Of a stretch of 64,000 bases of DNA, positions 1 to 64,000 are shown one piece after another; within the stretch, counting starts at the first letter, position 1; the number at the start of each line of letters is the position of its first letter. The DNA comes from Gemmatimonadota bacterium (GTDB lineage Bacteria; Gemmatimonadota; Gemmatimonadetes; Gemmatimonadales; GWC2-71-9): the NCBI GenBank assembly GCA_039591795.1, contig JBDHCY010000001.1, forward strand, positions 10,887 to 74,886, written 5' to 3'. The notes under the pieces are model-generated. The model had not been told where the DNA came from and ran no database searches. It was given only the letters and a program-made list of their open reading frames with translations. Both the position numbers and the translations under genes were made by a program.

Positions 1-133
1 GTGTGGGCGAGGACATACTCGAGGCCGTGCTCGGGCACCGGCCAGCGTGCCCATGAGTGCAAACATGTCCGAGGGGACAGGGGGGGTCAAGCGACCTAGA
101 TGGCCCACGAATGCTGGGAAGGCGGCGGAACGG

Positions 134-1555
134 CTAGCCGGCCAGGACGGCTCCGGTGATGGCGAACGCGATCGTGGCGATGCCACCCGCTACCAGCGCG
201 TACGGGAGCTGAGTGCGCACGTGCTCGATGTGATCCGACGCTGATGCGAGCGAGGCAATGATCGTCGTGTCACTGATCGGGCTGCAGTGATCGCCGAAGA
301 TGCCGCCGGAGAGGGACGCCGCCACGAAAGGAGCCGGCGAGAGACCGAGCGCCATGGCCAGCGGGACCGCAAGCGGCAGCATGATGCCGAACGTCCCCCA
401 GCTGCTTCCGGTGGCAAAGGCGATTCCCGCCGCAGTCAGAAAGACCAGCGGCAGCAAGACCGGCAGTGGGAGGCGACCCGCCACGATTCCCGCAACGTAT
501 TCGCCCGTTCCGAGCACCTCGGTCACATCCGCCAATGTGATCGAAAGGAGCAGGACAAGCGCCATGCCCGTGAGGCCTCCGGCCCCCTTCAGACTGACCT
601 GGCTCAGCTGGTCGAGGCTCAAGAGTCGCTGGACCCGGGAGAGAATCCACGCGACGGCGATGCCGGCGAACACGGCCCACAGCACGCTGGTGGAGCCCGA
701 CCCTTGGGCGATGCTCCCTTCTCCGGTCACGTACATCGCGAGCGGCATCACGCCGACCATGGTCACGATGGGGATCGCCATGTTGACGGGCCGACGCGGG
801 ATGTCCGGCTCCGGCGGGGGCGCAATGTCCTCCGGATCGGCCAGGGCCACCGCGTGCTCCCAGTGCAACTGACCGCCAGCGGTGCGCTGCTGGGCCTTGC
901 GCATGGGGCCCCAGTCCAACCCCCACAGCGCACTGCTTCCCGCGAGCAGCCCTGCCGCGATCGCGTAGAAGTTGAGCGGAATCGCGATGAGAAACACCGT
1001 CAGCGCATCGGCCACGTCCAGGCCAATGAGCAAGCTGAGTACGTACGCGCCCCACGCGTTGAAGGGAATCAGAATGCAGACCGGGGCCGACGTCGAGTCG
1101 ATGATATAGGCGAGCTTTTCGCGGGAGACGCGGAATCGATCGAACAACGGCCTCGAAATGGAACCCGCAACGAGTATGGTCAGGTTCGATTCGATGAAGA
1201 TCACGACGCCCACCATCCAGGCGAGCAGCTGTGCGCGCCGCCCCGTCGTGACCCATTGTCGCGCCTCTACCCACTCCACGAAGCCGCGCACTCCGCCATT
1301 GGCCTCCACGACGGCAATGAGCGAACCGATCGCGAAGGTGAACAGCAATACGCGAGTATTGTCGCCCTCTCCCAGCACCCGCACCGTTGCGTCGATCGCC
1401 GCGGCGGCTCCGATTCCCGGATGCCACTGGCTGAAGATGATCCACCCGAGCAAGATCCCTGCGGCCAGCGACAGGTACACTTGCCTCGTGTAGATCGCGA
1501 GGAAGATTGCCACCAGCGGCGGCACCAGGGAGAGAATCCCGAACCCTGCGTCCAC
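134..1555 (-). CDS. Na+/H+ antiporter NhaC-family membrane transporter
   Basis: 473-aa ORF with many hydrophobic segments. The N-terminus GILSLVPPLVAIFLAIYTRQV resembles NhaC-type antiporters. Family call is from recall. Confidence 0.75.
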   Translation of the reverse strand: MDAGFGILSLVPPLVAIFLAIYTRQVYLSLAAGILLGWIIFSQWHPGIGAAAAIDATVRVLGEGDNTRVLLFTFAIGSLIAVVEANGGVRGFVEWVEARQWVTTGRRAQLLAWMVGVVIFIESNLTILVAGSISRPLFDRFRVSREKLAYIIDSTSAPVCILIPFNAWGAYVLSLLIGLDVADALTVFLIAIPLNFYAIAAGLLAGSSALWGLDWGPMRKAQQRTAGGQLHWEHAVALADPEDIAPPPEPDIPRRPVNMAIPIVTMVGVMPLAMYVTGEGSIAQGSGSTSVLWAVFAGIAVAWILSRVQRLLSLDQLSQVSLKGAGGLTGMALVLLLSITLADVTEVLGTGEYVAGIVAGRLPLPVLLPLVFLTAAGIAFATGSSWGTFGIMLPLAVPLAMALGLSPAPFVAASLSGGIFGDHCSPISDTTIIASLASASDHIEHVRTQLPYALVAGGIATIAFAITGAVLAG

Positions 1556-1707
1556 TATGGCTGCCCGCTCCGGAGCAACCCTGAACTCATCGGGCCGAGG
1601 GATGCATTCGGCATCGAGACGGTGCGCGAGACAGTCCGAGCGACGCCGATCTGGGATGCCGACATGAGTCCAAGTTGCGCGCGCCCCCTCGTAGCGGCAA
1701 GGCGGCG

Positions 1708-2871
1708 CTACAGCTCGATCAGCTCCGCCTGAGGATCGGCCGGTGTGACTTCAGGGCGGTCGGCGTGCAGGAGGACGTTGATCTCGCTTCGGACGCCGAA
1801 CCGCTCAGCCAGGTACACCCCCGGTTCCACCGAAAAGCCGCTTCCGGGTAACAGCGTTCGCTCGTCGCGGGTTTCGTAGTTGTCGAGGTGGGGCCCCGAT
1901 CCGTGGAGGTCGCGGTCGATGGAGTGACCGGTCCGGTGCACGAATGCCTCGCCGTAGCCGGCTCGCTCGATGGTCCCGCGCGCGACGTCGTCCAGATCCG
2001 CGCCCCTGATTCGTTCGCCGTGTGCGCACGCCTCCGCGAGACGGGCAATCACAGCGTCCCGCGCGTCGCGCACGGTGTGCCACACGTGCCGCACGTCGTC
2101 GGGCGCCGGACCCGCATGCGCCATCCATGTCTGGTCTGCGTAGACCGAGCCGGGATAGCACCCCCACAGGTCGAGGAGTACGACCTGTCCGGGCCGAAGC
2201 ATCCCGTCGGCCCCTCCCTGCGGCTCGTAGTGCGGATTCGCGCTGTGCGGCCCAAAGGCGGCGATCGGCGCGTCCTGGGTCTGGAGCCCTGCCCGCTCGA
2301 TCGCCGCGAGGACGGATCGCTGCACGTCAAGCTCGCTCAGCGCCCGGCCGTTCGCCAGCGCGTCACCCACGTCCCGGAACGCCTGTTGCGCGATGCCGGC
2401 TAACTGGCTCGCAGCAGCGCGATGCTTCTGCGCGTCATCCGGTGACCAGCGGGCTGCGAATTGGGACACGAGCTCGTCCGACGGCACGATGGTGACGCCG
2501 AAACGTTCGAGATACTGCGCAACGCCGAGAGGAACGCGGTCGAGGTAGGGCACACTGTCGTCTTGCGAGATCTCCATGGCGACGCGCTTGTCGGACACGG
2601 TGGCTCGCAACGCCGCCTCGAGCTCGCGCCAAGCGGAGTACGGGATCACGCGGCCCGGAAAACCTTCGAGTGGCTGCAGCTCGATCCGGTGAGCGACGGC
2701 AACCGGTTCTCCAGTCGCGGGGAGGAACACGAACAGCCGGCGCGTCGCCATCCCACGTAGGCCGAGCAGCAGGCGGACCACGGGATTCACGCCGTGGAAA
2801 TCGTACAACAGCCAGCCGTCCAGCTTGGCCTCGCGGAGCACGGCTTGGATCGCGGCAACGTCGACGTTCAT
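1708..2871 (-). CDS. M24 family metallopeptidase (Xaa-Pro aminopeptidase-like)
   Basis: ORF trimmed to ATG 2871 (MNVDVAAIQ), which overlaps the upstream stop as ATGA. The C-terminal HRTGHSID...GFSVEPGVY region is typical of the M24 pita-bread fold. Confidence 0.8.
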   Translation of the reverse strand: MNVDVAAIQAVLREAKLDGWLLYDFHGVNPVVRLLLGLRGMATRRLFVFLPATGEPVAVAHRIELQPLEGFPGRVIPYSAWRELEAALRATVSDKRVAMEISQDDSVPYLDRVPLGVAQYLERFGVTIVPSDELVSQFAARWSPDDAQKHRAAASQLAGIAQQAFRDVGDALANGRALSELDVQRSVLAAIERAGLQTQDAPIAAFGPHSANPHYEPQGGADGMLRPGQVVLLDLWGCYPGSVYADQTWMAHAGPAPDDVRHVWHTVRDARDAVIARLAEACAHGERIRGADLDDVARGTIERAGYGEAFVHRTGHSIDRDLHGSGPHLDNYETRDERTLLPGSGFSVEPGVYLAERFGVRSEINVLLHADRPEVTPADPQAELIEL

Positions 2872-3512
2872 AGCATCAGCTCCGATGGGATCGCTCCGGA
2901 CCACTGGCAGACCTCCGCACCCAGGGCTCGGCACGAGCCGTGTTGGAGTGCGCCTTCATAGCCGGCGAGAAGTCGTAGCAGCTCGGCAAAGGCAGCGCCA
3001 TAGAAGGTGCAACCCCGTCCGTCGCCGGTGCCACGCACCGAGAGCGGCTCGTCCAGATCGACCGCGGGGATTGACCCTTCGAACCGTAAGGTGGCGTCGA
3101 AGACACGGCGAGCAACTCGCTGTGACATGCGCACGCCGACGCGGCGGCCGAGCCCTCGCGGAGCGACACGCGGCAGAAACCGCCCTCGTGGGTAGATGAC
3201 ACGAACCGCACGCCGGGCGGCTCGCCGCCCGGCATCGGCGAAAAGGACCTCGTGGTCGGGTCGCCGGCCCAGAAGGGAGAACAGCGCAACGGCCTCGTCC
3301 GCGGCCACGCGGCGTCGCCGACGTGCCCCGCGAGCATACCGTGCCGCTTGTGCCGCGACGGTGCCGGAGAGGCCAAGTCGGCGCGACAAAAGCTCGTCGG
3401 CGATCTCGTGGAGGTCGTCTCCATAGGGGGTGTCGAGGTTCTGGAGCGCCTCGAGCATGGCGAGCGGAATGACGGGATGCGTCTGGGAAGCGGCGGCCCT
3501 CACCGGCGCCAA
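2868..3512 (-). CDS. V4R (4-vinyl reductase-like) domain protein, tentative
   Basis: 214-aa ORF. The C-terminal CTFYGAAFAELLRLL...GSCRALGAEVCQW resembles the Cys-containing V4R ligand-binding domain. The Arg-rich central part lowers confidence. Confidence 0.5.
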   Translation of the reverse strand: MAPVRAAASQTHPVIPLAMLEALQNLDTPYGDDLHEIADELLSRRLGLSGTVAAQAARYARGARRRRRVAADEAVALFSLLGRRPDHEVLFADAGRRAARRAVRVIYPRGRFLPRVAPRGLGRRVGVRMSQRVARRVFDATLRFEGSIPAVDLDEPLSVRGTGDGRGCTFYGAAFAELLRLLAGYEGALQHGSCRALGAEVCQWSGAIPSELML

Positions 3513-3559
3513 CTTAATCTTGTTGCCCCACTGACGACCAGGGGGTATCGTCGATCGCT

Positions 3560-4120
3560 ATGGACATAGCCGAGAAGCAGGCGGCCTTCGAGCGTGAGGC
3601 ACTGATTCACCTCGATGTGCTCTACCGCGTCGCCGTGCGACTCACGGGCTCGGCTGCGGATGCCGACGATCTCGTTCAGGAGGCGATCCTCCGCGCGTTT
3701 CGGGCATGGGACCAATACCGACCGGGAACAAATGCCCGGGCCTGGTTGCTCACTATTCTGCGGAACCAGTTCGTCAACGACTACCGCCGCCGCCGGCGGC
3801 ACCAGGAGGCGGCAGAGGAAATCGCCGGAGACCCGAACGCGGTCTTCATGAGCGCCCGTGAGGTGGACCCGACCGGAGCGTTCTTCGACCGCATCGTAGA
3901 CGCGAAGGTACTCGAGGCGATTGACAGGTTACCCGAGGAGTTCCGCGAAGCAGTCGTATTGGTCGACGTCGAGGGGCTCTCGTACGACGAGGCAACACAG
4001 GTGCTCGAGGTCCCGATCGGAACGCTCAAATCTCGTCTGTTCCGCGCTCGTCGCCGCTTGCAGCGCGAGCTTTACGACTACGCCGTGGAAATGGGCTACA
4101 TCAAGGCATCGGCTCCATGA
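3560..4120 (+). CDS. ECF-type RNA polymerase sigma-70 family factor
   Basis: 186 aa. Region 2 (DLVQEAILRAFRAW) and a region 4 HTH (LSYDEATQVLEVPIGTLKSRLFRAR) are present. Confidence 0.85.
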   Translation: MDIAEKQAAFEREALIHLDVLYRVAVRLTGSAADADDLVQEAILRAFRAWDQYRPGTNARAWLLTILRNQFVNDYRRRRRHQEAAEEIAGDPNAVFMSAREVDPTGAFFDRIVDAKVLEAIDRLPEEFREAVVLVDVEGLSYDEATQVLEVPIGTLKSRLFRARRRLQRELYDYAVEMGYIKASAP

Positions 4121-4380
4121 GCAGCTCTCCGCGTGACATCAGCTGCCACGAAGCCCTGGAGCACCTCTACGAGTACCTCGACCACGAGCTCACTCCAGAG
4201 GTGGAGGCGGAGGTCCGCGGACACCTCGTGGCCTGCGTAGTCTGCACGAGCCGCTTCGGCTTCGAGGAAGTGTTCCTCAAGTTCCTCGAAGCGAAGAGCC
4301 AGGCTCAGGGCGCCTCGCCAGAACTCAGGCGACGCATCCTCGAGCGGCTCTTCCTCGACCCCGACGTGCCCGAGCGGTGA
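4117..4380 (+). CDS. zinc-binding anti-sigma factor (ZAS, RsrA-like)
   Basis: 87 aa. The ATG overlaps the sigma stop (ATGA). Cys10 plus H36-x3-C40-x2-C43 form an HxxxCxxC motif. Confidence 0.75.
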   Translation: MSSSPRDISCHEALEHLYEYLDHELTPEVEAEVRGHLVACVVCTSRFGFEEVFLKFLEAKSQAQGASPELRRRILERLFLDPDVPER

Positions 4381-5159
4381 TCGACCCCGCGGCGGCAGTG
4401 CTCCTCGCCGCTGGGGTCTCCGCCGTCGCCGTGCTGGCTCGCTGGCTCACAGTTGGCGGGGCCATGGCGGCCTCTTTGGTCGGCGCTGCCGTGCTCTTCG
4501 GTGCCGGCTGGGGTGGCGGTGCCATGCTCGCCACGTTCTTCGTCTCGGGGTCCCTCCTCTCTGGCATGAACGAGCGGGCGCGCGCCACGCGGACGGCCGA
4601 TGCGAAGACAGGCCCGCGCGACACCGTCCAAGTCCTCGCCAACGGCCTCCCGGGTGCGTTCGCCGCACTGGTCGTTCCTCCCCTGTTCCCACCCACTGTT
4701 GTCGTGGGTGGGGCGATCGCCGCCGCGGCCGCTGACACCTGGGCCACGGAAATCGGAATGGCTCTGGGGAGACGGCCCAGACTCATCACCACGCTCCAGC
4801 CCGTGCCTCCGGGCACATCGGGAGGCGTCACACTCACCGGAACGGCGGCCGCGCTGGCCGGGGCGGCCACGGTTGGCGCCATCGCGATGCCGTTTGGGCT
4901 CCCGCCACCGCTCCTTCCGATCGTGATCACGGCTGGCTTGACCGGTGCCTTGCTCGACTCATTCGCAGGCGCGATACTCCAGGGACGATTCCGGTGCGAG
5001 CGATGCAACGTCGAAACCGAGCGCCGACTACACGAATGCGGCACGTTGACGGTTCGGGTGCGCGGCCTCAGCTGGCTCACCAACGACGGCGTGAACCTTC
5101 TGGCCTCGTCTTGCGGCGCTGGATTGGCCTTCCTGTGGCTGTCGCTACGCTGGGCCTAG
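4377..5159 (+). CDS. DUF92/TMEM19-like integral membrane protein
   Basis: 260 aa. The GTG overlaps the anti-sigma stop (GTGA). Polytopic, with an AAAAADTWATEIG motif recalled from the DUF92 family. Confidence 0.65.
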   Translation: MIDPAAAVLLAAGVSAVAVLARWLTVGGAMAASLVGAAVLFGAGWGGGAMLATFFVSGSLLSGMNERARATRTADAKTGPRDTVQVLANGLPGAFAALVVPPLFPPTVVVGGAIAAAAADTWATEIGMALGRRPRLITTLQPVPPGTSGGVTLTGTAAALAGAATVGAIAMPFGLPPPLLPIVITAGLTGALLDSFAGAILQGRFRCERCNVETERRLHECGTLTVRVRGLSWLTNDGVNLLASSCGAGLAFLWLSLRWA

Positions 5160-5530
5160 CGTGCATCGGCAGCGACGGCCTCGTCGTGGAGAGCGACCGG
5201 GGAACCATCGGTGTCGGTTCGAGCCCAACGCTCGATCTGGTCGGATCGTGGCGCCACACGGTGATCGTGCAGACCGACGGCGGTGACGTTCAGTCGAGCG
5301 AGACGGCGTGGACGTTCGAGGACGACCTCGACTGTGTGCGCGTCGTCACGCTGCGCTCGGTCTCTTTCGGCGGCGTGCTCGACATCCTTCCGCGAACCTG
5401 TACCTACACGGCGAGCACCGCGTCGGTGACAATCGTCTTCACCGACGACCCGACCTCGGTCACCTTCGACGCTCGAGTCGTGCGCGACACGTTGTACCTC
5501 GACGACTTCGCTTTCGAGCGCATCCGCTAA
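5111..5530 (+). CDS. small putative lipoprotein (hypothetical)
   Basis: TTG 5111 gives MRRWIGLPVAVATLGLAC, a lipobox-type signal peptide. No recognisable domain. Both the start and whether the gene is real are uncertain. Confidence 0.4.
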   Translation: MRRWIGLPVAVATLGLACIGSDGLVVESDRGTIGVGSSPTLDLVGSWRHTVIVQTDGGDVQSSETAWTFEDDLDCVRVVTLRSVSFGGVLDILPRTCTYTASTASVTIVFTDDPTSVTFDARVVRDTLYLDDFAFERIR

Positions 5531-5532
5531 CC

Positions 5533-6723
5533 ATGCCAGTTACTCGACGATGGGATGTCGTCGTCGCGGGCGCCGGCCCCGCGGGCGCCGCCACTGCCGC
5601 ATTCCTCGCCGAAGCGGGCTGCCGCACTTTGCTCATCGACCGAGCCCGCTTCCCGCGTGAAAAGCCGTGCAGCGACTACGTGGCCCCCGGTGCCCGCTCG
5701 GTCCTCGCGAAGCTCGGAGTGCTCGGCGCGCTCGAGCAGCGCGGCGAGCCCGTGCACGGCATGGAGGTCACGTCTCCGTCCGGCACGACGCTGCGAGGGG
5801 ACTATCGGGGAGGCTCGGGGTTCGGGATGCCCCGCCGCGAGCTCGACGCGCAGCTCGTCGAGCTCGCCGTTGCCCGCGGCGCTACGCTGTGGGAGGAGAC
5901 CCGCGCAGAGGGACTCACCGTCACGCTGCGCGGGGCGCCCGCCTTGCGGGCACGTCACGCTGGCCACACTCACACCCTGAGCGCCCGGGTCGTCGTGGGC
6001 GCCGACGGGTTGCGGTCCGCGATCGCGCGCGCCCTGGGCGGGGGGACACGTGTCGGCCCACGGCGCCTGGCCCTCGTTGCGCAGATCGCCGACGTCGAGG
6101 GCCTCCACGGCGTGGGCGAGATCTTCGTCGCAGGAGGCGGCTATGTCGGAGTGGCACCGCTCCCCGGCGGAGCCGCGAACGTCGCCGTCGTGCAGCCGGC
6201 CGCGCGGGCCCACCGCGGGATGAGCGGGAGCGCGCTCTTTTGGACGGAGCTGGCCCATCATCCCGACCTGCACAGCCGTGTTCGGGATCGGCCGGTGCTC
6301 CGCGGTGTGCTGGCAACCGGTCCCTTCGGCTGGCGCAGCCAGCGAGCGGTGGGCAACGGGGTCATTCTCGTGGGAGACGCTGCCCATTTCTTCGATCCGT
6401 TGACGGGCGACGGCGTCGCCGCCGCATTGCACGGCGCGGCGCTCGCCGCGCAGGTGATTCTCCAGGCACTCGGGCGGCTCGACGTGCCGACACGGCGAGC
6501 CCTTGCACCGTACGAGACGATGCATCGGCGACTCTTCGGGGGACGCTGGTCGGCCCAGCGGCTGTTGGGCGCGGCCGTTGCACATCCCCGCCTCTTCGAC
6601 CTCGGCCTGCGGGCACTGACCCAGCGTCGGGAGCTCGGCGACCGCATCGTCCAGTTCGCCGGGAGCGTCGCCCCGGTGAGCAGTCTCTTTCAGCCCCTCG
6701 CCACCAATCCGAGGCCCGCGTGA
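5533..6723 (+). CDS. FAD-dependent oxidoreductase, geranylgeranyl reductase/UbiH-like family
   Basis: Start at ATG 5533. Dinucleotide fold DVVVAGAGPAGAATAAFLAEAG, and later GDAAHFFDPLTGDG. Confidence 0.8.
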   Translation: MPVTRRWDVVVAGAGPAGAATAAFLAEAGCRTLLIDRARFPREKPCSDYVAPGARSVLAKLGVLGALEQRGEPVHGMEVTSPSGTTLRGDYRGGSGFGMPRRELDAQLVELAVARGATLWEETRAEGLTVTLRGAPALRARHAGHTHTLSARVVVGADGLRSAIARALGGGTRVGPRRLALVAQIADVEGLHGVGEIFVAGGGYVGVAPLPGGAANVAVVQPAARAHRGMSGSALFWTELAHHPDLHSRVRDRPVLRGVLATGPFGWRSQRAVGNGVILVGDAAHFFDPLTGDGVAAALHGAALAAQVILQALGRLDVPTRRALAPYETMHRRLFGGRWSAQRLLGAAVAHPRLFDLGLRALTQRRELGDRIVQFAGSVAPVSSLFQPLATNPRPA

Positions 6724-7202
6724 CCAAGCCACCCGTTGACGCACCGAACTTCCGGCAGCTACTCGGTCGTTTCGCGACGGGCGTCGCCGTGCTCACCACT
6801 CGAGGAGTCGATGGCGAGCCGACCGGAACGACCGTGAATACCCTCACCTCAGTGTCTCTCTCTCCGCCGCTTGTGCTCATCTGCCTCGACCGGCAGCACG
6901 ACAGCCACGCCGCGTTGAGCGGAGCCGAGTGTTTCGCCCTGAACATTCTGGCGAACGACCAAGAGGAGCTGTCGCGACGGTTCGCGGCGGAGGACCGTCA
7001 CTTTCAGGGAGTTGGCTACCGGCTGAGCGATAGCGGTGTCCCGCTGCTGGACGGCGCGCTCGCCTACATCGAATGCGAGCTCGAGAAGCAAGTCGAGGCT
7101 GGCGACCACACCGTATTCTTCGGTCGGGTGGTCGGTGGGGAGGTGGCGGAGCGCCGGCCACTGCTCTACTACCGCGGCGGCTATGCGGCGCTGGCCGGGT
7201 GA
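6720..7202 (+). CDS. flavin reductase family protein
   Basis: GTG 6720 overlaps the upstream TGA (GTGA). FATGVAVLTT...TVNTLTSVSLSPPLVLICL...LYYRGGY is typical of NAD(P)H-flavin reductase domains. Confidence 0.8.
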   Translation: MTKPPVDAPNFRQLLGRFATGVAVLTTRGVDGEPTGTTVNTLTSVSLSPPLVLICLDRQHDSHAALSGAECFALNILANDQEELSRRFAAEDRHFQGVGYRLSDSGVPLLDGALAYIECELEKQVEAGDHTVFFGRVVGGEVAERRPLLYYRGGYAALAG

Positions 7203-7873
7203 TCCCCACCGAGACGCTCGATCGCGTGGATGCGCCGGCCGGGGTCGTGCGAGCGTCGTTGGCCGACATCCGTCGAGCCAATGCTCTCTTTGGCGGCCGC
7301 CGGGCGGTTATTGGCGCGTTGAAGCCGCTCTTTCGTGGCGCGGTGCCGGGAGATCGCTTGACGCTGCTGGATCTCGGAACCGGCGCCGGTGACATTCCAC
7401 GAGCGGCGGCACGTCTCGCGGCACGTTACGGCGTGCGGCTCGAGACCATCGGCGTGGAGCATCACCGCACAGCGGCAGAAATGGCCCGCACCGCAGGCGT
7501 GACCCCGCTCGTTGCCGATGTCGAGTGGCTCCCTCTTCGCACACGATCGATCGATATTGTGATCATGAGCCAGCTCCTCCACCACGCGCCACGTGAGCGC
7601 GCCGTTGCCTGGATTCGCGCCGCCGATCGGGTTGCCCGACGCGCGGTCATCATCGCGGATCTACGCCGCGCACGGCTTGCGATGTGGGGTATCTGGCTCG
7701 TCTCATTTCCACTGGGGTTCCACCCTGTGAGTCGTCGCGACGGCGTGCTGTCGATCAAGAGAGGATTCACGCCATCCGAATTGACCGCTCTCCTCGCAGA
7801 GGCCGGCATCACAGCAACCGCGTTTCCCCGGCTCGGATGGCGCGTCGTGGCGGCATGGGCGCCCGTGGCCTGA
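7199..7873 (+). CDS. class I SAM-dependent methyltransferase
   Basis: GTG 7199 overlaps the upstream stop. SAM-binding motif I LLDLGTGAGDI and a later VIMSQLLHH. Confidence 0.75.
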   Translation: MIPTETLDRVDAPAGVVRASLADIRRANALFGGRRAVIGALKPLFRGAVPGDRLTLLDLGTGAGDIPRAAARLAARYGVRLETIGVEHHRTAAEMARTAGVTPLVADVEWLPLRTRSIDIVIMSQLLHHAPRERAVAWIRAADRVARRAVIIADLRRARLAMWGIWLVSFPLGFHPVSRRDGVLSIKRGFTPSELTALLAEAGITATAFPRLGWRVVAAWAPVA

Positions 7874-8337
7874 TGCACACTGAAGATCGAGCACGCGTCG
7901 CTGCCCCACTCGACGTCGTCTTCGACATCGCGAGTGATGTCGAGCGGTGGCCCGAGATCCTCCCCCACTACCGTTGGGTACGTGTGCTCGAGCGGCACCG
8001 GGACTGGGATCTCGTCGAGATGGCTGCCTGGCGCCCGTTCGGACCGCTCAACTACCCGACGTGGTGGGTGTCGGAGATGCGCCGACTGCCCGATGAGCAC
8101 CGGGTGCGCTATCGGCACGTGCGCGGCATCACGCGCGGGATGGACGTGGAATGGATGCTGCGATCGGCGGACGGCCACGTCGAGGTTACCGTGCTGCACG
8201 ATTGGCTCGGTCCGCGGTGGCCGGTCGTCGGCCCGCTGTTCGCCGACGCGATCGTCGGTCCGATCTTCATTCACGCTATCGCATCGCGCACGGTCGCAGG
8301 CGTCAAGCGAGTCGCCGAGGAGTGGCGTCGTGGTTGA
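7873..8337 (+). CDS. SRPBCC/START-fold protein (polyketide cyclase/dehydrase-like)
   Basis: ATG 7873 shares one nt with the upstream TGA. 154 aa. The N-terminal VVFDIASDVERWPEILPHY pattern is typical of SRPBCC proteins. Confidence 0.65.
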   Translation: MHTEDRARVAAPLDVVFDIASDVERWPEILPHYRWVRVLERHRDWDLVEMAAWRPFGPLNYPTWWVSEMRRLPDEHRVRYRHVRGITRGMDVEWMLRSADGHVEVTVLHDWLGPRWPVVGPLFADAIVGPIFIHAIASRTVAGVKRVAEEWRRG

Positions 8338-9574
8338 TCGACGGCGGGTCGCCGTCACAGGCATCGGCTGCGTCACTCCCATCGGACTGGGCGTCGAGGG
8401 TTTGTGGGACGGACTCCGCCTCAGGCGATCGGCGGTAGGTGCCATCACGCGATTCGATGCCTCGCTCTGGCGCAGTAGGATCGCGGCGGAGGTATCTGAC
8501 TTTCGACCCGCCGACCACCTCGACGCCCGCCGCGCCCGGCGACTCGACCGCTTTTCAGCGTTCGCGGTCACCGCCGCCCGATTGGCCCTCTCCGATGCGG
8601 CGGTCGACGTCGCCCGAGAGGACCGCGACCGCGTCGGGGTGATGATGGGTTCGGCATTGGGTGGGGTCGCATTCGCTGAAGAGGAAGCGGGGAAGTTCCT
8701 CTCCGACGGGCCGCGGGCGGTCAATCCCGCGCTGGCGCTCTCGGTGTTTGCTGGGGCAGCTTCGTGCAACATCGCGATCGAATTCGGCGTCACCGGGCCG
8801 AACGCCACGAACGCGATGAGCTGCGCGTCGGGTGCCATCGCCATCGGCGAGGCGTTTCGCGCGGTGCGTGATGGGGCAGCCGACGTGATGCTCGGTGGTG
8901 GGTCGGAGGCACCGCTGGCGCCGCTTTGTTTCGGATCGTTTGCCATCATCCGAGCCATGAGCACGCGAAATGACGACCCGGAGACGGCATCGCGACCGTT
9001 CGATCGCGATCGCGATGGCTTCGTGATGGCCGAGGGTGCCGCGGTCCTGGTGCTGGAGGAGTGGACTCGTGCCCAGAGCCGCGGTGCGCGGATCTACGCC
9101 GAGTTGCTCGGCTATGGCCTCACGAATGACGCGCACCACATGACCGCCCCCAGACCGGATGGCGCGCAGGCCGCTCGGGCTATGCGCATAGCACTCCAAG
9201 ATGCACGTATCGGACCGACACTCGTCGACTACCTGAATGCCCATGGCTCGTCCACGCCCCTCAACGACGCCACCGAGACGATCGCCATCAAGGAGGTGTT
9301 CGGTGAGCACACGTCTGATCTCGCTGTGAGTGGCACGAAGGGGTACTACGGACACGCGCTGGGCGCGAGTGGCGCCATCGAGGCAGCGATCTGCTCGCTC
9401 GCGCTCTCACGCGAGTGGCTTCCGCCGAGCCTCAACCTTCGGGCACCCGATCAGACCTGCGACCTCCCCTACGTCGACGGTTCGGGGCGCGACGTGCGCG
9501 TTCAGCATGCGCTCTCGAACTCGTTCGGCTTCGGCGGTGTCAACGCGTCACTTGTCTTTCGCGGCTCCGCTTAG
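8330..9574 (+). CDS. beta-ketoacyl synthase, FabF/KAS II family (stand-alone)
   Basis: GTG 8330 overlaps the upstream gene by 8 nt. VAVTGIGCVTPIG, active-site Cys in NAMSCASGAIAIGEA, His motifs NAHGSSTP and GHALGASG, and C-terminal SNSFGFGGVNASLVF. Confidence 0.85.
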   Translation: MVDRRRVAVTGIGCVTPIGLGVEGLWDGLRLRRSAVGAITRFDASLWRSRIAAEVSDFRPADHLDARRARRLDRFSAFAVTAARLALSDAAVDVAREDRDRVGVMMGSALGGVAFAEEEAGKFLSDGPRAVNPALALSVFAGAASCNIAIEFGVTGPNATNAMSCASGAIAIGEAFRAVRDGAADVMLGGGSEAPLAPLCFGSFAIIRAMSTRNDDPETASRPFDRDRDGFVMAEGAAVLVLEEWTRAQSRGARIYAELLGYGLTNDAHHMTAPRPDGAQAARAMRIALQDARIGPTLVDYLNAHGSSTPLNDATETIAIKEVFGEHTSDLAVSGTKGYYGHALGASGAIEAAICSLALSREWLPPSLNLRAPDQTCDLPYVDGSGRDVRVQHALSNSFGFGGVNASLVFRGSA

Positions 9575-9604
9575 CTACATTCGGCGCCTCTCCAGCGACG
9601 GCAA

Positions 9605-10315
9605 ATGGGAGTTGGCCCAATGCGTGACTCGTTTCGTCCAGCGCTCGCAGAGTTGATCGGCACCTTCGCATTCGTGTTTGTTGGCGCGGGCGCCGTCGTG
9701 GTCGACCGAGCGACGAATGGCGGCCTCGGGCTGCTTGGCATCGCGCTCGCGCACGGCTTGGCATTCAGCGTCTTCGTGTCGGTGACGATGCCGATCTCCG
9801 GCGGACACCTCAACCCAGCGGTGTCGGTCGGCCTCTTCGCGGCAGGGAAGATCAACGGCCGCACGACCCTGATCTACGTGGCCGCGCAGCTCCTCGCCGC
9901 GCTGTTCGCCGCGCTCATGCTCCAGTGGGTGATGCCCGCCGTCCCGGCCGACGCCGTGGGGCTCGGCGTCCCGCGTCTCGCACCAACGATCACCCTGAGT
10001 TCCGGGATTGCGCTCGAGGCCACGATCACGTTCTTCCTACTCATCGTGGTCTTCGGTACTGCAGTGTCGCCATCCGCGCCGAAGATGGGTGGCTTCGGGA
10101 TCGGGCTCGCCGTCGCATGCGGGGTCTTCGTCGCCGGACCGCTAACCGGCGCAGCGATGAATCCGGCTCGAGCGTTTGGCCCGGCCGTGGTCGCGAATGT
10201 GTGGCGAGCGCATGCCGCGTTCTGGATCGGCCCTATGGTCGGGGCGCTCGCCGCGGCGGCCGTGTGGCGATTTCTCCTGCGCGAGGAGCCGGCGCGCGAG
10301 GGGCCATCGAGCTGA
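9605..10315 (+). CDS. MIP/aquaporin family channel
   Basis: 236 aa. Two NPA boxes (GGHLNPAVSVG and AMNPARAFGP) and six hydrophobic segments. Confidence 0.9.
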   Translation: MGVGPMRDSFRPALAELIGTFAFVFVGAGAVVVDRATNGGLGLLGIALAHGLAFSVFVSVTMPISGGHLNPAVSVGLFAAGKINGRTTLIYVAAQLLAALFAALMLQWVMPAVPADAVGLGVPRLAPTITLSSGIALEATITFFLLIVVFGTAVSPSAPKMGGFGIGLAVACGVFVAGPLTGAAMNPARAFGPAVVANVWRAHAAFWIGPMVGALAAAAVWRFLLREEPAREGPSS

Positions 10316-10494
10316 CCTGACGTTGCGCGAGCTCGCCGGCCCGGGCGTGGCCGCCGAAGTGCGGCCTCCTGGCCCGCCGCACCCGCCGATCATCACACTC
10401 ACCAAGAGCGCGCCCAGTGCACGCCGCGCTTGTCGCCGCTTCGGTGTAATTTCCGTCACAGCGCCTCCGGAGCGAGTTTGAAACCTAGTAGGGT

Positions 10495-11205
10495 GTGGAC
10501 CGTCCTCCGTCTGGAGAGAACATGCCGTTTCGCACCACCCTCGCGAGCGGTTCGCTCGTGCCGAGTCCAGCTACGCCCAACGCGGGACCGCTGGGAGACG
10601 GGCACGAGCCTGGCGTCGACGAGCCGAACATGGTGAGCGTACGGAGCCGATTGGGTCGCCGCGCCCACCTTCGCGGCCTTTCGCTCGTCGAGCACGACCC
10701 GGACCGCGGCCTGCGCTGGCTCGCTGTCGCGGCCTGGCTCGCTCCTTCGTTCGGCGACGAGCACCGAGATTTCATTCGAGTACTGCGCGATGGCACCGAC
10801 CGTTGGCGCGCCGTGCAGCGCGCCCGCGATCTCGTCCACCGCTTCGCCGACTCCGCCGACGCCTGGCTTCTGCTCGGAGAGTCGTACCTCGGCGTGTATC
10901 GCCAGCCCGAGGCCCTAGCGGCATTCGAGCAGGCGTTGGCGATCGAAGAGCGGGCCGAGGCGGCGTTCGCAGCTGGGGGCATCTACCGCCGGCTCGGCCG
11001 GCACGCTGACGCCGCGGCACGATTCGCCCGGGCACATGCCGCGGGTTGGGGTCCGGACGCGCTCCTCGAAAACGCGCGCTCGCTGAGCGCGACGGGAGAG
11101 CGACAGGCAGCGGCCGCCGCGCTCGATCTCTGGGCATCACTGGTTCCGGGCGGCTCCGAGCGTGTGGCCGAGCTCAGGGAAGAATTGGGACTCCAGCCGG
11201 CATAG
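10495..11205 (+). CDS. TPR-like repeat protein (hypothetical)
   Basis: The C-terminal half carries TPR-like helices (AWLLLGESYLGVYRQPEALAAFEQALAI, GGIYRRLGRHADAAARFARA). The start is uncertain. The competing antisense ORF is Ser/Arg-rich low complexity. Confidence 0.5.
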   Translation: MDRPPSGENMPFRTTLASGSLVPSPATPNAGPLGDGHEPGVDEPNMVSVRSRLGRRAHLRGLSLVEHDPDRGLRWLAVAAWLAPSFGDEHRDFIRVLRDGTDRWRAVQRARDLVHRFADSADAWLLLGESYLGVYRQPEALAAFEQALAIEERAEAAFAAGGIYRRLGRHADAAARFARAHAAGWGPDALLENARSLSATGERQAAAAALDLWASLVPGGSERVAELREELGLQPA

Positions 11206-11275
11206 TGGCCGGCGTGGTCAGCGGAGTGCGAGCCAACGGTGCAGGCGCCCGAGTTGGGCGGGTGGCGGGGCCTAA

Positions 11276-11362
11276 CTAGTCCTTCTCGCGACGCGCGCGC
11301 ACGACGAGGGATACCGCGTAGCCCACAAGGACGACCGCGGTCACCACGTAGGCCGCCCACAT
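11276..11362 (-). CDS. ccmD: heme exporter protein CcmD (small, absent from ORF track)
   Basis: Hand translation just downstream of ccmC gives (LPENWGF)MWAAYVVTAVVLVGYAVSLVVRARREKD*. It is a single TM segment followed by a basic tail, as in CcmD. The start may instead be TTG 11383. Confidence 0.5.
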   Translation of the reverse strand: MWAAYVVTAVVLVGYAVSLVVRARREKD

Positions 11363-11375
11363 AAAGCCCCAATTC

Positions 11376-12071
11376 TCAGGCAAGGCCTCGCTCCTCCCGT
11401 GCCGCGCGTGTGAGCGCCAGTCCGTAGCGCTGCATCAGGAATCCGACGAGCAAGACGGCGAAGACGCCGAGGGACAGGAGCAGAGTGGTCAGCATCGTGG
11501 TGGGCAGCGACGGGCGGCCTGGCTTGAGCAGAATCGGCTCCGGATGAAGTGTCCGGAAGAGATACACGCTGATGTGAATGAAGGGGATGAGCACGAGACC
11601 AGAGATCCCCAAGACGGCGCTATAGCGGGCGCGCTGCGTTGGCTCGGGCACGGCGTTGCGGAGCAACAAGTATCCAACGAACAAGAAGAACAGGAACAGC
11701 GTCAAGGTGAGTCGTGCATCCCACGTCCACCATGTGCCCCAGACGGGCTTTCCCCAGAGCGGGCCCGTCGTGAGCATCACCACAGAGAACGCCACGCCGA
11801 CCTCCGCCGCGGATGCCGAGAACAGGTCGAGACGTTCATCTTTGAGCCAGAGATAGAGCAAGCTGATGACGCCGACGATGCCGAACGCGAGTAGCGCGCA
11901 AAACGCTGCCGGCACGTGCACGTAGAAAATCTTCTGCGCGGGCCCTTGGAAGCGCTCCAGCGGAGTGAAGGCCAGCGCGCGCACGTATACCCCGGCGAGC
12001 GCCACGAACCCCACCGTCGTCACGGCGAGGCCCAGGTTGGACAAGCGAGTTGCGCGCTCCAGCGGAGTCAT
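11376..12071 (-). CDS. ccmC: cytochrome c biogenesis heme exporter CcmC
   Basis: 231 aa with the Trp-rich WWD motif WGKPVWGTWWTWDARLT. Confidence 0.9.
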   Translation of the reverse strand: MTPLERATRLSNLGLAVTTVGFVALAGVYVRALAFTPLERFQGPAQKIFYVHVPAAFCALLAFGIVGVISLLYLWLKDERLDLFSASAAEVGVAFSVVMLTTGPLWGKPVWGTWWTWDARLTLTLFLFFLFVGYLLLRNAVPEPTQRARYSAVLGISGLVLIPFIHISVYLFRTLHPEPILLKPGRPSLPTTMLTTLLLSLGVFAVLLVGFLMQRYGLALTRAAREERGLA

Positions 12072-12748
12072 TCGTCGAGGGTAGCCTCGAACAGGAGGAT
12101 GCCAAGGATGACGAACGCGATATCGTAGGCCGCGAGCAATCTAAGCCACCCCGCTACCTCACTCAAGGGACGCCCGGCGAACAGTCGCTCGGTCATCTGG
12201 ACCGCCGCGGTTATGGGCGGCATGAGGAACGGCACGAGTAGCACTGGCAGCATGAGCTCGGCGAACCGCGTACGCGCCGTCATGGCGGAGAACAAGGTGC
12301 CGACGGCCACGAAGGCAATGGTCGCGAGGATGATGACGCCCGCCAACGGCACCAGAGGACTCACGACGTCGACATTGAAGAACACGCCGAAGAGGGGCAC
12401 CGTGATGGCCTCGAGCATCAACACGAACGCGAGGTTCGCAAACACCTTGCCCAGGTACAGGCTCGTGCGGTTCGCGGGGGCGAGGAGAATGCCGTCGAGG
12501 GCCCTGGTCTCCAGCTCGATCTGAAACGCCCGGTTCAGGCCGAGCATCCCGGCGAAGGTGAAGGTGACCCACAGCACGCTCGGCGCGAGCGCTCGGTCGC
12601 TGATCTCGGTCGGATCCCGCGCGAAGTAGAAGATGACGAGGACCAGCGCGGAAAACACGAGTGCAGAGATGGCGGTCGTACGTGCGCGGAATTCGAGGAG
12701 GAGATCTTTCCGGGCGATCGTGATCGCATCACGGAGCGTCTCACGCAT
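12068..12748 (-). CDS. ccmB: heme exporter permease CcmB
   Basis: ORF trimmed to ATG 12748 (MRETLRDAITIARKDLLLEFR). Six hydrophobic segments. The stop overlaps the ccmC start (ATGA). Confidence 0.8.
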   Translation of the reverse strand: MRETLRDAITIARKDLLLEFRARTTAISALVFSALVLVIFYFARDPTEISDRALAPSVLWVTFTFAGMLGLNRAFQIELETRALDGILLAPANRTSLYLGKVFANLAFVLMLEAITVPLFGVFFNVDVVSPLVPLAGVIILATIAFVAVGTLFSAMTARTRFAELMLPVLLVPFLMPPITAAVQMTERLFAGRPLSEVAGWLRLLAAYDIAFVILGILLFEATLDE

Positions 12749-13445
12749 CGGTGCCACCCGTCCGATAGTGCGAGCTGACGGCCGCGGCATCGAACGCGCT
12801 GCGCGGGCCGTACGCCACGAAGCGACCGGCGCGCTGGACGGCGACGCGGCTCGCGAGCTCAAGCCCCTCCTCCACATTGTGTGTCACCTGCACCACCGCG
12901 TGGCCCTCCCGAATCTCCGTGGTGAGGAGCTCGCGCAGGCCACGCGCCGCGTCGACGTCCAGCCCAGTAAACGGCTCGTCAAGTAGGAGGAGCCCCGGTT
13001 CGTGGAGCAGCGACCTCGCGATCGCCGTGCGCTGGACCATCCCCCGCGACAGGGTGCGAACGGGCGCGTGGATCCGGTCGCCCAGTCCAACCCGCTCCAA
13101 CGCGGCGCGGGCGGCGCTCGTCGGACGATCCACCCCGTGCAGCCGAGCGACGAAGATCAGGTTCTCGGAAGCCGTGAGCGCGTCGTAGAGAAGCGATTGG
13201 TGGCTGATCCAGCCGATGCGCCGGCGCTGGGCCGCGTTACGGCCGTCGTATCGCGCCCCGTCGACGTAGACCGTGCCCCGTTGCGGTCGGAGTAGTCCGG
13301 CCAGTGTGCGGAGAAGCGTGCTCTTGCCGGCGCCGTTGGGCCCGAACACCGTGAGTGACTCACCGGCATCGAGCGAGAAGGAGACTCCGTCTAGCGCGAC
13401 GATGGGGCCGAACGCCCGGTAGAGGCCCTCAGCTCGCAGCATCAA
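12741..13445 (-). CDS. ccmA: heme exporter ABC ATPase CcmA
   Basis: Walker A GPNGAGKST, signature LSRGMVQR and Walker B LLLLDEP. Sits at the head of ccmBCD. Confidence 0.8.
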   Translation of the reverse strand: MMLRAEGLYRAFGPIVALDGVSFSLDAGESLTVFGPNGAGKSTLLRTLAGLLRPQRGTVYVDGARYDGRNAAQRRRIGWISHQSLLYDALTASENLIFVARLHGVDRPTSAARAALERVGLGDRIHAPVRTLSRGMVQRTAIARSLLHEPGLLLLDEPFTGLDVDAARGLRELLTTEIREGHAVVQVTHNVEEGLELASRVAVQRAGRFVAYGPRSAFDAAAVSSHYRTGGTDA

Positions 13446-13797
13446 TGAGTTGGCGGAGGGCGGTGAGCTCGAAAGGCTTTACGAGATAGCCGCTGTGCCC
13501 GAGATTGAGGACGCTCATCAGCGGCTCCATCGACAAGTACGCGCTCGTGATCACGACCGGGAGGTCGGGCAGCCGCGCACGGATCCTCTGCATGAGCTCC
13601 ACTCCGTCGGTATCGGGCAAGCGAAGGTCAAGAACGACGATGTCGGGCACGAACCGATCGAGCGCGTCGAGCGCCTCGGCGCCGGACGACGCAAACGACA
13701 TCACATAGCGATCAGCAAAGAATCGTCCGTAGCTCAGGCAGAGCGACGGTTCGTCCTCGACGAAGAGGACGCGTCGTTGTTCAGTCGGGGCGGCCAT
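13429..13797 (-). CDS. single-domain response regulator (CheY-like receiver)
   Basis: Trimmed to MAAPTEQRRVLFVEDE. DIVVLDLRLPDTDG contains the phospho-acceptor Asp context. The 3' end overlaps the ccmA start by 17 nt. Confidence 0.85.
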   Translation of the reverse strand: MAAPTEQRRVLFVEDEPSLCLSYGRFFADRYVMSFASSGAEALDALDRFVPDIVVLDLRLPDTDGVELMQRIRARLPDLPVVITSAYLSMEPLMSVLNLGHSGYLVKPFELTALRQLIDAAS

Positions 13798-13834
13798 CGC
13801 GGCGGAAATATACCGCCCGGGCCGGGGAGTGGGA

Positions 13835-14161
13835 TCAGGGCCCGTTCCCGTTCCGGTCGGCCTCCAGCTCGAAGAGCTCATCCATCTTCGTGAGCACCAG
13901 TAGTACCCTCAGCTCAGCGAGCGCGCCCCGCAGGCGGACCACCTGCCGGCGAGCCGCCGCCCGGCGCTGAATGAGCATGAGGGTGGTGAGTCCCGCGCTA
14001 TCCACGTTTCGCGTACCGCGCAGATCGAGTATGAGGCGTCCTTCCCCTTCGGGTAGCTCCCCGAGCGCCTCGAGCGCGGCGCGGCGGAACGCCACTCTGC
14101 TCTCGAGTCCAAGCTCGTCGGGGGCCGTCAGAACGCGTTGCGTAGCGACGTGGCTGGCCAT
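13835..14161 (-). CDS. STAS-domain protein (anti-sigma-factor antagonist-like)
   Basis: Trimmed to MASHVATQ. LILDLRGTRNVDSAGLTTLMLIQRRA matches the STAS/SpoIIAA pattern around the conserved Ser. Confidence 0.65.
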   Translation of the reverse strand: MASHVATQRVLTAPDELGLESRVAFRRAALEALGELPEGEGRLILDLRGTRNVDSAGLTTLMLIQRRAAARRQVVRLRGALAELRVLLVLTKMDELFELEADRNGNGP

Positions 14162-14389
14162 CCGCTCTACTCCCTCCCGGCGGTCGCCGCCGGATCGCAC
14201 CATTCACCCGCCAACCGAGTGCCAGCGTCGTCAAGTAGCTGCATCACAATGAGTTGGAGGCATCACGTGCCGCGCTCGATGGTCGATCCGACCGCAGAAA
14301 ACCCGAGCCGGTGGCCGAATGCCAGAGGCCGAAACAGCGCAGGGCGCGAACTCACGTCCGCGCCCCACTCACCAGGCCGGCGACTCTGC

Positions 14390-14596
14390 CTACAGCTTCA
14401 CGACGTCTGCTGCCTGCAGCCCCTTGGGTCCCTCTTTGACTTCGAACTCCACCTGATCGTTCTCCTTGAGGGACCGGAAGCCGTCCGCAGAGATGGCCGA
14501 GTAGTGGACAAAGACGTCGGGGCCGCCTTCGCGCTCGATGAAGCCAAACCCCTTAGCGTCGTTGAACCACTTGACCCGGCCGGTGATACGGGACAT
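14390..14596 (-). CDS. cold-shock protein (CspA family)
   Basis: 68 aa, [35 protein letters not shown], with RNP1/RNP2 motifs. A GGAGGA SD lies upstream. Confidence 0.95.
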
Positions 14597-14704
14597 ACGT
14601 TGTTCCTCCAACTGCGTGAAAAGTGAGCCACGACGAGGCGCTAAAATGGGGCGCCCCCGTCGGGAGCGCAATAGCCACAAGGCCCTAGCCCGAGGTCTCT
14701 GTTC

Positions 14705-16651
14705 ATGACTGATCGTCTCGACACTCTCCTCGACGAACAGCGTCGGTTCCTCCCCTCTCCAGAGTTCCGCGCGGCCGCACATGTCGCGAGTGATGACATC
14801 TACGATCGAGCAACGAACGATCCCGAAGCGTTCTGGGCGGAGCAGGCCCGGGAGCTGACGTGGTTCGCCCCGTGGCGCCAAGTCCTCGACTGGCAGCCGC
14901 CGTATGCGAAGTGGTTCGTGGGCGGGAAGCTCAATGCGTCAGTGAACTGCCTCGACCGCCACGTCAGCTCGGCCCGCAGAAACAAGGCCGCGCTCATTTG
15001 GGAAGGAGAGCCCGGCGATCGGCGCACGATGACGTACTGGGACCTGTATCGCGAGGTCAACCGTTTCGCGTCGGTCCTCAAGCGCCTCGGTGTGCAGCGC
15101 GGCGATCGGGTTGCGATCTACATGCCGCTCATTCCTGAAGTAGTGGTCGCGATGCTCGCATGCGCGCGTATCGGTGCACCCCACTCGGTTGTCTTTGGCG
15201 GCTTCTCGGCGCAGGCCCTGCGCGATCGCATCAACGACGCCAACGCAAAGGTGCTGATCACGGCCGACGGTGGATACCGGCGTGGGCAAGTCGTGCCTCT
15301 CAAGCACAACGCCGACGAGGCCGTGAGCGGATCTCCGAGCATCACGGATGTCGTCGTCGTGCGCAGGGTGGGTGATGGCATAGACGTCGAGATGAGCGAC
15401 GGCCGCGACCACTGGTGGCACGAGCTCATGGAGGACGCTTCAGACTTCACCGAGCCCGAGCCGATGGACGCCGAAGACAACCTCTTCATTCTGTATACCT
15501 CCGGAACCACCGGCACGCCCAAAGGGATTGTCCATACGACCGGCGGATACCTCACGCAAGTCACCGCAACATCGAAGTATGTGTTCGATCTCAAGGACGA
15601 AGACGTGTTTTGGTGCACCGCCGACGTGGGATGGGTGACGGGCCACTCCTACCTCGTGTATGGCCCTCTGGCACTTGGCGTCACCGAAGTGATGTACGAG
15701 GGCGCTCCCGATTGGCCTGCCCGCGATCGGCTGTGGTCGCTCTGCGCAGAGCACGGCGTGACGGTGTTCTACACAGCGCCGACGGCAATCAGGGCATTCA
15801 TGAAATGGGGATCCGATCACCCCGCGCGACACGATCTCTCACGCCTCCGGCTCCTCGGCACCGTCGGCGAGCCGATCAACCCCGAGGCATGGACCTGGTA
15901 CCACGAACATATTGGAGGCGGCCGCTGCCCGATCGTCGATACGTGGTGGCAGACCGAGACCGGGGGCATCATGATCACCCCATTGCCGGGGGTAACCGCG
16001 ACGAAGCCCGGCTCCGCGACTCAAGCGTTTCCGGGCGTAACGGCCGACCTACTCGACGGCGAAGGGAACCGGGTCGAGGTGGGGGGTGGATACCTCGCCA
16101 TTACGCGCCCGTGGCCGGGCATGTTGCGCACCATCTGGGGAGATGACGAGCGGTTCCGCGAGCAGTATTGGTCAAAATGGAAAGACGTCTATTTCCCCGG
16201 CGACGGGGCGAAGCGAGACGCGGACGGCTACTTCTGGATCTTGGGACGGGTGGACGACGTACTGAATGTGGCGGGCCACCGCATCGGTACGATGGAGGTT
16301 GAGAGCGCACTCGTCGAGCACCAGGCGGTAGCGGAGGCCGCAGTCGTGGGTCGGACTCACGACATCAAGGGCGAGGCGGTTGCCGCGTTCGTCACGCTGG
16401 TGGACGGCTACGATTCGAGCGATGCCCTCGTCGGCGAACTCCGCGAGCAGGTGACCAAGTCGATCGGCGCGATCGCTCGACCCGACGACATCTTCTTCGC
16501 CGCCGACCTGCCGAAGACGCGAAGCGGCAAGATCATGCGACGACTCCTCCGCGACATCGCCGAGGGGCGCACGCTGGGCGACACGACCACCCTGGCCGAC
16601 CCTGCGGTGGTGGCGCGACTCAAAGACATGTACGAAGAAAAGGAGAGCTGA
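14705..16651 (+). CDS. acs: acetyl-CoA synthetase (AMP-forming)
   Basis: 648 aa. AMP-binding motif [19 protein letters not shown], and C-terminal [14 protein letters not shown]. Confidence 0.95.
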
Positions 16652-16656
16652 CCGGA

Positions 16657-17088
16657 TCAGGGCGACGAGTCGTCGCGCTCCCGCAGCGCGAGTAACGACG
16701 TGACAAAGATGCTCGTGATCAGAATGGCCGAGCCGACGCACCACCAGCAGACGGTGCCGATCACGAAGAACTCGACGTACTTGAGATACAGCGTAAAGGC
16801 GAAGCCGAGCCCGGCGAGCACGGCGAGTGCCATCGCCGGCCCCCGACGGGCGGCGAGACCAGGCTGCAGCCCGACCAGCGCCACGACGAGCAGCGTCGCA
16901 TAGCCGGCGGCTCCGACTGCGGCGACCGGGAGACCAGCCACCGCGGCGTAGGGGCTCGTCTGCACTTGCTCGCACCCTCCGGTACCGCACTGGAGCGTGC
17001 CGATGATCCCTACCCGGTGCAACCACAGATAGAGCGAGATGAACAGACCGGCGAGCGCGAGGACCGCCGTGGCCATCCGGTACTTCAC
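16657..17088 (-). CDS. vitamin K epoxide reductase (VKOR) family protein
   Basis: 143 aa, four TM segments. Loop Cys pair CGTGGC and active-site CWWC. Confidence 0.8.
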   Translation of the reverse strand: MKYRMATAVLALAGLFISLYLWLHRVGIIGTLQCGTGGCEQVQTSPYAAVAGLPVAAVGAAGYATLLVVALVGLQPGLAARRGPAMALAVLAGLGFAFTLYLKYVEFFVIGTVCWWCVGSAILITSIFVTSLLALRERDDSSP

Positions 17089-17765
17089 TGCAGTGGCGCG
17101 ATCGAATCCACGATCCGGACGAGCTCGTCTGCCGTGGGAGGCGCATTGACCTTTGTGCCGTTCACGAACAGGGTCGGCGTGCCTGAGACACCCCGAGAGC
17201 GGCCTTCCTCGAAGCTCGCCTGCACGCGGCCGTCATACTTGCTCGACTGGATGCAGTCGCTGAACGCCCGGCGGTCGACGCCGAGCTCGCGCGCGTAGGC
17301 CTCGAACTTCGATCGCACGCTGCGAAGATTCGCCCATTCACGCTGTCTCCACAACAACGCGTCGTGCATCTCCCAAAAACGACCCTGCTCGCCGGCACAT
17401 TGGGCAGCTCGCGACGCGAGGCGGGCGTGGGAATGGATTTCGAGCGGGAAGTCGCGGAACGTCCATCGCACCCGTCCGGTGGCGATCAAGCGACGCTCGA
17501 TGTCGGGAAACTGGACCACGGCGAGTTGTGCGCAATACGGACACTGGAAGTCAGAGTACTCCACGACCTCAACCGGCGCGTCCGCCGATCCTTTGCTGTA
17601 ACCCGTGAACCCATCGCTCGCAATCGGTTCGCTGATCGCTGGCGCCTCGACCTCGTCTGCCGATCCCGGGGCCCGCGCTGCCAGCCACAGCCAGACGGCG
17701 CCAGCCAGCACCAGCGCTCCGAACACGTAGTAGAATCGCTTCAGCCCTCCCGACGTCCCCGCCAT
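17085..17765 (-). CDS. DsbA-family thiol:disulfide oxidoreductase
   Basis: Signal/anchor segment, then thioredoxin-fold active site FQCPYC. The stop overlaps the VKOR start. Confidence 0.8.
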   Translation of the reverse strand: MAGTSGGLKRFYYVFGALVLAGAVWLWLAARAPGSADEVEAPAISEPIASDGFTGYSKGSADAPVEVVEYSDFQCPYCAQLAVVQFPDIERRLIATGRVRWTFRDFPLEIHSHARLASRAAQCAGEQGRFWEMHDALLWRQREWANLRSVRSKFEAYARELGVDRRAFSDCIQSSKYDGRVQASFEEGRSRGVSGTPTLFVNGTKVNAPPTADELVRIVDSIAPLQ

Positions 17766-18049
17766 GGCTCGTCGCCCTCCTCTGCATCATCGAATGAGAG
17801 TCTCTTCTCCTCGAGTCGCCGCGCCTCGTCCACGAGCCGGCGACTTTCGGCAATCTCGGGCGTGTCGTACGTCGCCCGCACCTCGTAATGAAACAGCTCG
17901 GAGCGTGCGTCGCCGAGACGACGCAACAGTTCCGGTGTGGCCGCCAAGAGACGGCCCTCACGGTCCAACGCATCGATTCGCACCGCTAAGGCCCGAAGGA
18001 GCTCGAGTAATCGGCGCTCGCGCTCTCGGCCGTATACCTCGTCCGACAT
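17741..18049 (-). CDS. hypothetical Glu/Arg-rich protein
   Basis: 102-aa ORF whose 3' end overlaps the dsbA-like start by 25 nt. No recognisable domain. Confidence 0.4.
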   Translation of the reverse strand: MSDEVYGRERERRLLELLRALAVRIDALDREGRLLAATPELLRRLGDARSELFHYEVRATYDTPEIAESRRLVDEARRLEEKRLSFDDAEEGDEPWRGRREG

Positions 18050-18148
18050 CTAGGCAATCTAACGCATTCCGACGTTTCGCTCCGGTCGTCGTTTGCGCCG
18101 GTTGCCTGTCGGTATTAGGTTGCCCGCGTACTTAAACGGACTCACTGC

Positions 18149-18418
18149 ATGGGGAAAAAGAAACGTAAGCCGCGAGATTACATCCCGTCTTCCTTCGAAC
18201 AGGCCCGCGACGAGCTCTTTTCCCACATCCTTCGATGTGGCGTTCTCGAGGCTGCTTCTGAGCACCAGAAGGACTGGTTCGACGACACGATGCTCTATCT
18301 CGCAGAGCGGTTCCCAGACTTGGACGACGAGGACGTCACCGAGCTACGCCTGCTCGGCGAGCGCTTCTGCAAGCCGGTGAAGCCTCGCGACGAGCCAGTG
18401 GGAGCCCCGGCCGAGTAG
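18149..18418 (+). CDS. hypothetical small protein
   Basis: 89-aa ORF (MGKKKRKPRDYIPSSFEQARDELF...) after a lower-GC intergenic region. Composition is not low-complexity. No family recognised. Confidence 0.45.
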   Translation: MGKKKRKPRDYIPSSFEQARDELFSHILRCGVLEAASEHQKDWFDDTMLYLAERFPDLDDEDVTELRLLGERFCKPVKPRDEPVGAPAE

Positions 18419-18485
18419 CACGCACCGGGGGCCGCTCTCGCAGGTACGCCGGGCCGCTGCTCTCCTCAAGCGGCCCGCGATCGTT

Positions 18486-18962
18486 TCAGCGTCCAACACG
18501 TGGGCGCCAACGACCTCCCACAGCGAACCTCCACCCGCCACCGAGGCCAGCCTCGACGAACAGACTTCGCCGCCCGCCTGGCGCTCGTTCGGCGCCAATC
18601 GTGACGACGAGCCGTGCCGCGCCGCTGGCTCGCTGCTGAACCACGTAGGCGAGCCCGGCCCCCGCGTACAGCCCCCATCCAGTGCGCTCGTACGGGGTGA
18701 GGTGGAACTGGGCGAGCGCCTCCGCACGCCCAATGCCGTTCTCCCCGCGAGATAGGTCTGCCAGCCCGGCAACCGCGCCGGCGAATCGAATCCGGTCGTA
18801 CGGGCGAACCAGCAATTGAGCGAGGGCGCCGGCCGCGCTCGGGTCTTCGGAGATCGTCGCGAGGGCGCCGACGCCCCACCCGGGCCCCTGAGCTCTTGCG
18901 ACCGGCACTGCGGTCGCCAAGAGGAGGAGGCTACAGCAGGACCAACGAGCAGTTCGTCGCAA
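18486..18962 (-). CDS. secreted Gly/Ala-rich protein, putative small outer-membrane beta-barrel
   Basis: TTG 18962 gives the signal peptide MRRTARWSCCSLLLLATAVPVARAQ. Alternating hydrophobic pattern (GWGLYAGAGLAYVV, LFVEAGLGGGWRFAVG). Confidence 0.5.
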   Translation of the reverse strand: MRRTARWSCCSLLLLATAVPVARAQGPGWGVGALATISEDPSAAGALAQLLVRPYDRIRFAGAVAGLADLSRGENGIGRAEALAQFHLTPYERTGWGLYAGAGLAYVVQQRASGAARLVVTIGAERAPGGRRSLFVEAGLGGGWRFAVGGRWRPRVGR

Positions 18963-19344
18963 TGTCGGGAGCCAGGGAATGGAGAACCGAGCAGTACTTT
19001 CGCATCGAGAGATCGATCGCACGCTGGGCCTTGCGCTCGGTCACCCGTTCCGCGCCGATCTCGAAGGCGAAGTGCATGGTGAGGTATCGCCGCGGCACCT
19101 CCGCCCGCCTCATGCCCGTGACCGTGACGCGACACGTCGCGAGCCCCACACGCATCTTTTCCAGAATCATCACGACGTCCGCGCCCATGCACCCGGCTGC
19201 GGCCATGAGAAGGGCCTCCATCGGCGAGGGACCCACCTCGGCCTCGCCATCCACCACGATCTCGGCACCGCCGGGCGCTCCGCCACGAAAGCGCTCGCCA
19301 CCCTCCCACGCGACCGTCACCGTTCGTCGCTGGCCTTCGGACAT
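18931..19344 (-). CDS. OsmC family peroxiredoxin-like protein
   Basis: Trimmed to MSEGQRRTVTV. GPSPMEALLMAAAGCMG and KYCSV carry the two conserved Cys of OsmC/Ohr. Confidence 0.85.
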   Translation of the reverse strand: MSEGQRRTVTVAWEGGERFRGGAPGGAEIVVDGEAEVGPSPMEALLMAAAGCMGADVVMILEKMRVGLATCRVTVTGMRRAEVPRRYLTMHFAFEIGAERVTERKAQRAIDLSMRKYCSVLHSLAPDIATNCSLVLL

Positions 19345-19874
19345 TACGACCCCCGCCTCGTGGTCAACCCGATGTAGAATCGATGACGGCGCAGAGCATC
19401 CATGCCATGGTACTCGAGCAGCCAGTTGAACGTCGACCGAAAGGGTAACTCGAAGCCGATTGCGACGTTGAGCCAAACAGCCGGACACCCCGGCGTGCTG
19501 TCGCATCGCTCTTCGCCGGCCACGCTCGCTCCCGCACCAACGTAGGGGATGGCCGGCGCATCGTCGCCGGCAAATCGGAACAGCGCCTCGAGGCTCCCCA
19601 CGTAGGTGGTTGCGCCCGACCCGACCCCGAGCTCGCCCGAGGGCCGAAGACGGAGCCGGCGGGTGAACAGTTGCCCGAGGTCCAGGGCCATACCGACGAC
19701 GAGTTGATCGCTCCCGGTGAAATCGAGCCCGCCGCGCGCTCCGAAACCGAGCAGTGCGATCCGGGTTCCGCTCTGCTCAGCGGCCACTTGCGGTGGCTGA
19801 AACTCCTGCGCGTGCAAGGCACCAGCCAGTGCCGCAGCCACGGCAACACCTGCCCCGACCCGTGTCAATCCCAT
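19344..19874 (-). CDS. secreted protein, putative small outer-membrane beta-barrel
   Basis: Trimmed to MGLTRVGAGVAVAAALAGALHAQ, a signal peptide. Beta-strand-like alternation and a C-terminal aromatic-rich segment. The TAA stop shares one nt with the osmC ATG. Confidence 0.55.
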   Translation of the reverse strand: MGLTRVGAGVAVAAALAGALHAQEFQPPQVAAEQSGTRIALLGFGARGGLDFTGSDQLVVGMALDLGQLFTRRLRLRPSGELGVGSGATTYVGSLEALFRFAGDDAPAIPYVGAGASVAGEERCDSTPGCPAVWLNVAIGFELPFRSTFNWLLEYHGMDALRRHRFYIGLTTRRGS

Positions 19875-20398
19875 CGTCGTCTTGCCTCCCGAGCGTAGTC
19901 GACAATCGCGTAGATCGAAATGGCGGCAGTGGCCCACGCCAGCGGTCGCACGAGTGGCGACTCCATCAGGAATGCCACCAGCGTGAGCAGCTGCCCCACA
20001 GTGACCCACTTCCCCCCGGCGCGCGCCGGAATAGTCGTGGGCCGGCCTCTGATCAGAGTGACAAGGAAGCCGATGCCCGCCCACAGATCCCGAGAGAGGA
20101 CGGCCAGGAGCTCCCAGATCGTGAGCAAACCGTGTGATGCGACCGTTGCAAACGCACTCAGCATGAAGAGCTTGTCGGCGATCGGGTCGAGCACCGCCCC
20201 TGCTCGCGAGCCGCCGATCCGGCGAGCGAGCATCCCGTCGATGAGGTCCGAGAGTGCTACAACCGCAACGATGCCAAGGCGCCAATACATCCCCGACACC
20301 AGGGGGAATGCAACGGCCAGCGGCAACCGGAGCGCCGTCAGTGCATCGGCCGGCCCGAAGAGCGGTGTACGTGCATTGTCTTGCCGTTCCATCACCAC
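19865..20398 (-). CDS. CDP-alcohol phosphatidyltransferase family protein
   Basis: 177 aa. DLIDGMLARRIGGSRAGAVLDPIADK matches D-x2-DG-x2-AR...G-x3-D-x3-D. Confidence 0.85.
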   Translation of the reverse strand: MVMERQDNARTPLFGPADALTALRLPLAVAFPLVSGMYWRLGIVAVVALSDLIDGMLARRIGGSRAGAVLDPIADKLFMLSAFATVASHGLLTIWELLAVLSRDLWAGIGFLVTLIRGRPTTIPARAGGKWVTVGQLLTLVAFLMESPLVRPLAWATAAISIYAIVDYAREARRRWD

Positions 20399-20416
20399 GT
20401 CCCTTAGCTTGGCGGC

Positions 20417-20875
20417 ATGGACGCAGGCCTCCTCCGAAAGAGCGCCCTCTTTCAGGATCTGGACGACGGCGAGCTCGCTCGAGTAGCCGAGGTCTGTCGC
20501 GAGCAGTCGTTCAAGTCCGGTGCGTTCGTCTTTCGCGAGGGCGAGCCCGGCAACAGGCTCTTCCTGATCGCCGCCGGTGAGGTTCGCATCAGCCGCAACG
20601 TTCCAGGCTCGGGCGAGGAGGCGCTCGCCATCCTGAAACCGGGCGCGTGCTTCGGCGAGATGTCGATCTTCGACCGATCCGAGCGCTCAACCGACGCGAT
20701 CGCCAACACCGAAGTCCGCTGCATTACCATCGCGCGCCCCGATTTCGAGCTGCTGCTCGACTTCAATCGTGACATCGCGTACAAGGTTTTGTGGGCCGTC
20801 GTACGACTGCTCTCCACGCGACTGCGAGCGACGAACGACAATCTTCGTTCGTTTCTCGCGATGTCGATGTTCTAG
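20417..20875 (+). CDS. cyclic nucleotide-binding domain protein
   Basis: 152 aa. FREGEPGNRLFLIAAGEVRI...GACFGEMSIF is typical of cNMP-binding beta-barrel domains. No output domain. Confidence 0.8.
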   Translation: MDAGLLRKSALFQDLDDGELARVAEVCREQSFKSGAFVFREGEPGNRLFLIAAGEVRISRNVPGSGEEALAILKPGACFGEMSIFDRSERSTDAIANTEVRCITIARPDFELLLDFNRDIAYKVLWAVVRLLSTRLRATNDNLRSFLAMSMF

Positions 20876-23019
20876 CCCCACCGACCCGCCTCCGCCCGCT
20901 CCTCGCTCGCCTCATCCGTTGCCGCTCCTTCGGCTAGTGACACCCGTGCATCCACCGCCACAGCGCCGTCGGGCAGCGCCATGATCGGATTCACGTCGAG
21001 CTCGACCACCATAGGGTGACGCTGGACGAGCTGGGATACCCTGAGCAGCACCTCTTCCAGCGCCGAGAAGTCCACCGACGGCTCTCCCCGTATGCCCGCG
21101 AGGAGGCGGCTCCCTCTCAGGCCACGCGTCATCTCGCGTGCATCTTGGTCGCTGAGCGGCGAGACGCGGAAGACCACGTCCTCCATCGCCTCGACGTAGA
21201 TCCCACCGAGCCCGAACATCACGAGGTGGCCGAACCGCGGAACGAGGCTCGTTCCGACGATGACCTCTCGTCTGCCCTGCACCATCCGCTGGACCAGCAC
21301 CGCCGCGTCGTCCGCCCCGGTCCGCTCCCGGACGCGGCCGAGCATCTGGCGGCACCCTTCCTCGGTTTCGGCGGGTGAGACGAGCCCGAGTGCCACGCCC
21401 CCAACGTCGGTCTTATGGATGACGCGCTCGCTCACGGCCTTGAGCGCAACTGGGAAGCCGAGCTTCTCCGCAGCCGCTCGAGCCTCGGCCGGGTCCCCGG
21501 CGACAGCCCATGCCGCGGTGGGAACCCCGATGGCCTCGAGCAGCTCCATCGCCTCCGGCGCGAGCAGCTGTGCCCGGCCGGCTGCGCGCACTCGCTCGAA
21601 CAGCGCCGCGAGACGTTCGTCGGCACTCGGAAACTCGACGATGGCGCCAGGCGGCCGGTCGAGCCAGCGCCGATAGCGGTCCATCGCCGCCAGGGCGCGT
21701 GCGGCTGACTCGGGGAAGATGTATCCGGGAACGTCAGCCGCGTGCAGCTCCGCGAGGCCCGCGGGAAGCCCTTGGCGCCCCATCAAGACCGCCAGCACCG
21801 GCTTCGCCTGGTGTCGCTGCTTCACACGGACGATGGCTGCCGCCACGTCACGTGCTTGGATGCCGAGCGGTGGCACGAAGGCGGCAATGGCCGCGTCCAC
21901 TCCGTCATCCGCAAGCACCGCGTCGAGCGCGAGCTCATACGATTCGGCCCGTGCCGAAGCGATGAGATCGACGGGATTCCGCACGCTGGCTTCGTCGGGC
22001 AACGCCGCGCGGAGGCCAGACTGGGTGTCGGCACTGAGCTCGGTGACGGTGAGCCCCCGCGCTTCGCATGTGTCGGCGATGATGATCCCGGGCCCGCCGG
22101 CATTGCTGACGATGGCGACGCGATCGCCGCGCGGGATCGGCTGATTGTCAAACGCCATGGCCAAGTCGAACAGCTCCTCGACAGTCTCCGCGCGAATCAC
22201 ACCGCTCTGCGTGAGAAGTGCATCGACGGCTGCATCGGTCCCCGCCAACGACCCAGTGTGCGACGCCGCCGCCCGTGCTCCCGCTCTCGTCCTGCCCGAC
22301 TTGACGATGAATAGCGGTTTCTGACGCGTCACCTCGCGCGCAAGCGCCAGGAACTTGGCCGGATTACCGAAGCTCTCGAGGTACATCATCACGAGCCGAG
22401 TGGCGGGGTCGTCCTTCCAGTACTCGAGAAGATCGTTCCCCGAGACATCGGCCTTGTTCCCAGCGGACACGAAGGACGAGATCCCGAAGTCGAGCGCACC
22501 GGCGTAGTCGAGAATGCTCACACCCATTGCGCCCGACTGACTCATGAGCGCCACGCCGCCCGCGGGAGGCATGGTGGGCGCGAAGGTGGCGTTCATCGAG
22601 ATCGACGGATCCGTATTGAGGACCCCCATGCAATTCGGACCCACCAGGCGAATGCCGTGTTGACGCACCAGATCTTGCAGCGCCCGCTCACGTTCGACCC
22701 CCTCGCCACCCACCTCACGAAAGCCCGCACTGATCACCACGAGTCCTGCGACGCCCTTGCGAATGCACTGCTCCGCGACACCGATCACCGCGTCCTTCGG
22801 TACGACGATGACGGCGAGGTCCACGACCTCGGGCACATCCAGAATCGACCGATATGCTCGGATCGAGTGAATGACCTCGGCACGCGGGTTGACAGGGTAC
22901 ACCGGGCCGGTGAACCCGTGGTGAAGCAAGTTGTGCAGGATCTGGTAGCCGATCGTGTCGGGACGGCGCGAGGCGCCGATCACCGCGATGCTGCGAGGAC
23001 GCAAGATGGCGTCGAGCAT
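20872..23019 (-). CDS. NDP-forming acyl-CoA synthetase (fused alpha/beta, acetate--CoA ligase family)
   Basis: 715 aa. N-terminal CoA-binding domain (SIAVIGASRRPDTIGY), succinyl-CoA-synthetase-like flavodoxin domain and C-terminal ATP-grasp. Confidence 0.85.
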   Translation of the reverse strand: MLDAILRPRSIAVIGASRRPDTIGYQILHNLLHHGFTGPVYPVNPRAEVIHSIRAYRSILDVPEVVDLAVIVVPKDAVIGVAEQCIRKGVAGLVVISAGFREVGGEGVERERALQDLVRQHGIRLVGPNCMGVLNTDPSISMNATFAPTMPPAGGVALMSQSGAMGVSILDYAGALDFGISSFVSAGNKADVSGNDLLEYWKDDPATRLVMMYLESFGNPAKFLALAREVTRQKPLFIVKSGRTRAGARAAASHTGSLAGTDAAVDALLTQSGVIRAETVEELFDLAMAFDNQPIPRGDRVAIVSNAGGPGIIIADTCEARGLTVTELSADTQSGLRAALPDEASVRNPVDLIASARAESYELALDAVLADDGVDAAIAAFVPPLGIQARDVAAAIVRVKQRHQAKPVLAVLMGRQGLPAGLAELHAADVPGYIFPESAARALAAMDRYRRWLDRPPGAIVEFPSADERLAALFERVRAAGRAQLLAPEAMELLEAIGVPTAAWAVAGDPAEARAAAEKLGFPVALKAVSERVIHKTDVGGVALGLVSPAETEEGCRQMLGRVRERTGADDAAVLVQRMVQGRREVIVGTSLVPRFGHLVMFGLGGIYVEAMEDVVFRVSPLSDQDAREMTRGLRGSRLLAGIRGEPSVDFSALEEVLLRVSQLVQRHPMVVELDVNPIMALPDGAVAVDARVSLAEGAATDEASEERAEAGRWG

Positions 23020-23075
23020 GTGGCAAAACTAATAGACCAAGCGCCGCGCACACGCCCTCGAGGCACCAGAGTGCC

Positions 23076-25664
23076 TCAGGAGCCTCCTTCCACCGCGCCG
23101 ATCGTCGGCGGCACGCCGAAGACCCGTTCTGCCACGATCCGAATGTGGGCCGGTGTGACCGCTCTGAGCGCCGGCTCGTCTTCCGCCAGTTCCTCCACGC
23201 CGCGTCCGGACAAATGCGACTCGAACAGATCGTGGAGCACCGCAGCCCCGCTCTGGCGGCGCACGCGCAGCATGCCGGCCGTGAAGTGGACGGCCCCGGC
23301 GAGCTCATCCGCCGACACGTCCTCGCGGTTGAAGCGGGCGAGCTCCGCCACCATCAAGTCCCTCGCCTCGGCTGCTCGCTCCGGTGCGGTCGCGGCATAG
23401 GCATAGAGCAGGCCGGCGCGGTGCCACAGCCACGGCGCGGCCATCACGGTGTAGGCGAGTGCTCGCTGATCTCGCACCACGTCGAATAGCCGACCGCCGA
23501 GGCCGCTCGCGATCGCCACGAGAATCTCGAGCGCATGGCGCTCCGGCATGGACCGGGCAAAGGCCGGGAAGGCGAGGGTGAACGCCGACTGCTGCTTCTG
23601 GCGTCGCTCCACGCGCTCGCCCCCCTCCGTCCACGTCGTCGCGCCACCCGGCGCCTCACTCGGTCGCCCCTCCCACCCCGAGAACGCCGCCGCCAGCGAT
23701 TCCGCCGCGCGCACGGGATCCACGTCGCCGACGGCACCCACCACGAGACGGCCACCTCGGATGGTGTCCTCGTACCAACGCCGAACGGCCCCGCCATCGA
23801 GCGAGGCGACGCTCTCGAGTGTCCCGAGGCCGGGTTGGCCGTATGGATCGTCTCCGAACCCGGCGCTCAATGCGAGCTGCAGCGGACGCCGGAACATGTC
23901 GTCGGCCGCGTGCCGAATGTCTCGCTCGAGGAGGTCTCGCTCTACGAACACGTCTGGATCGGCGAGCGCCGGATCGCCCGGGAGAGTTGCGAGGAGCCGA
24001 GCTGCGTGATCGAGACTCTCGCTCCGTACGGTGAGCCGCCACCCCACCCAATCGGGTGCCAGAAGTGTGGCAAGCGAGCCGCCGAGACGCTCCGCTTCAA
24101 CGGCCAGCGTGTCTCGGTCGAGCCCTCCGGCGCCACGGAGCGCCGTCCGCGCGAACAGCAGCGAGCTGCCGGCCACCGCGGGGCCCTCCAGCGCCCGTGG
24201 CCCGACCACAACGGCTCCGATCGCGAGGAGGGGCACGCCGTGCTTGGGCATCACGAGGACTTGTACGCCGTCGGCGTCGAGCACGATCACGTCGCCCACC
24301 CGTTCCACTCGCCCGCGCTTGGCTCGCTCGAGCTCGGGCAGGCTGTCGGATCGCGGAGTGAGCGCAGAGACGTCACCGGCGTCCTCGAAGAGGCGTCCGA
24401 GGTGCGCCGGATTGGCATCTACGGAGGCGTCGTCGGGAAAGTAGCCGGCGGCCGCGGCTCGGTCGATCGTGAGCTCCGCCGCCGCCGCCCGTACGTCACC
24501 GGGCGTGACGGTAACGAGTTGCTCGATGTACTCGTCAGCGAGCGCATAGCCACCCAGCGCCTCGAACTCGGCGAGCATGATCGCGCGCCCGGCGGCCGTC
24601 TCAAAGCGGCGTGCCCACGCCGTCTCCACGAGCGACCGCGCGCGGGTCATGTCTGTCTCGTGAGGCCCAACGTCTCTGAGACGGCGCACCACGGCCCACA
24701 TGCCCGCGAGGGCAGCCGTCGCCTGCTGCGGCTCGGTCTCCGCGAACAGCTGGAACACGCCGACTTCGGTCGGCGTGTAGTGTGACGCGTCGAGGGCGGT
24801 GACGACACCCGGGCCCCGCAGGTGTCGATATCCCCACGACCCGCGTCCTTCGCCGGCAACGACCGCCGCCATGTCGAGGCCTGGCGTGCGTGGGTCGTGG
24901 GGTCCGAATGTGCGCCAGCCGAGCGCCAGGATCGCCTTCCGCACGTCACCCTGGCGCCAGCGCCGTCGCAACCCGACGTGGTCCGGCTCTGACGGCGATG
25001 GGTCGGAGGCCGGCGGCCGGTCGGGCATCGGGCCGTAGGCTTCCCGTGCGAGCTCCAAGACGTGCTCCGGATCGACGCCCCCGGCGACGACGACGATCGT
25101 TCGGCGGGGGACGTAGCGGCTCTCGTAGTACGCCACGACGTCCTGCCGGGTGAGACGTCGCAGGCTCTCCTCCGTGCCGATACGCCACCGTCGCATCCGG
25201 TGCCGGTCGAAGAGCAGCTCGTACAGCGTCTCGACGGTCACAGCCCCCGGATTGTCGAGCTTCTGCCGAGCTTCTTGGACGATGACCTCGATCTCGCGAG
25301 CGAGTTCATCTTCGTCGAGCCGAGCGTGGAGGAGCGCGTCGCTCTGGAGCTCGATCGCCGTGGCAATCGACTCCGATGGAACGACGGTGTAGTACTGGGT
25401 GCGATCGTAGATCGTGCCGGCGTTCAGATAGCCGCCGGCTCGTTTGGTTTCACGCGCGAGGGCTCCGACACCACGTCGTGCCGTTCCCTTGAAGTACATG
25501 TGCTCCAGAACGTGGGAGATGCCCACCCACTCGTCGGGCTCGTCGAAGTATCCCGCCCGCATGTGCGTGACCACCGCCGCGACGGTCGACGTGGGATCGC
25601 GCTGCACGAGCACAGTGAGGCCGTTGGGAAGGACGTCCCGCACGACGCCATCAGTCCAGCGCAT
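23076..25664 (-). CDS. M16 family (pitrilysin-like) zinc peptidase, tandem M16 halves
   Basis: 862 aa. Inverted zinc motif HVLEHMYFKG (HxxEH) near the N-terminus. The second half is M16-like but lacks the motif. Confidence 0.85.
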   Translation of the reverse strand: MRWTDGVVRDVLPNGLTVLVQRDPTSTVAAVVTHMRAGYFDEPDEWVGISHVLEHMYFKGTARRGVGALARETKRAGGYLNAGTIYDRTQYYTVVPSESIATAIELQSDALLHARLDEDELAREIEVIVQEARQKLDNPGAVTVETLYELLFDRHRMRRWRIGTEESLRRLTRQDVVAYYESRYVPRRTIVVVAGGVDPEHVLELAREAYGPMPDRPPASDPSPSEPDHVGLRRRWRQGDVRKAILALGWRTFGPHDPRTPGLDMAAVVAGEGRGSWGYRHLRGPGVVTALDASHYTPTEVGVFQLFAETEPQQATAALAGMWAVVRRLRDVGPHETDMTRARSLVETAWARRFETAAGRAIMLAEFEALGGYALADEYIEQLVTVTPGDVRAAAAELTIDRAAAAGYFPDDASVDANPAHLGRLFEDAGDVSALTPRSDSLPELERAKRGRVERVGDVIVLDADGVQVLVMPKHGVPLLAIGAVVVGPRALEGPAVAGSSLLFARTALRGAGGLDRDTLAVEAERLGGSLATLLAPDWVGWRLTVRSESLDHAARLLATLPGDPALADPDVFVERDLLERDIRHAADDMFRRPLQLALSAGFGDDPYGQPGLGTLESVASLDGGAVRRWYEDTIRGGRLVVGAVGDVDPVRAAESLAAAFSGWEGRPSEAPGGATTWTEGGERVERRQKQQSAFTLAFPAFARSMPERHALEILVAIASGLGGRLFDVVRDQRALAYTVMAAPWLWHRAGLLYAYAATAPERAAEARDLMVAELARFNREDVSADELAGAVHFTAGMLRVRRQSGAAVLHDLFESHLSGRGVEELAEDEPALRAVTPAHIRIVAERVFGVPPTIGAVEGGS

Positions 25665-25705
25665 GGTGGGTCGATACCGCTAGAGGTGCGCGGGAGTGGC
25701 CGCGC

Positions 25706-26824
25706 TCAGTGGAGCAGCCGGAGGACTCCGGCTCGCGCGCTGGCCCGGATGAAGCTCTCCGGGTCGGTGGCGGGAACGGCGACGCCAGTCAGCAACTCAC
25801 ACCGCCGAGCGAGTTCGCTCATGAAAACGTCGACCGTCGTAGACGACAGCTCTACATCGTCCTCCTTCATGCTGAGGACGATTTGCTCGAAGGTGCCCGC
25901 GTAGCTCGCCCCACCTGGGAGCGTGACGCGATGCGCCTCGCCGCCGAGGGGCCGCTGCTGCATCCCTTGCAGTTGGGTCAGCAGCGCGCCGAAGAGCTCG
26001 AGCTGAGTGGGGTCGCGCGGCTCGCCCCCCGGGCCTCGCGTCTCGAGCTCGTGGAGGAGCTGTTGGGTGAGGTCGGTGGCGATCGTCAGTTCCGATAGGC
26101 GTTCGAACAGCGGGCGGAGCTCCGGGCCGTCTTCGGCGAGTCGGTAGATTGTCTTCTTCAGCTCGACCGTGCGCCACAGCGAGAGCTCATCGCCGTATTC
26201 CTCGACGTGTGCTCGCTCGAAATTGTAGAGCGCCGCCTCGAACTCGCCGCGATCGTAGTGCAGGTTGCCGAGGTAGATGCGTGCCTCGGAGTGGCTGCCG
26301 TCGAGGTCCACGGCGCGCCGCAGCCAGGTGAACGCCCCGTCTTCGTCGTGCAACCGGTGAGCCGCGTAGCCCACACAGGCAGCAGCCTCGGGTGAGTCGG
26401 AGTGCACGGTCGCGGCGAGGCCGAAGTAGCGTCGCGCATCTTCGAACCGGCCTTCCCGGAACAACGCTCGCCCAATCTGGAGCAAGAGATCGTGATCGTC
26501 TTGAAACCCAAGCGACAGGACACGGTCGAAGCAGGAGATGGCGCGCTCGTGCGCGCCGAATTTGAGAAGCGTTTCTCCGTAGCCCGCCAACGCCTCTTCG
26601 TGCTCGCCATCGAACGTCAGCGCCTCTTCGAAGCTCCTCCGCGCCCACGCATACTCCTCTCGCGCGAGACGCGCATACCCCATGCCCACGTGTAGCTCCG
26701 GCGCGTGTGGATACAGCTGAATGCCCTCGCGCAGGACTTCTAGTGCCTCGTCGTACTCCCCTCGGTTGTACAACTCGTGCGCGTGATCATCGTATTCCTC
26801 GGAGCTGAGGAACGACTGGGGCAT
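25706..26824 (-). CDS. TPR repeat protein
   Basis: Trimmed to MPQSFLSSEEY. Repeated TPR units (YNRGEYDEALEVLREGIQLYP, HVGMGYARLAREEYAWARRSFEEAL, and others). Confidence 0.75.
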   Translation of the reverse strand: MPQSFLSSEEYDDHAHELYNRGEYDEALEVLREGIQLYPHAPELHVGMGYARLAREEYAWARRSFEEALTFDGEHEEALAGYGETLLKFGAHERAISCFDRVLSLGFQDDHDLLLQIGRALFREGRFEDARRYFGLAATVHSDSPEAAACVGYAAHRLHDEDGAFTWLRRAVDLDGSHSEARIYLGNLHYDRGEFEAALYNFERAHVEEYGDELSLWRTVELKKTIYRLAEDGPELRPLFERLSELTIATDLTQQLLHELETRGPGGEPRDPTQLELFGALLTQLQGMQQRPLGGEAHRVTLPGGASYAGTFEQIVLSMKEDDVELSSTTVDVFMSELARRCELLTGVAVPATDPESFIRASARAGVLRLLH

Positions 26825-26956
26825 CGACGGTGCCTCCAGGGAAGGTTGGCATATGATAAGAACGGGACTCGACTCGGGCAAGCGACTGACACCAACGCGC
26901 ATCGTTCGCGTGCCGCCGATACTCGCGCGCGGACACCGCTGGGGCCCAACCGGCGG

Positions 26957-27637
26957 TTACTGCTGCCCCGCGACCGTGGTCCGTTGGACGATGGTTCCCG
27001 GATTGCGCGAGGCGAGCTCCTCGGCTGGGCGTCGGTCGATCAGGAGCAGGCTGCGGACGACGTCGTAGGCCGGAAGACCGCGCGCAAACAGGCGGGTCGC
27101 GTGGAAAGGCAGGTCGCCAAGCTCTCGATCGTCGGTGTCATCGAGCATGCGTGCGCGAACCGCCGCGAGGGCGTCGTCGAGGGGGATGCCGCGGTCGACG
27201 AGGCCTGCCAGCACGAAGATCGGGAGCTCGAGCGATTGGCCCGGCGGAGCCGCGCGGACCAGTCGTGCGATGGCTTCGATGGCCACGCCGCGGTGGAGCG
27301 CGTCCGCAGCCGCGCGCAACTCGCGCTCCGCCACGCTGCCGCGCGTTGCGAGCACCGCGCGCGCGCGGGCGAGACGATCCGCCTCTGCTCGCAGAGCGGC
27401 GACCACGGCCTCGGGCGCCACCTGCTTGGCCACACCCTGTCGAGCCAAGAGCTCGAGGGATGCCACCGGCAGACCTGCGGCCCGCGCCCGAGCGGCGACC
27501 GCCACGGCAGAATCGCCATGCGCCCCCGGCAGGAGCACCCGGAGCTCGACATTCACCGATTGTGCAGCTGATGAGGTTGCTGCCCCGAGCGCTATGCCCA
27601 GAATTGTCACACCGACTGTGAGCCGCGTCACGTGCAC
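26957..27637 (-). CDS. secreted alpha-helical hypothetical protein (paralog of 28755-29381)
   Basis: Signal peptide MHVTRLTVGVTILGIALGAATSSAAQ. ARAAGLPVASLELLARQGVAKQVAPEAVVAAL aligns with ARAEGLPVEPLIQKALEGSVKGVAPERIVSTV in the other protein. Confidence 0.55.
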   Translation of the reverse strand: MHVTRLTVGVTILGIALGAATSSAAQSVNVELRVLLPGAHGDSAVAVAARARAAGLPVASLELLARQGVAKQVAPEAVVAALRAEADRLARARAVLATRGSVAERELRAAADALHRGVAIEAIARLVRAAPPGQSLELPIFVLAGLVDRGIPLDDALAAVRARMLDDTDDRELGDLPFHATRLFARGLPAYDVVRSLLLIDRRPAEELASRNPGTIVQRTTVAGQQ

Positions 27638-27688
27638 ACCCTTGAGATACTGCCGTCTTCCTTAACGACCTCGCGGGGCGCGCGCCGG

Positions 27689-28765
27689 TCACATCACGAC
27701 AAGCACACCTTGTTTCCCACCGAAACCGTCGTCGAGCGCGGTGACGCCAGCTGGAACGACCCATCGGACGGTGTCGAGCCGCACGTTGAAGTGGTAGACA
27801 CCTCGCTCGAGCGGGACGACCGCCCGCCAGCGCCCGTTGCCGAGCCGCTCCATCGGCTGCGGTACCCATCCGTTCCAGTCGCCTGCGATCTCGGCCGTCT
27901 CAGCTGCCGGCAACTCGAACTCCAGGACGACGCCCTGACGGTCGGCTGCCACCACCCCACGACCACCCACTGGTGAGACCGCCGAAGGCCTCCATTCCCG
28001 GCCAAACACGCGGATGCCGAGCGTGCCGTACCGGCTGGATGGCAGCCCCTGGATCGGATCTGCCAGGTACGACCCGAGCCCGAGCTCGATCGCCGAGAGC
28101 GGGGTCACGAACCAGCGAAAGGCGGTCTGCACCGCCGCTCCCGATGGCTGGCCTGCCCCAACGCGATAGGCGACGGAGCCCAGCGCTTCGACCTGGCGTA
28201 GCACGACCCCGCCTCGAAGCGAAAGCTCGGTGAATTGGGCCCCGGGCAGCATGACCGGCTCCACGGATGCGAGCGCCTCGAGCCAATCCCAGCTCCCCCA
28301 GGCCCGGATGCGGGCCCGGCCGGCGCCCACCGGCCCCTGTCCCTCGAGCCCACCGGTGGCGAATCCGGCACCTGCTGAGACGCCGAACTGGCGGCTCAGC
28401 AAGACGCCCTCGGCGATGAAATCCGCTGCTGCCGTCCACGGCGCGCCGGTACGCAGCGTCCCGTCGAGGCCGGCGTCGACACCGAACCGGAGGGGCCCAG
28501 CGAGCCTTTCGGAGACGGCATAGAGCCGAGGGCCACCTCGGAACGAGTAGCCCCCGATGTCGTGGATCGCGAACGCGCCGGCGAAGGCGAATGTGGCGCC
28601 CGGGCTCCGCCAATCGAGCCGCGGTGCGAACGCGAGCGCCTCGCCGGTCGGGAACCCCTCTTGACGAACGGTCGAGGCTGTGGCGCTTATGGACGTGACG
28701 AACTGTGCGGCGCCGGGACTGGCGCCTGAGAAGGCAAGGACGGCTACGACCGCGCTACGGTACAC
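27689..28765 (-). CDS. secreted protein: putative beta-barrel region plus C-terminal CBM48/AMPK-beta-like glycogen-binding domain
   Basis: GTG 28765 overlaps the upstream stop and gives (M)YRSAVVAVLAFSGASPGAAQ. Gly/Ala-rich alternating segment. C-terminal AEIAGDWNGWVPQPMERLGNGRWRAVVPLERGVYHFNVRLD...DDGFGGKQGVLVV. Confidence 0.6.
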   Translation of the reverse strand: MYRSAVVAVLAFSGASPGAAQFVTSISATASTVRQEGFPTGEALAFAPRLDWRSPGATFAFAGAFAIHDIGGYSFRGGPRLYAVSERLAGPLRFGVDAGLDGTLRTGAPWTAAADFIAEGVLLSRQFGVSAGAGFATGGLEGQGPVGAGRARIRAWGSWDWLEALASVEPVMLPGAQFTELSLRGGVVLRQVEALGSVAYRVGAGQPSGAAVQTAFRWFVTPLSAIELGLGSYLADPIQGLPSSRYGTLGIRVFGREWRPSAVSPVGGRGVVAADRQGVVLEFELPAAETAEIAGDWNGWVPQPMERLGNGRWRAVVPLERGVYHFNVRLDTVRWVVPAGVTALDDGFGGKQGVLVVM

Positions 28766-29381
28766 GCCCGGGCTGCCCCCGGAGGAGTTGGACACGGACC
28801 CGATTGATGGCCTCGTCTGGCGCGGCGCCGCGCTCGAGCTCCGCGAGCACGAACCGCGGAAGCGAGAGCAGTTGGTCGGGCGACAACCGCTGCACAATCG
28901 CGTCGGCGACCAACCGACTGGCATCCTCGGGCGCGTATCCTCGCGCCGTGATGTCCGCAGCGATCTGCAACGCCACATCACGCGTCTCGTCAGGAGCGAC
29001 TTCGAGCAGCTCCCGGACTTCGGATGGACGGAGCCCTCGATGCAAGGCAAACGCGACTGCCACGATGTCGCCGCTCTCGGCCACTGAGTCTGGCCGAACG
29101 CTGCGCAGCAGGTACCGGGCATCGCGCAGTTCCGCGCGGAACACCCGGACGGTGCTCACGATGCGCTCGGGTGCAACCCCTTTGACGCTCCCCTCGAGCG
29201 CCTTCTGGATGAGCGGCTCGACGGGGAGTCCCTCGGCTCTTGCCTCACCAACGAGCACGCGGATCTCGCCAATCGCCGACCCGGGGACTCTCGCGGCCCA
29301 ATCGTCGGGCACTTGCGCCCGGGCGGGCGACGCCGGAACCATGATCCCGAGCAGCAACACCAGCACTGCGCGTTTCATCAT
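28755..29381 (-). CDS. secreted alpha-helical hypothetical protein (paralog of 26957-27637)
   Basis: ATG 29381 overlaps the upstream stop (ATGA). Signal peptide MMKRAVLVLLLGIMVPASPARAQ. Confidence 0.55.
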   Translation of the reverse strand: MMKRAVLVLLLGIMVPASPARAQVPDDWAARVPGSAIGEIRVLVGEARAEGLPVEPLIQKALEGSVKGVAPERIVSTVRVFRAELRDARYLLRSVRPDSVAESGDIVAVAFALHRGLRPSEVRELLEVAPDETRDVALQIAADITARGYAPEDASRLVADAIVQRLSPDQLLSLPRFVLAELERGAAPDEAINRVRVQLLRGQPGRVP

Positions 29382-29914
29382 GTCTCCCCCACGCGCGCGA
29401 CCAACACCGAGTTCAATCGCCCGAACCCGTCGTCGGCATACGAATCGGACAACGGGTCGGCAACCCACCTGTCTCCGTCTACTACGAACATATACTCATG
29501 AATTCCTGCCGGCACCACGAGCCGCCCCTGAAACACACCCGTATCGGGGTCCCGCTCGAGCGCGACCGGCTCCCACGACGTAAACGACCCAGCCACCTCG
29601 ACGCGCTCGGCGGCAGGGAACGGCGCAACCAGCGTCACGACGGCCTCGCCGGGACCGGCGGTGAGCTCGGATTGCCGTGGTACCAGCAAGACGATGGCGA
29701 CCGCCGCGGCGGCGGCGAGCCCCCACACCGGCTTCACCCGGAGCGTCAGTGGGGCGAGGAGCCAGCGGAGGGCGGTGCTGCCCCCTCTCCCCTCGGCGCG
29801 AATCCGCGCGAGCACGCGCGCTTCGAAGTCCGGGGCCACCGCCACGGGCTCGCGGAGCAGACGAACGGCACGCACCAACAGGCGCCGGTCGCTCGAGTCG
29901 AGCCGGCCGGTCAC
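29378..29914 (-). CDS. single-pass membrane protein in the anti-sigma position with extracytoplasmic CBM48/AMPK-beta-like domain
   Basis: GTG 29914 overlaps the sigma stop (GTGA). TM segment VWGLAAAAAVAIVLLV. C-terminal VEVAGSFTSWEPVALERDPDTGVFQGRLVVPAGIHEYMFVVDGDRWVADP...DDGFGRLNSVLV. No HxxxCxxC. Confidence 0.65.
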   Translation of the reverse strand: MTGRLDSSDRRLLVRAVRLLREPVAVAPDFEARVLARIRAEGRGGSTALRWLLAPLTLRVKPVWGLAAAAAVAIVLLVPRQSELTAGPGEAVVTLVAPFPAAERVEVAGSFTSWEPVALERDPDTGVFQGRLVVPAGIHEYMFVVDGDRWVADPLSDSYADDGFGRLNSVLVARVGET

Positions 29915-30462
29915 AGCCCGCGCTCCCGCAGCAGGCCCACAAGCGCCTCGCGTGCCCGATGGACCCGCATCTTCAGGGTAGGTATCCGTTCACCGGTGAT
30001 CTCAGCCATCTCTTCGTAGCTCATCCCTTCGACGTACTTCATCACAAAGGCCTCGCGCCGCTGGGCCGTCAGCTCGGCGAGCGCCGATTCGACGGCCGCC
30101 ATCGCCTCCCGCCGATCGAGGTCGAGCCCCGGGTCGGACCGGGCGACTGCGGGAGGGGCGTCATCGAGTGAGACCGTATCCGGTCTCCGCCTCCCCAGGT
30201 AACTCTTGCACCGATTCGTGACAATGCGGAAGACCCAGGTCCGAAATCGAGCCGGATCCCGGCAGCTGGCGAGATGCCGGTAGGCTCGCGAGAAGCTCTC
30301 GGCGAGCACGTCGTCCGCGACGTCCGGGCTGCCCAGCAGGCGCACTGCATAGCGCGCCAGGGCCGGCGTGTGGCGCCGGACCAGGATGCCGAATGCGTCG
30401 ACCTCGCCGTCGAGCACTCGCGCCACGACCTGCGCGTCGCCCGGCTCTTCCACATCATTCAA
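29911..30462 (-). CDS. ECF-type RNA polymerase sigma factor
   Basis: 183 aa. Region 2 (DVADDVLAESFSRAYRHL...FRTWVFRIVTN) and region 4 (MSYEEMAEITGERIPTLKMRVHRAR). Confidence 0.9.
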   Translation of the reverse strand: MNDVEEPGDAQVVARVLDGEVDAFGILVRRHTPALARYAVRLLGSPDVADDVLAESFSRAYRHLASCRDPARFRTWVFRIVTNRCKSYLGRRRPDTVSLDDAPPAVARSDPGLDLDRREAMAAVESALAELTAQRREAFVMKYVEGMSYEEMAEITGERIPTLKMRVHRAREALVGLLRERGL

Positions 30463-30593
30463 GGGACCCCCAGGGGCACCTTCCGGTCACCCCAGCTCCT
30501 GCCGAGCCGGGCCCCCCGGACTTGCCCGGCGCCCCGCGACCCACCAAGTTCCGGGCGCAGATCGGCGTCGACTTCCTCAACACCGGAGCACCC

Positions 30594-30758
30594 ATGGGCA
30601 CGGAGAACGAAGCGTATTGCGTGAAATGTAAGGCCAAGCGCGACATGACCAACGTCAGTCGCGTCACCATGGCCAATGGGCGCCCCGCGCTCAAAGGCCA
30701 GTGTCCGGTCTGCGGGACCGGCATGTTCAAGATCCTCGCCACCCCGAAAGCGTCCTGA
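30594..30758 (+). CDS. small zinc-ribbon protein (DUF5679-like)
   Basis: 54 aa, MGTENEAYCVKCKAKRDM...GQCPVCGTGMFKIL, with CxxC...CxxC. Confidence 0.6.
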   Translation: MGTENEAYCVKCKAKRDMTNVSRVTMANGRPALKGQCPVCGTGMFKILATPKAS

Positions 30759-31960
30759 CCCGGTCGATTGCACCCGGGCTTCGGGCCTCTTCGCCCGGTC
30801 GGCGACGCGTCATAACCCTGTTTTCGATCGCCTTCGGCGCCGTAGCCTGTAGCGACGGCGCCACAGATCCGCTTCCACCGGAGCCCCCCGCCAGCGTGCG
30901 GCTCACGCTCATCACGGATGCGCTGAGTCGCCCCGTGTTCGCCACGGCCGCACCGGGCGACGCCGCCCGGCTGTTCGTAGTCGAGCAAACGGGTCGGATT
31001 CGCATCGTCGAAGGTGACGCTTTGCTCCCCGATCCCTTCCTCGACATCAACGCTCGCATTTCTTGCTGCGGGGAACGTGGCCTGCTGAGCCTCGCATTCG
31101 ACCCGGCGTACGCCCAGAACGGACGATTCTATGTCTACTACACCGATGTGGCGGGTGACACGCGTGTGAGCCGGTTCAGCGTCGGAGGGAATCCGAACAC
31201 CGCCGACCCCGGCAGTGAGGCGCTCATCATCGCCGTCCCCCAGCCGTATTCGAATCACAACGGGGGGTTGATCGCTTTCGGGCCGGACGGGCATCTCTAC
31301 GTCGGGCTCGGAGACGGCGGCAACGCCAACGACCCGGACGGGAACGGACAGGACCTGGGCACGCTCCTCGGGAGCATTCTCCGAATCGCCGTGGGCGGAA
31401 GCGGTGGCTACACGGTTCCCGCCGACAATCCTTTCGTTGGGAGCCCGGCGGCGCGCTCGGAGATCTGGGCGTACGGGTTGCGAAACCCCTGGCGCTTCTC
31501 GTTCGACCGGCAGACGGGCGACCGGTACATCGGCGACGTTGGCCAAGGACGGATCGAGGAGATCGACGTCGAACCAAGCACGAGTGCGGGAGGGGTGAAC
31601 TACGGGTGGAATACGATGGAGGGAAGCGAGTGTTTCGGTGCGCCAACCTGCGATCGGACCGGCCTCACGCTGCCGGTGTTCGAGTACGACCACGGCAGCG
31701 GCTGCTCGGTGACAGGGGGCTACGTCTATCGCGGCGCCGCCCTGCCGGCACTTCGCGGCATCTATTTTTACAGCGACTATTGCTCCGGGTGGATCCGGAG
31801 CTTTCGATACCAGAACGGACAGGCGACTGAGCCAACCGATTGGACTGGGGTGCTGAATCCCGGAGCGAATGTGACATCGTTCGGCGAGGACGCGGCCGGC
31901 GAGCTGTACGTGACCACTCTGGGGGGCCGCCTCTACCGGCTCGCGCCCGGCGACAATTAG
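30701..31960 (+). CDS. PQQ-dependent sugar (glucose/sorbosone) dehydrogenase family
   Basis: NHNGGLIAFGPDGHLYVGLGDGGNANDPDGNGQD...LGSILRI, GLRNPWRFSFD and a YVYRG beta-propeller. Lipoprotein-like LFSIAFGAVACS. The true start is uncertain and may lie downstream of 30701. Confidence 0.8.
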   Translation: MSGLRDRHVQDPRHPESVLTRSIAPGLRASSPGRRRVITLFSIAFGAVACSDGATDPLPPEPPASVRLTLITDALSRPVFATAAPGDAARLFVVEQTGRIRIVEGDALLPDPFLDINARISCCGERGLLSLAFDPAYAQNGRFYVYYTDVAGDTRVSRFSVGGNPNTADPGSEALIIAVPQPYSNHNGGLIAFGPDGHLYVGLGDGGNANDPDGNGQDLGTLLGSILRIAVGGSGGYTVPADNPFVGSPAARSEIWAYGLRNPWRFSFDRQTGDRYIGDVGQGRIEEIDVEPSTSAGGVNYGWNTMEGSECFGAPTCDRTGLTLPVFEYDHGSGCSVTGGYVYRGAALPALRGIYFYSDYCSGWIRSFRYQNGQATEPTDWTGVLNPGANVTSFGEDAAGELYVTTLGGRLYRLAPGDN

Positions 31961-31997
31961 TGCGGCGTGCAATCCGGCCGCGCGCGAGGGAGGACCA

Positions 31998-33353
31998 ATG
32001 CGGTACGCTATCGGGTTGATCGTTTGCAGCTTCGCGCAGACGGCGCTGCTATCCGCGCAGGGTGTGCCGCCGAGCGAGGATCCGCGGGTTCGGGAGATCG
32101 TGGCTGCCGTCTCTCCGGCGCGTCTCGAGGCCGACGTTCGGCGGCTGGTGAGCTTTGGGACCCGGCATACCCTCTCCGACACGATGTCCTCCAGCCGCGG
32201 AATCGGCGCGGCGCGGCGCTGGATCAAGGCCGAGTTCGACAGCATCAGCCGGGCGTGCGGCGGCTGTCTCGAAGTCACCTACGTCTCGGAAATCTTCAGC
32301 GGGTCCCGACGAGTTCCCGATCCGACCAACGTGGTCAACGTCCTTGCCGTGCAGCGCGGGACCACCGACCCCGAGCGCTACGTCATCATGAGCGGCGACA
32401 TCGATTCGCGGGTCAGCGACGCGCTCAACGCCGTCGACTCGGCCCCGGGCGCCAACGACAACGCGACCGGGGTGGCGGGCACGATCGAGGCGGCCCGCGT
32501 GCTCAGCCAGTACCGGTTCAGCGGCTCGATCGTCTACGCCGCGTTGAGCGGCGAGGAGCAAGGACTGTTCGGCGGGCAGACCGTGGCCCGATTGTCAGTC
32601 GAGCGCGGTTGGCGGATCGTCGGCGTCTTGAACAACGACATGATCGGCAATATCCAGGGCGTGGATGGGCAGATCGAGAACACCACGGCCCGCGTCTTTT
32701 CCGATGGCACTCCACCCAACGAGACCGATGCGGCGCGGCGCGCCCGACGATTCACCGGCGGAGAGGTCGATGGCGTTTCGCGACAGCTCGCCCGATACAT
32801 CGATGGCATCGCCGATCGATATTTCCCGACGCTCGACGTGTGGATGATCTACCGGCTCGACCGATTCGGCCGGGGAGGTCACCACCGGCCGTTCGCCGAC
32901 GTCGGGGTTCCCGCCGTACGGATCATGGAGACCCACGAGAATTACACCCGGCAGCACCAAGACATCCGTACGGAGGACGGGATCGCCTACGGCGATGTCA
33001 TCGAAGGAGTCGATTTCGACTACACCGCCAAGCTGACGGCTCTCAACGCCGCGACCATCGCTGCCCTCAGCTGGGGGCCGGCGCCACCGGTGAACGTGCG
33101 GATCCGCGGTGCCGTCCGCCCCGCTGCTTCCCTCTCGTGGGAGCCACCGTCGGCCACCGCAGGTCTCCAGGGCTATCGCGTGTACTGGCGACGAACCGAT
33201 CAGCCGACGTGGGACTTCTCGATGTACGTGGGTGATGTGACTAGCCATACGTTCGAAGGGCTGGTGATCGACAACTACTTCTTCGGCGTGGCCGCCGTGA
33301 GTGCCGACGGCAACGAGAGCACGGTCGTGTTCCCGTCGAGTCGGCGAAACTGA
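31998..33353 (+). CDS. M28 family metallopeptidase with C-terminal fibronectin-III-like domain
   Basis: Signal peptide MRYAIGLIVCSFAQTALLSAQ, GANDNATGVAG, EEQGLFGG, and a C-terminal GYRVYWR FN3-like segment. Confidence 0.85.
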   Translation: MRYAIGLIVCSFAQTALLSAQGVPPSEDPRVREIVAAVSPARLEADVRRLVSFGTRHTLSDTMSSSRGIGAARRWIKAEFDSISRACGGCLEVTYVSEIFSGSRRVPDPTNVVNVLAVQRGTTDPERYVIMSGDIDSRVSDALNAVDSAPGANDNATGVAGTIEAARVLSQYRFSGSIVYAALSGEEQGLFGGQTVARLSVERGWRIVGVLNNDMIGNIQGVDGQIENTTARVFSDGTPPNETDAARRARRFTGGEVDGVSRQLARYIDGIADRYFPTLDVWMIYRLDRFGRGGHHRPFADVGVPAVRIMETHENYTRQHQDIRTEDGIAYGDVIEGVDFDYTAKLTALNAATIAALSWGPAPPVNVRIRGAVRPAASLSWEPPSATAGLQGYRVYWRRTDQPTWDFSMYVGDVTSHTFEGLVIDNYFFGVAAVSADGNESTVVFPSSRRN

Positions 33354-33432
33354 CAAGTGCCGCTTGACGATGGGCGCGCAGCCGGCCTAACGTCGAGCGA
33401 CTGCACAACGAGACACCGAAATCGGAGGAACC

Positions 33433-33948
33433 GTGGCTCCACGAACGAGTAAAGTGGCGAAGAAGACCGCGAAGAAGACGACCGGCCGTGTGAAGAAGGC
33501 CGCTGCGAAGACGGCCAAGCGGACCCGGAGCCGAGTCGCAAAGCAGGCCAAGGCGACGAGGGGCAAGGTCACGAGACAGGCAAAGGCAACGAGGAGCAGG
33601 GTCGCTAAGAAGGCGAAGGCGACGGGGAGCAAGGTCGCGAAGCGAGCCAAGGCAACCGGGAGCCGCGTCGCGAAACGCGCCAGGTCCACCGGCAGCAAGG
33701 TCGCCAAGCAGGCAAAGCGTGCGGCGACGAAGGCCGCAAAGTCGGCCAAGCGCACGGCGACCAAAGCCGCAACCACGGCGCGCAAGCGGGTGCGCAAGGC
33801 CGTCACCCGTGCCAAGGTCAAACGGGCGGTCAAGAAGACCGGCGCCGTCTTGAAGACTGCCGGAACGGCGGCCGCGGTGGCGGGCGTCAGCGCGGCGGCG
33901 GCCGCGACGGCCGATCAGATGACCCGGGGTCGGCGCAAGAAGAAGTAG
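33433..33948 (+). CDS. Lys/Ala-rich basic repeat protein (histone H1-like or 11-mer amphipathic repeat protein)
   Basis: GTG 33433 lies 3 nt after GGAGGA. 171 aa, about one-third Lys/Arg. Eight 11-aa repeats (AKATGSKVAKR type). The C-terminal Ala/Gly/Val stretch ends in RGRRKKK. An antisense ORF shares third codon positions, so the strand choice is not proven. Confidence 0.65.
   Translation: MAPRTSKVAKKTAKKTTGRVKKAAAKTAKRTRSRVAKQAKATRGKVTRQAKATRSRVAKKAKATGSKVAKRAKATGSRVAKRARSTGSKVAKQAKRAATKAAKSAKRTATKAATTARKRVRKAVTRAKVKRAVKKTGAVLKTAGTAAAVAGVSAAAAATADQMTRGRRKKK
33514..33777 (+). repeat. eight tandem 33-bp (11-codon) coding repeats
   Basis: Units begin at 33514, 33547, 33580, 33613, 33646, 33679, 33712 and 33745. 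The consensus is GCC AAG GCN ACN GGN AGC AAG GTC GCN AAG NNN, with many synonymous differences between units. Confidence 0.85.
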
Positions 33949-33958
33949 ACGCCCGGCG

Positions 33959-34630
33959 TCAGGCCTGTCGGTAGGCCCGCCGGAACAACAGCGCGCTCGC
34001 GGCGAGGGCGATCGCGATCCACAGAACACCCCAGACGAGCGTGTGCACGCCCGTGAGCTCTGCGAGCATCCGCGCGTCGGAGGGGAGCCACGGCCGATCG
34101 AAGATGTCGCTCTTGATGTCGAGGAGCGCGTACAGGCAGCTCGTGAGCCCGAGGGTCACGAGTATCGGCCGAGCGGCTCTCGGGGGTAGGAACCGCGCCG
34201 CCGCGAGCAGGGCCAGTCCGAACGCCGCCGAGAAGATGATGCCGAACGCGTTCCCGACGAAGAACAGGGCGAGCCCGAAGACCACGACACCCGTCCCGCC
34301 CAGCGCCAGTCTCGGCCACCGCCCTTCCAGCCGCGACGATTCGAGCAGGACGGCACCCCATCCCAGACTTCCGAGGTAGCCTGCGGAGAGTGTGAGGAAT
34401 GCACTGCCGCCCGGGCAAAGGCAGCTGCCCCCTTCTTGAGGCGAGAGCGTGATTGCTTGGATGGTTCCGCCCGTGGCCACCGCCACGACACCGTGGCTCA
34501 GCTCGTGGAGCAGGACCACGAACAGCTTCAGGGGATAGATCAGCACGGTGTTCCACGCCAGCCAGAGTGCGATGAAATACGCGCTGAAGGCGGCGAGGAA
34601 GATGAGACGGCGTTTGGTGGTTGCTGTCAT
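33959..34630 (-). CDS. M50B-like membrane metallopeptidase family protein
   Basis: 223 aa, polytopic. HExxH in FVVLLHELSHGVVAVATGG. Confidence 0.6.
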   Translation of the reverse strand: MTATTKRRLIFLAAFSAYFIALWLAWNTVLIYPLKLFVVLLHELSHGVVAVATGGTIQAITLSPQEGGSCLCPGGSAFLTLSAGYLGSLGWGAVLLESSRLEGRWPRLALGGTGVVVFGLALFFVGNAFGIIFSAAFGLALLAAARFLPPRAARPILVTLGLTSCLYALLDIKSDIFDRPWLPSDARMLAELTGVHTLVWGVLWIAIALAASALLFRRAYRQA

Positions 34631-34799
34631 CGTCTGACCCTACGTGCGCGGTTGGGGATGGGATTCAAGGTTGGGCACCGAGCGACCCGCTCGATGAGCC
34701 CTGGGGATGCACCTCGCCTGAAACGACATCCATGCCGATCGCCCAACCGACAGCCCATCTAGCCCCCTCCCCCCCTCCACACGCACATTCATAGCAGGA

Positions 34800-35822
34800 A
34801 TGACGATCACGACCGAAGCAGAACTCGAAGAAGCCCTGTCCCGCCCCACCGCCGCCGACATAGCCGCGATGGCCGCGCTCGACGGCGACCTCACCGTCCT
34901 CGGTGTCTCCGGCAAGATGGGCCCGAGCCTGGCTCGCCTCGCCAAGCGCGCGTGCGACGAGGCCGGAGTCCGGAAGAAGGTTCTCGGCGTCGCGCGGTTC
35001 TCGACACCCGGCGTTCGCGAGCGCCTGCTCGCCGACCGCATCGAGACGCTTCCCTGTGATCTCGAGAACCCCGAAGCGGTCGCCGCCCTCCCCAACTGCC
35101 CGAACATCGTCTTCATGGTGGGGCAGAAGTTTGGCACTAGCCACGACGCGGAACGCACCTGGCACACCAACACGATCCCACCGGCACTCGTCGCCGATCG
35201 GTTCTGCGATTCGCGCATCGTCGCCTTCTCGACCGGGAACGTCTACCCGCTCACTCCGATTGGGGGCGGAGGCCCCACCGAGCTCGACGAGACCGGGCCG
35301 GTAGGGGCATACGCAGAGTCGGCGCTCGCGCGCGAGCGTGTGTTCGAGGCAAGCTCGGAGCAACACGGGACGCCCGTGGCCCTCCTACGCCTCAACTACG
35401 CCAACGAGCTGCGCTACGGCGTGCTGCGTGACGTCGCGGACTGCCTGATCGCGCGCCAGCCGATCGACCTCGCGATGGGCTACGTGAACGTGATCTGGCA
35501 ACGCGACGCCAATTCCATCGCGCTGCAGAGCTTCGCGCACTGCGCGAGCCCACCCTTCGTGCTCAATCTGACCGGTACCGAGACGGTCTCGATTCGCTCC
35601 CTCGCGCAGCGCTTCGGCAAACTGCTCGGCGTCGAGCCGATTCTCGAGGGCACCGAGAGCAACACCGCCCTCCTGAGCAACGCCTCGCGCTGCGCCGAGC
35701 TCTTCGGCCCGCCCGAAGTCTCGCTCGACCAGATGATCGCATGGATCGCCGACTGGGTGCGCCGGGGCGGGGTCAGCCTCGGCAAGCCGACGCACTACGA
35801 AGTGCGGACGGGTGAATTCTGA
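34800..35822 (+). CDS. NAD-dependent epimerase/dehydratase family protein
   Basis: 340 aa. Rossmann-type LTVLGVSGKMGPSLARLA. Extended SDR-like length. Confidence 0.7.
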   Translation: MTITTEAELEEALSRPTAADIAAMAALDGDLTVLGVSGKMGPSLARLAKRACDEAGVRKKVLGVARFSTPGVRERLLADRIETLPCDLENPEAVAALPNCPNIVFMVGQKFGTSHDAERTWHTNTIPPALVADRFCDSRIVAFSTGNVYPLTPIGGGGPTELDETGPVGAYAESALARERVFEASSEQHGTPVALLRLNYANELRYGVLRDVADCLIARQPIDLAMGYVNVIWQRDANSIALQSFAHCASPPFVLNLTGTETVSIRSLAQRFGKLLGVEPILEGTESNTALLSNASRCAELFGPPEVSLDQMIAWIADWVRRGGVSLGKPTHYEVRTGEF

Positions 35823-36888
35823 GCAGCCCGTGACCGCTCTCGCATTGCCGCCCGCCGCGATCCTCGAGCGCCTGCGCCAGGGCGTGGTGATTCCCGCACA
35901 CCCGCTGGCCTTGACCGGCGACCGCCGTCTCGACGAGCGGCGGCAACGCGCATTGACACGATACTACCTCTCGGCCGGCGCGGGCGGCCTCGCAGTGGGC
36001 GTCCACACCACCCAGTTCGCCATACGTGAGGCGGGGCTCTACCGCCCGGTGCTGGAGCTAGCCGCGGAAACGATCGCGGAACGCGATCCGAGCGAGTCTG
36101 TCATCCGGGTCGCGGGAATCGTCGGGCCGACCGGCCAGGCTCTCGCCGAGGCGCGGATCGCCGTCGACTTGGGCTATCACTCTGGACTCGTGAGCCCGGG
36201 CGCGCATCAGAGTGCCTCGGTCGACGAGCTGACCGCTCACATGCGCGCCGTCTCCGAAATCATCCCGCTATTCGGATTCTACCTGCAACCGGCCGTTGGT
36301 GGCCGCGCGCTCGAGCCGGCATTCTGGCACCGACTGCTGGAGATCGAGAACCTGATTGCCATCAAGGTGGCACCATTCGACCGCTACGAGACCCAGGCCG
36401 TAGCACGCGCCGTGCTCGAGTCGGGCCGCGCGGACGACGTCGCGCTCTACACCGGCAACGACGACCACATCCTCCTCGACCTGCTCACCCCGTTCGACTT
36501 CGGCACCGGCAGCGAGACACGGTTCGTCGGCGGCCTCCTCGGCCAGTGGGCTGTCTGGACCAAACGCGCAGTCGAGCACCTCGACGCGTGTCGGCACGCG
36601 GTAGGTGAGCGGCAGTCGCCAGTGCCGGGCACGCTGCTCAACCTCGCCACACAGCTGACGGACGCGAACGCCGCCATCTTCGACGTGGCGAATCGATTCG
36701 CGGGCTCGATCCCCGGCATCCACGAGATCCTGCGGCGGCAGGGCCTCCTGACTGGCCGCTGGTGCCTCGACTCTCGTGAGGACCTCTCGCCGGGCCAGCT
36801 CGAGGAAATCGATCGGGTGTGCAAAGCCTATCCCCACCTCGCCGACGACACGTTCGTCGCGGAGCATCTCGATGACTGGCTCGCCTGA
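35812..36888 (+). CDS. class I aldolase-like TIM-barrel protein (dihydrodipicolinate synthase family-like), tentative
   Basis: 358-aa ORF overlapping the upstream gene by 11 nt. [26 protein letters not shown] is recalled from proteins annotated as DHDPS family. The function is not established. Confidence 0.55.
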
Positions 36889-37369
36889 CCCTGCCGGGCC
36901 GGGCCCGCGCTTGCTCGCGCTCTGGCGCCGACTGGCACCGCTCCCCGGCGGAGGCTGGCTGTTCAGCCGCCTACTTGGCCGCATGGTGCCCTACACGGGG
37001 ACAATCGGCGCCCACGTTCGTGTGCTCGAGCCCGGCAACGTGCGCGTGGAGCTCACCGATCGCCGCCGCGTCCGCAATCACCTGCGCTCGGTCCACGCGG
37101 TCGCAATGGTCAATCTGGGCGAGCTCGCGAGCGGCTTGGCGACCCTCACGGCGTTGCCGGCCGGTGTGCGCGGCATCGTGTTGGGGATCTCGATCGAGTA
37201 TTCCAAGAAAGCTCGCGGGACGCTCGTCGCGGAGTGCCGATCCACGCCGCCAGCGGTTACCGAGCCCGTCGATCATCTGGCGGTGGCGACCATCCGAGAC
37301 GGTGGCGGCGACGAGGTAGCGCGCCTGGCCGCGCACTGGCGATTGAGTCCACCGACCGACGCGGCCTAG
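36872..37369 (+). CDS. hotdog-fold protein (DUF4442/PaaI-like thioesterase family)
   Basis: ATG 36872 overlaps the upstream gene by 17 nt. [24 protein letters not shown]...[14 protein letters not shown] matches the PaaI-like hotdog pattern. Confidence 0.65.
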
Positions 37370-37455
37370 CCTTTTGACCCTGCCGCCGACTCAAGGAATG
37401 GGTCGACCGGGGGGACGAAAGTGGGAATCGTCCTCGATAGGGTTCACGACGATCG

Positions 37456-38703
37456 CTAGCGAGTAAAGACCGACACGAGATAGACCACGGCCGTTCCGCC
37501 CAGCAGCAAGAGACCGACGTACGACAACACGATGAGCCCACGCCCCGGGTGCGCGGCGGCGGGGAAGCCGGGCCGTGTCACGACGCGCAGGTTGAGGTAG
37601 CCGAGCACCGGTGCGGTCAGGAACGACACGGTGGTGGCGAAATCGACCATCGTCGTGAGCGAGCCGATGAAGAGCGCCAGTACGAGCACGGTGAGCGCAC
37701 CCAAGGCGCCGACCGCCCACCAATACACTGGCCCATCGTCACCCTTGACCGAAACGGGCCCGCCCGAAGCGAGCACTCGCACCGCGCGCGCGATGGCCCG
37801 CGGGAATCCGTCCACGACGGTGAGCGCGGTGGAGAACATGGTCGTCAGGACGGCGGCGAACACGAGCGGCTTGGTCCACGCACCCAGCGTGCGCGCGTAG
37901 AGCTCCACCAACTGCACGGAGAACCCGGTGCCCTGCGCGCTGAACGACTCACCCGAGCGAAACATCACGCCTGCCCCGAGCGTGAGAAAGGCGAACGCCA
38001 TGATGCCGGTCCCCACGTAGCCGATGCGAAAGTCGAGGAGCGCATGCGCCAGGCTTGCGCGCGTTCCAGCCGCCCGTCCTTTGGCCAAGGTCCAGAGCGA
38101 GCTCCACACCGAGATGTCGATGGCCGACGGCATCCAGCCCACCAACGCGAGCACGAACGCCAGCGACACGCCTGCCGACGGCGGCGGCCACAAGGAGAGT
38201 GTGGACGCGTCCGCGCGAGGCAAGATGATGGCCCCAGCGGCCAGGGTTGAGATTGCGAGGAGGACGAGCACGACCTTGATCGCCCAATCGAGCCCGCGGT
38301 ACCGCCCGATGCGGAGCAGTGCCGCGCAGAAAGCAATCAGGAGGCCGGCGGTGACGGGAAGCGGCCAGGCGACCCCGAGCACGCGTGCCAGGAGAAACGC
38401 GGTGAACAGCACCACGGCGAGCTGCACGATGAGTGCAGTCGCGAGGGTGATGCCGAGATAGAGCCACAGCGCCCATCGGCCCACGCGCAGGTATCCCTCG
38501 ACGAGGCTCTCGCCCGTGGTGGCCGCGTAGCGAGGTCCGTACTCGAAGAACGGATACTTGAGCACTAGCGCGAGGACGACCACGCCCGCGAGGGCGAAAC
38601 CGGCGTCGGCGCCCGCCCGGGTCGACTGCACCAGATGCGACACGCCGATCGCGGCCGCGGCCCACAAGAGGCCCGGCCCGAACTGTCGGAAGAAGGTGTG
38701 CAT
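37456..38703 (-). CDS. NRAMP-related divalent metal cation transporter
   Basis: 415 aa with about 11 TM segments. N-terminal FGPGLLWAAAAIGVSHLVQSTRAGA is reminiscent of the NRAMP superfamily. Confidence 0.65.
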   Translation of the reverse strand: MHTFFRQFGPGLLWAAAAIGVSHLVQSTRAGADAGFALAGVVVLALVLKYPFFEYGPRYAATTGESLVEGYLRVGRWALWLYLGITLATALIVQLAVVLFTAFLLARVLGVAWPLPVTAGLLIAFCAALLRIGRYRGLDWAIKVVLVLLAISTLAAGAIILPRADASTLSLWPPPSAGVSLAFVLALVGWMPSAIDISVWSSLWTLAKGRAAGTRASLAHALLDFRIGYVGTGIMAFAFLTLGAGVMFRSGESFSAQGTGFSVQLVELYARTLGAWTKPLVFAAVLTTMFSTALTVVDGFPRAIARAVRVLASGGPVSVKGDDGPVYWWAVGALGALTVLVLALFIGSLTTMVDFATTVSFLTAPVLGYLNLRVVTRPGFPAAAHPGRGLIVLSYVGLLLLGGTAVVYLVSVFTR

Positions 38704-38956
38704 ACGAACGCGTCTCAGAGTTGCGCTAGTATGGGCCGCGCGGGAGGCAAGTCAAGCGGACGTTGCCCAGGGCTCGGCGGTGCGGTACCGTGACCCAAGC
38801 GGCCCAGGGACAGCGGCACGAGGGTCTGGCGCGTATCTCTTGCGACGGGTAGCACTCGTTGTGCCTGACCGATCGCCCAATGCACGATCACCAACTCTCG
38901 CTGCCTTGCTGGCATGCGGCACGAGCGCGACTCATTCGAGAAATCCGGAGGACTCG

Positions 38957-39946
38957 ATGCGCACATCCCTGATCGCCCTGCTCCTAGCGAGCGTCGTCCC
39001 CATCCTGGGCAACGTCCAGGCCCAGGAGACCGTGGAGATTCGCGAGTGGGAAGTGCCCTGGGCCGACACGCGCCCGCGCGACCCCTTCGTGGACGGGCAA
39101 GGCCGCGTGTGGTTCGTGGGCCAGGTCGGCAATTACATCGCCTACCTCGACCCGGCAGCCGAGCAGTTCAGGCAATACCAGATCGACGAGGGGACACACC
39201 CGCACAATCTGATCGTCGATACGAAGGATCAGGTCTGGTACGCGGGGAACCGCAACGCCATGATCGGCCGGCTCGACCCCGAGTCGGGTGCACTCACCCG
39301 ATTCCCGATGCCCGACTCCGCGGCGCGGGATCCTCACACGCTGGTCTTCGATGGCAAGGGCAACATCTGGTTCACGGCACAGCAAAGCAACTTCATCGGC
39401 CACCTCGAGGTGTCACGGGGCGTGGTGCACTTGATTCCCGTGCCGACGCGCCGTGCGCGACCCTACGGGATCCGCATCGACTCGAAGAACCGTCCGTGGA
39501 TCGTGCTCTTCGGGACCAACAAGCTCGCCACCGTCGACCCCGAGACAATGGAGCTTCGCGAGATCGATCTGCCACGCGAGGGCGCCCGTCCACGCCGGCT
39601 CGAGGTCACCTCGGACGACCGCATCTGGTACGTGGACTACCGCGAGGGCTATTTGGGCCGATACGATCCGGGCACGGGGACCGTTCAGGAGTGGCCGGCG
39701 CCTTCGGCTGAGGAGTCACGCCCCTACGCCATGGCGGTGGACGACCGTGACCGCATCTGGTTCGTTGAGACGGGAGTTCGACCCAACCGGTTCGTGGGCT
39801 TCGACACGAAGAGCAACAAGTTCTTCAGCGAGACCGACGTGCCGAGTGGCGCCGGATCGGTCCGGCACATGTACTACCACCAGCCCACGCAGGCGATCTG
39901 GTTCGGGACGGATGTGAACACCGTCGGCCGGGCGGTGCTGCCGTAG
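38957..39946 (+). CDS. Vgb (streptogramin lyase-like) beta-propeller family protein
   Basis: ATG 38957. Signal peptide MRTSLIALLLASVVPILGNVQAQ. Repeated blades (VWFVGQ, VWYAGN, IWFTAQ, PWIVLF, IWYVDY, IWFVET, IWFGTD). Confidence 0.6.
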   Translation: MRTSLIALLLASVVPILGNVQAQETVEIREWEVPWADTRPRDPFVDGQGRVWFVGQVGNYIAYLDPAAEQFRQYQIDEGTHPHNLIVDTKDQVWYAGNRNAMIGRLDPESGALTRFPMPDSAARDPHTLVFDGKGNIWFTAQQSNFIGHLEVSRGVVHLIPVPTRRARPYGIRIDSKNRPWIVLFGTNKLATVDPETMELREIDLPREGARPRRLEVTSDDRIWYVDYREGYLGRYDPGTGTVQEWPAPSAEESRPYAMAVDDRDRIWFVETGVRPNRFVGFDTKSNKFFSETDVPSGAGSVRHMYYHQPTQAIWFGTDVNTVGRAVLP

Positions 39947-39961
39947 GAGCAGCGGGACCAC

Positions 39962-39991
39962 TGAGCCCCGCGCCGATCGGTGCGGGGCTCA
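39962..39991. terminator. bidirectional hairpin between convergent genes
   Basis: TGAGCCCCGC-gccgatcggt-GCGGGGCTCA, a perfect 10-bp stem. It lies 16 nt after the vgb-like stop and overlaps the TonB receptor stop codon. No clear U-tract. Confidence 0.5.
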
Positions 39992-42571
39992 GAAGCTCGC
40001 GCGCACCCGGGCGAGCACGAGCCGACCGATCTCGGGCGCGCCGACGAACTCCTGGTGACGATTGTCGAACACGTTGAGCGCCTCCACCGACAGCTCGACG
40101 TTGCGTAGGCCCGGAAGTGCCAAGCCTGCGCGAACGTCCATCACGCCGTACTCGTCGACCCTCCCATCATAGACGCCCGCGACCACAGGAAACGACGACA
40201 CGTACCGTCCCTCCATTCCCACGCGAATCCCCGATCGCGCGTGACGGTACGTGGCACCGGCCGCCGCCTTGTTGCGAGGGCCGTTCAGGACGTAGCTCTC
40301 GGCCACCGCCACGTTTGCGATCGAGTCATCGCTCACCCACGAGTAGGACCCGTTCAGGGAAAGGCTCTCGGTCACGTCGGCCGAGACGGAGACGTCGGCA
40401 CCCCAGAGCGTGACCGTCCCGCCCTGCGGCTCGAAGACGAGGAGATCGGGACTGCCCGACTCCCACGGGGTCACCGTCCCGGCTGGGAGCTGCGCCACGA
40501 TCCCGGCGATCGTCTGTGCGTCTTGCTGCGGCATGAAGAGAGCGAGGTACCCGGCCAACGATTGCTCTTCGAAGAATGCGCTCGGCGTGCCGATCGAGCG
40601 AGGGCCGAAGAGATCCTTGATCCACGTATGGTACACGTCCACCGACACGAAGAGGCGTTGGCCGAGGAGCCCCTTGTAGCCCACCTCTACCGCGGAGGTG
40701 ATCGTGCGCCCTTTGGGAGCCACGATCCCCAACGCCGCCGTGTCGGCCGGGACTACTGTACTAGCGTCCACGATGCGACCGAACGCGGTGCGAACCAGGG
40801 TGTTGTCTGGTGGCGGGATGGCAGAGAGGTCGACGCCGAACCCGGCGGCGATGTCGACCAGCGTCCCCCAGAGGACGGTGGCATCCGGAGGCAGGCAGGC
40901 GCCCTCACCGCCCTGCGCCTCGGTTGCGAACGGAGACCGCATGCAGAGGGCACCGTCCTGACGGAAATGCAGGCCGTTGCTTGGCACACCGAGGAGCCGC
41001 ACATCGTACGGAAGATCCGGCTGAAGGGACGCGACCCGTACATCCGCGAACAAGTCACCCGGATCCGGGGAGTTGAAGGCCCTGTTGTAGGTGACGCGGA
41101 ACGCGTGAGACGACGTCGGCTTCCACACGACCCCGATCCGCGGAGACACGGCGACGTTACCAAGCCGGTCGTGGTAGTCGGCCCGCGCCGCTGCCACAAG
41201 ATCGAGCGAGGGCGTGACCGACAGGCGGCCGTGTACGTAGCCGCCGATCTCGGCGATCTCGTCGTCGCCCTCGTAGCGACCGTGAATCGTCCCATCGGTG
41301 CGGGGCTCGGTGTAGCGGGCGTCGACCCCATACAGCAGTTCGATCCGGTCGCCGAGAATCCCTCCGTGCTGCACCTGTGCTGCCAGAGCCCGCGATCGGT
41401 CCACCAGCGGGGCGCCGCTCCGAAGCAGCAGTGACGATCCTGCGTCGCTCCAGTTGTACATCGCATTGACGCTCAGCCGACCGCGCGTGAGCCGCGACTG
41501 TACGTATGAGTACCGCCAGTCACGCACCTGCACGCCACCCACCGCCGACGGCACATCGACCAAGTTGAACGCCTGCCCCCAACCGACGGATGTCGAGACG
41601 GTGGTCGTGCCGTCGGGCCTCCAGTCGAGTCGCCCCTCGGCTGCGCCGCGCTCGATGGCGTTGTCGCGAGGCACGATCTCCGCCGGATCGACAAACTCCC
41701 AGTCGTCGCCACGGAAGTAGTCACCGGAGATCTTCACCGCGACTCGCTCACCGAGCCGGGCAGCGAACCTTCCGGTCCCCTGCATGACGGACCTCCCACC
41801 GGCGGCCAGCGTGAGCGTCGCGCCCGGGTCATCGAAGGGCGATCGGGTGAGAATGTGAAGCACCCCGCGGTGCGTATTCGGGCCGTAGAGTGCGGCTCCG
41901 GGACCGCGCACGACCTCGATCCGTTCAATGTCGCTTGGGGCCAACGGCACGAGATACGGAATATTGAAGGCGAGCGAGGGAATTCCGGCGTAGCGGTAAT
42001 CGGTGAGCATGAGCATCGAGCCCGAGGTACCGCTTCGGTCGCCGCGGACCGCGAAGGTATGCTGCACGAGTCCCTTGCTCGAGAAGTCCACGCCCGGCTC
42101 GGTGCGAATCCGATCGACCGGCGTGAATTGTGCCGCCTCTTCGATCTGCTCGCGCGATACGACCGACACCGAGGCTGGCGCATCGAAGGTGGCTTCAGGG
42201 CTCCGCGAGGCGCTGGCCACGATCGGCGCCATGGGGAGCGCCGCCACTTCAAGGAGAACGTCGACGGTCGTAACGGCACCTGCGGTCACGGCGACCTCGG
42301 CGATCATGCGGCGCACGTAGCCGATACGGGCGATGTCCAGATCGTAGCGACCGGCCGCGACCCCACCGATCCGATACCGGCCTGCAGCGTCGGTACGTGT
42401 CGCAGCAACGACCTCGGCTCCCGAGCGCAGCAGTTGCACCTGCACACCCTCAACGGGGAGACTCGTGGCCGAGTCCACGACCGTACCCGCAACGACACCG
42501 GCTTGCGCCGTGGCTTGGCTCAAGGGGAAAACGATCAACGCAGCGAGAACGAACGCGCGTAGCGCCCGCAC
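39989..42571 (-). CDS. TonB-dependent receptor with N-terminal carboxypeptidase-regulatory-like domain
   Basis: 860 aa. Signal peptide, then AGVVAGTVVDSATSLPVEGVQVQL (CarboxypepD_reg-like), plug (IERIEVVRGPGAALYG), barrel, and a C-terminal aromatic residue (RVRASF). Confidence 0.9.
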   Translation of the reverse strand: MRALRAFVLAALIVFPLSQATAQAGVVAGTVVDSATSLPVEGVQVQLLRSGAEVVAATRTDAAGRYRIGGVAAGRYDLDIARIGYVRRMIAEVAVTAGAVTTVDVLLEVAALPMAPIVASASRSPEATFDAPASVSVVSREQIEEAAQFTPVDRIRTEPGVDFSSKGLVQHTFAVRGDRSGTSGSMLMLTDYRYAGIPSLAFNIPYLVPLAPSDIERIEVVRGPGAALYGPNTHRGVLHILTRSPFDDPGATLTLAAGGRSVMQGTGRFAARLGERVAVKISGDYFRGDDWEFVDPAEIVPRDNAIERGAAEGRLDWRPDGTTTVSTSVGWGQAFNLVDVPSAVGGVQVRDWRYSYVQSRLTRGRLSVNAMYNWSDAGSSLLLRSGAPLVDRSRALAAQVQHGGILGDRIELLYGVDARYTEPRTDGTIHGRYEGDDEIAEIGGYVHGRLSVTPSLDLVAAARADYHDRLGNVAVSPRIGVVWKPTSSHAFRVTYNRAFNSPDPGDLFADVRVASLQPDLPYDVRLLGVPSNGLHFRQDGALCMRSPFATEAQGGEGACLPPDATVLWGTLVDIAAGFGVDLSAIPPPDNTLVRTAFGRIVDASTVVPADTAALGIVAPKGRTITSAVEVGYKGLLGQRLFVSVDVYHTWIKDLFGPRSIGTPSAFFEEQSLAGYLALFMPQQDAQTIAGIVAQLPAGTVTPWESGSPDLLVFEPQGGTVTLWGADVSVSADVTESLSLNGSYSWVSDDSIANVAVAESYVLNGPRNKAAAGATYRHARSGIRVGMEGRYVSSFPVVAGVYDGRVDEYGVMDVRAGLALPGLRNVELSVEALNVFDNRHQEFVGAPEIGRLVLARVRASF

Positions 42572-42867
42572 GAACCGCCTCCTGGTGGCGGGGTGGCGCG
42601 GTCAGAACCCAACGAAAACCGAACCGACCTGCTCCTCAGCCTGCGCCATGAGGCGCACGCAAGGCTCTGGCCGCCACGCGAATCTCCCGCGAGCCCCGCG
42701 TCAGCGCAAGAGATCGGGCGCCGCAAACCCGACTGATGTTCGTTTAATTGGACTGGTGGAGGTGCGCGGTATCGCACTGGGGTGCGACTGCCTAAGCTTC
42801 GAGGTCGCCTGAGATTCGACGATAGCTCGCCGTTCGAGCCAGAGAGAACACGCGGACGTACTGAACC

Positions 42868-44859
42868 GTGGCTTCCTCACTTTCTCACCGTCAGCGCGCC
42901 GTGCTAGCAGCGGTGTGCGACACCCTGCTTCCGGCGATTCATCGAGACGACGACCCCCACGGCGTCTTCGCATGCGGCGCGGAGGTCGCCGGGACCGCCC
43001 TCCGTGCCGAAGAGCTGATCACCAGCCTGAGCGACCCGTTCGACCGCGAGCGGTTGACGTTGCTTCTCAGCACGCTCGGATCGCCCGCGGCCAACCTCCT
43101 CCTGATGGGCCGCCTGCTCCGTTTCGATGCGATGACGTACGACCAGCGTGAAGCCGTGCTGCGTGGCTGGGCACACTCGTCGATCCCGCTCAAACGGATG
43201 GGTTTCCAAGCGCTGAAGCGCCTCGTCCACGTCGCGTACTGTTGCTGGCCTGTTGCGGAGGGAGGCCATCCCCTCTGGCAAGCCGCTGGCTATCCAGGCC
43301 CTCTCCCCCAACCCGACCAGGTGGTCGACCCGGTGCCCGCGGTCACGATCGACGCCGACACCATCATCGAGTGCGACGTCGTGGTCGTCGGCTCGGGTGC
43401 AGGTGGCGGCGTCGTGGCGGGAACGCTCGCCAAGGCGGGGCGAAGCGTCGTGGTGCTCGAGAAAGGTCCGAACCCTGGCTCCGGCGACATGACGCAGTGC
43501 GAGGGAGACATGCTTCAGGCGCTCTACCTCGACGGCGGCACGATCATGACGCAAAGCGGGTCGTTACCGATTCTCGCGGGGAGTTGTGTCGGCGGCGGCA
43601 CGGTGGTCAACTACACGGCGAGCTTTCCACTCCCCGAGCGGACGCGAGCCGAATGGGACAATCGCTCGGGGCTCTCGCTGTTTCAGAGCGCACGGTTCGC
43701 CCAGTCGCTTGCGACGGTCTCCGAGCGAGTCAACGTCACAACGAGATGGAGTACGCCGAGTGCGCGCGACGCAATCCTCGAACGTGGCTGCAACGCGCTC
43801 GGATGGCATGTGGGGGAGATGCCGCGCAACGTGACGGATTGTCGAGGAGAGATCGAGTGCGGCTACTGCGCCTACGGTTGCCGCCACGGCGCGAAGAACT
43901 CCACCGCGCGCACGTACCTCACCGACGCCGTGCGCGACGGAGCTCGGATCATCGCTCACTGCGACGTGGAGCGTGTGTTGATCGAGGGCGGTCGGGCCGC
44001 CGGCGTCGTGGGTACCGTGCTCGCTGCGGACGGGCGCCGTCACCTGGTCACCGTCCGCTCCAGAGTGGTCGTGGCAGCTGCCGGCGCGATCTACACGCCG
44101 GTCGTTCTCCGGCGCTCGGGGCTCCACAACCCGAACATCGGTCGCGGGCTTCGGCTCCATCCGGCAAGCGGGGTAGTCGGCACATTCGACGAACGCGTGG
44201 AGCCCTGGAGCGGCGTGATGCAGGCCCGCTACTCAGATCAGTTCGTCGATCTCGATGGCGAGGGCTACGGGGTCAAGTTCGAGACGGCACCAGTGCATTT
44301 TGCTCTGGCAGCGAGCGCCTTCGGGTGGGACGGAGCCCGGCGTTTCCGTGAGGACGCGGCCCAACTCGGAAATCTCAGTGTTGCCGGTCTCTTGGTGCGC
44401 GATCGCGATCCGGGCCGCGTCGACGTGAGCCGGAGCGGGCACCCGCGAGTGCATTACGAGCTCTCGCGGCGCGATGTCGCGCATGTCCGGGAGGGCGTGC
44501 AGCACGGGGCGGAGTTGCTCGCCGCCGCGGGCGCCCGGGAGATCCGGTCGCTCCACACCCCGACGGTTCGGGCAGAGCCCGCCGGCGCCGGTTGGCTCGA
44601 GCGCTTTACTGCGGGGATCGATGCCCTTGGCTTTACGCACTGCCGGATGTCGTACATCACCTTTCACCAAATGGCGAGCGCAGCCATGGGCAGCGATCCA
44701 TCGAGCTCGGTTGCCTCGGAAACTGGCGAGACCCACGAGGTCCAGGGTCTGTACGTTGCCGACGCGAGCGCCTTCCCCACCTCGAGTGGCGTGAACCCCA
44801 TGATCACGATCATGGCGATCGCCGACCACGTCGCTCGCGCGATCGACGAGGCATGGTAG
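42868..44859 (+). CDS. GMC family FAD-dependent oxidoreductase (long-chain alcohol oxidase-like)
   Basis: 663 aa. DVVVVGSGAGGGVVAGTLAKAGRSVVVLEKG, with the conserved C-terminal GMC region (HQMASAAMG, LYVADASAFPTSSGVNP). Confidence 0.85.
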   Translation: MASSLSHRQRAVLAAVCDTLLPAIHRDDDPHGVFACGAEVAGTALRAEELITSLSDPFDRERLTLLLSTLGSPAANLLLMGRLLRFDAMTYDQREAVLRGWAHSSIPLKRMGFQALKRLVHVAYCCWPVAEGGHPLWQAAGYPGPLPQPDQVVDPVPAVTIDADTIIECDVVVVGSGAGGGVVAGTLAKAGRSVVVLEKGPNPGSGDMTQCEGDMLQALYLDGGTIMTQSGSLPILAGSCVGGGTVVNYTASFPLPERTRAEWDNRSGLSLFQSARFAQSLATVSERVNVTTRWSTPSARDAILERGCNALGWHVGEMPRNVTDCRGEIECGYCAYGCRHGAKNSTARTYLTDAVRDGARIIAHCDVERVLIEGGRAAGVVGTVLAADGRRHLVTVRSRVVVAAAGAIYTPVVLRRSGLHNPNIGRGLRLHPASGVVGTFDERVEPWSGVMQARYSDQFVDLDGEGYGVKFETAPVHFALAASAFGWDGARRFREDAAQLGNLSVAGLLVRDRDPGRVDVSRSGHPRVHYELSRRDVAHVREGVQHGAELLAAAGAREIRSLHTPTVRAEPAGAGWLERFTAGIDALGFTHCRMSYITFHQMASAAMGSDPSSSVASETGETHEVQGLYVADASAFPTSSGVNPMITIMAIADHVARAIDEAW

Positions 44860-44924
44860 GGCGCGGATCGTGGCGCGGTGCACACGCCGCGTGATTCAGG
44901 TCTGCTGGTCTCCCGCTGCCGCGC

Positions 44925-45605
44925 TCAGGCCGGCTGGACTTCGGCGGTGATGCGCTCCGACTCGACGACGTGCACGCCGCGCAATCCGGCGCCGGCAAGC
45001 CGAACCATGACCCGCGCGACATCAGCGGCTTCAATCGGGCGATAACGCCGTAGTGGACCGATCATGGCCGGAGACACGCGCCGTGAGATTCGTTGGGCAA
45101 GCCGCTCTGCCGGGCGGGGCTCCTGCCGTTCGCCAAGGAGGAGTGAGGGCCGGAGGATGATGAGCGTCGAATAGCCCTCTCTCGCGAGCGCTGCCTCGGT
45201 CTCTCCTTTGACTCGCGTGTAGAAAGCAGCGGATTCAGGATCCGCTCCGACGGATGAAATCAACATGAACCGCGTGGCTCCCTGCTGACGGGCAACACGA
45301 GCCAGCCGCAACGTCGCCTCGTAGTCGACCTTCCGAAACCGCTCTCGCGAACCCGCCCGTGCCATCGTCGTGCCGAGGCAGCAGAACACGTCGTCGGCGC
45401 GGAGCTCCTGTCCAACGTGATCGAGCGCTTCGAGGTCGGTCAAGACGACGCGCAATTTCGAATCGTCGACGTCGATGGCTCGCCGGGCGACAGCGATGAT
45501 CTCGCCGTACCCATCCGCGGCAAGCAGCTCGGAGAGGCAGTGCCCTCCCACCAGCCCGGTGACGCCGGCGATGAGTGCCGTTCGTGGCTCTGGGATCGTA
45601 GGCAT
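44925..45605 (-). CDS. NAD(P)H-binding atypical SDR protein
   Basis: 226 aa. ALIAGVTGLVGGH Rossmann motif, HTATIP2-like length and pattern. Confidence 0.7.
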   Translation of the reverse strand: MPTIPEPRTALIAGVTGLVGGHCLSELLAADGYGEIIAVARRAIDVDDSKLRVVLTDLEALDHVGQELRADDVFCCLGTTMARAGSRERFRKVDYEATLRLARVARQQGATRFMLISSVGADPESAAFYTRVKGETEAALAREGYSTLIILRPSLLLGERQEPRPAERLAQRISRRVSPAMIGPLRRYRPIEAADVARVMVRLAGAGLRGVHVVESERITAEVQPA

Positions 45606-45716
45606 CGGCCGCCAAGTAGCGTCGTGCCAAGCGAGCTGTCAAGGAGCCGCCTAGCTGGTGAGGCTCGGAGCGGCGACGTATCCTTACCCGCCTCTCGTCG
45701 CCACTTGGAGATCACG

Positions 45717-46949
45717 ATGCGCCCGTTGACCCGCCTTCTGCTCGTCGTTCTCCTCACGAGCAGTCCCGTGACCGCCCAGAGCGTGGGATCCGACTCCGTG
45801 CTCGTCCTGACCGGTGCCCGCGTGATCGATCCGGCTCGCGACGCGCCGATCGACAACGCGACCGTGGTCATCGTGGGCCGTCAGATTCGCGCCGTCACGA
45901 GCGGGCGCGCGGAATACCCTTCCGGCGCGCGTGTGCTCGATCTGACCGGCCGTACGATCGTCCCAGGGCTCATCGATGCCCACGTGCACCTCGGCGACGC
46001 CGCTGCAGCGCGGCGCGCACTTCACTCGGGTGTCACGACCGCGCGCAGCATGGGGGTGAGTCACTTCGTCGACGTGGGGCTGCGCGAGCTCGCAGCGCAG
46101 GGTGTGATCGATGCCCCCGAGATCATCGCCGCTGGGTATCACGTGCGTCCGCGCCCTTCCCGGGCGCTCTTTCTGGACCAGCCGACGTTGGCTGATCTCT
46201 ACTGGTCCGATGTACACGGCGCGGAAGCCGTACGTCGGGTCGCCGACGCGCTCCTCGCCCGAGGCGTGGACGTGATCAAGACGAACGCCACGGAGCGAGC
46301 AGGTCTACCCGACACCGACCCGAGAAAGACGCTCTACAGCGAGACCGAGCTCCGAGTGCTGGTCGAACATGCCGGAAAGGCCGGGATTGGGGTGGCGGCC
46401 CACGCACATGGGGACGAAGGTGGCCGGGCTGCGGTGCTCGCGGGTGTGCGGAGCATCGAGCATGGGACCTATCTCTCGCCTGAGACGCTCGCGATCATGG
46501 CCGAGCGAGGAACGTACCTCGTGCCCACGATCGCGGTCGTGAGAGATCTCACGATGCCCGGCGGCGACTACGACAACGCGACCTTGCTCCTTCGCGGCCA
46601 GCACATGCTCCCGCGCATCCGGGAAACCGCCACCAACGCCCATCGAGCCGGTGTGCGACTCGTGACGGCGACCGACACCGGCTACGGCCCTGAGAGCGTG
46701 GTGCGCCTGAGTCATGAGCTGCTCGAGTTCGTTGCGCTTGGCCTCTCGACGCTCGACGCCATCCGGGCTGCGTCGACCGTCGCAGCCGACCTCCTCGGCG
46801 TGGCCGATCACGCCGGTCGCGTTGCGGTCGGGTTCGATGCCGATCTCGTGGTGCTCGAACGCGATCCACTGACCGACATCGGCGCGTATCGCGATCCGCT
46901 CATGGTGATCAACAACGGGAAGGTCGCGCTCGACCGCGTTGGAGGGTGA
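45717..46949 (+). CDS. amidohydrolase family protein (secreted)
   Basis: ATG 45717. Signal peptide MRPLTRLLLVVLLTSSPVTAQ. GLIDAHVHLGD metal-binding HxH, AAHAHG, and a C-terminal DADLVVLERDPL. Confidence 0.85.
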   Translation: MRPLTRLLLVVLLTSSPVTAQSVGSDSVLVLTGARVIDPARDAPIDNATVVIVGRQIRAVTSGRAEYPSGARVLDLTGRTIVPGLIDAHVHLGDAAAARRALHSGVTTARSMGVSHFVDVGLRELAAQGVIDAPEIIAAGYHVRPRPSRALFLDQPTLADLYWSDVHGAEAVRRVADALLARGVDVIKTNATERAGLPDTDPRKTLYSETELRVLVEHAGKAGIGVAAHAHGDEGGRAAVLAGVRSIEHGTYLSPETLAIMAERGTYLVPTIAVVRDLTMPGGDYDNATLLLRGQHMLPRIRETATNAHRAGVRLVTATDTGYGPESVVRLSHELLEFVALGLSTLDAIRAASTVAADLLGVADHAGRVAVGFDADLVVLERDPLTDIGAYRDPLMVINNGKVALDRVGG

Positions 46950-46962
46950 GAGCGCAGCGCGC

Positions 46963-48426
46963 TCAGCGACCGATCAACCCGAACTCCGCAGCGAGTGACG
47001 TGAGGGCGAAGCCCATGTAGATGGCCGCCGCCGCACCTACCATGATCACGTTGAGCGGTCGCGGCCGCGCTGCACGCGGCAGATGGCGCAGGTTCATCCA
47101 GAGCAAGAGCGGTGTGTAGACCGCCATCGCGAACCCCCCGATGTACGCGGCGTTCAGGACGAACCCCAAATCGGTGATCCCACGGTACTCCATGATCGCC
47201 GTGAGTGCCGTCCCGGAGATGACCACGGCCAAGGCGATCCCCGCGTACCACTGCGCCTGCGTGCCGCGCCGGCCGATGGCAAAGCTCGTACAGACGATGT
47301 CCGCCAGACTCCGCGACAGCCCATCGGTGATGGCGAGCTGCGTGCTGAAGAGCGTCGCGACACCGACGAGGAGAAACGCGAGCCGGCCTGGCGTCCCCAT
47401 CGTGCTCGCCAGCACTTCTGCTTCGTCCCAAATGATCCGGCCGGCCTGGGGCACGATGCCCATGGGTCGAAGCACGGCCAACGCTCCGAAGATGAAGAGA
47501 AGGATGGTGAAGGTATTCAGCAGCCAGAAGTAGAAGGTCTGGTCCAGCACGACGAATCGGAGCCAATCCTTGAACCGACGCTCGTTCTCCTCGCTTGGCG
47601 GGAATCTGTAGCCCGCTCGCGCAGCCGTTTCGGCACGAGATCGGAATGGGTTTACGAGGCTCGGCATGCGCGCGCCCATGCCGATACCTTTGTCGCGCAA
47701 ATAGAATGCGTAGAAGAGATTCGCCGTGCCGCCGGCACCAGCGAAGACGAGGGCACTGAACAGCTCGCGCACCGGCATGGCCGAATCGATGTGACCAATT
47801 CGAGTCGCACCGCGCACCAGCTCGACCACTGTCTCGGCGGTACCAACCCGGAAGGCGATGAACAGAAGGCCGATCACGACGATCACGATCAGCGCGATGA
47901 CGGTGCGTTCGACACCCCGGTAGATGCGACGTGGACCGAATAGGACCGCGGCCACTCCCGCGAAGGTGATCGCCGTCCACACCCAGTCGGGGCTCGGGTG
48001 CGTCGGGCCGAGGAGGAGCGCCTTGAGGGTGAGCCCGGAGGTTCGTGCCCAAGCAGGAAGGAGGTAGCCTGCAACATTGAACAGGATGAACGCGAGGGCA
48101 AAGCCGCGCCATGCGCGACTGAAGCCCGTATACGCGCTCTCGCCCGTGGCGATGACCCAGCGCCCGATCTCGATGTTGACCCACAATTGAAGAAACACAC
48201 CGAGGACGGCCGCCCAGACCATCCCTGCCCCGTACTCGGCAGCGATCCGGGGCCAGATGACGATCTCTCCGGCTCCGATCGACAGCCCCACCAGCACCGC
48301 ACCGGGGCCGGTCATCTTCCAAAACGGCTGCTTGCGCGCCGGAAGGTCCGCGGTACCGGGAGAGGGAACGGGCCCAATCACCTGGTAATGGCGCCGCGAC
48401 GGTCGATCGGTATGATTTGGGTTCAC
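46963..48426 (-). CDS. NRAMP-related membrane transporter
   Basis: 487 aa, polytopic. MTGPGAVLVGLSIGAGEIVIWPRIAAEYG resembles the NRAMP-superfamily N-terminal region. Confidence 0.6.
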   Translation of the reverse strand: MNPNHTDRPSRRHYQVIGPVPSPGTADLPARKQPFWKMTGPGAVLVGLSIGAGEIVIWPRIAAEYGAGMVWAAVLGVFLQLWVNIEIGRWVIATGESAYTGFSRAWRGFALAFILFNVAGYLLPAWARTSGLTLKALLLGPTHPSPDWVWTAITFAGVAAVLFGPRRIYRGVERTVIALIVIVVIGLLFIAFRVGTAETVVELVRGATRIGHIDSAMPVRELFSALVFAGAGGTANLFYAFYLRDKGIGMGARMPSLVNPFRSRAETAARAGYRFPPSEENERRFKDWLRFVVLDQTFYFWLLNTFTILLFIFGALAVLRPMGIVPQAGRIIWDEAEVLASTMGTPGRLAFLLVGVATLFSTQLAITDGLSRSLADIVCTSFAIGRRGTQAQWYAGIALAVVISGTALTAIMEYRGITDLGFVLNAAYIGGFAMAVYTPLLLWMNLRHLPRAARPRPLNVIMVGAAAAIYMGFALTSLAAEFGLIGR

Positions 48427-48441
48427 CGAAGGGGGGTGGGC

Positions 48442-48667
48442 ATGGGCCCAGTCAACCTACTCGAGTTCGAGCCGTTGGCCAGAGAGCGGATGTCGCCGGG
48501 CGCATTCGACGACCTCGCTGGAGGCTCAGCCGACGAGATCACTCTGAAAGAGAACATCGCCGCATTCGCCGCCTCACACACACTCGAGGAGGTGGCGGCC
48601 GCCGCGCCCGGCCCGAAGTGGTTCCAGCGCCATTGCTACCGCGACTGCAGACCCAACCGCCTGCGCC
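48442..48667 (+). pseudogene. remnant of an FMN-dependent alpha-hydroxy-acid dehydrogenase/oxidase gene
   Basis: MGPVNLLEFEPLARERMSPGAFDDLAGGSADEITLKENIAAF is the family N-terminus. It is fused directly to SHTLEEVAAAAPGPKWFQ..YRD, a motif normally about 65 aa further on. Homology then stops at the 3' end of the convergent MaoC gene. Confidence 0.6.
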
Positions 48668-49078
48668 CTAGGGTTCGTCCGGTCGCATGGTGTAGCACCA
48701 GGCTTCACCCTGGAGCACGACGGTCCCGTCCTCGCGCGTGACCTTCACGGCCAACTGAGTGACCGGCTTCGATTCGTGCACGTGCAGCACCTCCACTTCG
48801 CCGCTGATCGTGTCGTCGATGAAGACCGGCGCGATGAAGTTCCAGTTCTGGCTGAGAAAGACCGTCCCCGGCCCGGGAAGATCCATGGCAACCACGGCGT
48901 GCAGCAGCCCGGTGGTGATGCCCCCCTGAGCTACCAGCCGGCGAAACCGCGTGCCGGCGGCGAAGCGCTCGTCGAAATGGAGAGGATTCCGGTCCCCGGT
49001 GAGCTCGGCGAATCGCTCGACGTGATCGGCCGTCACCGTCATCGTGCGAGCTGCCTTGCGTCCGACTCCTACGTCCAT
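48668..49078 (-). CDS. MaoC-like (R)-hydratase hotdog-fold protein
   Basis: Trimmed to MDVGVGRKAART. FAELTGDRNPLHFDERFA is the MaoC dehydratase signature context. Confidence 0.8.
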   Translation of the reverse strand: MDVGVGRKAARTMTVTADHVERFAELTGDRNPLHFDERFAAGTRFRRLVAQGGITTGLLHAVVAMDLPGPGTVFLSQNWNFIAPVFIDDTISGEVEVLHVHESKPVTQLAVKVTREDGTVVLQGEAWCYTMRPDEP

Positions 49079-49192
49079 TGACAGCCTCCTCGCCTCGCGA
49101 CGACAGGCTCGATGGTAGGAACTGATGTCATGCCGCGGCGCCGGCACGGCCACGATAGGCCCGGGAGCACCGGTCTGCCACGTGCGCCGGAG

Positions 49193-50047
49193 TCACCCTC
49201 CCTCGGCAAGAGCGCACCAGAATTCCTCTCGCGTACCCACGGTGCCCAGCGCCTCCGCGCAGGGGAGCGGATTGGGATAGAGCGCCTGCGCCGCCGCCAG
49301 CCAGCTTGCCTCGATCTCTGGCACCGAGAGCGTGAGGAGAGTCTCCGGATCTTCACCGTTGTAGAGGCGGAACCACACATCCCGGCCGTAGTCCTCGAAG
49401 ACCCACCGCGTGAACGAGCCACCCTGGACGTAGAGCTGCCACGCCGATGCGTCGGCGGAGGATCCGCTCGGTTCGAATCGTACGTTGCGAGCACTGTACA
49501 CCACGTCGAACGAGATCACCGTTCCATGCTGCCCAAAGAGTGACATCCAGGCATGGGGAACCTGGCCTCGATACGGCTCGACGGTGCGTGACTCCGGAAC
49601 GAGGAGCTCGGTCGCGTACACGGCAAGCCCCTCCTCCAGAAACTCGCTCGATCCGTAGCCCGTGAGAAGGTGGACGAGGAGGTGCACGTTGTAGTCGAGC
49701 ACGAGATTCTCGACGAATTGTGTGATCTCGGGCTCGCCGAGCGTGGCGCTGGGAAGGCTCCACCCTGGCAAGATTCTGACTGTGACTGTGTCCGGCGCTG
49801 GGAAGCCGGGCAGGAATGTCGTCACGGCGAGGTAATCTGCTTCGAGCCTCGCGAGCATCGAGTCGACGAGCGCGGTGTCGAGACCGACGAAATCCATCAC
49901 CACGAAGTGTGCCGAGGAATACTGCGCGGTCGCCGGGGGTGTCGTTGGCGTCGTGACGACGTCCTCGCCGCAGGCACCGACGACCGCGGCGCCGACGAGC
50001 ACCCACCGCCAACTGACTCGCCTTCGTTGCGCCGGGGTGCAGATCAC
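49193..50047 (-). CDS. lipoprotein of unknown function, translationally coupled to nosY
   Basis: GTG 50047 overlaps the nosY stop (GTGA) and gives (M)ICTPAQRRRVSWRWVLVGAAVVGAC, a lipobox signal. Contains HLLVHLL (an HExxH-like motif lacking Glu) and a C-terminal Cys pair. Not recognisably NosL. Confidence 0.6.
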   Translation of the reverse strand: MICTPAQRRRVSWRWVLVGAAVVGACGEDVVTTPTTPPATAQYSSAHFVVMDFVGLDTALVDSMLARLEADYLAVTTFLPGFPAPDTVTVRILPGWSLPSATLGEPEITQFVENLVLDYNVHLLVHLLTGYGSSEFLEEGLAVYATELLVPESRTVEPYRGQVPHAWMSLFGQHGTVISFDVVYSARNVRFEPSGSSADASAWQLYVQGGSFTRWVFEDYGRDVWFRLYNGEDPETLLTLSVPEIEASWLAAAQALYPNPLPCAEALGTVGTREEFWCALAEGG

Positions 50048-50862
50048 GCCTGCGTCCTTCGGAAGAGCCACCATCCCATGAGGGTCGCGCCGAGTGTCCA
50101 TGCCATGAGGCTTGCCGCCGCGAGCAGCGCTGCTCCCGTCGTCCCCAGCTGTGCGACGACCGCAGCGCCGATCGGGCCGAGGAGACTCAGGTCGGGATCG
50201 ATGGCGCACATCACTCCGAGTCGGAACGCCTCGATCGGATTCACGAACGTCCAGATCACGAGCGTCGACTCAGGAACGCCGAACCGGATGAACGCAACGA
50301 TCAAACCCAGGGTCCCAAAGACGACGAGCACCAGCCATCCGACGATACCGATCGTCGTGGCGCGCGCGCGTGACGGTGCGGCCGCGGAGACCGCGAGACC
50401 CAGTGCGACGAACACGAGCGCGAGGAGCACCACGAACCCGAACAGCGTCGCCACGAGACCTGCTGGCACGCCTCGGAGGACGGCTACAGCACCGGCGGCA
50501 CCGAATCCGACGGTCAGCGAGAGGAGCATGGCGGCCGCCACGCCACCGAGCTTGCCCGCGTACACCTGTCCCGCCGAGACGGGTTGAGCGAGGAAATACT
50601 CGAGCGCGCCATTCTCACGATCCCCGGCAATCACCGCTGCCGCGGGAATGAGCGCCATCAGGGGCACGAAGAGAAGCGCCAAGTGAACGAGCCCCGTGAA
50701 CGCCTTGGCGAAGCCACGGTAGCCGCCGATGGCGTCGCCCGCTCCGAACGCCGACAGGAGGAGCCCTCCACCCAAGAAAATGAAGAGGTTCGCGACGAAC
50801 CAGCGAGCCTCCAGAGCCACACTGAGCTCGCGTCGGATCCAGATCGCGACGCCGGCGATCAC
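50044..50862 (-). CDS. nosY: ABC-2 type permease, NosY
   Basis: 272 aa, six TM segments. The start overlaps the nosF stop. Its position in the nosDFY order supports the call. Confidence 0.75.
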   Translation of the reverse strand: MIAGVAIWIRRELSVALEARWFVANLFIFLGGGLLLSAFGAGDAIGGYRGFAKAFTGLVHLALLFVPLMALIPAAAVIAGDRENGALEYFLAQPVSAGQVYAGKLGGVAAAMLLSLTVGFGAAGAVAVLRGVPAGLVATLFGFVVLLALVFVALGLAVSAAAPSRARATTIGIVGWLVLVVFGTLGLIVAFIRFGVPESTLVIWTFVNPIEAFRLGVMCAIDPDLSLLGPIGAAVVAQLGTTGAALLAAASLMAWTLGATLMGWWLFRRTQA

Positions 50863-51776
50863 GCCTCTGCCTCACTGCGCGCACCGAGCGCGCCTTCCAG
50901 GAGCTCGTGCAGCGACGGGGCCTCGGTCCAGAACTCCTCGATGGAGATCCCGGCCCGCCTGAGCTCGTGGAGGACCTCCCCGAGCACGGCCGCGTCCCCG
51001 CGGATGCCGACTGCCGTTCCATTGGCGCGCACGGCGTCGGCTCCGAACTGGGATCGGAGCCGTTCGTCCGCGCTGGCTCGCTGGGCTGGCGTCACGCGCA
51101 CCCAGAGGGTGGCCTCCGCTCCGATTCGTCGCTTCAAGGTCGGAAGCGAGCCATCAAACATGACGTGTCCGTCGTGGAGCACGACGAGTCGGTCGGCGAC
51201 CGCTTCGACGTCCATCAGCCGGTGCGAAGCCAGCAGCACCGTCGTTGTCCGGTCTACCTCGCTGAGAACCCGCAGAAACTCGCGCCGTGCCCGGGGGTCG
51301 AGGTTTGCCGTTGGCTCATCGAGCAGGAGGAGAGGCACGTCGTCGCCGAGGGCGAGCGCCAACAGCACCTTTTGCAGCATGCCACCCGAAAGCGCTTGCA
51401 GTGGCTTCGCCCCGTGCTCGTCGAGGGGAAGGCCGAACTGCTCCAGCCGCGCTGCCGCCACATCCCGGCTCGCGCCGCGGAGCGTGGTGAAGAACGCCAC
51501 CACATCGGCGAGCGAGCCTTCGAACTGGGGCGCGCGCTGGGGAACGTATCCGAGCCGGGCACGTGCCTCTCGTCCGGCACTCCGTACGTCCACGCCAGCC
51601 ACTTCGAGCTCACCCTCGAACGGAATCAGCCCCAGGAAGCACCGAATGAGCGTCGTCTTGCCCGCACCGTTCAAGCCGAGGATGGCTAGGCGCTCGCCGG
51701 CCTGCACGGTGAGGTCGATGTCGGCAAGCACCGGATGCTTCCCGAACGCCTTGCTGAGAGACCGCGCGAGAATCAT
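50859..51776 (-). CDS. nosF: ABC transporter ATPase, NosF
   Basis: Walker A GLNGAGKTT, signature LSGGMLQK and Walker B LLLLDEP. The start overlaps the nosD stop (ATGA). Confidence 0.85.
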   Translation of the reverse strand: MILARSLSKAFGKHPVLADIDLTVQAGERLAILGLNGAGKTTLIRCFLGLIPFEGELEVAGVDVRSAGREARARLGYVPQRAPQFEGSLADVVAFFTTLRGASRDVAAARLEQFGLPLDEHGAKPLQALSGGMLQKVLLALALGDDVPLLLLDEPTANLDPRARREFLRVLSEVDRTTTVLLASHRLMDVEAVADRLVVLHDGHVMFDGSLPTLKRRIGAEATLWVRVTPAQRASADERLRSQFGADAVRANGTAVGIRGDAAVLGEVLHELRRAGISIEEFWTEAPSLHELLEGALGARSEAEA

Positions 51777-53107
51777 CGAGCCGAGCGGAAGGGACGGCGG
51801 AGACGGGGGAGTGTGGCGGCTGCCAGCGCGGCCGCGACGAGAAATCCCACCGCCGCTAGGGGTGAGGGCCGCGGCGGCGGAGCCACGGTCGGCACGGCGG
51901 CCGCGCGCAGGAGGGGTGTCGAATCGGCAACGAGCGGCTCCGGGTTGAGAAGCGGGAAGGCCCGGCCAAGCAGGTCAACAACGGTCATCGCGAGGCCGCC
52001 ATCGAAGAGCCGCAACGCCTCATGCTTGGCGAGCAGATCGTCAGAGAGCCGCTCGAACACGAACGGCGTGTCGCCCACCCCATCACCGTCGCGGTCGAAG
52101 CCGGCGTACTCCGACCATCGGTTCCCCGACCATCGATTGGCTAGAGCCGTCCCACCGCCGGTCACCGCCACTGGCTGCACGTTGTGCAGGAACTGATTCT
52201 GCTCAAACACGTTGTTCTGCACCGATGGAAGTGCGACTACCCCGACGTCGTTGAACGCGATCACGTTGCCGCGAAATCGATTCGTCACGCCTCGAGTGCT
52301 TGGTGAGTTGTCGATCGAGATACCGATCGTGTTCTTGACGAGCACGTTCGCTTCGGCGACCACCCGGTCGGCGTCTTTGAAGCCGAGACCACGTCCTGTG
52401 GTACCCCGTGCGTGGGCGAAGACGTTCCCACGGAAGACGATGTCGGTCGAGTACATGATGAACGCGCCGACGTGATTGCCGACGAACGTATTGCCCGTGA
52501 ACTCGTTGTGGTGGCTGTACATGTAGTGGAGCCCGTACCGCCCGTCGATCACTTCGTTGTCTCGCACGCCCGTCCGATCCGAGAACCAGATCACGACGTC
52601 GCGGGTCCGCTCGACGCGATTGCCGGTGATGGAGCCCCCGTGACTGTACCACAGGCGAATCCCGTCGCCCCGAAGGGGAGCTGCCAGGTCTTTCCCCACC
52701 ATGACGTTGTTGCGGATCACCGGCGCCTGACTCTCCTTCACGTAGACGCCGAAGAGTACGTCCTCGAAACGGTTGCCTTCGACCACGAGGCCGTGTGCCT
52801 CGGAGGCGAGAATGCCACTGTCCTCCCGTGACTGATCACGACCTGAAGACCGAATGGTGAACCCGCGGACCGTCGCCCGCGCCTCGATGGTGAGCACCGT
52901 GCCCTCGCCGCTTCCGTCGAGTATCGCTCCGGGCTCGCCCACGAGGGTGACCGGCTCGCGAATGATGAGATGCTCGCGGTACACCCCTGGTGCTACGAGG
53001 ATCGTGTCGCCGGCCCCGGCGGCCTCGAGGGCGGCTGTCACTGAAGGGAAACCAGCAGGTCCGACAGTGAGGACGGCGGCCTGGAAAAGGACGGCGAGTG
53101 ACGTCAC
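51773..53107 (-). CDS. nosD: periplasmic copper-insertion accessory protein NosD (parallel beta-helix)
   Basis: GTG 53107 overlaps the nosB-like stop (GTGA). Repeated beta-helix turns (GNRFEDVLFGVYV, NNVMVG, GNRVERTRD, GNTFVGNHVGAFIMYS, GNVFAH, GNVIAFNDVG). Confidence 0.85.
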   Translation of the reverse strand: MTSLAVLFQAAVLTVGPAGFPSVTAALEAAGAGDTILVAPGVYREHLIIREPVTLVGEPGAILDGSGEGTVLTIEARATVRGFTIRSSGRDQSREDSGILASEAHGLVVEGNRFEDVLFGVYVKESQAPVIRNNVMVGKDLAAPLRGDGIRLWYSHGGSITGNRVERTRDVVIWFSDRTGVRDNEVIDGRYGLHYMYSHHNEFTGNTFVGNHVGAFIMYSTDIVFRGNVFAHARGTTGRGLGFKDADRVVAEANVLVKNTIGISIDNSPSTRGVTNRFRGNVIAFNDVGVVALPSVQNNVFEQNQFLHNVQPVAVTGGGTALANRWSGNRWSEYAGFDRDGDGVGDTPFVFERLSDDLLAKHEALRLFDGGLAMTVVDLLGRAFPLLNPEPLVADSTPLLRAAAVPTVAPPPRPSPLAAVGFLVAAALAAATLPRLRRPFRSAR

Positions 53108-53709
53108 GCCTTGGGCGATCTCCGGAAGCGGCGCCACTCGACGAGAGCGATCACGGGCCCGAGCATGCCGGCCACTCCCATCAAGATCGCACCGGATGCC
53201 GGCCAGCTGGATACGGAGAACTGACCGACCTGCGTCGTGCCGATGAACTTCGGAGTGAATGCGTCGATGCGGAGCGGCGCGTCCGGGGCAAGGTTCTGCC
53301 CATACTCGAACAACCAGTGCTGGAACGTATAGAGCATGACCACGCCGAACAGTACGAAATCCATCCACCCGAGCGCAGCGATCGGCATCCGGGCGACCAA
53401 CACAGTGAGCATAGCGAAACCGACGAACCGCAGGATGAAGAACGGAATGAAGCGGAACTCGGGGAATTCGGCGGCGTCGATTTGGTGCATCCCGATGTAG
53501 TGGTTCAGGATGTTGATCTCTCGCACGTCGCCCCGCACGGTGGTCGGATAGATCTGCATCTCCAAGCCGTCCGGGTACTGGGGAGCGTGGAGCTGGATCT
53601 TCCACGTGGGAAGGAAGATGCACGGCACCATCGCGAGGGCCGCCGCGAGGAGCAGGGCTCGGCCGCTGAGGGACAGTTGGCCCTGGAAGAAATCCGTCAG
53701 GTTTTTCAT
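53104..53709 (-). CDS. nosB: four-TM membrane protein, NosB-like (clade II nos clusters)
   Basis: 201 aa, sitting directly between nosZ and nosD as in clade II clusters. Hydrophobic segments plus a periplasmic loop HAPQYPDGLEMQIYP. Assignment is by position and topology. Confidence 0.6.
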   Translation of the reverse strand: MKNLTDFFQGQLSLSGRALLLAAALAMVPCIFLPTWKIQLHAPQYPDGLEMQIYPTTVRGDVREINILNHYIGMHQIDAAEFPEFRFIPFFILRFVGFAMLTVLVARMPIAALGWMDFVLFGVVMLYTFQHWLFEYGQNLAPDAPLRIDAFTPKFIGTTQVGQFSVSSWPASGAILMGVAGMLGPVIALVEWRRFRRSPKA

Positions 53710-53796
53710 TGGCTGGCTCGAAAGGTGGCGACGATGGTGGCGTGCGGGGAACCCCCGGCGCGCGCCTTCCCGCGCGCCGGGGCATCACCCGCCTCG

Positions 53797-55755
<1,959 letters not shown>

Positions 55756-55825
55756 GGAAACGCTCCGTGTAAAACGCTCATCGAACGAAGAACCGCCACC
55801 ACGCGACGCCGGTGGGGCGGCTGTC

Positions 55826-56284
55826 TCACTGCGACTCGCGCCGCAGGTACTCGTATAGCGCTCGCGCATCGTCGACGCTGACCCCCATGTTCGCCATCGG
55901 AGTCGCATACTCGGCGAGGAGCGCTCGCGCGGTCGAATCAGTCCTGAGCATCGAATCGGGGTTGCTGATCATCGCAATCATCCATTCGTACGACCGCCGC
56001 TCCGTCACCCCCTGGAGATCGGGACCGGTCAGTCTCTCACCGATCTTGTGGCAGCCCACGCAGGCCTTCGTCTGGAAGAGCTCCGCCCCCTGGTCGGCGA
56101 GGGCGGCGTCGATCGGGCCACTCGGTGCCGGGGACGCCGCAGGCGCTGCAGCAGCCGGCTCCGGCGGAGGCTCTGCACGCTGATCCGCCGCCGGCTGCTC
56201 GCCTGCACATGCGTGCATGCCAGTCAATACCAAAGCGGTCGCAAGACCACGATTCATGAATCGCTCCATGTCATTGCGCTGCAC
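55826..56284 (-). CDS. c-type cytochrome (monoheme)
   Basis: Signal/lipoprotein-like N-terminus (LVLTGMHAC), heme-binding CVGCH, and a distal Met region (ANMGV). Immediately upstream of nosZ. Confidence 0.8.
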   Translation of the reverse strand: MQRNDMERFMNRGLATALVLTGMHACAGEQPAADQRAEPPPEPAAAAPAASPAPSGPIDAALADQGAELFQTKACVGCHKIGERLTGPDLQGVTERRSYEWMIAMISNPDSMLRTDSTARALLAEYATPMANMGVSVDDARALYEYLRRESQ

Positions 56285-56327
56285 TTGTCACCCCCTGTGC
56301 GCGACCCGGGGCGGCGTGGCAAGGCCA

Positions 56328-56371
56328 TTGCGCCAGCCCCAACGAAAACGATATAATCATGAAGTTATCGT
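56328..56371 (+). promoter_or_regulatory. candidate sigma-70-type promoter with overlapping inverted repeat upstream of the Rrf2 gene
   Basis: TTGCGC (56328-56333), N18, then TATAAT (56352-56357). Inverted repeat ACGATA (56348-56353)/TATCGT (56366-56371) with a 12-nt spacer. Sits in the only AT-rich patch of the nos/rrf2 divergent region. Confidence 0.3.
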
Positions 56372-56435
56372 GAAAATTGCCCGAGCAAACGTGAAGGTAG
56401 AGACAAATGCCGCGCTCGCAAACACTAAGGGATCG

Positions 56436-56852
56436 ATGCTATCGGGTACCGCTGAATACGCGCTGAGGGCCGTCGTCCACATCGCCAGAACCCCCGGCGA
56501 GCGGCCCATCACCGCCAAGGAGCTGTCGCGAGCGGTAGGGGTCCCGCGCAACTACCTGGGCAAGGTACTGCACGAGCTGGTTCGAGCCGGGGTGCTCCGC
56601 TCCACGCGAGGCAAGCTTGGCGGTTTCCGCCTCGCCCTCCCGCCCGGTGAGCTGTCACTCGTGCAGATCGTCTCGCTGTTCGACCCGATCGGCGAGCGAC
56701 GGCGGTGTCTGCTCGGCAGGCCGGAATGCAGTGAGGTCAATCCATGCCCCATGCACCATCGCTGGAAGGAAGTCGCCGAGCAGATCTCTCGCTTTTTCAG
56801 TGAGACGACGCTCGCCGACGTGCTTGCGAACGGCTCGCTCTCCCCCGGGTAG
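56436..56852 (+). CDS. Rrf2 family transcriptional regulator (Fe-S type, NsrR/IscR-like)
   Basis: ATG 56436. MLSGTAEYALRAVVHIA wHTH N-terminus. Cys cluster C-x6-C-x5-C (RRRCLLGRPECSEVNPCPMHH). Confidence 0.85.
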   Translation: MLSGTAEYALRAVVHIARTPGERPITAKELSRAVGVPRNYLGKVLHELVRAGVLRSTRGKLGGFRLALPPGELSLVQIVSLFDPIGERRRCLLGRPECSEVNPCPMHHRWKEVAEQISRFFSETTLADVLANGSLSPG

Positions 56853-56968
56853 GGTCGGCCCCCGAGACACGTCACCTTGCTTCAACCCTCGCTAGAGGGT
56901 CATTCTCCCCGGAGTGCCCGGCGCGCCCGCAGTCGTGCGCTAGCTCTTTCCACCACGCGAGTGGACCC

Positions 56969-57967
56969 ATGCGCTGGACTCGAATCGCAGGAGTTGGCCG
57001 CCACGTGCCCGAGCGAGTCGTGACCAATCACGACCTCGAGGCGCTGATGGACACGACCGATGCGTGGATCCAAGAACGCACCGGCATCAAACAGAGGCAC
57101 TTCGCCGAGCCTGGGACTGGTTCCGCCGACCTCGGTGCAGCGGCGGCTCGAGCTGCCCTCGTCGATGCTGGTTGGGAGGTGGGGGACGTCCAGTTCATCG
57201 TCTTTGCCACGCTCTCCCCAGACATGTTCTTCCCCGGCAGCGGTGTGTTGCTCCAGCGAGAACTGGGTCTCGACGGGATCGGCGCGCTCGACGTGCGCAA
57301 CCAGTGCACGGGCTTCATTTACGGACTCGCTGCCGCGGACGCGATGATCCGAGTCGGGATGTATGACCGCATGCTCCTCATCGGTGCAGAGGTGCACTCG
57401 GCTGGCCTGCGCATGGATACGAAAGGCCGAGACACCGCGGTCCTGTTTGGTGACGGCGCCGGTGCGGTCTGCCTCGAAGCCACCGACGCCACCGACGGCA
57501 GCCGTCTGATCCGGCACAGGCTGCATGCCGATGGGCGGCACGCGGAGCAACTCTGTCTGGTGGCGCCCGGTTGCCGGCACCGTCCGTTCATTACGAAGGA
57601 GATGATCGACGAAGGGCTCACCGTGCCGCACATGAACGGCCGCGAGGTCTTCCGCAACGCCGTGACGCGGTTCCCCGAAGTGATCATGGAAGTGCTCACG
57701 GCAGAGGGTATCGAAAAGGAGGACCTCGACGTCGTGATCCCACACCAAGCGAACCTCCGCATCACCGAGGCCGTACGTCAACGCGCCGGCCTCCCCGAGG
57801 AGAAGGTGGTGAGCAACATCGAGCGCTATGGCAACACGACCGCAGCCAGCATACCGATTGCCATGAGCGAGGCGGTCGAAGATGGTCGCGTGCACCGTGG
57901 GAGTCTCGTCTGCCTCGCGGCGTTCGGGTCGGGGTTCACGTGGGGAGCTTCCCTTTTGCGGTACTGA
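56969..57967 (+). CDS. fabH: beta-ketoacyl-ACP synthase III
   Basis: 332 aa. Catalytic triad contexts [10 protein letters not shown] (Cys), IPHQANLRI (His) and [12 protein letters not shown] (Asn). Confidence 0.9.
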
Positions 57968-57974
57968 GCGCACC

Positions 57975-59696
57975 GTGCATGGTGGTGAGAGAGTCGCCGA
58001 CGTCCTAGCGCGCCAAGGCGTCGGCGTGCTATTCACCCTCTGTGGCGGCCACATCTCGCCGATCCTCGTGGCCGCGAACGCGCGCGGCATCCGGATCGTT
58101 GACGTGCGGAACGAGGCGACCGCCGTCTTCGCAGCCGACGCGCTCACCCGGCTCAGCGGGCAACCAGGTGTCGCTCTCGTGACGGCTGGCCCGGGCGCAA
58201 CGAACACGATCACCGCGCTCAAGAACGCACAGCTCGCACAGTCTCCTGTGGTCCTACTCGTTGGCGCGGCGCCCACGACGCTCCGGGGTCGGGGCGCACT
58301 CCAGGACATCGACCAGCGGGCCCTCTTCCGACCCCATGCGAAGAGCACGACGTCGGTACACCGCGTGGCCGATCTCGCGCCCGCCCTCGAGCGGGCATTC
58401 GGCACCGCTGCGAGCGGGATCCCCGGTCCGGTAGTCCTCGAATGCCCGGTGGACCTGCTATACGACGAGTCGACCGTGCGATCCTGGTATGAGCGGGCTT
58501 CTGCGGGCCGCTCGATCGGCGCAAGCCTCCAGCGCTGGTATCTCTCGAGGCACGTCGACCGCTTGTTCGCCGGGTCCGATCAATCCACTACCCGCCCCAT
58601 CCGGCCCGTCGGCCGGGCGTCACGAAGTGACGTCCGCCGAGCCGCCCGTCTCCTGTCGCGCGCGTCTCGGCCGGTGCTCCTCGTCGGCAGCCAGGCGACG
58701 CTGGCGACGGAGCGGCTCGATGCGCTGACCGCTTCGATCGACGCGCTTGGCATTCCCGTCTATCTGTCCGGCATGGCGCGCGGGCTTCTCGGGACGGCGC
58801 ATCCTCTGCACCTCCGGCACCACCGGACGGAGGCGCTCCGCGAGGCTGACGTCGTGATTCTCGCCGGCGTTCCGTGTGATTTTCGGCTGAACTACGGCCG
58901 TCGCATCTCCAGACGGGCGGCGCTGATCGCCGCCAATCGAAGTGTACGCGACCTCAATCTCAACCGACGCCCGACCGTCGGAGCGGTCGCGGATCCGGCT
59001 CGTTTCGTGGAGCGAATCGCGGAAGCACGGCGCGCCCGGGAGGGCTCATGGACCCCGTGGCTCGAGGCGTTGCGGCAACGGGACCGCGACCGTGATGTCG
59101 AGATCTCACAGATCGCCACCGAGCCGACGGAGTTCATCAATCCCGTGGCGCTGTGCCTGGAGCTCGAACGCTCGATCGGCCCCGAGGCGGTCATCGTAGC
59201 AGATGGCGGAGACTTCGTCGCCACGGCGTCTTATGTCGTCCGGCCACGCGCACCTCTCTCGTGGCTCGATCCGGGTGTATTCGGCACGTTGGGCGGCGGG
59301 GGCGGCTTTGCTTTGGGTGCACGCCTCGCGCGACCCGATGCCGAAATCTGGATCGTCTACGGCGACGGTTCCGCCGGGTACAGCTTGATGGAATTCGATA
59401 CGTTCGCACGGCACGGCGTTCCCGTCGTCGCGGTGGTGGGCAACGACGGTGGGTGGACACAGATCGCGCGTGAGCAGGTTCCCCTCCTGGGCGATCCGGT
59501 CGGAACGGTGCTGGCCCGCACCGCATACGAGCGGGTGGCCGAGGCGTGCGGCGGATTGGGGCTCAGGGTCGACCGCCTCGACGATGTGCCTCGTGTTCTG
59601 GCGGAGGCGCGCGCGGCGGCGCACGCCGGCCGGCCGGTGTTGGTCAATGCGATGATCGGCCGGACGGAGTTCCGCAAGGGTGCCATTTCGATGTAG
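57975..59696 (+). CDS. thiamine diphosphate-dependent enzyme (acetolactate synthase large-subunit-like)
   Basis: GTG 57975 lies 8 nt after the fabH stop. N-terminal Pyr domain ([13 protein letters not shown]...[13 protein letters not shown]). ThDP motif [32 protein letters not shown]. Confidence 0.85.
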
Positions 59697-59711
59697 CGTG
59701 TCGATCGACTG
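59651..59711 (+). repeat. direct repeat copy A (last 15 codons, stop and 15 nt of the ThDP-enzyme gene)
   Basis: 57/61 nt identical to 61578-61638. The last 35 nt (59677-59711) are identical and include the palindrome GTCGATCGAC (59700-59709). Confidence 0.9.
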
Positions 59712-61577
59712 AGCACTCTCTCACCTCAGCCGAGTTCGCTTTACTCCAATTGCTGACTACACCGATAGAGCGAGCTGGGGCTTTTCCACCGCCACTGCCC
59801 TGTGAGGCTGTTGATTTTTTGCATCCAGGGGCCAAACGATTGATAGATCATCGTACAATGGTGGTGGAACGCCGGCCACGCTGGTGTCGTGGGCACCCGT
59901 TCGCCTGCATGGTACCAAATGACCTGAGGCGTGTGTGGCAGGATGGTAGCCAGATCCGACATCGTTTCGAGCTTCCGGTGGATTATGCGCTGCGGACCGT
60001 AGAACTCCATTCGTAGTTCCGGCGTCCCGTAGAGGAACGGGCTCGGACCCAAGGAGTAGAACTCGAAATGTTCGGGATACTCGCGATAGATGAATTTGTG
60101 AATCGCCACTTCGATGCGCGGGACACGGAGGCTGCCACCTACGAGTGCCAGGAGATTGATGGCGGCAAACACGTAGAACGCCAAGCGCACCCATCTCGCA
60201 TGACCGAGGAAGGGATTGTCGCGGTCTCCGGCCGAGTACCACGAGCGAGGGATGAGGAACACGAACATCGCCAAGGCAAGGTGGGTGACCGGCGTGAGGA
60301 ACCGCAGCTCCTTGTGTGCCAACACGACGTGCACCAGCACGAACAAACCTGCCGTCCAGGTAAGCAGATTCCGCGGTCGACTGATACAGAAAAGGACTCC
60401 CGCGCCTAGGAGAAGGATGCCCATCGGTTGGAGCGGCACGCCGAGGAAGTAGTAATACCACGGCTCAGTTCCAAAAGTGGCCGCTCGGCCCTCGAGTAAG
60501 TTGCTCTGGAGGTAGTTCCACGGTGTAACCCCGAATGCGCCGTAGCCCCACCAGTCGATCAACAACCCTACGCCCACCGTCGCGAGGATTGCCGTGCCAC
60601 CGACAACGAGCTTGCGGAACGGCGTTCGAGAGATCAGCACCATCCACAGGCCGAGCGCGGCGATCACGATGCCCATTTGGTAGCGAAACTCGAAGCTCAG
60701 TCCCAACAAAAGGCCGGACAATGCCAGACCCGAGTACGTGAAGACCATTGGTCCCACGAACGGCTCGGAGGATTCGTGCTGCCGCAGGACGAGATTCCGA
60801 TCGCGCCTCAGTAGGAACAGCGCCGAGAGCCCCAGGAGCAAGAATATCGACGCAAAGTTCTCGGAGGACGTTCGGGTATGGAGCGTGGGGAAGAACCAGT
60901 ACAGGCCAAAGATGATGGCTAACCATTTTCGTTGTGCATCGAGAGGGAGCCATTCGGCGATCGTGATGCAGAACAGGGCGGTGGCGAGAATGCCCAGAAT
61001 CGCGGACCCCAGCCGCAAGAGCCGATCCTGGTGAAACGGATTCTCCAGGCCGACGGCCTCGAACCCGGTGAGCGCGGCGGCATAGAGAGCTGGCTGGATC
61101 CACGGCCTAACGCGCTCGCGGTACTCCCATGGCAAGCGATGCTCGTTGACGGGACGCGTCTTGAACCGGGCGAGCTCCAACGTCTGGAAATGTTGGTCCG
61201 GCTGGTAGAAGGTGGTTTGGACGAGGGCCGCGAGAACGTAGAACACCGCCCCGATCGAAAAGTAGCGGACCAGGTAGCGCTTGAATCCCGGGTCAATGCG
61301 CAGGGCAGTTGCTATCATGCTCGTGAGGAGGCAGCGGCTTGGGGCGCAGACCTCCCTTGCGGGCGATCCGCCACGCGATTCGCACTCGAGGTTTGCCCCC
61401 AGATGGTGGGGGATGATACCCTGGACCGGACGACTAGCAAGACCTCCAGCATCTCCCGGGGCGTAAGGGTCACCAGGACTCGCGGAATGCTCGCGTACAC
61501 GGCACCGTGTCCCGGTTGTCGCGGAGGTGGGCACCGACGGTGGGTGGACACACCTCGCACGGGAGCAAGTTCCCTCT
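59712..61577. other. lower-GC insert between the direct repeats (GT22 gene plus displaced gene fragment)
   Basis: Hand counts of 60-nt lines inside give about 48-57% GC (lines at 59761, 60061, 60421, 60841). Flanking lines (59581, 62041) give about 78-80%. Identity between the repeat copies stops abruptly at 59711 and 61638. Confidence 0.55.
59741..61318 (-). CDS. GT22 (Alg9/PIG-B-like) polytopic mannosyltransferase family protein
   Basis: Trimmed to MIATALRIDPGF. N-terminal YQPDQHFQTLELA (the DE-type motif region) and HKELRF, recalled as the GT22 HKE-x-RF motif. About 11 TM segments. A/T-ending codons are common, unlike the neighbouring genes. Confidence 0.8.
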   Translation of the reverse strand: MIATALRIDPGFKRYLVRYFSIGAVFYVLAALVQTTFYQPDQHFQTLELARFKTRPVNEHRLPWEYRERVRPWIQPALYAAALTGFEAVGLENPFHQDRLLRLGSAILGILATALFCITIAEWLPLDAQRKWLAIIFGLYWFFPTLHTRTSSENFASIFLLLGLSALFLLRRDRNLVLRQHESSEPFVGPMVFTYSGLALSGLLLGLSFEFRYQMGIVIAALGLWMVLISRTPFRKLVVGGTAILATVGVGLLIDWWGYGAFGVTPWNYLQSNLLEGRAATFGTEPWYYYFLGVPLQPMGILLLGAGVLFCISRPRNLLTWTAGLFVLVHVVLAHKELRFLTPVTHLALAMFVFLIPRSWYSAGDRDNPFLGHARWVRLAFYVFAAINLLALVGGSLRVPRIEVAIHKFIYREYPEHFEFYSLGPSPFLYGTPELRMEFYGPQRIIHRKLETMSDLATILPHTPQVIWYHAGERVPTTPAWPAFHHHCTMIYQSFGPWMQKINSLTGQWRWKSPSSLYRCSQQLE

Positions 61578-61623
61578 GATGATCGGGCGGATGGAGTTCC
61601 GTGAGGGTGCCATTTCGATGTAG
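61487..61623 (+). pseudogene. displaced, frame-broken 3' fragment of a ThDP-enzyme gene homolog
   Basis: 61500-61574 translates RHRVPVVAEVGTDGGWTHLAREQVP, against [25 protein letters not shown] at 59409-59483. About 160 nt are then missing relative to 59490-59650, with a frame shift. It ends MIGRMEFREGAISM*, against [14 protein letters not shown]. Confidence 0.7.
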
Positions 61624-61638
61624 CGTGTCGATCGACTG
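61578..61638 (+). repeat. direct repeat copy B
   Basis: See copy A. The 35-nt identical core is 61604-61638. It lies 10 nt upstream of the ggt ATG. Confidence 0.9.
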
Positions 61639-61648
61639 GGAGCGTTCT

Positions 61649-63346
61649 ATGCATCGGCCTTGGTTATGGATCTCAATCGCAGTTGTCACGTTGCCCGTCG
61701 ACGCGCCGGCGCAATCGGGCCGCACATCGGCGCCGGCGAAGCAAGCGATGGTATCGACTGCGCACTTTCTCGCCTCGGCCGTGGGCAATCGGGTCCTCGA
61801 AGAGGGTGGCAACGCGGTTGACGCGGCGGTCGCGACCGCGTTTGCGCTGGCCGTCGTGCACCCGGCCGCCGGGAACATCGGGGGCGGCGGTTTCCTCGTC
61901 TATCACGGAGCCGACGGTCTCGTGACGGCATTCAATTTCCGAGAAAGAGCTCCCTTGGCTGCCACCGAGCGGATGTATCTCGATGAGAGAGGTGAGATTC
62001 GGAACAACACGAATCATGAAGGGCTCCTCAGCGTCGGGGTGCCGGGTACCGTGGCCGGCCTCTGGCTCGCACATCGCCGCCTGGGCAGCAAGCCGTGGCG
62101 AGCACTCGTTCAGCCCGCGATCGAGCTCGCCGAGCAGGGGTTTCCCTCGTCCTGGGCAACGCAGAGAATGCAGGAATGGCTGGTGGAGAACGGCGACTCG
62201 TTCCCGTCGACGGCCCGAGCGTTTCTCAAGAACGGCACGTCCCCCTATGAGCCCGGCGAGGTATGGAAGCAGCCCGACCTCGCCAAGACCCTTAAGCGTA
62301 TCCGGAAGGACGGCCACGACGGGTTCTACAGGGGGACAACGGCGAGGTTGATCGCCGATTTCATGCGAGCGCACGGGGGGCTGATCACCGAGGAGGACCT
62401 CGCAGCTTACACAGCGGTGGAAGTGGCCCCCATCCACGGAACGTTCCGCGGCCACGACGTCTACGCCATGTCACCGCCGAGCTCCGGTGGAGTGGCGCTC
62501 GTCGAGATGCTGAACATCCTCGAGGGCTACGATCTGAAGTCCATCGGCCACAACACCGCTGTCTACCTCCACCTGCTCACTGAGGCCATGCGCCGCGCGT
62601 TCGCTGACCGTGCGCAACATCTCGGTGATCCCGATTTCAACCCGGAGATGCCCGTCGCTCGACTGACGTCCAAGGCATATGCCGCCGAGCTCCGCGCGGG
62701 CATCGATCCCTACCGTGCGTCGACCAGCGACGCGCAGCGGTTCAACGACCTTGCCGAGGGCGACCATACGACCCATTTCTCGGTGGTGGACCGTGACGGT
62801 AACGCGGTCGCGCTCACCTACACGCTCGAGTATGGCTATGGTTCTCGCATCGTCGTCGAGGGAGCGGGATTTCTTCTCAACAACGAAATGGGAGACTTCA
62901 ATCCCGTTCCCGGATTGACCGACTCCACAGGGATGATCGGGACGCGGCCGAACCTCGTCGAGCCAGGCAAGCGCATGCTATCCAGCATGACGCCAACCAT
63001 CGTGGCTAGGGACGGCCAGCCGGTGCTCGTACTTGGGAGTCCTGGTGGGCGGACGATCATCAATACCGTTCTTCAGGTCATCCTCAATGTGCTCGAGCAT
63101 GGGATGGACGTGGCCGATGCGGTCGAGGCGGGCCGAATCGACCACGAATGGCTTCCCGACGTGACGACTTTCGAGCGGTGGATGATCTCTGCCGATACCC
63201 GTCGACTCTTCGAAGCCATGGGGCATCGTGTGCGGGTCGGCGGCAGGCAGGGGAGTGTGATGGCGATCTACATCGACGAGGAGGCCGGTTTGCTGTTCGG
63301 GGCGGCAGACTCGCGAGACTTCAACGCGCGCGCAGTCGGCCACTGA
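61649..63346 (+). CDS. ggt: gamma-glutamyltranspeptidase
   Basis: ATG 61649 with a signal peptide. AAGNIGGGGF, autoprocessing/catalytic Thr context DHTTHFSVVD, and the small-subunit motif GSPGGRTIINTV. Confidence 0.95.
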   Translation: MHRPWLWISIAVVTLPVDAPAQSGRTSAPAKQAMVSTAHFLASAVGNRVLEEGGNAVDAAVATAFALAVVHPAAGNIGGGGFLVYHGADGLVTAFNFRERAPLAATERMYLDERGEIRNNTNHEGLLSVGVPGTVAGLWLAHRRLGSKPWRALVQPAIELAEQGFPSSWATQRMQEWLVENGDSFPSTARAFLKNGTSPYEPGEVWKQPDLAKTLKRIRKDGHDGFYRGTTARLIADFMRAHGGLITEEDLAAYTAVEVAPIHGTFRGHDVYAMSPPSSGGVALVEMLNILEGYDLKSIGHNTAVYLHLLTEAMRRAFADRAQHLGDPDFNPEMPVARLTSKAYAAELRAGIDPYRASTSDAQRFNDLAEGDHTTHFSVVDRDGNAVALTYTLEYGYGSRIVVEGAGFLLNNEMGDFNPVPGLTDSTGMIGTRPNLVEPGKRMLSSMTPTIVARDGQPVLVLGSPGGRTIINTVLQVILNVLEHGMDVADAVEAGRIDHEWLPDVTTFERWMISADTRRLFEAMGHRVRVGGRQGSVMAIYIDEEAGLLFGAADSRDFNARAVGH

Positions 63347-63376
63347 CCGCGAATCGCCTTCAGACCCCGCCCAGCG

Positions 63377-63805
63377 TCAGATGCAGGCCGGCTCACCTTC
63401 AACGTTGGAAAGACCGCCAGGGCCTGCGACCTGGCCTCCAGCGATGAAGATCTCGCACGACCGCGTCGGCGCGCTGGCGTGCGTTGCTGTTGCGTTCCAC
63501 CCAGCCCCCGCAACCACGATCGCGCCTACGATCGTCACGTTTGCCGACGGTACGAACCCTGTTGCGGGGTCGGGTGCCGCTACGCCGCCCGCCGGGTTGC
63601 TGGCATTCACTGCCGCGTAGGCACCGAAATCGGAAAGGTGCGTCTCCTGCAGGGTAGCGAGATTCCGCAGATCGGACTTCATGGCGGCGACGTGTGCCTT
63701 CTCCCTGACGGTCGCATACTTCGGAATCGCGAGGGCGGCCAAGGTGCCGATGATGACCACGACGATCAAGAGCTCGATGAGCGTGAACCCATTGCGGTGC
63801 ACCAC
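63377..63805 (-). CDS. type IV pilin (prepilin N-terminal cleavage/methylation domain)
   Basis: GTG start (63805 or 63802) gives a short leader, then G/FTLIELLIVVVIIGTLAALAIPKY. A C-terminal Cys pair is not obvious. Confidence 0.85.
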   Translation of the reverse strand: MVHRNGFTLIELLIVVVIIGTLAALAIPKYATVREKAHVAAMKSDLRNLATLQETHLSDFGAYAAVNASNPAGGVAAPDPATGFVPSANVTIVGAIVVAGAGWNATATHASAPTRSCEIFIAGGQVAGPGGLSNVEGEPACI

Positions 63806-64000
63806 GGCCTGCCTCCCGAGATCTGCGTCACATGCGACTCGACGTCGGCACGATTGGAGAGGGAGCAACGCTCATGCCGTCCAACATGGGCAAAGCCACG
63901 TCGACGATGTGCCAGTTGTCCGTGGTGGGTAAGCCTTTTCGTTCCCCTCCGCACGACCTGTGGAGCAGCTCGCTTTCCGCTCCGACGAGCCATCGCTGCG

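What the first reader, a model, noticed from the sequence alone, without database searches (positions are those of the whole stretch)
5533..9574. Orphan five-gene cluster: flavoprotein, flavin reductase, methyltransferase, SRPBCC, stand-alone FabF-type ketosynthase
All four junctions are start/stop overlaps: GTGA at 6720, GTGA at 7199, TGATG at 7871-7875, and 8 nt at 8330-8337. This argues for a single coupled unit. The KS keeps its Cys-His-His residues. Nothing in this cluster or its immediate flanks encodes an ACP, acyltransferase, KR/DH/ER or type III PKS. The set mixes two hallmarks. KS plus a cyclase/dehydrase-like SRPBCC is typical of aromatic polyketide chemistry. A UbiH-like flavin hydroxylase with its own reductase, a SAM methyltransferase and a Coq10-like START fold are typical of quinone or phenolic-lipid tailoring. 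I cannot map it to a named pathway. The inference is synthesis or tailoring of a small hydrophobic alkyl-aromatic or quinone-like lipid.
Basis: partly seen in the sequence, partly recalled or inferred. Interest (0 to 1): 0.6.

Follow-up and report, generated by a model that had tools for sequence, protein, structure and literature searches.

The report
Conserved ketosynthase–cyclase lipid-tailoring gene cassette
The five overlapping genes are real and belong to an uncharacterised cassette, found in several bacterial phyla, that pairs a special fatty-acid-type ketosynthase with a polyketide-cyclase-like protein and probably makes a modified, possibly phenolic, membrane lipid.

Summary
Five co-directional genes (5533-9574) have exactly the stated start/stop overlaps, and no ACP, AT, KR/DH/ER or CLF lies nearby. 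The organism is a Gemmatimonadota MAG.

The cluster is not an orphan. In 55 complete Gemmatimonadota genome loci, 37 carry all five genes. The SRPBCC-KS pair is invariant (76/76). The same SRPBCC-KS core recurs in Chloroflexota, Armatimonadota and unassigned metagenome contigs (58/61), usually with the flavoprotein and methyltransferase in shuffled order. MT-SRPBCC and FAD-SRPBCC fusion proteins exist.

- **KS:** FabF-like, but in a clade of its own, with shared signature substitutions.
- **SRPBCC:** closest to type II PKS aromatase/cyclases, not Coq10.
- **Flavoprotein:** geranylgeranyl-reductase family, not a halogenase and not UbiH. It needs an external reductant.

Best reading (confidence about 0.4): a CLF-less, ACP-less mini-PKS that borrows the fatty-acid synthase ACP and makes an alkyl-aromatic or pyrone lipid, which is then hydroxylated and methylated. 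The main rival is a new fatty-acyl modification module. I found no characterised match. Still untested: the product, and whether these genomes hold a second, housekeeping fabF.

The parts
5533..6723 (+). G1: geranylgeranyl-reductase-family flavoprotein that depends on an external reductant
   Evidence: PF01494 at 103 bits. TIGR02032 at 151.5 bits against a 158.8 cutoff. Best PDB matches are carrier-protein-dependent FADH2 halogenases (Mpy16, ChlB4, PltA) and T. acidophilum GGR 3oz2. The Cys in FPRxKxC(G/A/S)(E/D) is invariant across all cassette copies. The halogenase Lys and the WxWxIP motif are absent.
6720..7202 (+). G2: NAD(P)H:flavin reductase (HpaC/StyB/HsaB type)
   Evidence: PF01613 at 151 bits. 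NCBIfam hits to HsaB, FerA and StyB are all below cutoff. Present in 51 of 55 complete Gemmatimonadota loci. A ferredoxin gene stands in its place in several loci from other lineages.
7199..7873 (+). G3: class I SAM methyltransferase, PRK06202-like
   Evidence: Methyltransf_11/25. NF004851 at 115.9 bits against a 243 cutoff. Cassette MTs from other phyla score 132-166 bits on the same model. Absent from 16 of 55 complete Gemmatimonadota loci. An MT-SRPBCC fusion exists, P0128.
7873..8337 (+). G4: aromatase/cyclase-type SRPBCC protein
   Evidence: PF03364 at 46 bits. The family profile hits BexL at 1.4e-21, then WhiE-ORFVI, TcmN and ZhuI, but Coq10-like 1t17 only at 0.003. The AF2 model has pLDDT 91. 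Foldseek top hits are ZhuI, TcmN and WhiE, with TM 0.72-0.86. Invariant residues are W26, H32, Y33, R34, M50, R54, W65, H82, H109 and T140.
8330..9574 (+). G5: FabF-like ketosynthase of a cassette-specific clade
   Evidence: Cys-His-His intact. TIGR03150 at 523.5 bits (cutoff 493.75); true FabFs score 642-677 and cassette KSs of other phyla score 457-522. It shares 50-61% identity with cassette KSs of other phyla and 40-50% with housekeeping FabFs. It forms a separate NJ clade with 16 signature positions. It always follows the SRPBCC gene.
3560..4120 (+). ECF sigma factor (context; conserved upstream in Gemmatimonadota only)
   Evidence: Sigma70_r2 and r4_2. Found upstream in 31 of 47 Gemmatimonadota loci with enough upstream sequence.
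4117..4380 (+). zf-HC2 anti-sigma factor (context)
   Evidence: PF13490. ATGA overlap with the sigma gene. Present in L001, L002 and others.
4377..5159 (+). DUF92 integral membrane protein (context)
   Evidence: PF01940 at 214 bits. TIGR00297 is below cutoff. GTGA overlap with the anti-sigma gene. Found upstream in 24 of 47 Gemmatimonadota loci.
5111..5530 (+). ORF-X: small conserved lipoprotein (start codon uncertain; context)
   Evidence: Signal peptide with lipobox LGLAC. Homologs sit directly upstream of G1 in L016, L024, L029, L049, L058, L065 and L069. No Pfam or NCBIfam hit.
9605..10315 (+). MIP-family channel (context; downstream in most Gemmatimonadota loci)
   Evidence: PF00230 at 167 bits. 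Present downstream in 58 of 71 Gemmatimonadota loci. Not seen in other phyla.

Best explanation
The five genes are one co-translated operon segment. Its core is a widely conserved, uncharacterised cassette.

Shown:
- A distinct clade of FabF-like ketosynthase is always preceded by an aromatase/cyclase-type SRPBCC gene, usually with start/stop overlap.
- Most genomes add a GGR-family flavoprotein that needs an outside reductant. Here that is a flavin reductase; elsewhere it is a ferredoxin.
- Many genomes add a PRK06202-like SAM methyltransferase.
- No ACP, CLF, acyltransferase or reductive FAS/PKS gene accompanies the cassette anywhere.

Inferred mechanism: a mini type-II-PKS-like system that borrows the fatty-acid synthase.
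1. The KS takes an acyl-ACP from fatty-acid synthesis and condenses it with malonyl-ACP, once or a few times, without reduction.
2. The SRPBCC captures the beta-keto or poly-beta-keto acyl-ACP and cyclises or dehydrates it to an alkyl-pyrone or alkyl-resorcinol type head group.
3. The flavoprotein, using reduced flavin from G2, modifies it, most likely by hydroxylation.
4. The methyltransferase methylates the result.

The product would be a small hydrophobic phenolic or quinone-like lipid for the cell envelope.
For: - **Operon.** Four overlapping junctions.
- **Conservation in Gemmatimonadota.** 37 of 55 complete loci carry all five genes, and the KS follows the SRPBCC in 76 of 76.
- **Other phyla.** The cassette occurs in a Chloroflexia MAG, a Thermomicrobiaceae MAG, an Armatimonadota MAG and unassigned contigs, with shuffled gene order. 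In 80 metagenome loci the KS is adjacent in 58 of 61 with room for it.
- **Fusions.** MT-SRPBCC and FAD-SRPBCC proteins exist. The first parallels TcmN, which PDB depositors name a multifunctional cyclase-dehydratase-3-O-methyltransferase.
- **SRPBCC.** Its nearest relatives by profile and by structure are type II PKS ARO/CYCs. Its invariant Y33, H82, H109, W26, M90 and W94 align with TcmN Y35, R82, Q110, W28, M91 and W95; W65 aligns with TcmN W63/W65 (off by one in the printed alignment). That these TcmN positions line the pocket is from my own knowledge of the TcmN structure.
- **KS.** It forms a clade apart from housekeeping FabFs, with shared substitutions next to the catalytic Cys and in the pocket loop.
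- **Order of dependency.** SRPBCC = KS > FAD > MT. This fits 'build, hydroxylate, then methylate'.
- **MT displacement.** One lineage (L113, L158) carries a COMT-type O-methyltransferase next to the pair, and no PRK06202-like MT was detected in those loci.
- **Exporters.** Lipid-type exporters often lie next to the cassette: MMPL, MacB-type ABC with AttH, and RND.
Against: - The KS is much closer to elongating FabFs than to KS-alpha: 418 bits to Synechocystis FabF against 304 to actinorhodin KS.
- To my knowledge, no CLF-less FabF-type homodimer has been shown to make aromatic polyketides.
- There is no ACP, thioesterase or other release enzyme.
- TcmN's essential Arg69 is not conserved in the SRPBCC family.
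- The flavoprotein keeps the Cys typical of C=C reductases (GGR), not a hydroxylase signature.
- The cassette sits in a stable, core-genome-like neighbourhood in Gemmatimonadota, and its KS is far more conserved than its partners (73% against 41-52% identity). That looks more like primary lipid metabolism than a secondary-metabolite cluster.
- No product is known. No cultured-strain chemistry was linked.
Confidence: 0.4

Rival explanations
1. A new fatty-acyl modification module inside type II fatty-acid synthesis. The SRPBCC would act as a dehydratase/isomerase on an ACP-bound intermediate. The dedicated KS would elongate the unusual product. This would be analogous to the FabA-FabB, FabM-FabF and FabN-FabO pairs, as I recall them. 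The GGR-type flavoprotein and the MT would then introduce or process a double bond or a methyl branch. The product would be an unsaturated or mid-chain-branched fatty acid.
For: - The KS is FabF-like and straddles the FabF equivalog cutoff.
- No ACP, AT or CLF accompanies it, so it must work with the host FAS.
- The KS is strongly conserved and sits in a stable syntenic location in Gemmatimonadota.
- SRPBCC+KS occurs alone in 4 of 23 complete metagenome loci.
- G1 keeps the GGR Cys and receives reductant from a flavin reductase or a ferredoxin, as a C=C reductase would.
- The cassette occurs in Thermomicrobiaceae and Chloroflexota. From my own recollection, these lineages are known for 12-methyl-branched C18 acids. 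I did not test this here.
Against: - No SRPBCC protein is known to act as an acyl-ACP dehydratase/isomerase.
- The SRPBCC pocket positions are rich in invariant His, Tyr and Arg, as in poly-beta-keto binders.
- The flavoprotein is often present without the MT (14 of 55 complete Gemmatimonadota loci; also FAD-SRPBCC-KS loci in the metagenome set). This contradicts a 'methylate, then reduce' scheme.
- The MT is UbiE/PRK06202-like, not Cfa-like.
- One lineage has a COMT-type O-methyltransferase next to the pair and no PRK06202-like MT detected.
Confidence: 0.3
2. The KS is simply the genome's housekeeping fabF. It happens to lie in an operon with an isoprenoid-quinone tailoring set: a MenJ-like side-chain reductase, a UbiE/MenG-like methyltransferase and a Coq10-like quinone-binding protein.
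For: - The KS passes TIGR03150, and all its best PDB hits are FabFs.
- G1 hits the MenJ, GGR and Ubi-hydroxylase models, and the MTs hit the UbiE/MenG models, though weakly.
- PF03364 also contains Coq10.
- A DUF92 membrane protein lies upstream. From memory, this family includes a phytyl-phosphate kinase.
- The KS is much more conserved than its neighbours.
Against: - The SRPBCC-KS adjacency holds across phyla despite shuffling of the other genes.
- Cassette KSs share 16 signature positions and cluster apart from FabFs of three phyla.
- They score 120-200 bits below true FabFs, and half fall under the cutoff.
- The SRPBCC matches ARO/CYCs far better than Coq10-like 1t17.
- All MenJ, UbiE and UbiH scores are far below their cutoffs.
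Confidence: 0.1
3. The genes share no function. They are a neutral gene-order relic that happens to be packed tightly.
For: Other, clearly unrelated neighbours (M24 peptidase, MIP, Ccm genes) are also syntenic within Gemmatimonadota.
Against: - The four cassette families co-occur in at least three named phyla in different orders.
- They are fused pairwise in some proteins.
- The Gemmatimonadota-only neighbours do not travel with them.
Confidence: 0.02

Closest known systems
Type II (aromatic) polyketide synthase: minimal PKS plus ARO/CYC (TcmN, ZhuI, WhiE-ORFVI, BexL)
   Same: A discrete FabF-derived KS is genetically coupled to a monodomain helix-grip ARO/CYC. Flavoprotein and SAM-methyltransferase tailoring enzymes are present. 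A cyclase-MT fusion occurs, as in TcmN.
   Different: There is no chain-length factor, no dedicated ACP and no MCAT. The KS is FabF-like (48% identity to FabFs), not KS-alpha-like. TcmN Arg69 is not conserved. The hosts are Gemmatimonadota, Chloroflexota and Armatimonadota rather than actinomycetes. The cassette sits in a core-genome-like location.
Housekeeping FabF (beta-ketoacyl-ACP synthase II, TIGR03150)
   Same: Same fold and length, Cys-His-His triad, and basic ACP-docking residues largely retained. The window protein scores just above the model cutoff.
   Different: It scores 120-150 bits below bona fide FabFs and forms a separate clade. Its signatures are GSALGG in place of GxGIGG, a remodelled PFFxPMMI pocket loop, and SC(A/S)SG in place of ACAxG. 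It is never next to acpP or fab genes and always next to the SRPBCC gene.
Phenolic-lipid operons built on type III PKS (S. griseus srsABC; alkylresorcinol/alkylquinone)
   Same: The proposed logic is the same: build an alkyl-aromatic from a fatty acyl starter, then hydroxylate with a flavoprotein and methylate.
   Different: There is no type III PKS. SrsB is an isoprenylcysteine-carboxyl-MT-type enzyme (PMC6669644), not a class I PRK06202-like MT. This is an analogy, not a homology.
Dehydratase/isomerase + dedicated KS pairs of unsaturated fatty-acid synthesis (FabA-FabB, FabM-FabF, FabN-FabO; named from my own knowledge)
   Same: A dedicated elongating KS paralog is genetically paired with a small enzyme that acts on ACP-bound intermediates, with no ACP of its own.
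   Different: The partner here has an SRPBCC helix-grip fold, not a hot-dog or crotonase fold. Flavoprotein and MT partners are unknown in those systems.
Geranylgeranyl reductase family (archaeal GGR, ChlP, MenJ) and carrier-protein-dependent FADH2 halogenases (PltA, Mpy16, CndH)
   Same: G1 shares the fold, the GDAAxxxDPxxGxG motif, the GGR Cys, and a dependence on an outside reductant (flavin reductase or ferredoxin).
   Different: G1 is below the TIGR02032 cutoff. The YxWxFP motif is degenerate (GGYVGVAP). The halogenase Lys and WxWxIP are absent. The substrate is unknown.

Membership tests
Housekeeping FabF (TIGR03150 equivalog) | Model score above the curated cutoff and comparable to bona fide FabFs | tested here: inconclusive
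   The window KS scores 523.5 bits against a 493.75 cutoff. Synechocystis, B. subtilis and T. thermophilus FabFs score 642-677. Cassette KSs from other phyla score 457-522, and 4 of 7 fall below the cutoff.
Housekeeping FabF (TIGR03150 equivalog) | Cys-His-His catalytic triad | tested here: met
   C in MSCASG, H in NAHGSST and H in YYGHALG align with the FabF triad.
Housekeeping FabF (TIGR03150 equivalog) | Groups with housekeeping FabFs rather than in a separate clade | tested here: not met
   The NJ tree and the identity matrix separate the two groups. Cassette KSs share 50-61% identity across phyla but 40-50% with FabFs, which share 54-59% among themselves. There are 16 signature columns. 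Caveat: only four reference FabFs were used, and none came from the same phyla.
Housekeeping FabF (TIGR03150 equivalog) | It is the genome's elongating KS, i.e. the only FabF/FabB, typically near acpP and fab genes | not testable with these tools
   No acpP or fab genes were found within the 1.95 Mb of window and fetched loci. Whole genomes could not be read, so a second fabF elsewhere is neither shown nor excluded.
Type II PKS minimal system | KS-alpha/CLF heterodimer (a second, Cys-less KS gene adjacent) | tested here: not met
   tblastn with three reference FabFs found no KS in the window other than G5; its hits in the early loci were not inspected for extra copies. The tblastn gene maps show one KS per locus.
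Type II PKS minimal system | Dedicated ACP gene | tested here: not met
   tblastn and blastp with E. coli AcpP found nothing at E < 0.01 in the window or in 172 loci. The 68-aa ORF after the KS in L090 has no NCBIfam hit (Pfam was not searched).
Type II PKS aromatase/cyclase (TcmN/ZhuI/WhiE type SRPBCC) | Helix-grip fold with closest sequence and structure similarity to ARO/CYCs | tested here: met
   Profile hits: BexL 1.4e-21, WhiE 1.8e-12, TcmN 4.6e-9, ZhuI 7.6e-9. Foldseek top 8 hits are all ZhuI, TcmN or WhiE, with TM 0.72-0.86.
Type II PKS aromatase/cyclase (TcmN/ZhuI/WhiE type SRPBCC) | Catalytic pocket residues (TcmN Tyr35, Arg69; ZhuI Arg66, His109, Asp146; residue roles from my own knowledge) | tested here: inconclusive
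   Y33 aligns with TcmN Tyr35. H82 aligns with Arg82. H109 aligns with Gln110, the position I take to be ZhuI His109. No conserved residue aligns with Arg69. R34 and R54 are invariant, but their placement was not verified on coordinates.
Coq10/RatA-type START proteins | Closest similarity to Coq10-like proteins | tested here: not met
   Coq10-like CC1736 (1t17) matches only at E = 0.0028 with the family profile and ranks 41st by Foldseek. JGI's automatic 'RatA toxin' names are generic.
Geranylgeranyl reductase family (TIGR02032) | Score above the cutoff | tested here: not met
   151.5 bits against 158.8 for G1. Cassette homologs score 124-151. This is borderline.
Geranylgeranyl reductase family (TIGR02032) | Conserved Cys near the flavin (T. 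acidophilum GGR Cys47) and the YxWxFP motif | tested here: inconclusive
   The Cys is invariant in all 12 cassette flavoproteins aligned. The motif is degenerate: GGYVGVAP here, and variable elsewhere.
Flavin-dependent halogenases | Catalytic Lys and WxWxIP motif | tested here: not met
   Where Mpy16 has 'FPKKFGA', G1 has 'EPVHGM'. There is no WxWxIP.
UbiH/UbiF/Coq6 hydroxylases (TIGR01988) | Score above the cutoff | tested here: not met
   84.5 bits against 224.65.
PRK06202 methyltransferase equivalog (NF004851) | Score above the cutoff | tested here: not met
   115.9 bits for G3 and 132-166 bits for cassette MTs of other phyla, against a cutoff of 243. This is the nearest model, but the cassette MTs are a distinct subfamily.
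srsABC-type phenolic-lipid operon | Type III PKS plus ICMT-type methyltransferase | tested here: not met
   No type III PKS was found in the flanks. SrsB is described as an isoprenylcysteine carboxyl MT, whereas G3 is a class I MT.

The most novel reading that the evidence does not exclude
The SRPBCC+KS pair defines a new, widespread class of minimal polyketide or lipid synthase. A FabF-derived homodimeric KS works without a chain-length factor and without its own ACP. It is coupled one-to-one to an ARO/CYC-type enzyme and hijacks the housekeeping ACP. It would supply soil and hot-spring phyla (Gemmatimonadota, Chloroflexota, Armatimonadota) with a previously unrecognised phenolic or quinone-like membrane lipid. 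It could also represent an evolutionary intermediate between FabF and type II PKS.
Probability: 0.3. Interest if true: 0.8.

Novelty: new variant of a known kind. Interest (0 to 1): 0.62.

Why it matters
Gemmatimonadota, Chloroflexota and Armatimonadota are abundant, poorly cultured soil and thermal phyla, and their lipid and small-molecule chemistry is largely unknown.

A compact cassette that is near-ubiquitous in the Gemmatimonadota sampled and that recurs across phyla is a well-defined target. Two to five genes can be expressed in E. coli.

- If the polyketide reading holds, it shows that a FabF-type KS with an ARO/CYC partner can make aromatic lipids without a CLF or its own ACP. That bears on how type II PKSs arose from fatty-acid synthases.
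- If the fatty-acid reading holds, it reveals a new route to unusual acyl chains. Such chains could serve as environmental biomarkers.

Either way, current annotation pipelines call this KS 'FabF' and the SRPBCC 'RatA toxin' or 'aromatase'. Those names hide the cassette.

Tried and rejected
1. **Frame error.** My first Pfam, NCBIfam and homolog searches for G4 used 7874-8334, one base out of frame. They returned nothing and cost one homolog search. I redid them with 7873.
2. **Failed look-ups.** Exact look-ups of the window KS and of P0001 found no contig.
3. **Alignments too diverse.** The alignment it accepted returned only Gemmatimonadota among the best 80. Cross-phylum context therefore came from a profile search plus contig look-ups and a metagenome scan.
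4. **Plasmids.** There was no plasmid match to G4.
5. **Literature.** Searches for the gene combination, for SRPBCC plus FabF, for type II PKS in these phyla, and for long-chain diols in Gemmatimonas found nothing relevant.
6. **Halogenase reading of G1.** Rejected: no catalytic Lys and no WxWxIP.
7. **srsABC homology.** Rejected: SrsB is ICMT-type.
8. **BioC-like role for the MT.** Rejected: BioC scores of 31-46 bits are far below cutoff.
9. **'MT makes a methylene, the flavoprotein reduces it' (tuberculostearate-like).** Disfavoured, because the flavoprotein commonly occurs without the MT.
10. **Long-chain 1,2-diol idea (KS, decarboxylation, hydroxylation).** Considered from memory of Thermomicrobium lipids. 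I could not find any supporting data.
11. **Unavailable or empty.** The afdb50 fold library was not available. There are no tRNA or Rfam features in the window.

Full report
**What is in the window**

The window has 64-69% G+C. Between 5533 and 9574 the + strand carries five ORFs:
- G1, 5533-6723, 396 aa
- G2, 6720-7202, 160 aa
- G3, 7199-7873, 224 aa
- G4, 7873-8337, 154 aa
- G5, 8330-9574, 414 aa

They are GTGA at 6720, GTGA at 7199, TGATG at 7871-7875, and an 8-nt overlap at 8330-8337.

Domain searches give:
- FAD_binding_3 for G1
- Flavin_Reduct for G2
- Methyltransf_11/25 for G3
- ketoacyl-synt N and C domains for G5
- Polyketide_cyc PF03364 for G4

My first G4 searches used a start one base out of frame. 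They must be ignored.

The tight packing starts earlier than the finding says. The upstream genes are:
- an ECF sigma factor, 3560-4120
- a zf-HC2 anti-sigma factor, 4117-4380
- a DUF92 membrane protein, 4377-5159
- a small lipoprotein ORF that ends at 5530

They precede G1 with overlaps or a 2-nt gap. A MIP channel starts 30 nt after the KS. The flanks hold no ACP, acyltransferase, KR, DH, ER, second KS or type III PKS.

**Source organism and conservation within the phylum**

The KS has 100%-identical database entries on an 83.6-kb contig. It also has hundreds of 69-83% identical relatives named Gemmatimonadaceae or Gemmatimonadales.

A 1.3-Mb Gemmatimonadota contig (L001) and a 731-kb one (L002) carry the same genes in the same order. 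Identity to L001 is 41% for G1, 48% for G2, 49% for G3, 52% for G4 and 73% for the KS.

I scanned one genome per species with an SRPBCC alignment. The best 80 are all Gemmatimonadota, including Longimicrobiales.

Among the 55 loci with complete flanks:

| Architecture | Loci |
|---|---|
| FAD-FRed-MT-SRPBCC-KS | 37 |
| MT missing | 14 |
| Flavin reductase missing | 2 |
| FAD-SRPBCC-KS only | 2 |

The KS follows the SRPBCC gene in 76 of 76 loci that have room for it.

**Conservation beyond the phylum**

An exhaustive HMMER search with G4 found 625 cluster representatives at 50% identity. Among them are an MT-SRPBCC fusion (P0128) and a FAD-SRPBCC fusion (P0264).

A profile of the distant members retrieved proteins named Chloroflexia, Thermomicrobiaceae, Chloroflexota and Armatimonadota.

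Seven contexts outside Gemmatimonadota all have the KS directly after the SRPBCC gene:

| Locus | Source | Gene order |
|---|---|---|
| L085 | unassigned | MT-SRPBCC-KS |
| L086 | unassigned | ferredoxin-MT-FAD-SRPBCC-KS-ABC-FtsX-AttH |
| L087 | Armatimonadota | MT-FAD-SRPBCC-KS |
| L088/L089 | unassigned | MT-SRPBCC-KS-FAD |
| L090 | unassigned | MT-FAD-SRPBCC-KS |
| L091 | Chloroflexia | SRPBCC-KS-TetR-MMPL |
| L092 | Thermomicrobiaceae | MT-FAD-SRPBCC-KS |

A metagenome scan added 80 loci. Most are not Gemmatimonadota: their KSs are 51-60% identical to the window KS, and G+C ranges from 0.49 to 0.76.
- The KS is adjacent in 58 of 61 loci with room for it.
- Of 23 complete loci, 17 carry both MT and FAD, in five different orders. 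Four carry SRPBCC-KS alone.
- Five of these metagenome loci have a ferredoxin gene upstream and no flavin reductase.

All cassette MTs hit the same NCBIfam model, PRK06202, at 116-166 bits (cutoff 243). All cassette flavoproteins hit TIGR02032 at 124-151 bits (cutoff 158.8). The partners are therefore orthologous across phyla.

No ACP-like ORF exists in the 1.95 Mb of window and fetched loci.

The order of 'coreness' is SRPBCC = KS > flavoprotein > MT > flavin reductase or ferredoxin.

**The ketosynthase**

By sequence it is FabF-like. Its best PDB hits are Synechocystis, B. subtilis and T. thermophilus FabF at 405-418 bits. Actinorhodin KS-alpha scores 304 bits. The Cys-His-His triad is intact.

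It is not a typical FabF:
- Three true FabFs score 642-677 bits on TIGR03150. The window KS scores 523.5, and cassette KSs from other phyla score 457-522. These values straddle the 493.75 cutoff.
- Cassette KSs from different phyla are 50-61% identical to each other but only 40-50% identical to the reference FabFs. The reference FabFs are 54-59% identical across phyla.
- A neighbour-joining tree separates the two groups.
- Sixteen alignment columns are fixed differently in the two groups. Examples are GSALGG for GxGIGG, a remodelled PFFxPMMIxNMA loop, Ser instead of Ala before the catalytic Cys, HMTAP for HITAP, and HGSST for HGTST.

This is a dedicated paralogous clade that travels with the SRPBCC gene. 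I could not read whole genomes. Whether a second, canonical fabF exists in these organisms is therefore inferred, not shown.

**The SRPBCC protein**

The family profile matches type II PKS aromatase/cyclases best:

| PDB match | E-value |
|---|---|
| BexL | 1.4e-21 |
| WhiE-ORFVI | 1.8e-12 |
| TcmN | 4.6e-9 |
| ZhuI | 7.6e-9 |
| Coq10-like CC1736 (1t17) | 0.003 |

An AlphaFold model (pLDDT 91) is a helix-grip fold. Its top Foldseek hits in the PDB are ZhuI, TcmN and WhiE-ORFVI, with TM 0.72-0.86.

The family has an unusually polar set of invariant residues: W26, H32, Y33, R34, M50, R54, W65, H82, H109 and T140. In the HMM alignment Y33, H82, H109, W26, M90 and W94 fall on TcmN positions Tyr35, Arg82, Gln110, Trp28, Met91 and Trp95. 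W65 falls on Trp63/Trp65, off by one in the printed alignment. From the TcmN structure as I know it, these positions line the pocket. TcmN's Arg69 has no conserved counterpart.

This looks like an enzyme for a polar, oxygen-rich, ACP-tethered chain. It does not look like a passive lipid binder.

**The flavoprotein, reductase and methyltransferase**

G1's best PDB matches are the carrier-protein-dependent FADH2 halogenases Mpy16, ChlB4, PltA and CndH, and T. acidophilum geranylgeranyl reductase.

It lacks the halogenase Lys and the WxWxIP motif. It keeps, invariantly in all cassette copies, the Cys that aligns with GGR Cys47. The GGR YxWxFP motif is degenerate. Scores against the UbiH, MenJ and other equivalog models are far below cutoff.

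G2 is an HpaC/StyB/HsaB-type flavin reductase. A ferredoxin stands in its place in other lineages. Both facts indicate that G1 needs an external reductant. I could not decide whether G1 hydroxylates or reduces.

G3 is a class I SAM methyltransferase. It is nearest to PRK06202 and more distantly to UbiE/MenG and BioC.

**Mechanism**

Shown:
- The genes form an operon.
- The cassette is conserved across phyla.
- The KS belongs to a dedicated clade.
- The SRPBCC is of the ARO/CYC type.
- The cassette depends on host ACP and malonyl-ACP, because no carrier or loading genes accompany it.

Inferred, confidence about 0.4:
1. The KS condenses an acyl-ACP from fatty-acid synthesis with malonyl-ACP without subsequent reduction.
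2. The coupled SRPBCC captures and cyclises or dehydrates the beta-keto chain to a pyrone- or resorcinol-type head group.
3. The flavoprotein then modifies it, probably by hydroxylation.
4. The MT methylates it.

Evidence for this reading:
- The ARO/CYC affinity of the SRPBCC.
- The TcmN-like cyclase-MT fusion.
- The dependency order, in which the flavoprotein occurs without the MT but rarely the reverse. This fits 'hydroxylate, then methylate'.
- A COMT-type O-methyltransferase next to the pair in one lineage, where no PRK06202-like MT was detected.
- Lipid-type exporters frequently lie nearby.

Evidence against:
- The KS is FabF-like.
- There is no CLF and no release enzyme.
- G1 carries the GGR-type Cys.
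- In Gemmatimonadota the cassette behaves like part of the core genome.

The main rival (about 0.3) is a new fatty-acyl modification module. It would be analogous to the FabA-FabB-type pairs and would yield unsaturated or branched chains. A 'housekeeping fabF plus quinone tailoring' reading (about 0.1) is weakened by the cross-phylum KS clade and by the ARO/CYC affinity of the SRPBCC.

**Comparison with known systems and novelty**

No curated NCBIfam equivalog covers G1, G3 or G4. Automatic names in public data are 'FabF', 'RatA toxin', 'aromatase' or 'SRPBCC family protein'.

Full-text searches found no paper that treats this gene combination.

The S. griseus srsABC phenolic-lipid operon is a functional analogy only. 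It uses a type III PKS and an ICMT-type methyltransferase.

I classify the cassette as a new variant of a known kind: type II PKS/FAS-like chemistry with an unprecedented minimal composition. Its product is unknown.

Noticed in passing
window 3560-5530: An ECF sigma factor, a zf-HC2 anti-sigma factor, a DUF92 membrane protein and a small lipoprotein (lipobox LGLAC) lie directly upstream of G1, with overlapping or near-abutting junctions. The array is conserved in many Gemmatimonadales loci but not in other phyla. It may place the cassette under envelope-stress control.
   Followed up: partly
window 9605-10315: A MIP-family channel gene follows the KS by 30 nt. It is downstream in 58 of 71 Gemmatimonadota loci. 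It is absent from cassette loci of other phyla.
   Followed up: partly
P0128, P0264, P0250 (representative proteins): Fusion proteins exist: methyltransferase-SRPBCC (403 aa) and GGR-type flavoprotein-SRPBCC (520 aa). P0250 (306 aa) has a P450 N-terminal fragment followed by the SRPBCC and may be a partial gene call.
   Followed up: partly
L086 7016-7270; L102, L105, L147, L157, L159: In several loci outside Gemmatimonadota a small 4Fe-4S ferredoxin gene precedes the MT and FAD genes where Gemmatimonadota have a flavin reductase. This suggests alternative electron donors for the flavoprotein.
   Followed up: partly
L113 7708-8907 (-) and L158 7729-8784 (-): In one lineage the SRPBCC-KS pair has no PRK06202-like MT or GGR-type flavoprotein nearby. 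A convergent COMT-type O-methyltransferase (PF00891 plus the dimerisation domain) lies directly downstream.
   Followed up: partly
L120 832-1272; L149 2929-3369: Two metagenome loci carry an SRPBCC family member with no adjacent ketosynthase, although several kb of downstream sequence are available. They are the only clear exceptions to the pairing.
   Followed up: no
L086 10679-14951; L091 2059-4962; L088 174-4385 and 5371-6979: Exporter genes often flank the cassette in other phyla: a MacB-type ABC transporter with an AttH lipocalin-like protein, TetR with MMPL, and RND/OEP with an ABC-2 transporter. An ABC ATPase family recurs in 14 loci.
   Followed up: partly
L085 10707-12167 (-); L100 7729-8757 (-): Radical SAM genes (one of them B12-binding) lie convergent to the KS in two unrelated loci. 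Their significance is unknown.
   Followed up: no
window 11376-16651: Cytochrome c maturation genes ccmC, ccmB and ccmA lie on the minus strand, followed by a response regulator (also minus strand) and an acetyl-CoA synthetase on the plus strand. The same neighbours appear in L002, so long-range synteny is conserved in this phylum.
   Followed up: no
window 1-64000: There are no tRNA or tmRNA genes and no Rfam family at gathering threshold anywhere in the 64-kb window.
   Followed up: yes

Follow-up and report, generated by a model that had tools for sequence, protein, structure and literature searches.

The element e14 interrupts icd and provides a replacement 3' end for this gene. In E. coli K-12, the locus carrying e14 (or phage 21) consists of the intact icd gene, the insert, and then a pseudogene copy of the 3' end, icdC (PMC13626634). 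The two copies, icd and icdC, differ largely by synonymous changes (PMC13626634, citing Hill et al. 1989). Gene-end duplications have also been obtained at the lacZ end in E. coli conjugation experiments, in which circles carrying part of a gene end integrate by a single, Campbell-type crossover and leave duplications of 109–950 bp around the insert, with no element-encoded recombinase; true homology-facilitated illegitimate recombination (HFIR) occurred much less often than such single-crossover events (PMC3240628). To explain the orphaned 3' ends of T6SS and Rhs loci, an HFIR displacement model has been put forward, in which a homologous anchor combined with an illegitimate join adds foreign genes and pushes the old 3' end downstream (PMC5361080).

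The locus described here lies in a 64-kb stretch of DNA (the window) and shares with icd the order of intact gene, insert and 3'-end pseudogene copy, in this case a ThDP-dependent enzyme gene, a GT22-like glycosyltransferase gene, and a relic that precedes the gamma-glutamyltransferase gene ggt (Table 1). Whereas e14 is a prophage of 15 kb that encodes an integrase, the insert here comprises 1.8 kb with one glycosyltransferase gene and no recombinase. Moreover, the join is located 15 nt past the ThDP stop, so that restoration of the gene is not needed, and the perfect core stands at the 3' end of the duplication. The likeness to Campbell-type integration consists of the gene-end duplication, its geometry and the absence of an element-encoded recombinase. 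The 305 nt duplicated here and the 915 nt in a Holophagales MAG (L054) fit the experimental range, while the 44 nt in an Acidobacteriota genome (L068) is shorter; the experiments employed a laboratory construct, whereas the present event would be natural and old, with a hypothetical circle and source. The T6SS effector-immunity and Rhs loci encode polymorphic toxins under diversifying selection, in contrast to the housekeeping-type ThDP anchor and GT-C cargo found here. We tentatively favour, at somewhat short of an even chance, the explanation that one additive integration, driven by homology and not by a site-specific element, left this structure as its scar. It would then show cleanly, for an uncultivated bacterium of high GC, how one gene can be added in nature beside a conserved gene with no mobile-element machinery, the displaced gene end being still legible as a dated scar.

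Table 1. Features of the ThDP–GT22–ggt locus (positions are those of the window)
Feature	Position	Strand	Remarks
FabH-like ketoacyl synthase III gene	56969..57967	+	FabH–ThDP pair kept in nearest relative
ThDP-dependent enzyme gene, intact, 573 aa	57975..59696	+	Pfam TPP_enzyme_N/M/C
Copy A	59407..59711	+	last 290 nt of ThDP gene and 15 nt past stop; 305 nt
35-nt perfect core, copy A	59677..59711	+	last 6 codons, TAG stop, CGTGTCGATCGACTG
Bracketed segment, 1786 nt, one gene	59712..61497		59.9% GC; no similarity to rest of window
GT22-like GT-C glycosyltransferase gene, 525 aa	59741..61318	-	PF03901
Non-coding stretch upstream of GT22, 179 nt	61319..61497		no homology found
Copy B	61498..61638	+	pseudogene relic of ThDP 3' end
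35-nt perfect core, copy B	61604..61638	+	abuts GGAG ribosome-binding site of ggt
Gamma-glutamyltransferase gene ggt, 565 aa, signal peptide	61649..63346	+	PF01019 1.4e-166; TIGR00066 above cut-off

Structure of the duplicated ThDP gene end

The product of the ThDP gene is acetolactate-synthase-like or 2-hydroxyacyl-CoA-lyase-like, all NCBIfam matches being under the cut-off, and is identical to the database protein P0093. The gene has a GTG start 8 nt past the stop of the FabH-like gene, its own stop ends at 59696, and it is convergent with the GT22 gene, 44 nt separating the two stops. A preliminary description of this DNA had reported direct repeats at 59651–59711 and 61578–61638, identical at 57/61 positions (93%), which correspond to the final 46 nt of the gene and the 15 nt that follow and share a 35-nt perfect core with the stop codon and a palindrome, the second repeat being placed 10 nt upstream of the ggt start. 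All of these observations were reproduced. Within the core, CGTGTCGATCGACTG includes the 10-nt palindrome GTCGATCGAC, and GGAG begins at the end of the repeat, 10 nt before the ATG of ggt (61649). The 61-nt match does not, however, represent the full extent of the repeat, as a second homologous block, absent from that description, pairs 59407–59483 with 61498–61574 (65/77 identical, 84%). With this block, copy B becomes a relic of the 3'-terminal ~290 nt of the ThDP gene and the 15 nt downstream, equivalent to 305 nt.

In copy B, the counterpart of 59407–59711 is present minus ~167 nt (59484–59650), and the reading frame is shifted. The left end of the homology (59407/61498) falls at codon position 2; to the left of it the similarity ceases, and the 5' ~1.4 kb of the ThDP gene is missing. 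The ThDP/Mg motif GND is changed to GTD, with the loss of the cofactor-motif Asn. Copy B is thus a pseudogene relic by its truncation, by its deletion and frameshift, and by the loss of a conserved residue. Because this ggt-proximal copy is dead, at least one parental genome had the ThDP gene directly before ggt, which agrees with the ancestral order proposed previously.

The repeat is a genuine but ordinary recombination scar. The copies match with blastn E values of ~1e-18 to 1e-21 and the matches were obtained in 0/100 shuffles; the pair is the sole dispersed repeat in the 64 kb. The preliminary description had left room for a core dispersed over many loci, but two copies only are present in the window, none appeared in the shuffles, and an exact search of metagenome contigs for the 35 nt returned 0 matches. 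An assembly artefact or a chance similarity has a probability that verges on negligible. The window does originate from a metagenome assembly, and a 3'-end repeat elsewhere (L005) flanks a run of N and was rejected as a scaffolding artefact. However, three independent assemblies of the same species carry the identical arrangement, junction A (L084, L091) and junction B (L083) having been assembled separately in other samples with 99.9% identity, and assemblers do not generate differences of the kind that separate the copies, namely substitutions and a deletion. E values of about 1e-20 argue against chance.

Divergence of the copies and proposed routes of integration

Copies A and B differ by 16 substitutions, corresponding to about 12% divergence and a dS of ~0.38. 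The differences are biased toward synonymous changes (9 synonymous versus 8 nonsynonymous; dN/dS 0.25; Fisher p=0.012) and are distributed over codon positions 1:2:3 as 4:3:10. This ratio, together with the codon-position skew, suggests that much of the divergence arose in functional genes, as would be expected if diverged alleles met. A later allelic replacement in copy A could also give the synonymous bias. At 15/16 differing sites, the state of copy A agrees with that of two outgroups, L085 and L086, both of which are very distant. Identity climbs toward the 3' end from 84% to 93% and then to 100%; the two blocks do not differ significantly (p=0.12), and the p value for a perfect run of 35 nt at any place is 0.11.

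In the favoured explanation, DNA of a related bacterium, in which part of a ThDP orthologue with its stop and about 15 nt downstream lay beside a GT22 gene, would have recombined with the resident ThDP gene. The incoming DNA might have been a circle, integrated by a single (Campbell-type) crossover, or a linear fragment that joined by homology at one end and illegitimately at the other (HFIR). As a result, one ThDP gene would have stayed intact, the GT22 gene would have arrived together with the 179 nt upstream of it, and ggt would have kept a second, truncated ThDP 3' end attached. The truncated copy has decayed by the 16 substitutions, the Asn loss, the deletion and the frameshift, while its last 35 nt still equal copy A. 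It is the GT22 gene, not ggt, that we infer to be the newcomer, and the donor and the recombination route are proposed on the same footing. At the 61497/61498 joint no recognisable microhomology is seen.

Several features of the locus speak for such a scar. The duplication amounts to 305 nt-equivalents with an arbitrary internal start and an end just past the stop, and the one-gene insert is devoid of a recombinase, with the same architecture in L054 and L068; in L054, moreover, pN/pS is 0.26 in the diverged part. Other observations speak against it. Neither an empty site nor a donor arrangement was found, and the codon usage of the GT22 gene is native-like. Two alleles that diverge equally should split the synonymous changes between them, and instead the differences polarise to copy B; Campbell or HFIR events predict uniform divergence, and identity is instead observed to rise in the 3' direction.

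A polarity of 15/16 changes in copy B is also typical of a redundant duplicate. It is unlikely, but conceivable, that the ThDP gene and its 15-nt trailer were duplicated within the genome, that both copies were functional around the GT22 gene, and that the ggt-side copy then lost its 5' 1.4 kb and decayed. A dN/dS below 1 fits a spell with two functional paralogues, and the composition gives the GT22 gene no foreign mark. This history, however, needs more steps, i.e., a duplication, placement of the GT22 gene exactly at 59711/59712, and a deletion, and the missing 5' part leaves no trace in 61319–61497. With a dS of ~0.38, the perfect core and the identical 15-nt trailer would in addition require gene conversion. 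Within the DNA fetched for 81 other orthologous loci, no second complete ThDP copy was found, and L054 alone has a partial one.

The bracketed segment and its glycosyltransferase gene

The segment was previously described as carrying a single reverse-oriented gene for an Alg9/PIG-B-like GT22 protein with an HKELRF motif, and no integrase, transposase or tRNA; both statements hold. The protein matches Pfam PF03901 with 113 bits against a cut-off of 23.8 (E value 2.4e-32), and its HKELRF motif is of the HKExRF type. Across 32 homologues, D41, near the start of the protein, and H335-K336-E337-x-R339-F340 vary little or not at all, and E65 is invariant in the homologue alignment. The AF2 model (pLDDT 86, pTM 0.89) has as its top PDB matches ALG12 (TM 0.61–0.67) and ALG9 (0.63), followed by ArnT and OST. 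Searches of the protein found no PDB match at the sequence level, no NCBIfam model and no PADLOC match, and no relatives were found on viral contigs or plasmids. Based on family match and predicted structure, the cargo protein is a GT22-like GT-C enzyme, with ALG12 and ALG9 nearest in fold. It shares PF03901, the HKExRF motif and a superposing model with the eukaryotic GT22 mannosyltransferases (ALG9, ALG12, PIG-B), although it is just 14–15% identical to ALG12/ALG9 in the structural alignment. As the protein is bacterial, any donor would presumably be a bacterial polyprenyl-phosphate-linked and not a dolichol-linked sugar.

The GT22 gene is the only ORF of the segment with family support, no integrase, transposase or fragment thereof being detected there, and in the window searches for tRNA genes and Rfam families gave no match, nor was a convincing terminator seen. 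Non-coding DNA inside the segment amounts to 29 + 179 nt (208 nt). The 179-nt stretch matched neither the ThDP gene, nor the upstream regions of GT22 homologues, nor the neighbour genes of the relatives; a weak sigma70-like match is located upstream of the GT22 gene on the minus strand (61440–61413).

The GC content of the insert had been put at 48–57% against 78–80% in the flanks. These values were wrong, since 200-nt windows give 54.5–65% and 64–72%, respectively. The segment is indeed lower in GC than the window (59.9% versus 66.4%) and is the lowest stretch of its length there, but the argument for foreign DNA does not follow. When the GC and codon-usage computation proposed as a check was carried out, the GT22 gene had a GC3 of 0.759 against a mean of 0.795 (sd 0.033) and a codon-usage score of -1.11 against -1.05 (sd 0.07), both native-like and within about 1 sd. 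The low GC arises from GC1 and GC2 (GC1/2/3 = 0.584/0.435/0.759), i.e., from the amino-acid make-up of a hydrophobic membrane protein, and GT22 homologues at unrelated loci (L001, L002, L105) have 0.58/0.43/0.77. A GC dip can stem wholly from membrane-protein amino acids, with no foreign origin, and given the native-like codon usage an import is not independently marked.

Native-like codon usage of the GT22 gene would also suit the mirror image of the event, which we regard as rather improbable. Here the GT22 gene would be native after the ThDP gene, and ggt, with what follows, would have been imported from a relative with the order ThDP–ggt. The left end of the fragment would lie inside the donor ThDP gene, joined illegitimately at 61497/61498, while its right end would be homologous, and copy B would be a passenger fragment of the donor's ThDP orthologue. 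The structure is symmetrical as to which side is foreign, a dN/dS of 0.25 is as expected of orthologues from two related species, and in the three nearest ThDP relatives a convergent gene, not ggt, follows the ThDP gene. That gene, however, encodes DUF1801 rather than GT22, and among GT22 homologues with context the closest (69% aa) resides in an unrelated housekeeping neighbourhood; ggt is native in composition too (GC3 0.770, codon score -1.065). The right-hand junction which such an import requires falls outside the evidence.

Gene-end relics at other ThDP loci

The nearest relatives of the ThDP protein (69–72%), of ggt (78–79% aa) and of the GT22 protein (66–69%) are encoded in different contexts, and none of their neighbour genes is present in the window. 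In the nearest relatives of ThDP and ggt neither ThDP–ggt nor ThDP–GT22 adjacency was found, and the loci, too distant at 69–79% aa, are not syntenic. A scan of the genome collection gave 80 ThDP loci (55–63% identity), with ggt, GT22 and FabH all absent within 10 kb; they are therefore unusable as an empty-site test. Both ggt and GT22 are missing from the surroundings of all 82 orthologous loci tested. The GT22 scan of metagenome contigs detected relatives at <=35% identity, none of them beside ThDP or ggt. Neither a ThDP-then-GT22 donor arrangement nor an empty site was found in any genome or contig set searched.

A gene-end relic beside the ThDP gene is present in 3/83 lineages, i.e., the window, L054 and L068, and no recombinase gene was recognised in the latter two, which belong to other phyla. 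The relic of L068 precedes TspO. In L054, the insert is 5.9 kb in length with ECF sigma, FtsA-like, FtsZ-like and TIR genes as cargo, and its repeats reach 99% identity over 607 nt. No motif is common to the three relics in their post-stop sequences or at their junctions. This, together with the lengths of 44 and 915 nt in the other lineages, points to homologous or illegitimate recombination and not to a site-specific att.

The same data bear on the quite improbable case of a decayed site-specific element of the e14/phage 21-in-icd type, in which the ThDP 3' end would be attB, the core the crossover, and all but the GT22 gene lost. Direct repeats of a gene 3' end do bracket the extra DNA, the perfect core has its 10-nt palindrome with diverged homology outside, the architecture resembles that of icd–e14–icdC (PMC13626634), and two further lineages are likewise occupied at this gene end. 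Nevertheless, no integrase or fragment is found, with 208 nt of non-coding DNA left, and even in L054, with its nearly identical repeats, no recombinase domain was recognised among the insert ORFs. The relics differ in length (44, 305 and 915 nt), and the homologous DNA is on the non-restoring side, as the crossover would fall after the stop. Codon usage is native, and relic enrichment in the ThDP family (2/82 versus about 2/480 control genes) is not significant; this comparison was based on 560 ORFs from the same loci, comprising the ThDP genes and about 480 others. For similar reasons, namely the lack of a recombinase, the homology upstream of the core and the variable relic lengths with no junction motif, the analogy with integrative islands drawn in the preliminary description cannot be upheld. 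A 3'-end repeat in L026 was set aside, since it is inverted and directly follows the gene end.

Whether the 3' end of the ThDP family is a recurrent landing site, where genes are added with no cargo-encoded recombinase and the relic always comes before the downstream gene, seems very doubtful. If the recurrence across phyla were more than coincidence, it would point to hotspots of homology-anchored gene gain, which the present data do not establish. In all three lineages identity peaks at the end adjoining the downstream gene, so the relic may carry expression signals of that gene, or a trans-acting recombinase may serve the site.

The duplicated end of the ThDP gene

The direct repeat that brackets the GT22 glycosyltransferase gene, between the thiamine-diphosphate (ThDP) enzyme gene and the gamma-glutamyltransferase gene ggt, proved to be exactly as first described. 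Its two copies are identical at 57 of 61 positions, and its last 35 nt form a perfect core that contains the TAG stop codon of the ThDP gene and the palindrome GTCGATCGAC. Because blastn gave E values of ~1e-18 to 1e-21 and shuffled windows gave no match, the similarity is not due to chance. The search for further core copies proposed in the preliminary description returned only these two in the 64 kb, which rules out a dispersed repeat; the exact 35-nt core had no match in the metagenome contig collection, and self-comparison of the window found no other dispersed repeats. The sole other internal repeat comprises two adjoining, tandem-like units of ~125 nt with 76% identity (Table).

Table. 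Coordinates of features in the window
Feature	Coordinates	Strand	Length	Remarks
Tandem-like repeat	33527-33715			
NosZ-like ORF and overlapping small ORF (presumed)	53797-56284		703 aa (NosZ-like)	
Region with FabH-like and ThDP genes	56217-59696			8 nt apart
ThDP enzyme	57975-59696		573 aa	all three TPP domains
Copy A	59407-59711			last 290 nt of ThDP gene and 15 nt downstream
Second block	59407-59483 / 61498-61574			65/77 identical
Segment deleted in copy B	59484-59650		~167 nt	
First block (direct repeat)	59651-59711 / 61578-61638			
Perfect core	59677-59711 / 61604-61638		35 nt	
GT22-like protein	59741-61318	minus	525 aa	PF03901, E value 2.4e-32
Copy B	61498-61638			relic beside ggt
Open frame in relic	61579-61623		14 codons	
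ggt	61649-63346			bona fide gamma-glutamyltransferase

Directly to the left of this repeat lies a second homologous block, missed in the earlier reading, so that the copy beside ggt (copy B) is equivalent to the whole of copy A. Copy B carries an internal deletion, its two blocks lie in different frames, and nothing to the left of 61498 still resembles the ThDP gene; it is a truncated, frameshifted pseudogene relic of the ThDP 3' end. As first noted, it ends 10 nt before the ATG of ggt, and the ggt ribosome-binding site, GGAG, starts at the last base of the repeat. The relic keeps a short open frame (MIGRMEFREGAISM) that terminates at the original stop codon, leaving 25 nt to the start of ggt; GGGAG lies 13 nt upstream of the frame's ATG. 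That translational coupling to ggt could be preserved in this way is pure speculation.

Both junctions were recovered in other assemblies of the same species, on contigs ~99.9% identical to the window, which excludes an assembly artefact. Contig L084 (JGI 3300041079) covers the ThDP gene, copy A and GT22, while in NCBI GCA_039590515.1 contig L091 covers Rrf2-FabH-ThDP-GT22 and contig L083 covers GT22-copy B-ggt. No insert-free variant was seen among the same-species contigs. In L083 (99.9% identity), 106 nt are missing inside GT22 at 574-576 (window 60519-60624), and the resulting frameshift leads to two called genes; part of the population may be able to do without the gene, or the gap may be an assembly error.

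With L085 and L086, two of the nearest ThDP relatives, as outgroups, 15 of 16 differences between the copies are derived in copy B. They include all of the amino-acid changes as well as the GND-to-GTD change that removes Asn from the ThDP/Mg motif; it is copy B that is decaying. The differences nevertheless do not match the expectation of pure neutral decay: third codon positions account for 10 of 17, and 9 are synonymous versus 8 nonsynonymous (dN/dS 0.25, Fisher p=0.012; dS ~0.38). A substantial share of the divergence thus arose while both copies belonged to working genes. The integration event may have brought two diverged alleles together, or a diverged allele could later have overwritten copy A. 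Identity climbs toward the 3' end, from 84% to 93% and then to the perfect 35 nt. The difference between blocks has p=0.12, a perfect 35-nt run anywhere in the alignment p=0.11, and such a run placed exactly at the ggt-proximal end p=0.007; the gradient is suggestive, not proven.

Base composition and comparable loci

The bracketed DNA had been described as markedly poorer in GC than its flanks, but the hand-counted values were wrong: 200-nt windows give 54.5-65% for the insert and 64-72% for the flanks. The 1786 nt between the copies have 59.9% GC, versus 66.4% for the window, and are its lowest stretch of such length; among 44 genes, GT22 is the one with the lowest total GC (59.3% vs 65.9±2.2%). 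On the codon-usage check, its GC3 (0.759 vs 0.795±0.033) and synonymous-codon likelihood (-1.11 vs -1.05±0.07) both lie within about one standard deviation. The deficit sits in codon positions 1 and 2 (0.584 and 0.435) and reflects the amino-acid make-up of the product, a hydrophobic polytopic membrane protein. On unrelated contigs, GT22 homologues with 66-69% identity have GC1/2/3 values very close to those of the window gene (~0.58/0.43/0.77) and are also below their flanks in GC, GT22 being the lowest-GC gene in one of them (L105). Since GC3 and codon usage are native-like and the low GC1/2 is shared by homologues, the dip is uninformative on foreign origin.

A second copy of the gene's own end was sought at 82 orthologous ThDP loci (80 from a genome scan, together with L085 and L086). 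In a Holophagales MAG (L054; CAWJGT010000009.1; 10849-18584), the ThDP gene has a second copy of its final 915 nt, together with ~17 nt beyond the stop, 6.8 kb downstream. Over their first 335 nt these repeats are 92.5% identical and over their last 607 nt 99%; identity switches sharply, and a 36-nt indel is present, near 11156-11170. The diverged part has a pN/pS of 0.26 (p=0.006), like the window. Between the repeats is a 5.9-kb insert, lower in GC, with genes for an ECF sigma factor and for FtsA-like, FtsZ-like and TIR-domain proteins. The TIR proteins have PADLOC matches to ThsB/Aga TIR. The insert may be an uncharacterised defence-type module. A second gene in L054 (4976-6607) has its 3' end and trailer (6517-6785) duplicated ~0.5 kb downstream (7033-7303; 85% over 272 nt), and this genome may be prone to gene-end duplications.

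In an Acidobacteriota locus (L068; OY969112.1; 11692-13186), a 44-nt relic of the ThDP end, with a 21-nt perfect core and the stop mutated from TGA to GGA, lies 1.4 kb downstream of the ThDP gene, directly before the TspO ribosome-binding site. The intervening 1.4 kb contains the two ends of a reverse gene of 1151 aa, which is intact in the related L048 (11734-16732), where no relic is recognisable. An exact 55-nt repeat of the ThDP end in L005 (11691-11900) was rejected: it lies on both sides of a run of N, where overlapping scaffold ends were left unmerged, indicating that the pattern can arise artefactually. A comparable downstream copy was found for 2/82 ThDP genes versus about 2/480 control genes (from 560 ORFs of the same loci, ThDP genes included). 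This difference is not significant, and recurrence at the ThDP gene family is therefore treated as a lead, not a finding.

The relics measure 44 nt (L068), 305 nt (window) and 915 nt (L054); the three cases share no motif in their post-stop sequences or junctions, and no recombinase is recognisable in any, even in L054, where the repeats agree at 99% over 607 nt. These properties favour recombination at arbitrary endpoints over a site-specific att. The bracketed DNA of the window contains no integrase, transposase or tRNA, as had been described, and the entire window lacks a tRNA; neither viral contigs nor plasmids yielded relatives of GT22. An integrase island in decay, like icd-e14-icdC (PMC13626634), would also pair an insert with a duplicated gene end, but is less likely, as the locus fails the tests for a recombinase, a fixed att and foreign composition. 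The feature itself is real and better defined than before, while its reading has to be corrected: it is neither a compositionally foreign islet nor a recognisable integrative element.

Origin of the structure

Identity in the protein databases drops from 100% directly to 72% (ThDP), 79% (ggt) and 69% (GT22), and the neighbourhood is not conserved in these relatives. Each of the three nearest ThDP genes (L085, L086 and L106) has a convergent DUF1801 gene after it. Before ggt, an unrelated gene of 334-341 aa stands in the two closest contexts that were examined (L087/L088 and L089). For GT22, the closest homologue with context occurs in a housekeeping region, flanked by genes for an HD-GYP protein and a multicopper oxidase. 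Across the 80 ThDP orthologue loci in the genome collection, no ggt, GT22 or FabH gene occurs within 10 kb, and none of the relatives' neighbouring genes is present in the window. Among these sequences, the order ThDP then ggt is attested only by the relic.

The best-supported origin is a homology-driven additive integration, the partners being related genomes with different genes after ThDP. In E. coli, a circle carrying a partial gene end integrates by single crossover and leaves gene-end duplications of 109-950 bp around the insert, an event far commoner in those experiments than true homology-facilitated illegitimate recombination (HFIR; PMC3240628). A displacement model based on HFIR has been put forward to explain orphaned 3' ends at T6SS and Rhs loci (PMC5361080). 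By either route, the gene would be left intact and followed by the added DNA and then by a truncated gene end joined to the old downstream gene, with no need for an element-encoded enzyme; in both, the duplication would stop just after the stop codon because the homology of the partners ends there. Since the structure is symmetrical, a fragment that brought in ggt, with part of the donor's ThDP gene as a passenger, would leave the same appearance, and this mirror event may have taken place instead. Duplication within the genome followed by deletion is less likely, as it requires more steps. The feature amounts to a recombination scar in which a pseudogene relic survives, and such scars are already known as a kind. 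Its significance is modest, and would grow if recurrence in the ThDP family or preservation of the relic's downstream end held at larger scale.

Genes at the locus

The assignment of the bracketed gene holds: its product is a predicted GT22-like GT-C enzyme, based on the PF03901 match, the invariant D41 and E65, the HKExRF motif, and an AlphaFold model (pLDDT 86, pTM 0.89) that superposes best on ALG12 and ALG9, followed by ArnT and oligosaccharyltransferases. A longer ORF of 637 aa was rejected because it merely reads through the relic; full-length homologues have 520-546 aa. The ThDP enzyme falls under the cut-off for every NCBIfam equivalog, the nearest models being acetolactate-synthase-like and 2-hydroxyacyl-CoA-lyase. 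A FabH-type fragment is also found just upstream of the ThDP gene in its nearest relative (L085, 72% aa identity), paired as in the window, and the same-species contig L091 has the full Rrf2-FabH-ThDP row. The FabH-like and ThDP genes may constitute a functional unit. Just upstream of the Rrf2 regulator are an ORF which, by eye from its translation, we take to resemble nitrous-oxide reductase (NosZ), and a small ORF, presumably with a CxxCH haem motif, that overlaps it by ~80 nt.
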